Source of the DNA: Fonticula alba ATCC 38817
Taxonomy: Eukaryota > Protista > Nucleariida
Length of the DNA stretch: 44,323 bases
Assembly (NCBI GenBank): GCA_000388065.2
Contig: KB932201.1
Reading direction: 5' to 3' (one strand)
Shown here piece by piece: positions 1-44,323 of this stretch. Below the pieces are notes generated by a model. That model did no database searches, was not told the origin of the DNA, and was given only the letters and a program-made list of their open reading frames with translations. The translations under genes were made by a program, and so were the position numbers. Positions within the stretch are counted from its first letter, which is position 1. Each line of letters opens with the position of its first letter.

Positions 1-495
1 CGGACTGACATTCGCCCTTCGGGTGCCCCTGGGTGCAGCTTCTGGGACGTGACCATTCCCTCGGCCGAGGTCCGGCCGACGAATGTCAGCAAGCTGAACA
101 CCGCCGCGCAGATGGCCCTCATTGGCTCGCTGCTGGCCTGGCCGGTGTTCGACTCGCCGGCCGGGCTTGCGGCCGAATTCGGCCAACTCTCGGCGTCGAT
201 CAACGACATGGCCGATGTTCTCGGCGACGCGGCGGGTGCTGGCAGCACCTTTGCCGGCACCGGGACGGCGCCGCTGGACGGCCCGCTGTCCGAGGCCGCC
301 CCCATCGTCGCCAGCGCCGAGCCGCTGCCGGCCGACTCCGCCGAGGCCACCGCCTCCCCGGCCTACAAGACCCATTCGGAGATGCCGCCCGCCATGCGGG
401 CCCTGCAGTACTTCACGGCGGCCACCACGGTGGCCAGCGGCCTGGACTATGCCGTGGGTGGTCGCGGAGCTGTCACCTTCCGGAGGGTCCGGTGA
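1..495 (+). CDS. CRD1: Cardiolipin synthase (CDP-alcohol phosphatidyltransferase family), 3' part only
   Basis: Frame 1 is open from base 1 to TGA at 493-495. FWDVTIPSAEVRPTNVSKLNTAAQMALIG and the terminal YFTAATTVASGLDY resemble the C-terminal half of fungal Crd1/CRLS1. The 5' end lies outside the window. Confidence 0.8.
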   Translation, partial: RTDIRPSGAPGCSFWDVTIPSAEVRPTNVSKLNTAAQMALIGSLLAWPVFDSPAGLAAEFGQLSASINDMADVLGDAAGAGSTFAGTGTAPLDGPLSEAAPIVASAEPLPADSAEATASPAYKTHSEMPPAMRALQYFTAATTVASGLDYAVGGRGAVTFRRVR

Positions 496-548
496 GCGGC
501 TGGCACTTTGCCCATCGTGCGAAAGCTGCTGCCGCTCCTCCTCCACCG

Positions 549-579
<31 letters not shown>
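549..579. repeat. Poly-C homopolymer (~31 nt) downstream of CRD1
   Basis: Read directly from the sequence. Confidence 0.95.
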
Positions 580-582
<3 letters not shown>

Positions 583-941
583 TCTCCCCCTGCCCGGAGT
601 GTCACACACCGAACACACGCGCCCCATTTGGTGCCTGACCGCGCCATCGAATACACCTATAGAGCCCCCGAAAGCAAGGGACATGGTCCGGCATCGTGGG
701 CTGCGGCCGAGCATGACCAACACACGAGCATGCATGTGGCGCATGCGTGCTGGCACAGCAAATGGGGGGGGGGAGAGAGCCACATGCAAAAAGACGCGGG
801 AGATGGAGTGTACGTGTGTATTTGAGGGGAGAAGCGAGGAAAGGGAAGGCAGGAGGCGGAGCTCCCGGGCGCATGCATGGGGACCTACCGAAGGGCGAGG
901 AAGGAGAGGAAGGCGGAGGGGGCCTGGTGCCGCGAGGGTCC

Positions 942-2080
942 CTAGTGGGACTGGGGCACCGGGGCAGGCATGACATCCGGCCCCGGGTGCGAAGCGCCGG
1001 TCCCGGTCGGCAGTGGCGGCGGGGCAACCGACGTGGGCATGGGCGGAGCCGGCGCTTGCACCGACGGAGTGCTCATCATCATGCTCATCGGTGCCGACCC
1101 GGCCCCGGTGGTGTGCAGCCCGACCGGAGCCAGAGAACCGGCCGAGGAGACCGGCGGGCCGGCGGACACATTGGAAGAGAACGCCCCGGCGGAGGAGCCA
1201 CCATGCGAGGAGGCCGCACTGGAGGCCGCGACGCCCCCGGTGAACATGCTGGCTCCCGGGGCATGGGGAATGGAATGCATTTGCAGGGCGGCCGGGTTGC
1301 TGAGAGCCGACAGGGCACCGAGGGCCGAACCGGCCGACAGCAGGCGCCCCGAGAAGGAGGCCGAGGACCCGGACACCGGCGGGGCCACATGCCCGGTGGA
1401 GGTGACAGCAGCGGCGTCGGTGCGCGGCCCGGCGTTGGCCGACGAGCCGGGCCGGTACCGGCGCTTGCCGAAGTCGAAGGGCAGATACCGGTGCTTGAGC
1501 ATGTGGCTGATCTGTCGGCGCATGGTCATCACAAAGAGCATCACAAAGTACACCACCAAAATGCGCCAGTACACCGGGATGTTGAAGATCTGCGAGGTGG
1601 TCAGCAGCAGCGACAGAACCAGGGCCTGGGTGGTGGACAGCCAGAAGGAATACTCCGGCAGCCGGCGGATGAAGGGCCGGAATTCGCCCGGGGTTTGGGA
1701 GTCGGGGCCAGGGGGCCCGGAGCTGGAGCCGAGGATCGGCCCGGCCGTCGGCAGCCCCGGGTCATCGGCCCCGTCAGCTCCATCAAGCTCCGGGTCGATG
1801 GCCGGCGTGAGGAAGGACAGGAACATGTTCAGCATGTAGATGCCCAGCGCATAGGCAATGATGTAGAACCCCTGTGACAGGACCACTCGCAGGGCGAACA
1901 GGACAAACAGGGTCCCGGTGATCGACCACCGGATTGCCAGATACGGCGCAAGCCGGTCGAGGTAGTACCGGTACATCTGCCGGGCAGGAGGGGAGGGGCA
2001 CGAGTGGAAGGGCGGCCGGGCGGTGAGTGCGGGGGCCGAGCGAAGCACAGCTCCGGTGCCGTGGGGCGGCGGCAAAGGGG

Positions 2081-2166
<86 letters not shown>

Positions 2167-2275
2167 GCGGACGCACGAAAGTGGCATTGGCATAGTGCTT
2201 CGAGAAGGTGGCCAACAACCCGGAATTGGAGGCCGCGCCGGAGGCAGCCGGCGCGCTCTGGCCAATGGTGGACAT
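942..2275 (-). CDS. RER1: Rer1 Golgi-to-ER retrieval receptor; join(942..1976,2177..2275), ~377 aa
   Basis: Motifs YYLDRLAPY..RW, QGFYIIAYALGIYMLNMFLSFLTP, EFRPFIRRLPEYSFW, FNIPVYWRILVVYF and RRQISHMLKHRYLPFDFGKRRY are typical of Rer1. Phase-0 GTGCGT..CAG intron at 1977-2176; ATG at 2275. Confidence 0.93.
2084..2165. repeat. Poly-G homopolymer (~82 nt; poly-C on the RER1 transcript) within the RER1 intron
   Basis: Read directly from the sequence. Confidence 0.9.
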
Positions 2276-3311
2276 CGGAGGCGGGAAGGGCGGAGAGGCA
2301 GGGGGGAGTACTCGAGGGAACAGAGAAGGCGGGGGGGGGGCTGGGAGGAAAGAGGGAAGGGAGAAATTTTTGAGTGAGGAGCGCTTGTTCTGGGGCGCGG
2401 CCACACGGCGTCGCCCGGCGGGGGAGGTGAAAAAGGCGGCTGCTTTCACACGCAACCGAAAACAGAAGGCCCTCAGAGAAGAGCCTCCCGAGCCCCGGCC
2501 CCCCCCCCACACACACACACCCATGCACCCCCTGGGGCGGGGGCGGCGGCAACGGGGGGGGGGGGACTGGCAGCTGGTTGTCGGCTCAGCGAGCTTTCCA
2601 CGCCCGGCGTTGCCTGCCGCCATATGGCGGGGTTCGGTGGGGGGGGGGCGGCGGCCGGGCGGCGGGGAAGCTCACACCCCGCTGCCGGCCACACAAGACC
2701 CGATGGCTCGGCCGAAGACCGCGCCGTTCGGAGAACGCGCCCGGCGAATGACGGCGGCCTAGCGGTGTGTCACATCCCCCGGGGGGGCGGTGGCGGCCGG
2801 GTAGCGGGGCCCCGCTAGACCAAAGTCACTGACAGAGGTGGCGGGGGCCGACGGGACCCGCGAAAAAAAGAAGCCCGATATATTGGGCGGACTATTTATT
2901 CCCCCCCCCCCCCCCCCCTCCCCGAGGCCGGGCGGAAAACCCCCGCTGGGAGCCTGCTCCGGTCCGGTCGTGCTTGTTCAATGCCGACCAAGTGCCAACG
3001 AATGTGCGCATCCTTGACCGGATCGCGTCCCCAGAGTCAATGGAGCGACGTCGGCAGAGGAGCCCCGTCCGGTCGATAGCCCCCCGGCCTGCGTTTTTTT
3101 TTTTTTCCTTGTCTCTCTCGCTCGTTCGTTCAGCCAGTCCGAATGTTCTATTGTACATTTCGGCGGCAAGACCCATTTTGCGGGCCCGCCACCCAGGGAG
3201 TAGATCGATGGAAAAGGCACAGCGGGTGAAGCACGATCCGGCATTTCACAACCACTCTCCCCTCTCCAGGGGGGCGCACCCACCCACATCCCTCTCGCCT
3301 CTCCGGTTGTC

Positions 3312-6303
3312 CTATGCGCCGGCCTTCTGGAGGGCAGCATTCAACTCGACGATGGCCCCACGCGCGGCGACCAGGGCAAACTGCAGTGCCTCGCGCGTCG
3401 GCCGATCAGCATGGCAAAGGGCGCAACTGCAGGCGCTCGGGCGCCCAAGCAGGTCGACTCCGGGCTGGTCCTGCTTGCGATGCCGGTCGCGTTCCTGTCC
3501 CGGTGCCGGTGCCGGTGCCGGTGCCGGGCCCGGCGGGTGGCCCTCTGCCTGCATGGCGGGCGCATCCGGGCCGGAGGCCGTGCGCCACAGCAGCCGGCCG
3601 ACTTGCCCCTGGCGCCGGGGGGTCGCCAGCGCGGTGGCCCGATCGGACCCGGCGAACTGTCTCCGGCGCCGGGCCCGGTGCGCCTGGTCCACATGCCAAT
3701 AGCCCAAGTCCACGAGGATGCAAAAGTGCATCACCCGCCGAGCTCGGGACAGGAGCACCTGCCCGGGATCCTCCTCGACACAGGCACCATAGGTCGGGGT
3801 GCTGGCAGCCATGAGGGCCGCCGCTCGGCGGCGTTCCATCCCGGCCGCCGGTTGCAGGGCCTGGCACTCGCGCAAAATGTCCCCCGAGAGGCTGAGCCAC
3901 CAGCCTGGGGCCCAGCCGATCGCCGGGCCGTCCGGTCGGCGCCCGACCGCCAGAGCGCACGCCTCGGTCGCCGGGCACCCGGCGGAATCCTCCTCAAGTG
4001 CGTGCAGCCGGGCGGCCGGCAGGAGCTCGTCATCGGCCGGATGCTCGGGCGGCTGCTCCGGGGCGGATGGCTCGCCGGCCATGTCCTGCCCCGTGCTCGG
4101 GCCGCCGGGCGGGGTCGACCATTGCCACCACTGCCGCCTCCAGCAGGAGGGCATGCGCGTGGAGGCCCGGTGTGCCGGCAGGGGGTCGGTGGCCTTGCCC
4201 GGGGTGGTGGGGCTGCTTGGGGCCGATTGCGCGCGGTCGGGCGGCGCTGACGCCGGTCCCGGTGCCGGGGTGCTCGATTGGTGGCCGCGGATTTCCGCAC
4301 GGACACGGACCACCTGGCCACGCGATCGGGCCACCGGGGCCGGCCACGTCCCGGCGTCGCTCGCTTCGGCGCACTGCCCGGCCGGGGGGTCCCCCTGGTG
4401 GGCCAGGCCGGCTGCCATGTGGGTCGCCGGTGGCCCGGCGGTGGCGGCCAGCGCCCGGTCCTCGGGGCCCGAGCTTGCGCCCGGTGATGAAGGCTCACTT
4501 GCCGCATCGAGCGGCGACTCGGCCGGTTGCCGGTCCTTGCGCTCGTCTTCCAGGGGGATCAGCAGCGCCGAGCCGGTGGACGCCATGAGGAAGGGCGTGT
4601 TGGTGGCATTCATGCGCCGGGCACTTTGGCGACTGTGCGGCGCGAGGGTTTCCGCCAGGCTGGCGCTCAGCAAATCGCTGATGACCTGAAGCTGTTGCGC
4701 GAAGCGCCGGCCGGCCAGCGGGGCCGGCCGGACCAGGGTCAAGCTGGCCATCAGCCCGGCGGCCAGGAGCCCCAGCCAGATGGCCACCAGGCGCTGGCCG
4801 CTGGCCTGCAGGGCAGCCGCAAACCATCCGCCCCCCATGCCGCCCGGCGGCAAGACAGCCCCTCGCTGGCCGATGGGCGTGTTCAAAGCCAGCAGGGCCG
4901 CGCGCGAGGCATCGGCCACCGCGCCCGGGGCCACGGCCGCCAGTTGCAGCCCGAAGATCGGGAAGCCCAGCAGGCGCAGCGTGTGCGCCACGACCAGCAA
5001 AATGAAGAGCCCCATGGCCACGGTGCTCAGCCAGGCCAGGCGCCCGACCACCTGCAGCCAAATGCCGGCTGGCGAGAGGACGGCCCCGGTGGCGACGGCG
5101 GCCAATGCCTCGGCGGCCGTGCCGCCGGCCCCTGCTACCGCCGGCCCCGCCGCGGCCACGCCCATCTGCGAGCCGACCGTCAGGCGCTCCACCAGCAGGA
5201 CCATCACCCGGGCCAGGGGCACGATCAGGCAGCTGGCCAGTGCGGCACACACCCCGGCCCCGGTCCCGCGCCACAGGAGCACCGGAGCCATCTGGCCGAG
5301 CGTCGGCCGGACAACCAGCAACATCTATGCGGTCGGCGTGCAGGCGGCCGCAGGTGTTTGCACACGCGGACACACGCGGACGCACACGGACGCACACATG
5401 TACGCGCATGTGCCGATAACCGTGCATGCATGCATTAGTGCACACAAGCGCATGATCGTGCATAGGCACACACGCATGTATGTAGACGCGCCCACACATC
5501 CGCGCACGCATGTGTACCGTAGGCAGTGGGCCCCCGGCATCGGGTGTCAGTGCTTCTTCCCTGGCAGCTCACAAGCCCACAGTTGGCTTGTCTCCTCCGG
5601 CCCCCCCCCCCCCCCCTTCGGCCGGTCTCACAAGCGTGCCGCTCTTCGTCGCACGCACCGTCGTCAGGGTGGTGGCCGACGACCATCCAGATGCCAGATC
5701 CCGCTGCCACTGATGTGGCCACCAGGTTGGGTCGACCATGGCCACCGAGGCCACCAGCGTGAGAGCAATGCTGGATCGCGCCACGGCCGGGTCGGCCACT
5801 GTGCAGTGGCATCCGGCGCGAGGAGGAAGCATGGGCCTCTTCTTCGGTCAGTGGGGCTGCCTGCATCTCTCATCTCGGCGCCCCCCCCCCGCCCCCCTGG
5901 CCATGTCGGTTGGCGTGTCTGACGTACCGGCCAGGAAGTTCCGCCACAAACGTCGAGGGAACCCGCCCACCAGCGAGCGCCGCTGTGTCTGCATGCGGGG
6001 GAGCTCCTGCTCGGCCGGGGCCCGCGCGGCTTGCAGGGCCTCGAGTGGCGGCCACACCGCGGCCGCCTGACAAGGGAGCGGCTCCCTGTCAAGGGTCCCG
6101 GTGCAATGTTCATTCGGCTCCCGGGTCTCGGCCAAGCCCCGGCGCACGGCCACCAAACCGGCGAGGACCTCCAGGTGGGCCAGGTGCTGCGTGGGTGGTC
6201 GTCAGTGGCCGTGGTCTTTCTCCTGCCCCTGCCCGCTGCTGGCTTGTGCCATGTATGCCGACACCAAGGCGTCTGCCTGTCTGGCTGGCTGGCTGCCTGT
6301 GTG

Positions 6304-6336
<33 letters not shown>

Positions 6337-8808
6337 CGATGCCCCGTGTCACGGCTCGGTGTCTCTTCTCGTACCAGGAGCGACTGTCCGGCGGAGAGGG
6401 CGTCGTCAGCCTTGTTGGCGGTCAGACGAGCCACCAGGGCGTCGAGCACGGCCCGGTCGACCGGCCTCCATGCCCCGGGCTCGCGATATGCCTCCAGCAG
6501 GAGGAATGCCGCGACCTCCCTGGCGCCTACCGGGCCACAGCAAGAGGGGCGTTGGTGTTAGATGCCCGGCCGCACTTGGCTGATAGCCCTCTTGCCGGCC
6601 TCCCGCCGGGCGGTTCCCGGCGTCCGACCCTTTCCGCCGGGCGCCCTCGAGCGGCGGCGGAGCAAACGCACCAAGCACATCCATCTGGCAGGCCGCCTGC
6701 GGCCCGATGGGGGAGCCGCTCGTTGCCCGTGCGGGCGTCACGTCCAGCGACACGGTGGCCGCTGCCAGGCCGGCCAGGCGAGCCAGCTCGCCAATCAGGC
6801 GGCCATACTCCCGCGGCCGAAGGCCAAAGTGCGGCCCAAACAGCAGGGCCAAATACCGGTCCGGGGTGAATGTGCCCCGCATGCGCGCGCGCGCACTGGC
6901 CAAAGCCCGATGCGGCTGGAGGGTGCTCGCCGGGCGGCCTGCTGCGGGGGGCTCGCCGGCGGCCGGGGCATCGGTGCGGCCGGGGCCCGGGCCGGCCCCC
7001 GGGTCCGGCGAGCTGGCTGCCAGGAGGCGCCCGGCCGCGCGGGCTCCCCGGCGCAGCCGCTCCACCGAGTAGCCCACCGGGTTCAGGCTGAAGGTGCTAT
7101 ACCCCTCGGCCAGCGTGATCGGGCTCTCCCACAGGGCGTCGACCAGGTGGTCTTGTGCCGTGCGCAGGAGCTTTCGCGCGGCCTCCGGCGACAGGAGGGC
7201 CCGGCGGCCGAAAGCCAGCCACAGGAGCAACACCCCGTGGCCGCGAAAGACCGACCGCCGGAGGAGCCCGGCCGCGCGTGGGCTCCCCAGGCCCACGGCC
7301 ACCAGGGCGATGGCCAGGGCCGAGGCGGTGTACACCCCGGTGACGCTGGCGCCAAGCAGCCACACCGGGGCCGGGGGCCATCGGCCAGCCGGCAGGCGCT
7401 CACTCGGGGCCGGCCATCGGGCAGTCAGGGCGTCGCAAAATTCGCCCCCCTCGGTGGCGGCCATGGCGCCGGCGATGGCGGCCCAAAAGTCGGGGCCCTC
7501 GCTGGCGGCGGCGGCCGCCGCCACCCTGGTGCTGGCGGCGGCCAGGGCCGCCTGGCGGAAGTCCCTGGTCGGGCACCACACATGGAAGGCCGGCCGTGCG
7601 GCGATGGCCAGCAGCACCGAGTGGCCGACGGCCCGCGCGGCGGACCCGCTCCCGACGCTGGTCCACTGGTGCCGCCATGGGGGCAGGAGGGCCACCGTCA
7701 GCAGGCCGATCAGGGTGATGGCCGCGCGAAGGGGCACGAAATTCAGGGCACTGGCAGCGCCGGGGCCCGGGGGGGGGGGGGGGGGGCACACGGGCATGCG
7801 CGCATGTGCGGGAGGCATGTCGGTCAGTCGCGCCGCCAGTGGAGGCCATTCATCGGGCCCGGAGCGAGCCCCAAAGCCGGGCACGCACTGTGTCGCCAGA
7901 CCGAATGTCGCCCCGACGACCACGGAAATGGACGCGCGCACGGCAAAGCGCAGGGTCTTCCCCACGAAGGAGCTCGCCTGGCAGAGAGTGGCCAAGTGGG
8001 CGGCCGACGCAGCCAGCAGGACCTCGTGAGTGGCATACCGCGACACCGGGGCCGCGACGCACGCCCGGCCGGTCCACCGGTCGGCCAGGCAGGTCCACCG
8101 GTCCGGGGCCGGGGGGCCGTCGCGCGGCAAGCGCACCCGCGGGGCCAGACCCCCGGGCGGCCCGTGGCCCGGGTGCGGGTCATGGAGCTGTGCCAGCGGC
8201 ACCACCATGATCGGCAGCGCCAGCAGCAGCCCGGCCACCGCCTCGCGGAAGGCGCAGCCGATGATGGTGGCCGACATTCGGGCCAGCAGCGCGCGCAGCC
8301 ACAGCCCGAGGGTGGCCCAGCGGCCCGCGGCCCCGGGCAAGTGCCCCACCGAGGCGCTGCGATAGCCGGCCGGGTGGAAGCTCTCGTCATCCAGGTCCAC
8401 GGTGGCCGGAGGCGAGTGCAAGGTCTGCCAAGCGGAGTGTCAGAAGTGCGCGTGCGCGCGGCGAGCTCCGCGCCGGGGAGGCCGGCACATGGGGCGAGCG
8501 GGCGAGAGGCCGGTGCATGGCCGGGCCGGGGGACCGGGGCGGAGGACAGGCCCGAGGAAAAGAGCGGGACACCGAGCAGGACAACGTACCTGGGGAAGGG
8601 CATCTTCCTCGAGCAGGGCTTGCGACGAAAGGGGGCCACTCGCGGGCCGCACGTCAAAGAGGCATGTCTGCTCGCCCGGCAGCGCAGCCAGGGGGATGCT
8701 CTCCGGGTGGGTGGAGGCCTTGCGCCCGGCCGGGGCGTGTTCTTCCATGGGCAGTGTCAGGATGCCCGGTTCTTGGCCGGGGGCGGCCGCGTTTGCGCCG
8801 ATCGGCAC
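3312..8808 (-). CDS. Multi-exon polytopic membrane protein, FUSC/ArAE (ALMT-superfamily)-like; 5' end unresolved
   Basis: Approximate exons: 3312..5324, 5659..~5841, ~5971(or 5928)..6186, 6375..6526, 6576..8424, 8590..~8808, with GT-AG boundaries. There are two hydrophobic clusters. The spliced WSSATTLTT|MLLVVRPTLGQMAPVLLWRGTGAGVCAALA resembles the FUSC_2 pattern W..T..V..PT.G....R..GT..G. The junction near 5840-5970 is ambiguous. Confidence 0.55.
6298..6336. repeat. (TG)n microsatellite in an intron
   Basis: Read directly; lies in the 6187-6374 intron. Confidence 0.9.
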
Positions 8809-10088
8809 TGCTTCCGGGCAAGGGGAGTGCACGGGGACAAGCAGATGGCAGGGCCCAGTGCCCGGGTCAATGTGGGGGCGCACGAGGGGAAGGCGGCAAT
8901 AAAAAAAAGGCGGTCCAGCGGTCAAGGTCCACGGCAAAAGGCAGGCAAAGGTATGTCGAGAGGCTTCATCATGGCAAGACTGCCCACGAGACTCTGTGCC
9001 CGGCCCCCGGGCGCCGGCTCATCAACCGTCTCGACCGTGCTCGCCGCATGGCGGCCGGATGCTCGACGCCCCCCATGCCCGGCGGGGAGTGTGCCGATCC
9101 CCTCCTGGCCGGGCGTGCCGCCCGGTGGGTTCTCCCGCCCTCAGCCCCACAATGGCCCCGGCTGGAGGGCCATCCGCGAGGCGCGATCGCCCCCTCACCC
9201 ACAACCACATGGGGTTGGGTCTGGAGCGCCCGGCATGGTACCCCAGTCAACTGGGATGAGATCAGAACCGGCAGCAGTTGATGAAGTTCGAATTGATAGC
9301 CAACGGCGTTAGACTTAGTGACTTCGGAGAGCACATAATGCCATTCGATGTAGGACATCACGCCGGGGAGGATCACACCGCGGGCATCCCTCCGTACAGC
9401 CGCCGCACCTCGGGCGCCGTTCGCACGTCCCCCCCCCCCCCCCGCCCGCCGGCGGACGCACGCCAGCGGGCGCACGCTGGTGGCTTACACATGTGCCCTG
9501 CGCCGCGCCGTGTCGGAGGGGGTCGCATCTGCCACAGGCGGACATGGCTTCGTGGCCCCCGGCAGGACACGCCCGCTTGTTCCCGGCCCCACCTGGGCCC
9601 TGGGCACCGGCCGTCTCTCCGGGCCTGGTGCCTGTGTGCTTGTGTGCGTGTGTGTGTGTGAATCTGCGCGGCGCTCCCTGTCTCCTGCGCGCCGGGCATT
9701 GCGCAGTGTGCCGGTTTTTTGTGGATCGCCGATCCCGGTCGGGCCATGGACGCCAGGAGCCATCTCCCCCCCTCCCCCCCCCCCCCTATCCCGTCCCGTT
9801 CTTCGCTACATCCTCTCCAGCACCCACCCTACCCTTCCCCTTCCCTCCTCCCCCATCCCCCCGGTGTCTCCCTCGCTTGGGCTCCCCTCCCTGTCGCCTT
9901 CCCCTCTGGATCGCGCCCGGCTGGCTCGTACACCCGCCGCTTGACCCCCTCCCCCCCCGGCCAGTCCCCGGACGGGGTGAGACCACAGCGTAGCACGTAT
10001 CCCCCCTCCCCCCCTCCCCCTTCTCTCCCTCTTTCGGTCTGCCTCTCCCCTTTTCTCCCCCTCCCATTTCACCCCTCCCCTTGCGACC

Positions 10089-13000
10089 ATGTTGTCTGCG
10101 CGCGCCCGGGCCCTGCTCCATCGGCCCCCCTCCGGCGCCGCCGGGTCCGTCCGGCAGTATGCCCGCAGTGCGTCGGCCCTGCTCGGGGACATCCAGCCCA
10201 CGCGGGACTTCTTCCGGGCGTCGGCCTACCTGCGAGAGTCGGTGACCGGGCAATTTTCGCTGCCCCCCTCCCTCGGTGGCGGGGGCATCCCCATCATCTC
10301 GGAAAACTCCTCCGGCCCGAGCCCCCCCCCGGCCGGCTCTGCGTCTCACCTCCCTGGCGGTGCTCCGCCGTCGCCGCCAGCGGGGACGGCCGGGGCCAGC
10401 CTCGGGCGGCGACGTGCATCCCGTCCGCGCCCGACGGCGGCGGCCGCTGCTGTTGCTCGATCGGCGGCGGCGGCGGCGGCCGCCGCCGCCACGGCAGCCG
10501 CCGCGGCCCGGCCCTCTCCCCCCTTCCCCTACACGTATGGCCCCTCGGACCTGTCACGCCATCCGCATCTGCCGCAGCTTCTGCCGGAGCAGGCCCTCGT
10601 GTCGACGGAGATGTCCCGGTCCCTGCGCGCCCTGGCCGCCTACTCCCAGGCGCAAATCATGGACGCGGCCTTGCCGTACTTCGTCAGCAAGCAGATCCCG
10701 GTGCTGGCCGAGCCGCTGGACCTGGCGCACGAGCTGATGCGGTCTTCCATCAATGGCCGGCATCAGGCCCTGCTGGATGCGGTCACCGGGACCGGGGCCT
10801 CGCTGGCGCAGACGCACCTGGAAAATGCCGTCGTCACCAAGTCCCAGCATCACCAGGGCGTGGACATGTTCATCAGCTTCCAGCCGCCGGAGCCCCGGCG
10901 CCCGGCCTTCCCCCTGCATCCCGGGGTGTCGGTCGAGGGGCAGGTGCTCTTGTCGCGGCCCTTCATCAATCGGCACCGGGCCAATCCGAAGATGTACTTC
11001 GAGCTGGTGTCGCAGCTCCGGCACCTGAGCCTGTCGCACTTTCACCCGCTCTTCCGTCAGCACTATGCCGGGGTGTTGTCGCAGCCGGCGGACGATGTCC
11101 TGCTGCAGCACCTGGCCAGACTGACTCCCGGGGCATCTTCCAACCCGGGGCACTTGTATTCCCTCCGCCAGTCGACCCTGGCCCTGGGAGTCGAGGCGCC
11201 GGTGGAGATGCCGGCCGTCGGGCCGGCCACCAGCCCGGCTGCCATGCAGCTCGTCAGCCCTTCGGCCGGGGCCCCGGGCGACGGGCCGGCCGGCTCCGGC
11301 CCCCCCTCGGGGCGGCACTTTCCCCAGCCCCTGCCTCCGCGTTTGGCCGCGGCCATCGAGGCCGCCGAGCACCATGGCATCCTGCTGTCCGGCTACTACC
11401 CCCCGGGGATGGCCAGCGTGGCGGACATGCGTGCGGCGGCCGAGGCCGTGGCCAAGGCCGAGGCCGAGGCCGCGGCCTTGACCCCCGCCCCGCCGGCCAG
11501 CCTCCTCCAGTCGCGGCACTTCATCGAGCTACTGGAGGCCCTGGAGCGCGCGCCCGGTCGCCAGGCCGCCGCCCAGGAGGCCACCCGGCTGCATCCCTTC
11601 CGCCAGCCGATGGCCCCGGCCACCGTGATCCATTCCCTGCTCCAGCGGTCTCCCCTTCAGAAGATGCCCCTGAGCGAGATGCTGGCGGCGCAGCAGCTGT
11701 TCCTGGCCTCGCCGGCCCCGACGATCTTCGACCACTTTGGCCGGCAGTTCCTGACCCTCCTGCGGCGGGAGCTTGGCCGGGTGGTGGCCGCCGGGCACTC
11801 GGATGAGTTGGCCCAGCGGTTCCTGCTGGCCACGCAGTCCTGCTGGTCGGACACGAGCCGGGCGCTGGCATGGCCGCCGGCGCGCACCGGGCCGGCCGGC
11901 CCGCCCGGCGTGCTGGGCCTCTCCCCGGGGCCGCTGGACACCGGTCTCTTGGGCCCGGACGACATGGCGGCCCTGGCGCCATTGCTGGACCAGGCCTTTG
12001 CCGGGTTGATGCTTGGGTCGTCGGATGGCGAGTCGGCCGGCGAGGCCCGGGCGCCCAGCACCGCCAGCCGGCCCTCGCTCGAGGCCCTCCTGACCTTGCC
12101 GTTCCCGGTGGCGCCGCCGGCCGATTCGCCGCTCCTGCAGCCGGCCACTCGAGACAGCTTGACCCTGCTCCTGCGCTTTTACCAGGCTCTGGCGTATGCC
12201 CTGCGTCATGCCCATGCCAGCCAGCAGTCGGCCGTGGCGCTGCTCATGGTGGATCTCTTCCAGGCGGCCTTCCTGACCGAGGGGTGTCCCCTGCCGGAGG
12301 GCCTGTTTCCCGAGGCCTCGACCAGTGGCCGGACGCGTGCCGGCGCTTCGGCGGCCACTCGGCAGGTGTCGGTCTTCGATCCGGCCCGGTGTCGCGGCCT
12401 GCCCCGGCACTTTTCCCTGCTGCTGGAGAAGTTGCACCTGGACCCGCTGATGGACTTGCCGGATTTGGCCGGGCGGCTGGTCCTCTCTCCGGACTTCTAC
12501 CTGAAGACCCTGGGCCCGTTGCTTCGCGTGGCCCCGATGGGCACCGGCTCGCCGATGGACCAGATGGTGGCCAGTGTTTTTGCCACGCCCGAGGCGTTGG
12601 CCCGCGGCCAGGCCCCAATGGCCAGCAATGCGGTTCCGCTGCTGGACCAGATGCAGCGCGAATTGGCCGGGCGCCTGTTGGCCGAGCTCGGCTCGCACAT
12701 GGAGTCCGGCCGGGTGATCCACCACTTGCATATGGTGGCCCTCTTTGAGCCGGCCCTTCCCCGGGCCGAGGCCGCTTCGGACTCCCCCCTGGAGTCGCTG
12801 TTGCAGATGTTCCACCACCCGCACACCAGCCCCCTGGCGGCGGTCCTGCAGCAGCTGCCCTATCTGCACATCAAGGGTGCGGTTGGCCTGCTGGCGCAGC
12901 GCTTTGCCCAGGAGGCCGGGCTGCCGGCCGCCTCGGGGAATCCCTTTGTGGCGCTCGGCCAGCCGGGGGTCCCGCTATCCGAGCTGCTGGTGCCGCCGTC

Positions 13001-16000
13001 GCTGGAGCCGGCCATGGCCACGGGCGAATCGCCAAGCGGCCGGGGGTCCGCGGCCGAGTCGCACCTGGACAGTCTCGGCATGCTGACCAGCGCCACGATG
13101 GCCGCTTCGTACCGGCGACTGTCGGAGCAGGTGGCCGTGTGCCGGCTGTTTGGCCTGCTGCTGGCGCCCTTTGCCGAGACGGCGGCCTATCCATTGGCCT
13201 CCGGGGCCGAGGTGATCGCCGATGGCCAGGACATGCTCCGGGCATTTGCCGACCTTGGGGCGGACTTCGGCCGGGTGCCGGACTTCAGCGAGATGGACAT
13301 CCGTCCGCGTGATACGGCCATCCAATTCCTGCTCAATTTGCCGGGCGCACGGGTCAGCGCGCCGGGGCTGTCCGACCGCCTGGCGGCGTCTCCGTCGCTG
13401 CCTTTCGCGGCGGTCGCCACGACCATCGGCGCCACCCCCCCGGGCGAAGACCGGTCCATGGGCATGCCTGAGTCCGGGGCCCGGGACCATGGCGGCAGTG
13501 GCAGCGGCGGCGGTGGGATCCCCACCAGCCGGCGCCCCTCGGCGCGGTCCCTCGGGACCCAGCCTCCGGCCGGTTTGTCGCCCTTTGCCCCGTCGGTGGC
13601 GCCGCTGGGCGGGCCGAGCATGTCCGGGCCCCGGGGCCCGGGGCCCAGCGGGGCCCCGGCCGCCGCGGCCACCACCCTCTCGGCCTTGCAGTTCTATGCC
13701 CACCACTTTGGGGCCGACGTGCGCAATGAGCAGGAGGATGACTTCATGCTGCACATGATGGAGCCGCTGTTGCACCAGCCCTCGGCCCCCACGCGCCAGG
13801 CTCTGCGGTATTACTCGCAGCTGTTTGACGGGTCGAATGTGGCGCGGATTTTGGCCAAAATCCGCGCGACCCAGCCCCCGGTGGCGGCTCCCCTGGCCAA
13901 TCCCCCGGCGGCGCCCTTGCAAATGATGTTCCGCTGGTGGCCGCTGTTTGCCATGTTGCCGGCCTTGCAGGGCCCCCAGCCGGAGCGCGATTTGCTGGAG
14001 CTCTTTTCGAATGGCGACCCGCTGTCGGCCGATCGGTCCGGGTCCATGGTCTATGACCTGCTGCTGGACTGGGGCACCTTCGTGTCGAAGCAGCCCCTGA
14101 GTGATCCCTTCTCCGGCCAGATGAACTCCGGCATGGCGGCCACCAGCGGGCTGGCCATCCGGCGGCCGGAGCCCGTGCCGGTGCCGGTGCCGATGGCGCC
14201 GGCCGCCGACGAGCCGGGCTCCAGCCCGGCCCCGGGGCCTGACGCCGGGCCCCTGGCCGAGCTCCGGCACTTCTTCGGGCTCTCGCCGCGCGAGTACAAG
14301 CGCGCCACGGCGGACATGTACTCGCGCGAGTTGGAAGACGCGCGGGCCATCGCCGCGCACATGCTGCACTCGATGCTGCTGGCCCAGACGACCGACGAGC
14401 TCCGTGCCTCGGCGGCCAATTCGCACCTCTCGCTGTCCTTCGTGACGCAGGAGACCCCGGGCGGCCCCGGCCGCCGGGTCATGGAGCCGCAGTTTGACGC
14501 GTGGGAGGAGAGCGGCGTGGACTTCGACGGTAATGACATGCTCTTCAGCGATGACGATGACAATGATGATGGCGATGCCTTTGTTGTTGGCGCCGGTGAC
14601 CGGGCCACTGCCATGGCCAATGGCCGGAACCTGCTGCTGAGCCTCGATGACGATGTCGACCATGATGATGGGCATGCTGGCGCTGCTGCTGCTGCTGCCG
14701 CCGCCGATGACGATGATGATGTTGACATCGGCCGGGGCGCCGATGTCGATGGAGGGTCCTCCTCGGATGGGGGGGCCTTCCTGTCGGATGGCACGTCCTC
14801 CGGTGATGAGCTCCTGGTGGATGACCGGGGCCGGGGCGCGGCCGGCCGCCGGAGCCCCGCGGATCCGGACGCCGCTGGCCCGGCGGGGCTGCATGCCACG
14901 CATGTGGACGCCGCGCGCGAGGCGCTCCTTCGTTACCTGGACTCGGAGTTTGTGCCAGCCGGGCGGGTCATCCGCACGGAGGTGGACTTCGCGGCGGTGG
15001 CCTCGCGGGCTCTGTTGCAGCCGCTGGCTCTGGGGGCCGAGCGGTGGCCGGTCCCCGGGGTCCCGGTGTCCGGGCGTCATGCGCAGCCCCTCCCCTCGGG
15101 GGTTCTGCTGCAGCACCGGCACCCGAGCTTCAACCGGTATCTGGAGCTGGCCGGCATGTCGAGCGAGCACCATGTCCGCCGGGAGCAGGCCCTGCGGCAG
15201 CTCCGTGGCATTGAGCGCCATGTGCGCAGCCAATTGGAGGAGGATCGCGCGGCGGCGGCGGCTCTGGCGGCCGCCGGGCCGAGTGATGTCCTGCCGCCGG
15301 GGCCACTGCTGTCGGCCGAGCACCTGGCCCGGGTCCGGGAGGTGGTGGCCCGCGCGCGGATGGCCTACTTCAGCGCCGAGTGCGAGCTGGCCGCCGTGCA
15401 GTGTAGCCTGAGCCAGGCCCATGTGCGGCTTCTGAGCGACATGCTGGGCTCGTTGGTCCTGCGTCCGGAGGCCGAAGTGGATGGTCGGCCGTGTGTCGCC
15501 GAGTATCGGGACTTGGAGGCCGGGCTGGCCGAGCTCCAGGCCATCACCGACCGCCTGGTCCGGAAGTCCTTCACGGCGGCCATGTTCAGTGACTTGCGCG
15601 AGGCGCGCCAGCACCTGGCCCAGGTGGACCAGTGCCGCACGCGAGCGGCCGAGCTTGGTAGCCGGATCTTCGGGCTGGCCGAGCAGGCCGCCGCGCCGGA
15701 TTGGCCGTTTGCCGCGGCTGACGGGCCTTTGGCCGCGGACGTTGTCCCCGGCGCGCCGGGGACCATGATGAGCATGTCCTCGGCCAATGCCACCCCGGGC
15801 CTGCCGATGTCCATGTCCATGGCCAATGTGGCGAGTGCCGGTGGTGGTGCCGGTGCCGGTGTCGGTGCCGATGGTGGTGCCGGTGCTGGGGCCAATGCCG
15901 GCGCTGGCGGATCGCCGACATCGCCCACAGGTGGCCGTGGCCGTGGTCGTAGCCGCACTGGCCGGTCGGCCACATCGGCCCCGGCGACCGGCCCGCGGCG

Positions 16001-16202
16001 CGAGCGTGATGCCACCTCGGGCCAGCTATTTGGCATGGGCCGACGCCGTGCCTCCACTTTGGCGGGCGGTATGGCCCTCTCTTCCGCATCGGCTGCGGCT
16101 GCACCATCGGCTGCGGCTGAGGCTGCGGCTGCGGCTGAGGCTGGCACTGCTGCCGACGGCAAGGCTTCTGCCAAGCCGGCGATGTCTCCCTCTTCTGCTC
16201 CC

Positions 16203-16240
<38 letters not shown>

Positions 16241-16906
16241 CGAGCAGGCCACGGCCCCGGCCCAGCCGCGGAATCCCTATGACAAGAACATCTTCGACAT
16301 CGATGGCGACGCGGATCTCATGGATGACTTGTACTTCCGGCGCTGGCGCAAGGCCATCGAGTCGCCTTCGCATGCCATCGTCAAGCCGGCCTCCTCCGGG
16401 GACTTCCCCGGGGGCGGGGCCGATGTGCTTGGCCCGGGGGCCGGGCTCTTTGGCGTCGGTGATGAGGAAGACATGCATGTCATCGACGATGATCACCCTT
16501 TGCTGAAGGAGTTCGACCAGATGCTGGCTGATATTTTCGAGACGTGCGTCTCTCTCTCTCTCTCCCTCCCTCTCTCGCTCCCTTCCTCCCTTCCTCTTGC
16601 TCGCTCGCCCTCTCTCTCTCTCTACCTTGTCCCTTTTCCCCTGACTCTTGTTGATGTACTGACCCCCTCCCCCTCCCTCCCCTCTTCTCACCCTGCCCAA
16701 TATGCAGCTTCACCGATGACCACGATCAAATGGTGTCAATGTTGGATCCGAAGTCACGCCGCCTGTTGATGCAGGAGTTCTCCGAGCTGACGGCCCCTCG
16801 GGAGGAGGATGGTGCCGATCTGGATGTCATTTCGCCGCTGCTGTCCAGCCCGGCGCCGGCCAGCTCAGCAGCCCTGTCGAATGCCCTGGCCTACAAGCAG
16901 CGACTG

Positions 16907-16953
<47 letters not shown>

Positions 16954-17050
16954 TGAGCAGACTGCTGCTGCCGCCGCCACCGACGACGATGAGGAGACCA
17001 AGCCCTCAGCCCACGAGGAGTTGAAGGACTCATCGAAGATCGACAAGTAG
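10089..17050 (+). CDS. Giant hypothetical protein (~2265 aa) with putative mitochondrial presequence; join(10089..16543,16708..17050)
   Basis: 6.45-kb stop-free exon with strong GC3 codon bias. A phase-2 GTGCGT..CAG intron (16544-16707) joins in frame to the 16730..17050 ORF. The N-terminus MLSARARALLHRPP..VRQYARS is Arg/Ala/Leu/Ser-rich with no acidic residues. No family recognised. Confidence 0.8.
16910..16951 (+). repeat. (CAG)14 encoding poly-Gln near the C-terminus of the giant protein
   Basis: Read directly from the sequence. Confidence 0.95.
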
Positions 17051-17569
17051 ATGTTGCCTTGACTGCCTTTCCCCCTTCCTGTGCCTGCATCTCCTCCCCT
17101 GGTCTTCTCCCCCTCTCGCTTCCCCCCCCCCCCCTCCCCTCCCTGTCTCCCCTTTTCTTTCCCCTATCTCGTCCTTGTGTAGATCAAAGGGTGCTGCGCT
17201 TCTTCCGCCAGACTGGCGTGCATGCGCGCAACCACCCGCCCCCGTCTTTACTTGCCATTCTCCCCCTAGATTTACCCCATGTGTACCATGTACATCGACT
17301 TCCCTCTCCTGTTCAATGAAGACGCGCTTTCCCGCCCAAAGGCCAAGACAAGGAAGTATTTTATACCGATGTGAAGGGGGGAGGGGGGAGGGGGGTTGCA
17401 ACTGTCGGCGGGCATTTGCATGGTCACGGGCAAGGGAACACGCAGCCGACACACGAGCGTCGGCATGCACCCCACCGGGCATGGGGGACAGCAGAGAGGG
17501 GGCGGGAGGAGAAAGCGGGCAACAAGAGAAGGACAAGGGCGGGCATGCCAGCGAGGCAGGACCCCGCCT

Positions 17570-19515
17570 TTAGGTGGAGGGGGCGATGCCCTGGGCGGCC
17601 AGGAAGGCCTTGGCCGCGTCGGTGGTCGGGCCGCCGCCGTGGGTGATCATCCAGGCCGCGGCCTCGGTGACGCGCTCGGTCGGGACACCGGCCGCAACGG
17701 CGATGTTCCGCGCATGCAGGGCCATGTGCCCGCGATTGATGCCCTCCAGGGAGAGGGCACGCACGGCGGCGAAGTTCTGCGCCAGGCCGACACACGCCAG
17801 GATGTGCGACAGCTCGGCGGAGGTGGGGCTGCCGGCCAGGGCCAGGGCCACGCGGTATGACTGGACCGTGGTCACGGCGCCGCCCTTGGTGCCGACGGCA
17901 AGGGGGAGCTGTGTCGGCGCACGCGCGGCCATGGGCAAATCGGCCCGACGAGGCAACAGGGTCAGAGGGGGGGGGGNNNNNNNNNNNNNNNNNNNNNNNN
18001 NNNNNNNNNNNNNNNNNNNNNNNNNNNNNNNNNNNGCCACGCGAGCGGAAGGGGGGGCGGGGCGGGGAGCGCTCCCTACCAAGGGTCGTACCTCGATCTC
18101 GCCACGAAGGACGGCGTCCGGACCGGCCCCCTCAACCCAGTACTGGGTCATGGGCTGGTAGCCGGAGCCCGGGCGCTTGGCGGCATACTGGTCCACGGCG
18201 CAGAAGGCGTGGGCGCCGGCCTCGACCGCGCGCCAGTCCTGGCCGAGGGCCACGGCCGCCGCACCGACGCCATTCATGATGCCCTTGTTGTGGGTGGCCG
18301 CACGGAAGGGATCATCATGGGCGAAGGCCGCGGCCTCGACAATGCGCTGGGCCACCTGCAGGCCGTCGGACCCGGGCCGGGCCAGGGCCGCCACCGGGAC
18401 CCGGAAGCTGGCCCGGGCCAGGCGGTGGATGGCCAGGTTGGAGAGGATCCGCAGGCCGGCCCGCGGGGCCAGGTCCCCGGCATCCCCGGCGGCCAGGCGC
18501 TCCAGCATCGGGGCCAGGCCCTCGGCCACGGTGTTGCACACATTGGCGCCCATGGCCTCGCAGACGGCCACCAGCAGATGGACCACCAGGTAGGGGGTCC
18601 GCGGGGAGCGGACCTCCAGGGCCGGGGTGTCTTGGTTGGCGGGGTCGGCCGCGGCGCGCGCGTGGCGCGCCTCGAAGGAGGGGCACACCCCGGCGTCGAA
18701 GAGGTCCTGGGCCGAGGCCAACCGGGCCGGGTCCACCGTGCGCACGGTCACCGACACGAGGCCGCCACCGCGCTTGGCCATGGAGGCGCAGAAGCGCGAG
18801 TTGGCCTCCTGGCGCAGGGCCTCCTGGGCGGCCAGGATGCGCTCGGCCGCGGGGGCCAGCTGCTCCTCCGGCAGGTCCAGGATCTGGACCTGGGCAATCA
18901 TGACGTTGCGCGGGTCCGAGGTGCTGGCGGCGAAACCACCACCGGCGAGGATGGTCTGGCAAGCGGGCAGGGGTGAGTTTGTCGGGGCGTGTGTCTGCAT
19001 GTGCGGCCATGCGGCCTTGTGCGGGCCGCCTCAGGGCGGGGGCGGGGGAGTCGGGGGAGAGGCGCAGCAGGGAGGAGGACACACCTTGGCGGCGTTGGAA
19101 GCGGCGGCAATGACGGACGGCTCCTCGACGGCCATGGGCACGACGGTCGGGCGGCCGTTGATGACGAAGTTCAAGCCGACACCCACCGGCAGGCCCATGG
19201 TACTAGGTGCGCAGGGTGGAGGAGCCACGTGGGGTGGTATGTTAGAGGGGCACAAGGGGAGAGGGGGCGGGTCGAGGGCCACACTGGCAGCGGCATAGCC
19301 GGCACATACCCGACGCAATTCTCCACCATGTTGTCGGCCTGGTCGGTGGACAGGGGCAGAAGGGGGAACTCCCCGCCAGCGGCCTGGATTTCCGGCTCGA
19401 ACACCTCGGGGAAGGCCTGTTGCAGGATGGCCCGGCGCTCGGCGACCGAGAGCTTGTAGAAGCCGCTGGCCCAGGCGGGCGCGGCGGCGGGGCCGGCATG
19501 GTGAGGGGGAGTCAT
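17570..19515 (-). CDS. mvaA: Class II (bacterial-type) HMG-CoA reductase; join(17570..17908,18092..18955,19085..19202,19310..19515), ~508 aa
   Basis: Motifs SGFYKLS, ENCVG|TMGLPVG, PMAVEEPSVIAAASNAAK, EAMGAN..NT.AE, RILSNL, DPFRAATHNKGIMNG, LPLAVGTKGG, VGLAQNFAAVRAL and EGINRGHMALHARNIA match class II HMGR. Three phase-compatible GT-AG introns; no membrane or sterol-sensing domain. Confidence 0.95.
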
Positions 19516-20276
19516 GGAAGCTGTGTGTGTGTGTGGGGGGGGGGAGAAAGCGGGGGCGGGGGCGGGGGCGCGGAAGAGGCTCAAGAGCGGAGGGGGGAGG
19601 GGGAGAAGGGATGCCCGGCCCACGGGGGCCTGCGACTCCCCATGGTTGGTCTTGAGTTGGGTGAACTGGCGCATTTGTGCGGAGGAGGGCCGCCTGCGGG
19701 AGGCGCGAGCCGCGGGGGAAGGGCATGCACGGGGGCCGGGCCACACACTCTGTCCCCGGGGACGCCCTGCGTGGGGGTGGCCTGAACCGCCCGACGAGAG
19801 CGGCAAATGCAGGGGCACCGTAGCGGCGCGGCGCACGGCGGGGCGACCGGCGGGACCGGCTCTCGGCCAGCAACATCAGGCGATTCTGCGTTCGGACCTG
19901 GGACGGTCCGCCGGGACCCGGGGCCGTAACGAATGTTATTTCTCATCGCCCCCTTGCGTCGGCAGTTGGGGAGCCAAGTCGCCGGCACTTGCGGCGCGGG
20001 TTTGCCAACGGCGATCTGCGGCCGGGGAACCGGGGGCGGGGGGCGGGGGGAGGCCGGGGCAGCCCGGGGCCGTGAGCTGCGCGGTGCAAGGCGACGGCGG
20101 CGGCGGCGGCGGCGGCGGCGGCACGCGAGAAGGGCCGCACTGCAGCATGAACACACACACTTGGGCCATGCTCCGTGGTGGATTTCCCCCTCCCTCCCCC
20201 TCCGCCCTTCCTTGCCTCCCGCTTCCTTCCCCCCTCCCCGGCTGACTTCTCCTCGGTCAGGACACCACCCCTCTCG

Positions 20277-20396
20277 ATGGCTGCCGCGCGCCATGCCCTC
20301 TGGCTCGACGGGTCAGTGGCCCTTCCATTAAAGGTTCGCCTTGTGTTCCCCTCCTCCGCCCATTGCTCGGCGGGGCTCCTCTTTGCGCACCCCCCC

Positions 20397-20431
<35 letters not shown>

Positions 20432-21778
20432 CCGAACCCCTGACACGGTTTTCATCCATGCGTCCTCCTGGATGGTGGGTGCTGTAGGCTCTGCTTGATG
20501 AGGCCATTCGCCAGGCGATAGGTGCTCAGGCCGGTGGCTTGGATGTCATCATCGCCCGGCTGGTGCCTGACGCTGAGGATGGCACCCGGGCCGCGGTTTG
20601 TTCGAGGACTTCCAGCCTGCAAGACCCGAGCGGCGGGTTCGATCGCTTCGCCGAGGCCCTGGCCCGGATGTATGGCCTCACGACGGGCATGTGTGCCAGG
20701 CTGCACCAGCCGCTCTTCCCGGTGCGCATTCTCTTCGAGGGGCCCATCGTGCGATCGCCGCCCGGGCCCGGGCCGCGCCATCTGCCCGAGTACCAGCACC
20801 CGGAGCCCGGTGTGGCCCTTGTCCACGAGGAGCCCCTGTCGTCATTGACGTCGGGGTCTCCGGCGGCGCCGGGGCCCAGCCTGCTGCCCCTGGCCGGGGT
20901 GACATACTCCTGCCTGTATGTTCCCCCGGGCTGCGGTGGCGCTGGCCAGGAGGAGGCGGCGGTGGCCGGGCTGTCGGCGCGGGGCATCCCCCGGCCGCCT
21001 GTCATCCTGCCGGTGTCGGGCCCCGATCCCGGCACAGGGGCCCAGCCGGGGGAGGCCCCGCTGCGCGATCTTTTCCGGCTGGACTGGGCGCCGGCTTGGT
21101 CCCGATGCCAACAGCGCGTGGGCTGTGGCGGGGCCTTTGACCATTTGCACGCCGGGCATCGGGTTTTGCTCACGATGGCGTGGCTGTCGGCCGACGCCAC
21201 GTCGCTGGTTGGTGTCACCGGTGCGTGTGCCTTCTCCCTCGTCGCCCCTGTCGGCCATGGATGGGCACTCTCTGACTGGCGAGCTCGCAGACGACAATAT
21301 GATCCGCCACAAGGCCGACGTGGAGCATGCCCAATCGGCTGCCGAGCGCCGGCGCGGCGTGGCCAGCCTCCTGGCCGCACTGACCCTGCTCGGTCGGTCC
21401 CGGCCCGGGGACCGGGCCACCACGGCGCCGCCCTCCTGGGCCGTGGTGCCCATCTCCGAGCCGCTCGGGCCCACGCGAGATGACCCCCTGCTGACGGCGC
21501 TCGTCGTGTCGCGGGAGACCGCCTCCGGGGGGCAAATGATCAACGACGTCCGGGCGGCGGCCGGGCTGTCCATCCTACGGGTGTTCACAGTGCCCCTGGT
21601 CCCGGGCGAGGGGCCAGATGACAAGGTCTCCTCGACGTACCTGCGCCGAGTGCTGGCCCAGGCCGCGGCTGCCGCCGAGGCGCGAGGCACCGCGGCGCCT
21701 GCCGGGCCCCCCTCCGGGCCGCTTGCCAGCCCGGCCCCCGCCGCTGGCGCCCGGCCAAGTGCCCCGGACCGCTTGTAA
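20277..21778 (+). CDS. CAB4: Phosphopantetheine adenylyltransferase (Cab4/COASY-N-like cytidylyltransferase fold); join(20277..20333,20488..21220,21291..21778), ~425 aa
   Basis: VGCGGAFDHLHAGHRVLL (HxGH motif), LVGVT|DD.M..HK, PISEPLGPT..DP.LTALVVSRETASGG..IN..R and KVSST.LR. Introns are phase-compatible. The start is uncertain because another acceptor lies at 20258-20260. Confidence 0.88.
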
Positions 21779-21784
21779 GAGGCC

Positions 21785-21790
21785 AATAAA
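21785..21790 (+). terminator. AATAAA polyadenylation signal
   Basis: Canonical hexamer 7 nt after the PPAT stop, in an otherwise GC-rich context. Confidence 0.55.
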
Positions 21791-22386
21791 ATATCCCCCC
21801 CCCCCCGCCCCAAACACCCCCCTCCGGAGGCGGCTCGATCGCCGGATGCAAGGGCGCCGGGGGGCATCCGATCGCGATCGCCATGGTCACGTGCCGCCGC
21901 GGGTCCTTTCTTTTAAAACAGAACCGGCCTTTCAACAGCAATCCTCGCCGGTGGCGGGCCGGGCGGTCGCCCCCCCCCCCTGTTGGGGCCACCCGGCGGT
22001 GTGTCTCGCCAGCCCGGCGGGCGGCGGGTTGGCCGGTGGGTTGGTCGGTCGGTTCCTGGGGGCATGGGGGGTGGTGACCGGTGGATGGATGTGCTCGGGC
22101 CGGCGTCTAGTTTCCGCGCGAGGGAGGGGAGATCGCGGCGGTCTGGCCGGGTCGATCGCCCTCTCTCTCGGCCCAGTGAAGAGCGGCCCCGCCGCCATGC
22201 CGGGGGCTTGGCCCGGCCCTGCAGCCATACCTCCTCACCCGTCCTCCCCTCTGTCTCCCTTCTGTGCCTCTTTTTTCTGCCCTCCTCTTTTTTCTGCCCT
22301 CCTCTATTTCCCGCCCCCCGCCCGTCACCCCTCCCGTTCATCAGCCTCATCCACCTGGCACCCGAGGGGCGCCCCCTTCGTGGAAC

Positions 22387-23620
22387 ATGATTCGGAGTGG
22401 GCGATCGGTCCCGGTTGTCGGGACTGTGAATTGTGCGCGTGCGAGATGGCCTTCTTCTGGTTGCACCCCCCGCCCGCCCGCCCGCCTTCCCCCCTGCGTG
22501 CTTCCCAGCACTGACTCCCTCTTCTCGTGGACGCACATCCAAATGCACAGTGGGCGAGTCCCATGCAGCCGGGCCTCCGGACTTCGCCCAGCTGGAGCGC
22601 CACTTCCTCGATCAGTTGTCGCCACTCTTCCGGGTGATCATCCCGGCGGCCGACGCGCCGACGATCTCCTCCCACACGAAGCTCACCTCGAGTGCGTGCT
22701 CGCCGTCCTTCCATGTGCCCTTTCTCTGCCCCCGCCGCGCCTTGATTGTCGGCCCTGCCTTGTCACGCCCTTACCCATGTGTCCCCCTGCTTGTGTCCTG
22801 GCTGCCGTCATCCCAGCGGCCAACACCCTGCTTGAGGCGGGCGCACCCCGGTGTGGCGACATCATTGGTCGCATCCACACCGGCCTGGGTGACTGCCTGC
22901 GAGATAGCCTGGAGCATGTCCCGCTGCCGTCCTCCGCCGACGAAGCAGCTCACACGCGGCTGCTCGATGCTTTCCTCTTGTACGCCCGGTCGCGCCGGCT
23001 TCTTTTCACTTCTCTTCCCCCCCCTTCCCGCGCCCCCTGCCGCCTCTTTTGCTCGGCCGACCTCTGCCTCGATCGCTCCCCTCATGCTCCTTCCCTCCCG
23101 CTCCCTCCGCCAATGCGAACCGCGGCCTCAGCATCAGCGAGACCTTTGCAGCCCGGGTCCGGCAGATCGGCCTGATCGTCCGGCCGCTGGAAATCCTCTA
23201 CCAGCGCAACATCTCCAATCGGCCCTTCGCCGACACATGCCAGGACATCTTGCGGTACGCGTGCTCTGGCCCCCCTCAGCGGGTCCCCTCCCCCGCCCCG
23301 TCCTGCTNNNNNNNNNNNNNNNNNNNNNNNNNNNNNNNNNNNNNNNNNNNNNNNNNNNNNNNNNNNNNNNNNNNNNNNNNNNNACATATGCTGACACCCC
23401 GACATCCTCGCGCCCCGACCGGCTCACCTGAACGGCCCGCAGACGCCACCATCCTCAACACCATTGTCGGTGCGTCCCCCGGCACAATGCCGCCCCTCCC
23501 CCGGCCACCGCACCCGCGGCGCCCTTCTAACCGCTCCCACGCCCTGTGCATCCCCGCCCCCCCCCCCCCCCCCCACATGCCCCCCACACGCACACACACC
23601 CACACACCCACACCCCTCCC

Positions 23621-23653
<33 letters not shown>

Positions 23654-26600
23654 TGCCCCACACACACATGAGCACTCGAAAAAGAGGCAACGAGCCGCCT
23701 GGACCCCCCCCCCCCCCCCCCCCCCCCTCGTCGCCCCTCGTCGCCCCTCTGCGCCCCCTGCCCTGCCTGGCTGCCTGCCGCCAGTGACATTCTCCTGGCC
23801 CGAGCGGACCTTTGTGCCGGCCTGGCCCGGGGACTGGGGCATGCGCTGAACCGGCTCCGGGACGCCGAGCGCCTGCACTTCCGACTCCACGTCGAGGGCA
23901 CAGCCGGGTCCTTTCTCCTGCCGCCGGACGGGGGGCCCGAGGGGTATCCCTTTGAGGTGGTCTTCCCCGGGCCACTGCCTGCCTCGGCCGGGGGCTCGGA
24001 CCATGTGGTGATGGCGGATGCCGATTTGGCGGACCTTCGGTCCGTGTGCCGGCGCCTGACCGCCGTCCTGGCGGGGCTCGGGCTCTTTGAGCGGGCCATC
24101 GCGCCGGAGGTTCTCCGCGCGACCGGGGTCTACCTGCAGGGGCTTCCCCGGGCGGAGGCCACCTGCCTCGGGCGCTTTCCCTCGTGCATCCAGCCTGCTG
24201 CCTCCTCGGCTGCCCCTGCCCACCAGCATGGGGGCAGTGCCGGGGGGACCCGGCTCTCGGGCGAGGGCTGTGCGCGCTTGGCCGGGCGCCTGGCGGCGGC
24301 CTTCTCGCGGGAGGTCCGCCGGGCCGCCGCCGGCATCGGCCTAACCCCAGGCATGGCGGACCGCCTGAGAGCCATCTTCAAGCAGGTGCTCGCGGCGCCC
24401 GACTGCCGGGCCACTCTGATGGAAGTGGGCCTGGACCTGATGCTGGTACACACGACGGAATGGGCTGCCTTTGGCCTTGCACGAATGCTCGCCTCTTTCT
24501 CTCGCTCTCCCTTTCTTTTCCCGGCACGCGNNNNNNNNNNNNNNNNNNNNNNNNNNNNNNNNNNNNNNNNNNNNNNNNNNNNNNNNNNNNNNNNNNNNNN
24601 NNNNNNNNNNNNNNNNNNNNNNNNNNNNNNNNNNNNNNNNNNNNNNNNNNNNNNNNNNNNNNNNNNNNNNNNNNNNNNNNNNNNNNNNNNNNNNNNNNNN
24701 NNNNNNNNNNNNNNNNNNNNNNNNNNNNNNNNNNNNNNNNNNNNNNNNNNNNNNNNNNNNNNNNNNNNNNNNNNNNNNNNNNNNNNNNNNNNNNNNNNNN
24801 NNNNNNNNNNNNNNNNNNNNNNNNNNNNNNNNNNNNNNNNNNNNNNNNNNNNNNNNNNNNNNNNNNNNNNNNNNNNNNNNNNNNNNNNNNNNNNNNNNNN
24901 NNNNNNNNNNNNNNNNNNNNNNNNNNNNNNNNNNNNNNNNNNNNNNNNNNNNNNNNNNNNNNNNNNNNNNCCCCCCCCCCCCCCCCCCGCAGTCTGGCCG
25001 GCTGCTGGATGGTGCACTTGTGGCCTTCCGCCTGTACCGCGATGTGGCCATGGTCGAGGTGGTCCGGCACTCGCTGGCATCGTACATTCGGATTCGCGGG
25101 CGGGCAACCCTCACCGGGGAGCCCTTCACCCGGGGCGGGCTGGTGCATGCTCCGCGAGCGCGACCGGCCGAAGACCCCTCCGGCTCGGCACCGGTGGTTT
25201 TGCCCCCCTCGCGAGCCTTCCTGCTGGAGGAGTTTGACAAGGTCACCGACCTGGCCAACCTCCGACAGCACGCGCTGTCTCTCTGTAATTGGCTCTTCGA
25301 CTCGCACCCCTCCTTGATCGGGGTCATCCGGGTGCGTTTCGGTCACGCACCCCGGCCTCTCTGCCCTGCCAGCTTGCTCCTCGCCCCGCCTCCCCCCCTC
25401 CTCGCCCGAGAGGGGGGATGCGCCCGCCAAAAAAAGAACCAACACCCTTTCTCCCCCCTCCCCCTTCCCTCGTCGTCGGGCAACCGGGCTGGCTTGGCAT
25501 GTGCAGAGCTCCTTCGAGTATCTGATGAACATCCACCCCGAAAGCATGGCCCGGCTGCTGGCCGAGTACCTGGACATCACGCTGTCCCCGGGGTCGGCCG
25601 CGCCGCCGGCCCACTGGGACTGGCCTACCTATGCGCTGGCCGCTCCGGCCGAGTTCGACACCGACCCGGCTCTCATCCTCTTCCGCTATCTGCAGGGTAT
25701 GTTCCCCTCTCACACCGTGCTGGCCTTGGCCAGATGCCTTTCTCCGCGCGCGCGCGCCCCCCTCTGTTACTCAGCTGACCCGTTGCACTGCGTGTCGGCA
25801 CAGCCAAGGATGTATTCGAGCAGCAGTATCGCCACTACCTCTCCCGGCGGCTGCTGACCAGCCACGAGGCCATTGAACGCAGCGAGCTGGCCGCTCTGTC
25901 CCTGCTGCGTGTCGGTGCGTACGGGCTCTCGGGCTTGCCGGGTGTCTTGCTTGCCTGCCCCTACGCTGGGCGCCCGTGTTGTCCGGCACCAGGCCCCCCC
26001 CCCCCCCCCTGCTAACCTCGCCACTTGCCGCTTCGCAGAGGCCGGTGAGGCTTTCACCGAGCAGCTCGACTCCATGATGGCCGACTTTACCGGCGCACTG
26101 GACCTCAACCGCAAGTACCATAAGGTGGGTCTTTCCTGCTCATCTCTCCATGCCCCTCCCCTCTCTCCCGGACCGGACCACTTACTTGTCTCGTTGCCGG
26201 GATCGCCACCCTGCCAGGAGTCGCCACGATCCCCGGCCCCGGGCGCCTGCGAGATCACTGTCCTTGCCGTTCCCAAGGCCTGGGCCTTGAAGTCCATGCC
26301 GACGTTGGCTTTGCAATTGCCAGCCTCGGTGCGCCCCTCCGCAGCATGCCATCCATGGGGCCTTGCGACCCTCAGCCAGCCAGCTGACAGACCTCGTTGT
26401 CGCTCTCTCCCCTTCCCCTCTCCCCCCCCCCCCTCCCCGCACCCTCCTTCCCCCTCTCTACCCAATCTGCCAGCTTCTGTCCCAGCTGGAGGCCTTTGAG
26501 GCGTACTTCTCCAACCCCCTGGCCCCGGCGTCCGGGAACACCGGGGACCTGGCCGGTGCTGCTGCGGCTGGTGGCGATGCCGCCGGCGCTGGCGCCCCCA

Positions 26601-27783
26601 CCAGCGGTGCCCCGGCGCCGCACGAGTACAAGCGTCGGCTGGTGTGGTGTCCCTCCAGCATGACGGTTTTGGCCGAGGCCACACGTTGGTGGGCCAGCCG
26701 GCCGCCCTCGCCCGAGGGGGCCGCTGACTCGCCATGCGGTCGGCGCTTGGCCCTCTCGCTGCACCAGGCCCTGGCATTGCTCGCCTTCAATGGCGGCCCC
26801 TCCTCGGGGGTGCTTTCTTTCGCGGACCTGCTTGCGCAGACCGGGCTCGTGGTGGAGGAGCTGGCGTTGGCCCTGTCGGGGCTGGCTTCTCCTCGCGCGG
26901 ATGAGCGCCGGCGTCCGCTCCTCGAGGTGCTGGCTGAGGATGACGGCGGCGGCGGTTCGGGAGCCCCGGCGGCCCGGCGCGCCTTCCGCCTGCATCCCGG
27001 GTTCTCCTGTGCCCGGGCGGCGGCCCCCCTGGACCTGTCGCGGGTGGTTTTCTCCTCGCCGGAGGCCGCGGCCCTGAGCATGGCCGAGGGGGCGCGAACG
27101 CCCTCCGGCCTGGCACACCACCAGTCGCCTGGGCTGGGATCCCCGACCGCCGGCCACTTGGCACCGGCGGCCGAGACGCCGGCTACCCTGGCCAATCTGC
27201 CGCCGGACCCGCTGTACGCCGGGGCCGACTTGGCGGGGGCTGCGTGGGCCGGGCCGGCGGATGCACTGGCCGCCTCGGGCCCCGGTGTGCCGGCTTCATC
27301 CGGCGTGTCGTCGGCATGCTCGTCCTCCTCCTCGCCGCTGCTGTCGGCCGAGGCGTCGGTGGACGCGATCGACTCCGCCGGCTCGCGGCACCTTTTCAAT
27401 GCCAACATCTTCCGGGTGCGCTCATCTCCCTGCCTCTTTCGACGTGTGCCTTCCGCACCGCCCTCCGCGCCCCCTGCCGCCCGCTGTTCTCCCCCCTCGC
27501 CGGACCTCCCTCTTCCTCTTCCCCTCTCTGCCTCTCTCTCTCTCACACACTCACACACACACACGCGCGCCCACGCCGCCGGGCCTCCCAGATCGACTCG
27601 CTGCTCTGCCGCATCATGAAGGCCGAGCGCACCCTCTCGCAAAGGGAGCTCTTCGAGCGGACGACCGCCGCGCTGCCGATATCCGTCCGGCCGGGGGACC
27701 TGCTGGCCCGGGTCCGGCACCTGGTGTCCCTCGAGTACCTGGCCATCTCCCCGGAGTCCGGGGAAATTAGCTATGTCTCCTAA
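22387..27783 (+). CDS. Divergent cullin (CUL3/CUL4-like), multi-exon, interrupted by two assembly gaps
   Basis: Spliced motifs SSFEYLMN..ARLLAEYLD, LFRYLQ|AKDVFEQQYRHYLSRRLL, EAGEAFTEQLDSMMADF, RRLVW, LSLHQALALLAFN..LSFADL..TGL, and a C-terminal neddylation domain IDSLLCRIMK..TLS..V.PGDL..R..L...EYL..YVS ending at TAA 27781-27783. The start at 22387 is tentative. Confidence 0.88.
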
Positions 27784-28054
27784 TGGAGGGGTGGGGGTGG
27801 GGGGGAGGGGGGTGCGCCTGCACGACTGAGCCCGAGCCCGGCGGCCGGCGCTTCCCAGGTCCCATGTCCCCGGTATGCTCTGGCCCGCGCCTGGCGACCT
27901 CCTTTGTCTCTCCGGCCCCTGGCGTGTCTCGGACCGGCTCGCCAGGGGGGCGGAGGAGCAAAAAGACCGGCCGCGCTCCGCACAATACACTCCGCATCTC
28001 CCCCTCCAACTACCCATCCACGCTTGCGCACATCGCGCCCGGGACAATGCCCCG

Positions 28055-28074
28055 GCGCGCGCGCGCGCGCGCGC
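28055..28074. repeat. (GC)10 alternating palindromic tract in the cullin-CDC20 intergenic region
   Basis: Read directly from the sequence. Confidence 0.9.
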
Positions 28075-28310
28075 CAGCCCAGGGGCCGGCCCCCGCCCCG
28101 TTCGAAGCCCCCCGTCCGCGGCGGCCGATCGGGCCGGGCGAGCATGCGATCCGTTGGCATGCCAGCCATCTTGATCGCTCTCTGTGTTTGTCCGGCAACC
28201 GGGCCGGCCGCCGGGGGGCGGGGCCGGCGCGAGACCGTTCTCGGCCCGGCCCGGCCCGGCGGGGCCTTGCGCGCGGTGGCCGGGGCGGGGGNNNNNNNNN
28301 NNNNNNNNNN

Positions 28311-28359
<49 letters not shown>

Positions 28360-28627
28360 GCGAAAGTGGATGCTGGAAGGAACATCGCCCGCGCGCGGCC
28401 CTGCTGGTCGACGGAGCCCGATCAGCAGCCCTCCTGGCGGAGCCCTCGGTGTTACCCAGGGGCCTGTACCCGCCGGCCGTCTTCCCCTCCTCCCTCCCGC
28501 ATGCATGCATGCCTTTTTGCCCCTGTGCCTGCCCCTTCTCCCCGCTTCTGCCCATCTCTCCTCTCTCTCTCTCTCTCAGGCTCTTGGTCTTCCTCCGCCC
28601 GCCCATCCGCCACTTGTTTGCCGATCC

Positions 28628-31600
28628 ATGGATTCGCCCGGGACGCCGCCGCCGCCCGGGCCTCCCTTCGGGATAAAGCGCCCAGGCGAGGCGTCACCCG
28701 CCGGGCCGGAGGCCAAGCGCCGGCGCGGCTCGACTCCCGGCTGCCCCCCTTCCGCCCCCTCCGGGCCATCCAGCGGCCCCGGTGACCTGCCGTCAAGCCC
28801 CCCCGGGCCGGGCGGGTCCTTCGGGCCGGCGACCAGCCCCGCACGCCCGCCGCCCTGGCTGACCCCTCGTCGGGGATCGGGCACGGACACCGCCCGATCC
28901 AGCCCGGGCGTCTTCTTTCCGGCGGGGGCCATCACCGGGCAGCCTCGCGGGCCGGCGCCGCCTGGCCCGGCCCCTGGTCACCGGCCTCCCTCGCCCGAGC
29001 CGGAGACCGCGGCCCTGATGGGTCGCCTGGCGCGCGGGTCGGTCACCCTCATGGCCGGGCCGCTGGTTGGCGCCTGGCCGGACGAGCTGCTGGCCATGGC
29101 CGACTCCCCGAACCCGGCCCTCCTGGATGCCACGGCGGCATCGGCCCAAACGCTGTCGGACATTCAGCGGATCCGCGCAATGCGACAACACTCGTACGCC
29201 CCCGGCCCCGGGTGGTGCTCGTCGCCGGCTCCCCCCGGCGGCCTGCCATCCTCCCTTCCGGCCCTGCCCCTCCCTGGCTGACGCCCTCGCCCTGCCCTTC
29301 TCGACCAGAAACTCCCTCAACCACATGCTGGCCTCGAGCTCCTCCCTGGGCCCGGATGTCTTCTCGTCGGATGGCCCGGACCCGCCAGCCACCGACCCGG
29401 AGGATCTTCTCCCCCGGAGTTTGGCCGGGCCGGCGGGCTTTGACGAGCGCCCGGCCCTCAGCACGGCCTGGGCCCCGGCCTCGCCGCCGACCGAGCGCCG
29501 GGCCCCGGTGGCCGGGTCCGTCGGCCCGGCGATGGGCCCCTCCGCCGGGTGGGCCTCCCGGCCGGGGGATTCCGGCCCGCGGCCACCCCCGGCGGTCGAA
29601 CCCGTTCTCATGCTCCATGCTTCGGGGATTGGGGTGCGCCGGTGGCCCGCTCGACGGCCCTCCCGCCCGGGCGCACAGCTCGCCTGCCTTGACTCCATCG
29701 CGGACACTGACATGCACGTGTGCATATGCCCCTTGCTGGAACCGGGACCCCATCCTCATGCATGCTCTCTGCCTCTCCCGGCCTCTCTCCCTCTCCCTGC
29801 CCTCTCTGCGTCGGCCCTGGCCCTGGTAGAACGACTACTACCGGTCCGTCATGTCCTGGGAGCCGTCGGAGCTGCTGGCAGTCGGGCTGGAGTCGATGAT
29901 CTTCGTACACGGTGTCCACTCGACGCGCAGCACGCAGCTCTTCTCGCAGGCAGCCCTGCCGCGCTGGTCGCCGGGGCTCCTGCCACACCATGCGCGCACG
30001 ATCTCCGCCGTGGCCTGGGGCGATGTGTGTGGCTCCCCTTCATGCTCGCGTGCCTCCCTACCCCTTGCCCAGCTGACATATCCCCCCCCCCGTCCCCTCC
30101 CGCCCCCCGGGCCTTTTAGGCGACCACCCTGGCCGCGGCCACGAACTTCGGCGAGCTGGTCCTCCTGCGCTCGGATCACCTGAACTCCAGCATGGCCCTC
30201 CGCGGGCAGGCGGCCATTTTGTCCTTCGGCCAGCCGCTGGACGGCCTGGTCGGGGCCCTGTCCTGGCGCGATGCCGGGCTCCTGTCGCTCGGGAGCCACA
30301 ATGGGCGCATTGCGTCGGTCGACCCGCGCGCCGGGGTCGGGCAGCCGGTTTTGCTGTTCGACCGCCACCGGCCGGGCTACTCGCCGGGCCCGGCGGCCAT
30401 CGGCAATGGCGGCAGCCAGGCCGGCGGGCACGCGCTCACCGTGTGCAGCCTGGCCTGGTCGCCGTGCGGCCGGTGGCTGGCAAGCGGCGGCAGCGACCAC
30501 CTGCTGTGCTTGTGGGACCCCCGGTGGCCGAGGCAGCCGGTGGCCCGAGTGGCCCGGCACCAGGCGGCTGTCGGGGCGCTGGCCTGGTGCTCGGCCGACA
30601 TGGTGAGCTCGAGTGCCGGGCCCCTGGGGCCCGGGCTGGCCGATCGCCTGGCCCCGGGCACCGAGTCGGCCAGCCCCTCGGCCGAGGACGCGTGGCTGCG
30701 CTATTGGGAGGGCCTTGCTGAGGCGGAGCATCCGGGCCTGGCCGGCGGCCTGGCCGGGCCGGTGCTGGCCAGCGGCGGCGGCGCGGCCGACCGGTGCATC
30801 CGCCTGTGGGATGTCCTGCGGCCGGCGGCCGGGCTGGCGGCCGCGGCGACCCGGTGGCCCGGGCTGGCGGCCGATCCCGGCCCGGCCGGCCATGTGCGCG
30901 AGCTCTTTGCCCTGGACACCGGGTCCCAGGTGTGTGGCCTGGCCTTCGATCGGTCCACCCGGCAGCTGGTGTCGGCGCATGGGTTCTCCTCCAACAGTCT
31001 CTCGGTGTGGGGGCTTCGGCCGGGGGTGCGCCGGCGCCCGGGGGCACGGGTCCCGGTGCCTGGCGACCCGGGCTGGGCCCCGGCCGCGCTGGCCGGCGTG
31101 CCGCGCCCGGTGCCGGTTGTGCTGGACCCGGTGACCGGCCGCCCGGTCGGCCGGGGGGCCCTGCTGGGGACGCTGCACCGGCTGGATCCGAGCCGGTTCC
31201 CGGCGCCGCCGGGCCCCGCCGGGTGGACGGCCGCTGCCCCGCTGGCGGGGCTCGGCCAGCCCAGCCCCCACCCCTCGTTGGACCACCACTTTGAGGTGGC
31301 CCCGGCCCATGGAGACCGGGTCCTGCACCTGGCCCTGGCCGGGGATGGCCGGCACTTCGCCACGGCCTCCTTCGATCGGAGCATCCGCCTGTGGGATTGC
31401 CTGGATGTGGCGGCCCGCGAGGGGGCGGCCGGCCGGGCCGACGCCCGTGCCGGCCATGGCCACACCCACCTCCCGGCGCACCATGGGGGGGCGGCTCCAT
31501 TCCGGTCATCGGGCTCGGTGGACATCGGCGTCGGTCGGGGCAGCCCGCTGCCGCCGCCGCCGCCACCGGCGCTGGACCCGGCGGCCGGGACCCCGGCCTC

Positions 31601-32192
31601 CCGCCACCGCCGCCGGTATTTGAGTGTCCCGCGGCCGGCCCCAGCCGCCGAGGTGCTTTTCTTCCCGGCAACGCCCTCTCCCCCGCGACGGCAGGATCCC
31701 CATCAGCCGCCGCAGCAGCCGCAGCCGCAGCAGCCGCAGCATCACCCCGATGGGCTGACGCCCACCGGGGAGGACGCTGGCGGGTCCGGCCGGGCGTCCG
31801 CCAGCCCGGCCACACCAGCTCGCCCGCGCAGCGCCCACCCCGGCCATGCACCGGCCCCCCACTCGGCCAGCAGCGACGAGGAGCACCCGGCCCTGGCGGC
31901 CGGCAGTCCCGAGCCCTGGACCCCGAGCACCACCGGGGCGCTGCTGCTGCCGCAGCCACCGGCGTCGCCAGCCTCGCTTGGCCAGCCCCCGGGGTCGGGC
32001 CCGGGGCAGGCGCTCGGCCCCGGGCGTCGACCCCGCCACATGCTCGTGGCCACGGTCGGCCCCGGGCCCACGCTCGAGGCCCCCTCGGCCGAGCGCCTTG
32101 ATCGGCCCGAGGCGTCCGGCTCGCCGCTTTCCTCGTCCAGTTGGCGGTCCGGGCTCATCCGCTCGGAGTTGCGCCACCTGCAATTCCGCTAG
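28628..32192 (+). CDS. CDC20: Cdc20/Fizzy-related (Cdh1) family WD40 protein, highly divergent; join(28628..29193,29309..29633,29830..30024,30120..32192), ~1052 aa
   Basis: LHASGIG|NDYYRSVMSW (cf. LDAP..DDYYLN..DW), VCSLAWS..GRWLASGGSD, HQAAVGALAWC, LASGGGAADRCIRLW, DTGSQVC, LVSAHGFS.N.L.VW and H.DRVLHLAL..DG. All introns are phase-compatible. Cdc20 versus Cdh1 cannot be resolved by eye. Confidence 0.85.
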
Positions 32193-32580
32193 CCACCCAA
32201 CTGCCAATGTACTTGTGTCCGCCATGCGCCGCGCTGCCTCGGCAGTGCCCTCCCCAGGGCCGGATGCGACCTGCGCCGGGTGGAGTGGGAGGCGGACCGT
32301 GGGGGCGGGGGGGGGGGNNNNNNNNNNNNNNNNNNNNNNNNNNNNNNNNNNNNNNNNNNNNNNNNNNNNNNNNNNNNNNNNNNNNNNNNNNNNNNGACCG
32401 GGGGACTGGGAGGGCTTGGTTGGCAGGTCGCGCCTGGGGCTTTTAGGGTGCCGGAAGCGCGCCGTGGGACCGGGGGCGCGATCTCACTCCCCCCCCCCCC
32501 TCCTCCTCCTCCCTCCCTTTGTGCTTTCCTTGCGCCCCTCTGCCCACCCGTGAGCCAGTGCACAGGCATACACCCACCCG

Positions 32581-32584
<4 letters not shown>

Positions 32585-32618
<34 letters not shown>
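32585..32618. repeat. (CA)n microsatellite just upstream of the ERCC6 start
   Basis: Read directly from the sequence. Confidence 0.9.
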
Positions 32619-32619
<1 letters not shown>

Positions 32620-32637
32620 CCCTATCCGCCCGGAGCC

Positions 32638-35600
32638 ATGGACGACCAGGTCATCGACCTGCTCGACAGCGATGAGGAGGCCCGGCCGGCCCTCCGCCGT
32701 GGCAGGTCGGCCACCGCATCGCAGCCGCCCTCCGACCCGGTCGAGCTGAGTGACTCGGGGGAGGCCGAAAAGCCGGTGGTCTTGCTTCAGAGCACGCTCA
32801 GCTTCGCCCGTGCGGACGAACCCCGGGCCGAGCCCCTGGCCACCCCGCGACCCAATGCCGCCGTGGCCCTGGTCCAGTCGCGCATCGGGAGCTACTTTGC
32901 CGCCGGGGCCGGAGCGGTGCCGGAGTCGGCCGACGCGGCCGGCACCGGTGCCGGCCCCGCACCCGGGCCCGCCTCGGCCCCCGCCCCAGCCGACCCCAAC
33001 AGCGCCACTCCCTCGGACTTGGACGCCCTCGCGGCGCAGGGGCTCGGCGTGCGGGCGGCCAATGCCGAGGAGGTCAACCAGCGCCTCTGGGTGCAGGCCG
33101 GCCAGCGGCGGGTCTACCAGCTGGAGAAGTCGGTTCTCGAGGCCCAGCGGGACATCCAATTCCGCGAGACTTCACTTCAGTGCGTCTGCTCGGCTGCCCA
33201 TGCCCCCGGGGGCCGCCTGTGTCCTGTCTTTGCTCTTCTCCCCTTTTCCCCCTTCCCCGCGCTTCCCGCCCCGGCAGCCGGTCGCTCACCTGCCTTGCCC
33301 TCGGTTGATGCGTTGTGAAACCCTGCAGGACCGGCAAGATGGTGCTGGAGAACCTGCGCCAGCGGAATGCCCTTGAATCGATGGTGGCCTTTGAGGTTCG
33401 TCGCTGGCATCTGCCCCTTGCCCTTCCCCCCCCCCCTCCCTCCTCCCGCCTTTCATTGGGGCCGGCCGCCTGCCGAGCCCCTGCTCGAGCATCTACTAAC
33501 CGCCGCCACTTGGGCCGCTGGCTCGCAGGCCGAGCGCGTCGGCAAGCAGGAGACCGACCTGCGGAAGCGCCGGCGTGCGCTCGAGCAGATGGAGGTCCAC
33601 CTGTCGGAGGCGCGCCGCATGCTGGCTGCCGGGCCGCCGACCGGGTCTCGGCGGCTGACCGACATGTGGGCCGGGCTCGATGGCAACCCCCCGGAGTCGG
33701 AGTTCGATCGGCAGATTCGCACCGGGCAGATGACCCCGATGGATGCCCTGCGGCAGGACCGCCAGCGCCAGCGCCAGCAGCGCCTCGAGAGGGCCTCCGG
33801 GCTTTTCCGGCCCGGGGCGGCGCCTCCCCCGGGAGCCGGCCACTCGCGGGCCCCGCCCCCTGGGCCCCGGCCTCCCGTATGTCCCCACCTCTTCCGCCCT
33901 TGGCCCCCTTTTGCTTGTGGGTCCCTCGCCCTGTCTCTTTCTCCTCGAGTGCCACATGGCTGACCTGCCTGCCTGCCTGCCCGGTGTAGCGCCCAGGCGA
34001 TGGGGCGCCGCGCGCTCTCCCGAGCGAGGCCTCGCTCGCACGTCGTGCGGGCATGGTCCGCCCGCGCCCCGGCACCCCGGGCGCCCTGCCCCCGAGCAAG
34101 GCCCCACGCTCCGGGCGGGCCTCCTCCCCGGGGGAGAAGCCTGCCGCGGCTTCCTCGCGACCGCGGCTGATGGAGGTCATCCGGGCGATTGACGAGCGGC
34201 GTGCTCGTGGCCGCGCGGCCCCGGCCCCGGAAGACTCGCTGCCTCTGCCGGATTCGGCAGACGGCATGACTCGCAGTGCGTGCCGGTCTCTGTTCCTGCT
34301 GCCTGCAGGCCACACCCATGCATGCTGCTTACCATTGGCCTTCCCTGCTCCCCGCTCCCCTCTCCCCGCTCCCCTCATTCCCCCGTGCTACCCAGTTCAT
34401 TGTCAGTGTGGCGCGGCTTTTGCCGGCCCCTCCGAGCCGATAATCGAGTGCACGCGGTGCCTGCGCTGGAGCCACCTGGCCTGCGAGGGCCTGCTGGATG
34501 AGGCGTCCGGCCCTCGGCCTGGCGCCATCCATTCCGGCTTCCGGTGTTCCTTCTGCCTGCGCCGGATGGCCGCCGGGCAGGCCTCCAGCCGCCATGCCCG
34601 GCGCTTCGCCGATCCGGCCACCGGCGCCTCGGGCACCGGTGCTCGCCAGCGCCCCGGCGGCACCCTGCGCCCAGACGAGTATAGCGCCTCCTCCGATGAA
34701 GATGCCTTCCATTTGGGCGAGGGTGGCCGGTCGGACAGTGGCTCGGATCTGGATCTGGATCTGGGCGAGGGCCCCAGGCCTGGTCGGGCGGCGGGGCGCC
34801 CGGCCGCCGGGCCACTTCGGCGGCCAGGTGCTCGTGCGGCCGGCCGGTCGTCGGGCCGTTCGGCCAGCGAGGCGCCCTCGGACTCGGGGTCCGACTCGTC
34901 GGGCCGCTCGGACTCCGAGCCGGAGACCGAGGACCGGGACCCGGACGACATGGGCTGTGGCACCGGCCGGGCCGCCCCGGGCCGGCGCCGTGTTGTCACC
35001 AAGGAGGAGGATGCCTTCCCGGATGATCGGAATGAGGCATCCTATGTGGAGCGCGTCGTGCGCCTGGCACGAGTGAGTGTCCTTCGACGCCTGCGTCTGC
35101 TGCTGGTGCCCCCCCCCCCCCGCCCCCCGGTGCATTGCACCCATTTGCATGGTTTCCTTGGCCCCCCCCCCCCCCGCCTCGTCCGCCTCTCTCCCGCCCT
35201 CTCTTTTTCTTCCTCTCTCTCTCTCTCTCTCTATTTCTCTTTCGCCTGCCCGCCTGCCCGCCTACCCGCCTGCCTGCCTCGTCGCCGCTTGATGCCACCG
35301 ACCAGGCTGCTAACCATGCTGCATGCGTGCAGGACATCCCGGATGCCCGACTCAACCGCTTCTCGCCGGATGCATACACGGGCGTCCAGGCGGTGGGGGA
35401 TGCCCTGTCGACGGGCCGCGCCGCGGTCCTGCCCCTGCTGACCGGGCCCGATGCGCCGCCCTGCGATCCGGCCGATCTGGCCGATGTCGAGGCGCTGGCC
35501 GACCCCGGGGCCTGGAATCTGGCTCGCGCTCTGGCGGCCCTTGGCCGCGGGCAGCCGGACGATATCTTCATCTTCGATGAGCCGGAGTTCGAGGAGGGGG

Positions 35601-36842
35601 AAGAAGGCGTCCAGGCCGAGGTCGAGCCGGCGGAACGCCTGCGCGTGCCGCTCGATCTCTGGGAGGCCCTCTTCGACTACCAGCGAACCTGCCTCCGGTG
35701 GCTTTGGCAGCTGGAGCTGTCCAAGGTGGGCGGCATCATCGGCGATGAGATGGTGCGTTGCCGGTGAACGGGTGTCGCGCCTGCCATTGCCTGCCTGCTC
35801 CACAGCCGGCATCTCCCTTCCACTGACCGCGACCACACCCAGGGTCTCGGCAAGACAGTCCAAACCGCGTCCTTCATCCATGCCGTGCAGTACACCTTCT
35901 CCTGCCTGCCCCATGACACCCCGGCCTACATTCGTCGCCCGACGATTGTCGTCTGCCCGGCCACCCTGATCAAGCAGTGGGCGCGTGAGCTGCGCCTCTG
36001 GGCGCCGGCCCTTCGGGTGGTGATCTTCCACACGTCGCTGACGGCGGGCTCGAGTGCCGACGAGCTCCGCCGGGTATTCCGCCGCGTGTCCAAGCTCCCC
36101 AGTGCGTGCGCTGCTTTTCCTTGTCTTTTTTTTTCCATGTCGTCCATTCCTTGGCTGGGGCATTTCCCCCTTTCCCCCGGCCCATCGCTGACACTGGCGC
36201 TGGTGGGACGCGCGGCCGGGCCGAAGACACTATCCTGATCACCACCTATGAGAGTCTGAAGTCGCATGCGTCTGCGCTGCTCGGCTCACGCATGAGCCGG
36301 GCCTTCCTGGACGAGGGCCACCGCATCAAGAACCCGGACGCGGCGATCACCATCGCCTGTAAGCGACTGCGTGTGCGTGCCGGAATGGGCCCCGCGGCAT
36401 GGCCCCTGCCCATGTGTCTCTCCTTCTGCTTCTCTCCGCTTTTTTGGGAACCTCCTTTGTCGCCCCCCGCCCGCCCTCGCTGCCCCAAGCCCCCTGACCA
36501 TGTGCCTCCTGGCCGCCCTCTCGGCTGTGACTTCCAGACGCCACACCGGGTCATCCTTTCCGGGTCGCCGATCCAAAATCGCCTGAGTGAGCTCTGGTCG
36601 CTGTTCGACTTCATTGTTCCCTCCAAGCTCGGCGTGCGTTCCACCAGGCATGCCCTTTGCCTTTCGTCTGCTTGCGGCTCCTCTGACCCATTCGTCGTCT
36701 CGGCCAGACTTTGCCCGTTTTCCAGGCGCAATTCGAGACGCCCATTCGCCTGGGGGGCTTTTCCAATGGTACACCGGCCCGATGCATGCGCATGCAGGCC
36801 ATCCCTCCTGGCCCCTTCGCCCTGGCCTCCCTCTCCTCTTCC

Positions 36843-36888
<46 letters not shown>

Positions 36889-39102
36889 NNNNNNNNNNNN
36901 NNNNNNNNNNNNNNNNNNNNNNNCGCCCCCGCCCCTCCTCCCTCCCGCTGGCCGTCCGCCTGACATGACCATCATCCGGCCTCCTCGATAGCGACTCTGC
37001 TTCAGCGCCGGACAGCCATTCGCGTGGCCTCTGTCCTGAAGGACATCATCAAGCCCTATCTCCTTCGTCGACTGAAGGCCGATGTCGACCTGGTCCTGCC
37101 GAAGCGCACCGAGCAGGTCCTCTTCTGCCGGCTGGCCGACGCCCAGAGGGCCGCATACCATCGGTTCTTGCGCGGGCGCCTGCTCGAGCGCATCCTCGAT
37201 GGCTCGGTCAATTGCCTGGTCGGTGTCAGCCTGCTGCGCAAGATCTGCAACCATCCTCTGCTGGAAACCGAATCCGAGGACCGGGTGTGTATCGGCACCG
37301 GCGGCGGGAGGCAAATGGGCTCGCCCCTCTTCCCTGCCTGCCTTGCCTCGCCTCCTTTCGCCCCTGCTTGGTAGTAGTTGCATTGCACTTTGGTGGGCCG
37401 CCTGCTGACTTCCTCCCCTGTGGCTTGCTGCCCTTCCGCCCGGTGGCGTGCGCGCTTGTCAGCTTGATCCCCGGCGAGCTGACCCGCAGGACAGCGGCAA
37501 GCTGGCCGTGACGATGGCCCTGCTGCAGGCGTGGTCCGGGCGTGGCTCCCTCTCCCCGGGGTCACCCCCTGCGGTGGATTCGGGCCCCGCCGCGGGCCCG
37601 GCCCCGCCGCGGACCCTCCACCGGGCCCTTGTGTTTGCGCAGACGCGTCAGATGCTGGACATCATCGAGGCGGCCGTGGCCCTTGGCGGGCAGCCACTTT
37701 CCGCGGACGAGGTGGCTGCCGGGGGCCTGCGGCCGGACACCCCCCGCCGGGGCTTCCGGTACATCCGCATGGATGGCACAACCCCGGTGGCCCAGCGCGA
37801 CGCCCTGGTGACGGCCTTCAACAATGAGACCCTCCTGGCACGGAGTGTCAGCAACAGCGGGGTCAATCCCTTTGCCGAGTCGGTCCTGGCCCGGGCCGAG
37901 CAGGCGCCCGAGGCGGCTGGCCCGGGCGCCGACATGATCGGCCCCCCGGAGCCGGCCTTCCTCTTCCTCCTCACAACGCATGTGGGTGGCCTGGGGTTGA
38001 ACTTGACCGGTGCCGACCGGGTGCTCATCTACGATCCGGACTGGGTATGTCCTGTGTCGGGCTCCTCTCCCTGGGTGGGTGCCTGTGTGACTGGACCATT
38101 TCACTGACCCCCGTCTCCTCGCTCCGGGCATCTCGCCCTCCCCCTCGGGTGCTCCCTCTGTTGGTTTGTTTGTTCGTTTGTTTTCCTTTCCTCGTCACCC
38201 TCGCACGGGCGCACACTTGCCCGCCGCTTTCGCTAGAACCCGGCCACGGACTTGCAGGCGCGCGAGCGAGCTTGGCGCCTGGGGCAGCGGCGCGATGTCA
38301 CGGTCATCCGTCTTCTGACGGCCGGCACCATCGAGGAGAAGATCTACCAGCGCCAGGTATTCAAGCAGCTCATTTCCAATCGCGTGCTCAAGGATCCCAA
38401 CTCCACGAACGATCGGGCCGCCTCGATGGCCGGCATGCTGCTCGGCTCGCGCGATATGCATGACCTCTTCACGCTCGAGGAGGATCCCCTTCCGCCCGGG
38501 GGCCCGGCTGGCGGGGGCTCCCGGTCCGATGTCCCGACCAAGACCGAGAGCCAAGTGGACGGGGTACTGCGCCTGGATGAGCGCCAGTATGAGGAAGCCC
38601 AGCCCACTGCCCAAAGTGAGGATAACATGATCCTGCAAGGTGCGCGAGTCACAAATGCCCGGGGCTTGGGTGGAGGCTCGCAGCGCGGCACGACGCGGCG
38701 CCGGCAGGCGAGCTCCTGATGGGGCTCTGTCGCTTGGATCGTGTCTTCCTTTTTTCCTTTCTCCTCTTTGGCGCTCACAGCCTCCCATATATGCCCACGA
38801 CTGTCCGGCTGGCCCTTTGCCACACCCAAGAGCTCCTCAACAGCAAGGACATCCACGCCTCGGAGTCCCACGATTATCTGATCGGCGAGTCGTCCGGCTC
38901 CAATGGCGATTTGACGACGGTCTCTTTTACTCGCTTCCACCAAGACGAAGGTGCGTACTGGCAACTGGTCCCCCTCAGTCGGTGCTGAGCCTTCTCCTTG
39001 CCTTCGCCCTCCCCCCCCCCCTGACGGTCATGGCTACCGACAATGTTCGGGATTTCTTGGACCCGTGCTCCTTTGATGTGTCCTGGCTCTCTCCCTCTCT
39101 CT

Positions 39103-39135
<33 letters not shown>

Positions 39136-40284
39136 ACGCACACGCGCACGCAAAAACCCAACCACCCGCCAGCCCAACGCATTGCCGAGCAGGCATCGCG
39201 TGCTCTGCAGGAGTCTGGTGAGCGCATCCGCCAGGCGTACCGGACCTCCTTCAATCAGACCGAGGACGAGTCCCCCAGTTCGGTGGGCATGCCCACATGG
39301 ACCGGGCGCTTTGGTGAGGCCGGGCAGCCGGACGAGCCGAAGGACACCGGGCCGGTGGTGTGGCTGCGTGGCGGGTCGGCTGGGCCGAGTGCCGCCCCGG
39401 GGCGCCGGAATGCCCTGCCCCCCCAGGCCGCTGAGCCGCCCCGGCAATCGGCCTTTGATCGGCTGCGCCTCGAGCGGCAGGCCCAACATGCTCAGCGCCA
39501 GCAGCAGCAGCAGCAGCGTGCTGGGAGCACCGGCCCCGGCGCGGGAACGGCTTTCCAGCGGGAATTCGGCACCGGGGCCGGTACCGGTGTGGACCGCACG
39601 GCGTCGACATTTGCCCGGCCGGATGCCACGCGTGGGACATTCGCCGGGTCGGCTCTGGCATCCAGCACTCGCGGCCGCACGGCGCTGGCGGGGGCTGGCA
39701 TCGGGCCGCAGGCGCATCACCTGGCGCGGCCGGGCTCCGGCAGTCGTGGTCTTTCGGAGGATGACCGGGGCCGTGGCTGGGCCGTTGGCTCGCTGGTATC
39801 CGGCGCCGGGCCCGATGATGACCCATACCGGCATCCTCCGCACCAGGGGGAGGGGCTTGCGTCGGATGAGGAGGGTGCCCCGGGCCCGGGGGCCTCCTCG
39901 TCGAGCCTTCTGTCGGCCTTCCGCCGGCGACGCGATGACGCCATGTCCAGCACGTCGGTCCTGCGCACGGTTCGCGTGCGCTCAGCTGCCCAGCCGACCC
40001 CTTCGCCGGGCGAGCCTGCCCTGGCCGAGGGCGCTCTGCCGGAAATCCTAGATCACTTCCGGCGGCAGCCCATCTTGAGCTTCGAAGATTTGAATGCCGC
40101 CGCTGCGGCCAGCGGCGCGATCGAGGGGGGAGGCCAACTCCCGAGCCTGCTGGCCCGGTCACCCGAGCACCGGCTCGCCGTGCAGCGTCTCTTCGAATCG
40201 GTGTCCGAACCGGTGGCCGGGGCCGGGGTCGGCGAGCATGACCCACGAGTGCCGCGCATGCTGAATCGCGAATTTCTCCCCTGA
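32638..40284 (+). CDS. ERCC6: CSB/ERCC6/Rad26 SNF2-family ATPase (transcription-coupled repair), 15 exons, ~1794 aa
   Basis: Exons 32638-33179, 33329-33395, 33529-33876, 33990-34275, 34396-35072, 35333-35752, 35843-36101, 36227-36372, 36538-36633, 36708-36768, 36992-37284, 37490-38044, 38237-38639, 38831-38950, 39173-40284 sum to 5385 nt in frame. Motifs: [104 protein letters not shown]. Confidence 0.95.
34396..34556 (+). other. PHD zinc finger (C4-H-C3) at the start of ERCC6 exon 5
   Basis: IHCQCG-x9[16 protein letters not shown]~19-FRCSFC has all eight predicted zinc ligands in PHD spacing. Confidence 0.8.
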
Positions 40285-40576
40285 ACACATCACCAATAGA
40301 CACACACACACACACACGTGGACGTTGTCCAGGCACAAAGGGGGGAAGGAAAAAAGGGGGCATGAAAGGTGTGCTTGGCGTGCCGATGCGCAGTGGGCAC
40401 ATGTGTGTGTATTCATCATCGGCCGACCTGGCCAATATCAGCGCAAGCCGCCGGCCAAGGGGGGAATGGCGAGGGACGGGGCAAAGGGGAAAAAAAGAAG
40501 GACAATGCGGCAGAATGGCCGAGCAAGTGCCGCAGAGGCGGCACAGGCACTGGGTGGGGCGCATCCGGGGGCGCCT

Positions 40577-42076
40577 CTACACTATCCCAGCCAGGCCGGA
40601 GGTGGCCGAGTGAACGGAGCATTCGGCCTCGGTCGACTCGGGGGCAATGCTGTCGGCCGAAAGCTCGCGGAAGGTCTCGATCTTCCCCTCGAGGTAGGCG
40701 GCGCACTCGGCCACGGCGGCCGGCACGCGGCCCTCGATGGAGACACGCGTGCGGAAGGGAGCCGGACTGGTGGGCGTGGCCGGTGGCGGAAGGCCCACAT
40801 ACGGGTAGGAGCCGATCTTCACGCCGTAGGGCTTGAACTTCATCTGGGCGTCCAGCAGGGGGCTGCTCAGGTCAACTGTTTTGAAGGCCGGACAAAAGGA
40901 AGCGGGGAGGGGAAGGGACAGTGTCAATGGCTGGCGGAAGGGGGAGGGGGGGGGGGGGGCGTTGCTCGGGCAAATCGATCGGGTGGACGCACGCTCGCGA
41001 AGATAGGTATACAGCGTGACACGAGCAATCTCGCTCTTGGGACCGAGCAGATCGCGGGTCACCAGCGAGCTGGCCATCTTCTCAAAGAGGAAGGGGATCC
41101 CAGGCAGCACATGGACCTTGCCCATCTTGACCACCGGCACCCAGAGGCCGGGGATGGAGATGATCTCGGACTATATGCGCAGCGAGATGGGGTTAGTCCT
41201 TGCAGAGGGGGCCGAGCACCGTGCCAGGGAAGCAGAGGGGGAGGGAAGGGCAGAGAAAGGAAGCGATCATCTGGGAAGGGGAGGGGGGGGAAGAGGGTCA
41301 ACACAGGGCATCGGGCCACGAAACGCACCCCCTGGGGGAAGAGGCCCATGCGGAAGGTCATATCCGAGAGGTTGTACTCGATGTCGTAATAGTCCGAGAG
41401 CTTGCGGCATGTGGGCTCATGATACTCGAGCGGCACGTTGAAGGCTGCACGGGGAGCCAACGGCAGACCGGCGGACGAAGGGCGAGAGGGACAAACGGAG
41501 GGAGCGCGAGCAAGTGAAGGGGGGAGGCACACGCCCGCATGGAGACCAAAGGGGAAGGGGCAGACAGGGGCCTTGCCGGGTCAGAGGCAGGTGCGAAAAG
41601 CAGGGGGAAAAGAAAAAAGACGGCTGCCACAGGGGGACGCGCACCAGCCGCCACGCCGTCATATGTGATATCGTCATGAGTGGAACCGATGCCGCCGGAG
41701 GTGAGAATGGAGGTGTACCGGGGGAGCCGGGCACCCGAGGGGAGAACCATCTCCTCGGCCGACAGGCGCCGGAGGGTGGCCACGATGTCGGGCAGGTCGT
41801 CGGAGATGGTCTCAACACGGCCGAGCTCGATGCCATGCTACGAGAACCGGGCAAGGAGCCAGGGAGGGAGGTGGAAAGACAGGTGAGCGACGGCATGACG
41901 GGCTCTTGGCATTGCATGGAGGGCGCATTGGCGGCGTACCTCGAAGAGCATGCGCGCCAGGAAGACGGTGTTCGCGTCGCGGACTTGCCCATTGAGGATC
42001 TCGTCGCCGATGATGACCAGCGCCACGCGGTGGTGCTCGCCCGGCAGGGAAAGGGCCTCCGTCGAGGCGGGGGGGG
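40577..42076 (-). CDS. Molybdopterin-binding/CinA-like FAD diphosphatase (Fpy1 / FLAD1-N-like); join(40577..40875,40993..41170,41329..41444,41645..41837,41940..>42076), 5' end in or beyond a gap
   Basis: VALVIIGDEILNGQVRDANTVFLARMLF, ETISDD..DI, TSGGIGSTHDDITYDGVA.AF, LWVPVV....VHVLPGIPFLF, DLSSPL and GVKIGSYP. Four phase-compatible introns. Confidence 0.85.
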
Positions 42077-42662
42077 NNNNNNNNNNNNNNNNNNNNNNNN
42101 NNNNNNNNNNNNNNNNNNNNNNNNNNNNNNNNNNNNNNNNNNNNNNNNNNNNNNNNNNNNNNNNNNNNNNNGGGGGCAGAAAGGACGGCCGTGGTGCTGC
42201 TGGTGGCCCTCGATGGGGGGAGGATGCGCCACAATAGTATGCCGCCCAATGAAGGGGACCGAAGGTAAGACACCTGCCCCGGGGCGGGGGCTCGGGCACA
42301 CGGCCCGAAAGAATAAGGGCGAAATATTAAATCGGCCTTTTCTCCGCAAGTCCCCAGTCGGTGGCGCAATACGGCCATATCCCAGCCAGGCACATGGGGC
42401 CCTTGGCCGCAACACGCCCAAGCATGGAGCACCCCCCCTCCCCCCAGGGAAGCACAGATGCGGGGGCTCTTGGGCATGCCTGCATCCGTCGGGTCCTCAT
42501 CCTCCGCCGCCCGCGCCCGGCGGCCGGTCGTGCACCGGCGAGCCCCGATAAAGGGGGAGCCACCGATCACCGAATGGGGCGGCTTTCCGCCGTGCCGGAG
42601 GACGCCGCCTTCCGCGGAGCCCCCGGTCGAGATAAAAGCCCCGACCTTGGTCATATGTCCAA

Positions 42663-42736
42663 GGGAGCATAGCTCAGTCGGTAGTAGCGTGGGATTCATA
42701 ACCCCAAGGTCGTGAGTTCGAGCCTCACTGTTCCCA
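42663..42736 (+). tRNA. tRNA-Met (CAT), elongator type, intronless
   Basis: Acceptor stem GGGAGCA/TGTTCCC plus discriminator A, D-arm TAGCTCAGTCGGTAGTAGC, anticodon arm TGGGA-TTCATAA-CCCCA, T-arm GTGAG-TTCGAGC-CTCAC. G1-C72 and T54 argue against an initiator. Confidence 0.92.
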
Positions 42737-43325
42737 NNNNNNNNNNNNNNNNNNNNNNNNNNNNNNNNNNNNNNNNNNNNNNNNNNNNNNNNNNNNNNNN
42801 NNNNNNNNNNNNNNNNNNNNNNNNNNNNNNNNNNNNNNNNNNNNNNNNNNNNNNNNNNNNNNNNNNNNNNNNNNNNNNNNNNNNNNNNNNNNNNNNNNNN
42901 NNNNNNNNNNNNNNNNNNNNNNNNNNNNNNNNNNNNNNNNNNNNNNNNNNNNNNNNNNNNNNNNNNNNNNNNNNNNNNNNNNNNNNNNNNNNNNNNNNNN
43001 NNNNNNNNNNNNNNNNNNNNNNNNNNNNNNNNNNNNNNNNNNGGGCGGGGGGGGGGGGAGATCGCGCACTTCGCCCGCCCCCCCCCTCCTGATGGGCGAG
43101 CAGGCGAAGACCGGCGCCCAGCCCCGAAAAACAATTCGCCCGGCGCATGTCCAGCAGAGGCTTTCTCTAGGATTGGTGTATTCTTCTCCGGCGGCGGTGG
43201 CGGTGGCGAAACGGCACCCTGCCCCGCATCTATATGGGCAGTGGGTGGGCAACCGGGGGAAGCGTCCCATGCGGGGCGAGCAAGCTGTCGATTGGGGGCA
43301 CGGCCAGCCGCCGGGCGGAGGTGGG

Positions 43326-44258
43326 TCACATGGTGGGGGGGGCATCGCCGCCGCCGCCCAGACCGAAGGAATTCCGGTAGTAAAGCCGCAGGTTGATGCG
43401 CGGCACGGCGAACGCCATGAAGCCCAAGTGCACGGGGAACAGGCGATCATTGACCAGCAGAACAAGCTTCGACACCGGGCCGGCAGGCGGCCGCAAAGAG
43501 GAGCACGAGGAGGGCCCCCGGCCCCCGGCCGGGGTGGAGCAGGGCATACATCAGTGACAGCCAGCGATCGGAGCAGGGCGTGGCGCGGGAGCGGGATCGG
43601 AGGGGAGGGCAGATGGGCATGTACCTCGCCTGGGGTGCTCGTGGCACTGACCAACTTCGGGTCCAGCAGGCCGATCTCCACCATGCCGATGTAGAGAGAC
43701 TCCACCGGGAGGTGGGCCTTCTGCGCGCCATACAGCAGCGCGGCCGTCGTCGCGTAGGCAATGCTGTAGGAGGCCACCGTGGACACGGCCGAGCGCTTGA
43801 GGAAGTCCATAAAGCGAGCCTTGGTCTGCGTCCGGGATGCGGCCCACGGGAGCCACCCCGCCCGGCCCAAGGTAGGGAGGACACCACGGCGAAGGGGCGT
43901 GCGGCGGGCCACAGGTCAGCGAGCAGCCGGGTCAGGCACATTGGCAGGCAGGTGCATCCGGGGGCCGGAGGCTGGCCGCGGCCCGTTGACGTACCGAGGG
44001 GAAGGCCGAGTCCGGGGTCTGCACCGGGAGCGGGTCGCTATGGTGCTCGAAGAAGGTCTGCGGGATGGCCGTGCTGCCGACGGGCAGGTCGGGCATGGTG
44101 GAGCGCGCCTGGTGCGCCGGGACCACAACCCGCGGCTTGGGGGTCTTGCGCTTTTTGGAGGAGTAGTTGCGCTGCGGGAAGGTGGCCGTGGCGGCCAGCG
44201 GCGCGGCCGGCAGTGGCCCGGTGGCGCGGCCGAGATGGGGCACCAGGGAGCGGAGCAT
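43326..44258 (-). CDS. Small putative mitochondrial membrane protein, possibly FAM210/DUF1279-like; join(43326..43466,43625..43825,43995..44258), ~201 aa
   Basis: Presequence-like MLRSLVPHLGRATGP...QRNYSS. Hydrophobic segments RFMDFLKRSAVSTVASYSIAYATTAALL and LVLLVNDRLFPVHLGFMAFAVPRI weakly resemble DUF1279. Phase-0 introns. Confidence 0.55.
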
Positions 44259-44323
44259 GGTCGGGCGAGGGAGCGAGCGGCGGCCGCACGGGGGCAAAGT
44301 AAGGCAGAGAGAGGGGAGGGGGG

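Follow-up and report, generated by a model that had tools for sequence, protein, structure and literature searches.

A PHD finger very probably lies inside the CSB/ERCC6/Rad26 protein of Fonticula alba. The analysis covered one window, the whole stretch of 44,323 nucleotides, in which a gene on the plus strand at 32638-40284 is clearly, by its sequence, the ERCC6/CSB/Rad26 orthologue. The finger core (34401-34556, plus strand; model residues ~417-468) sits in the N-terminal region of the predicted protein. CSB/ERCC6/Rad26 is a SNF2-type ATPase which binds to RNA polymerase II when it stalls and initiates transcription-coupled repair; the encoded protein is, judged by orthology, the one that has this role in the organism. 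The reading that we favour, and hold to be somewhat probable as a whole, is that of a CSB/Rad26 orthologue which gained the finger as a putative histone-tail tether.

Why should the gene be assigned to this subfamily? The gene model has 15 exons and 14 GT-AG introns, and its coding sequence of 5385 nt makes 1794 codons and a stop, with phases that close exon by exon and zero internal stops. In tblastn the best collinear partners of the gene are named rhp26, RAD26, ERCC-6 and CHR8, and the named proteins are collinear with the window from 35609 to 39330, while a profile of 16 orthologues gives collinear matches from 33541 to 39480. Exons 6-13 (35333-38639) carry the SNF2 ATPase core, then helicase-C and then the ERCC6-specific post-helicase segment, with Pfam matches to SNF2-rel_dom and Helicase_C exon by exon: exons 6, 7, 8, 9 and 11 together tile positions 1-288 of PF00176, and exon 12 matches PF00271. 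ATPase motif I (GDEM/GLGKT, split by intron 6) and motif II (LDEGHRIKN) are legible directly in the sequence. Exon 13 scores 83.9 bits with human ERCC6, 79.9 with K. phaffii Rad26 and 74.3 with yeast Rad26, against 40.9 with RAD54, the next-best SNF2 subfamily for this exon; for exon 12 the ERCC6/Rad26 scores are 63.7, 55.8 and 55.4 bits against 41.4 for the next subfamily. The likeness of the ATPase core to human CSB/ERCC6, S. cerevisiae Rad26, S. pombe Rhp26 and K. phaffii Rad26 is above that to all other SNF2 subfamilies. In NCBIfam, prokaryotic Snf2 models alone matched, far below their cut-offs. In contrast to the canonical proteins, lobe 2 has an insert of ~41 residues (37832-37954).

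Within and beyond the motor, the elements shared by CSB and Rad26 are collinear: IRTG..TP, the DDGD-like motif, motif I, DEGH, helicase-C, HD..I, A..AL and PTWTG.FG.AG. The conserved N-terminal motif is found in exon 3 (33529-33876), where IRTGQMTP at 33715-33738 aligns with the orthologue consensus E-x-E-R-x-LIRTGKITPF (16-orthologue profile, positions 88-167, domain E=0.018, collinear), the profile alignment reading e+e-r-irtg-tp. An identification of IRTGQMTP as the 'leucine latch' was rejected, as papers put the latch at the extreme N-terminus; a leucine-latch/LGV motif was seen in exon 1 by eye alone and is non-significant. The DDGD-like motif, 11 residues at 35022-35054, aligns with the orthologue DDGD...Y..RL at collinear profile positions 210-273, a weak match (E=4) that is non-significant alone. 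The last exon (39173-40284), with the CSB C-terminal region and the stop codon, matches profile positions 914-1029 with E=2e-6; the family elements HD..I, EA.R.A..AL and PTWTG.SG.AG are present there, and an 11-residue motif of this exon matches residues 946-965 of yeast Rad26. It is the N-terminal region that departs from the family. In canonical CSB/Rad26 this region governs how the enzyme engages chromatin; it is free of domains and forms a disordered auto-inhibitory region (PMC6125617, PMC13294370), whereas here it has ~780 residues, about twice the orthologue median of ~370, and holds the finger.

How is the finger placed in the reading frame? Exon 4 (33990-34275), a Pro/Arg/Ala-rich linker in which Pfam recognised zero domains, is continuous in frame with exons 3 and 5. 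It is followed by the predicted intron 4 (34276-34395; 120 nt, in frame, stop-free, phase 1), which has a GTGCGT donor, a sequence shared by 7 of the 14 introns, a pyrimidine-rich tract and a cag acceptor. Exon 5 (34396-35072) opens after the acceptor ...cccag with the split codon a/tt for Ile, then H-C-Q-C, and carries in one open frame of 225 codons the finger, a Ser/Asp/Gly/Arg-rich acidic linker and the DDGD-like motif; its donor is GTGAGT and exon 6 starts at 35333. The borders 34275, 34396-35072 and 35333, given earlier by a sequence-only reading of the window, agree to the base with the splice signals and the phase arithmetic. That reading had also put the finger inside the CSB gene, in the N-terminal region and in frame with the motifs on its flanks, and the 225-codon exon bears this out together with an unbroken ORF (34053-35441) which is stop-free through exon 4, intron 4 and exon 5. 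Thus the finger is in frame with its flanks whether intron 4 is spliced or retained, and since the finger and the downstream 11-residue motif share one uninterrupted frame, the fusion is independent of any splice call. The finger comes ~145 residues past the IRTG motif and ~155 ahead of the DDGD-like motif. The case for an origin by exon shuffling, which had also been proposed, is weak: of the two edges of the finger only the 5' one falls at an intron, the predicted intron 4 of phase 1, and the 3' edge lies mid-exon, with the same exon continuing for 170 more codons.

The finger has the eight zinc ligands of a C4HC3 domain, spaced Cys-x-Cys-x12-Cys-x2-Cys-x4-His-x2-Cys-x21-Cys-x2-Cys, with a Trp two residues before the His (W-S-H). 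A PHD profile does find it over its full length (PF00628, E=3e-4, positions 1-47 of 47, exon 5 residues 2-53), although the score of 21.2 bits is under the curated gathering cut-off of 24. When the finger was compared with the PDB by phmmer, 37 of the 38 matches at E<=10 were PHD fingers and six had E<0.01; the matches include KMT2D PHD6 (E=4e-4), KMT2C, PHF13 (E=3e-3), PHF23, PHF20, MLL1 PHD3, SET3, Pygopus and BPTF. These neighbours are in keeping with the resemblance to Set3/MLL5/PHF20-type fingers claimed before, PHF13, PHF23, PHF20, MLL1 PHD3 and SET3 being named families or close kin. In the ESM Atlas the neighbour clusters among the matches listed are all PHD or zinc-finger PHD-type, with scores of 0.79-0.88. 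The C4HC3 order of its ligands led to the rejection of RING, C1 and FYVE identities; C1 gave a partial match, with E=0.1.

One might ask whether the stretch with the finger is outside the mature CSB mRNA, being skipped, intronic or part of a separate short transcript. The RNA data were three small runs of 2012 with the same species label (X1-X3), kept as contigs. The sole part of the gene in a spliced RNA contig is exon 10 (36708-36768): a contig of run X1 coincides with it exactly, and the next 30 letters of the contig are those of 36992-37021, so that intron 10, with its N gap, is left out (junction 36768/36992). Over 33450-36700, with the finger exon, the junctions 34275/34396 and 35072/35333 and intron 4, these runs have low-complexity scraps alone. 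This would suit an artefact of the gene model, as would the absence of a clear branch-point consensus in intron 4 and the statistical weakness of the downstream motif that anchors the finger to the family. However, there are zero stops from exon 4 through the finger to the end of exon 5, and a rare eight-ligand pattern, intact and in frame on both sides, is unlikely to occur in an intron by chance. GC by codon position is 0.64/0.64/0.80 in the finger, with position 3 raised as in other exons, while it is flat (0.68/0.65/0.68) in intron 4. Exon 5 moreover joins exon 6 in phase by a strong intron (GTGAGT...ctaac...cag), and exon 6 leads straight to ATPase motif I. An artefact of this kind is improbable in our judgement.

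It is more improbable still that Cys and His residues of a GC-rich low-complexity linker fell into this order by chance, with no folded zinc finger. The sub-threshold Pfam score would allow for it, and a single-sequence AlphaFold2 model of the 64-residue finger is poor (mean pLDDT 51). Relatives of the finger were also sought, in searches bounded by length bands or by exact shared words: a word search with residues 112-340 of the stop-free ORF found none, its candidates probably swamped by low-complexity words; one with the finger alone gave 3 candidates, none scoring; and a metagenome scan gave 600 pattern matches, none confirmed. Against chance, the stop-free C4HC3 pattern occurs once in all six frames of the window, and only 0.5% of 200 windows simulated with a second-order Markov model had at least one such pattern, none of the 200 with W-x-H. 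Furthermore, the finger shares with PHD domains residues that are not ligands (F-A-G, P-I-I-E-C, W-x-H-L-x-C and G-F-x-C), and six different PHD fingers of known structure match it with E-values between 4e-4 and 6e-3.

If the finger is a real PHD, what might it bind? From its sequence, binding to a histone tail has about an even chance. The first half, C-x-C-x3-F-A-G...P-I-I-E-C, is like that of PHF13 and PHF23, readers of H3K4me2/3 (PDB 3o7a, 3o70, 6wxk), with which the finger has in common C-x-C-x3-F-A-G-..-P-(M/I)-I-E-C-x2-C-x2-W-x-H-L-x-C. The H3K4me3 cage of PHF13 is known from mutational and structural data (PMC4915813); in the alignment with 3o7a its F241, M246 and W255 become Phe, Ile and Trp in the finger, and E248 becomes Glu. 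The H3 N-terminus methylated at K4 is favoured as the ligand because these four residues align so. To form a cage for trimethyl-lysine, two or more aromatic residues are required (PMC6534582), and the finger supplies Phe and Trp, its third position being Ile, neither Met nor aromatic. The finger departs from PHF13 and PHF23 in having two extra residues ahead of the P-I-I-E-C strand and an unrelated second half with a 21-residue Pro/Gly-rich loop, and its host protein is wholly different. V268, P269, E270 and F272, which make the Ala1 pocket of PHF13, have no clear counterparts; no residues for holding H3 Ala1 are identifiable in the finger, the second half of which fails to align with PHF13. 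The specific assignment to H3K4me2/3 is put forward tentatively, and is somewhat less probable than not.

The alternative is a real CSB PHD with another ligand, such as the H4 tail in a K16ac-type groove, unmodified H3, or a Trp-Phe motif of a partner among repair or elongation factors. The best overall matches among solved structures are MLL4/KMT2D PHD6 (6o7g, 8u2y; E=4e-4) and MLL3/KMT2C PHD7 (6mlc), with E-values between 4e-4 and 6e-4 for residues 12-54, and it is to these, neither of them a reader of H3K4me3, that the second half of the finger is closest; they share with it the core I-x-C-x2-C-x-R-W-x-H-x-x-C-E-x-L and the end G-F-x-C-x2-C. MLL4 PHD6 reads H4K16ac (PMC6534582), and a Trp-Phe motif is a ligand of both MLL4 PHD6 and MLL3 PHD7 (PMC12934300). 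In the finger, Ile, Trp and Glu stand at the places of L1520, W1529 and E1540, and remodelling by S. pombe Rhp26 requires the H4 tail and not the H3 tail, according to work cited in PMC13294370. But E1544, on which H4K16ac binding depends, corresponds to Pro in the alignment, the Pro/Gly/Arg loop takes the place of the acidic helix EDDVE, and L1504 has no aligned counterpart; the groove and acidic clusters of an H4K16ac reader (Leu-Leu-Trp, EED1518, E1540/E1544) are thus not reproduced as a set. The PHF13/PHF23-like first half also adds a second aromatic residue, which K16ac grooves lack. Taken with the Trp-Phe and unmodified H3 possibilities, a ligand other than methylated H3K4 is on the whole unlikely, but far from negligible.

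Is the finger found elsewhere in the family? Neither a loose C4HC3 pattern nor a run of 65 residues with at least 6 Cys occurs in any of the 153 full-length orthologues compared (fungi, plant, flatworm, amoebozoan, apicomplexan and Rhodelphis), and PF00628 was found in 0 of the best 120 fungal Rad26/rhp26 matches. Yeast Rad26 is reported to be without any methyl-lysine reader domain (PMC2836574), and in plants a PHD is reported in the Mi-2 subfamily only (PMC10589754). The earlier reading had named human CSB and yeast Rad26 as lacking a PHD; every orthologue in this survey apart from that of F. alba lacks one. An exhaustive HMMER search with exon 12 brought up only a 220-residue ORF call of the same organism (a Logan contig), the next match having 89 bits. 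Relative to the 153 orthologues compared, the PHD finger in CSB is, as far as sequence comparison goes, a real and lineage-specific domain gain, and a PHD in the ERCC6 subfamily is previously unreported. A SNF2 motor and a PHD also occur together in Mi-2/CHD3-5 and in SHPRH, the PHD of which (2m85) matches the finger weakly (E=0.23). Membership in either group was rejected, the motor being ERCC6-type; unlike them, the protein has no chromodomains and no RING, and its finger lies in the N-terminal linker rather than within the ATPase or as part of a tandem ahead of chromodomains. The gain in CSB is independent of these families.

What could such a finger do for a repair remodeler? The favoured reading, the gain of a PHD within the long N-terminal region of a CSB orthologue, would give the enzyme a histone-tail tether, the likeliest ligand being the H3 N-terminus methylated at K4, and the tether might gather the remodeler on active-gene nucleosomes or set its orientation there. 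A more detailed version would have the CSB motor read H3K4me2/3, or some other tail state, through its own PHD, and be recruited to active-gene nucleosomes or released there from N-terminal auto-inhibition; we regard it as possible, if rather unlikely in this full form. K. phaffii Rad26 can bind and remodel nucleosomes that lack the H3 tail (PMC13294370), and recruitment of yeast Rad26 is stimulated by H3K36 methylation, yet Rad26 itself carries no domain for reading methyl-lysine (PMC2836574).

The value of the finding is moderate, in that it concerns a single lineage, the function is a proposal and proteins often accrete domains in this way; from the evolutionary side it adds another case of a promiscuous PHD module joined to a chromatin enzyme. 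To our knowledge, the coupling of TC-NER to histone marks in yeast and human is indirect. How CSB/Rad26 finds and engages the chromatin of active genes is unsettled, and a CSB with a built-in PHD offers an experimental handle on this question. If the proposal is true, transcription-coupled repair would be wired directly to a histone mark in this lineage, and its CSB would amount to a naturally occurring 'reader-remodeler', which could be used for testing the effects of chromatin marks on TC-NER.

Sequence comparison identifies the gene as an orthologue of CSB/Rad26. For exon 13 the bit scores are 84 with human ERCC6 and 74-80 with the Rad26 proteins of yeast and K. phaffii, compared with 41 for RAD54; for exon 12 they are 56-64 with ERCC6/Rad26 and 41 with the next best. 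The best collinear tblastn partners, which come from fungi, flatworm, yam, Pelomyxa, Hammondia and Rhodelphis, are named rhp26, RAD26, ERCC-6 or CHROMATIN REMODELING 8, and an 11-residue C-terminal motif aligns to residues 946-965 of yeast Rad26. Two inserts were observed in the gene: about 41 residues in ATPase lobe 2 (37832-37954), between the conserved F-N and F-L-F-L-L-T-T and missing from the profile of 16 full-length orthologues (positions 714 to 716), and a Ser/Pro/Gly-rich one at ~37544-37615.

The window is eukaryotic DNA of ~70% GC with short GT-AG introns. Built exon by exon, the gene spans 32638-40284 on the + strand in 15 exons with a coding length of 5385 nt; all 14 introns are GT-AG and all phases close. 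The donor hexamer GTGCGT occurs in 7 of the 14 introns (33180, 34276, 35753, 36102, 36373, 36634 and 38951); branch-like sites (ctaac or ctgac), together with C-rich tracts, can be seen in several of the gene's introns. The last base of exon 4 is 34275, followed by the donor GTGCGT; exon 5 (34396-35072), preceded by ...cccag, stays open for 225 codons up to the donor GTGAGT. Exon 6 begins at 35333, and its final residues, G-D-E-M, join G-L-G-K-T of exon 7 to give ATPase motif I. These borders agree to the base with those of an earlier sequence-only reading. The codon a|tt split between exons 4 and 5 encodes Ile, with H-C-Q-C next in frame. The predicted intron 4 (34276-34395, 120 nt, phase 1) is in frame without stops and lacks a clear branch-point consensus, though its donor is GTGCGT; its retention would insert 40 residues and leave the protein frame intact. 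As for the surroundings, microsatellites of the (CA)n/(GT)n type occur immediately 5' of the start codon (32590-32620), in intron 14 (39100-39150) and right past the stop codon (40300-40320). The direct upstream neighbour on the same strand is a long WD40-like ORF (30192-32192), and an N gap at ~32300-32380 falls between it and the gene.

Is the gene expressed? The RNA sample consists of three small contig sets from 2012, whose coverage of the gene is limited to the exon 10/11 junction, with the finger exon uncovered. One contig of 162 nt coincides precisely with exon 10 (36708-36768), after which its next 30 letters are the same as 36992-37021; therefore the gene is transcribed and intron 10 is removed. 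Intron 10 (36769-36991) contains an assembly gap (N run 36889-36923) flanked by a long poly-C run. Since the contig passes from exon 10 into exon 11 across it, this gap hides no coding sequence.

The sequence-only reading placed a zinc finger inside the CSB gene, between two CSB-specific motifs. The placement holds. The finger shares exon 5 with the downstream 11-residue motif (35022-35054), and the ORF 34053-35441 is unbroken across exon 4, the in-frame intron 4 and exon 5, so that the fusion is independent of splice prediction. When the 16-orthologue profile was searched against the open frames of the window, its matches were collinear: 33541-33783 (profile positions 88-167, E=0.018, with E-x-E-R-x-IRTG-x-x-TP visible), 34857-35066 (210-273, DD..E..Y..R, weak at E=4), the ATPase core at 35609-38584 (301-846, ten consecutive segments, with E from 2e-37 to 8e-7 plus one weak segment at 0.045), and 39136-39480 (914-1029, E=2e-6), which includes the C-terminal motif. 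This puts the finger between profile positions 167 and 210, a stretch that is linker only in the orthologues. Of the two anchors, the IRTG motif is recovered and the exon 5 motif is weaker than claimed; the latter is dispensable because exon 5 is connected in phase to exon 6 and, through it, to the ATPase. The region before motif I (32638-35752) has ~780 residues versus a median of ~370 in 153 orthologues. Outside the finger it is low-complexity, rich in Pro/Arg/Ala and then Ser/Asp/Gly.

The finger itself (34401-34556) has eight zinc ligands, C-x-C-x12-C-x2-C-x4-H-x2-C-x21-C-x2-C (C4HC3), and a Trp two residues N-terminal to the ligand His. The C4HC3 pattern has a single stop-free match across the six frames of the window; among 200 windows simulated with a second-order Markov model, 0.5% contained at least one match, and the pattern plus W-x-H occurred in none. 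GC by codon position is 0.64/0.64/0.80, like other exons, while intron 4 is flat (0.68/0.65/0.68). Pfam PHD (PF00628) aligns over its full length (1-47 of 47) with E=3e-4 and 21.2 bits, narrowly missing its curated threshold of 24; the second-ranked model is PHD_5 (E=3e-3). Among solved-structure sequence matches, 37 of 38 are PHD fingers, including KMT2D PHD6 (E=4e-4), KMT2C PHD7, PHF13 (3e-3), PHF23 (6e-3), MLL1 PHD3, Pygopus, BPTF and SHPRH. PHF20 and SET3 are also there, which bears out in part the proposed likeness to Set3/MLL5/PHF20-type readers. All ESM Atlas clusters listed are PHD or zinc-finger PHD-type (0.79-0.88), each weak alone, and the single-sequence AlphaFold model is poor (pLDDT 51). 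On these alignments the finger is, as first read, a PHD finger, a divergent one three bits short of the Pfam cut-off. The case for exon shuffling is weak, because an intron (predicted, phase 1) adjoins the finger at its 5' edge only; past the 3' edge, exon 5 runs on.

How widespread is this arrangement? PF00628 is found in none of the best 120 matches to the orthologue profile, which are fungal Rad26/rhp26 (Zoopagomycota, Mortierellomycota, Mucoromycota, chytrids and yeasts). A further 153 full-length proteins containing motif I (151 with at least 150 N-terminal residues) were drawn from this profile search and from an exhaustive search with exon 12, and cover fungi, plant, flatworm, amoebozoan, apicomplexan and Rhodelphis sequences; not one shows even a loose C4HC3 pattern, or six or more Cys in any 65 residues. 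Apart from an ORF fragment of the organism itself, the exhaustive search yielded distant orthologues only; exon 5 had no match at E<=10 in its 150 proteins, and searches with the finger exon for sequence relatives were blank. A plant-wide survey confined PHD to the Mi-2 subfamily (PMC10589754), and yeast Rad26, stated earlier to lack a PHD, is reported without any methyl-lysine reader (PMC2836574). Our literature search found no published link between a PHD finger and ERCC6/Rad26. The gain of a PHD in this CSB orthologue is genuine and, against the orthologues surveyed, apparently lineage-specific.

What might the finger bind? Its first half aligns with PHF13 (28 residues against 26), in which F241, M246 and W255 form the H3K4me3 cage, E248 holds H3R2, and mutation of any of them abolishes binding (PMC4915813). 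In the finger these four positions are Phe, Ile, Trp and Glu, respectively, in line with the proposed H3K4me targeting, and trimethyl-lysine recognition is stated to need at least two aromatic residues in the cage (PMC6534582). The second half, on the other hand, resembles PHD6 of MLL4, an H4K16ac reader, so that the ligand might be other than H3K4me, e.g. H4K16ac; against this, E1544, required in MLL4 PHD6, is Pro in the finger, which has a Pro/Gly/Arg loop in place of the acidic helix. A reader of the H3K4me type is the favoured but tentative assignment, rather less likely than not, and for binding to some histone tail we would put the chances at about even. The canonical CSB/Rad26 N-terminus is disordered and auto-inhibitory, and in K. 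phaffii Rad26 the H3 tail is dispensable for nucleosome binding or remodelling (PMC6125617, PMC13294370). With a PHD finger placed midway in its N-terminal region, the F. alba protein would have an additional anchor for a histone tail or peptide.
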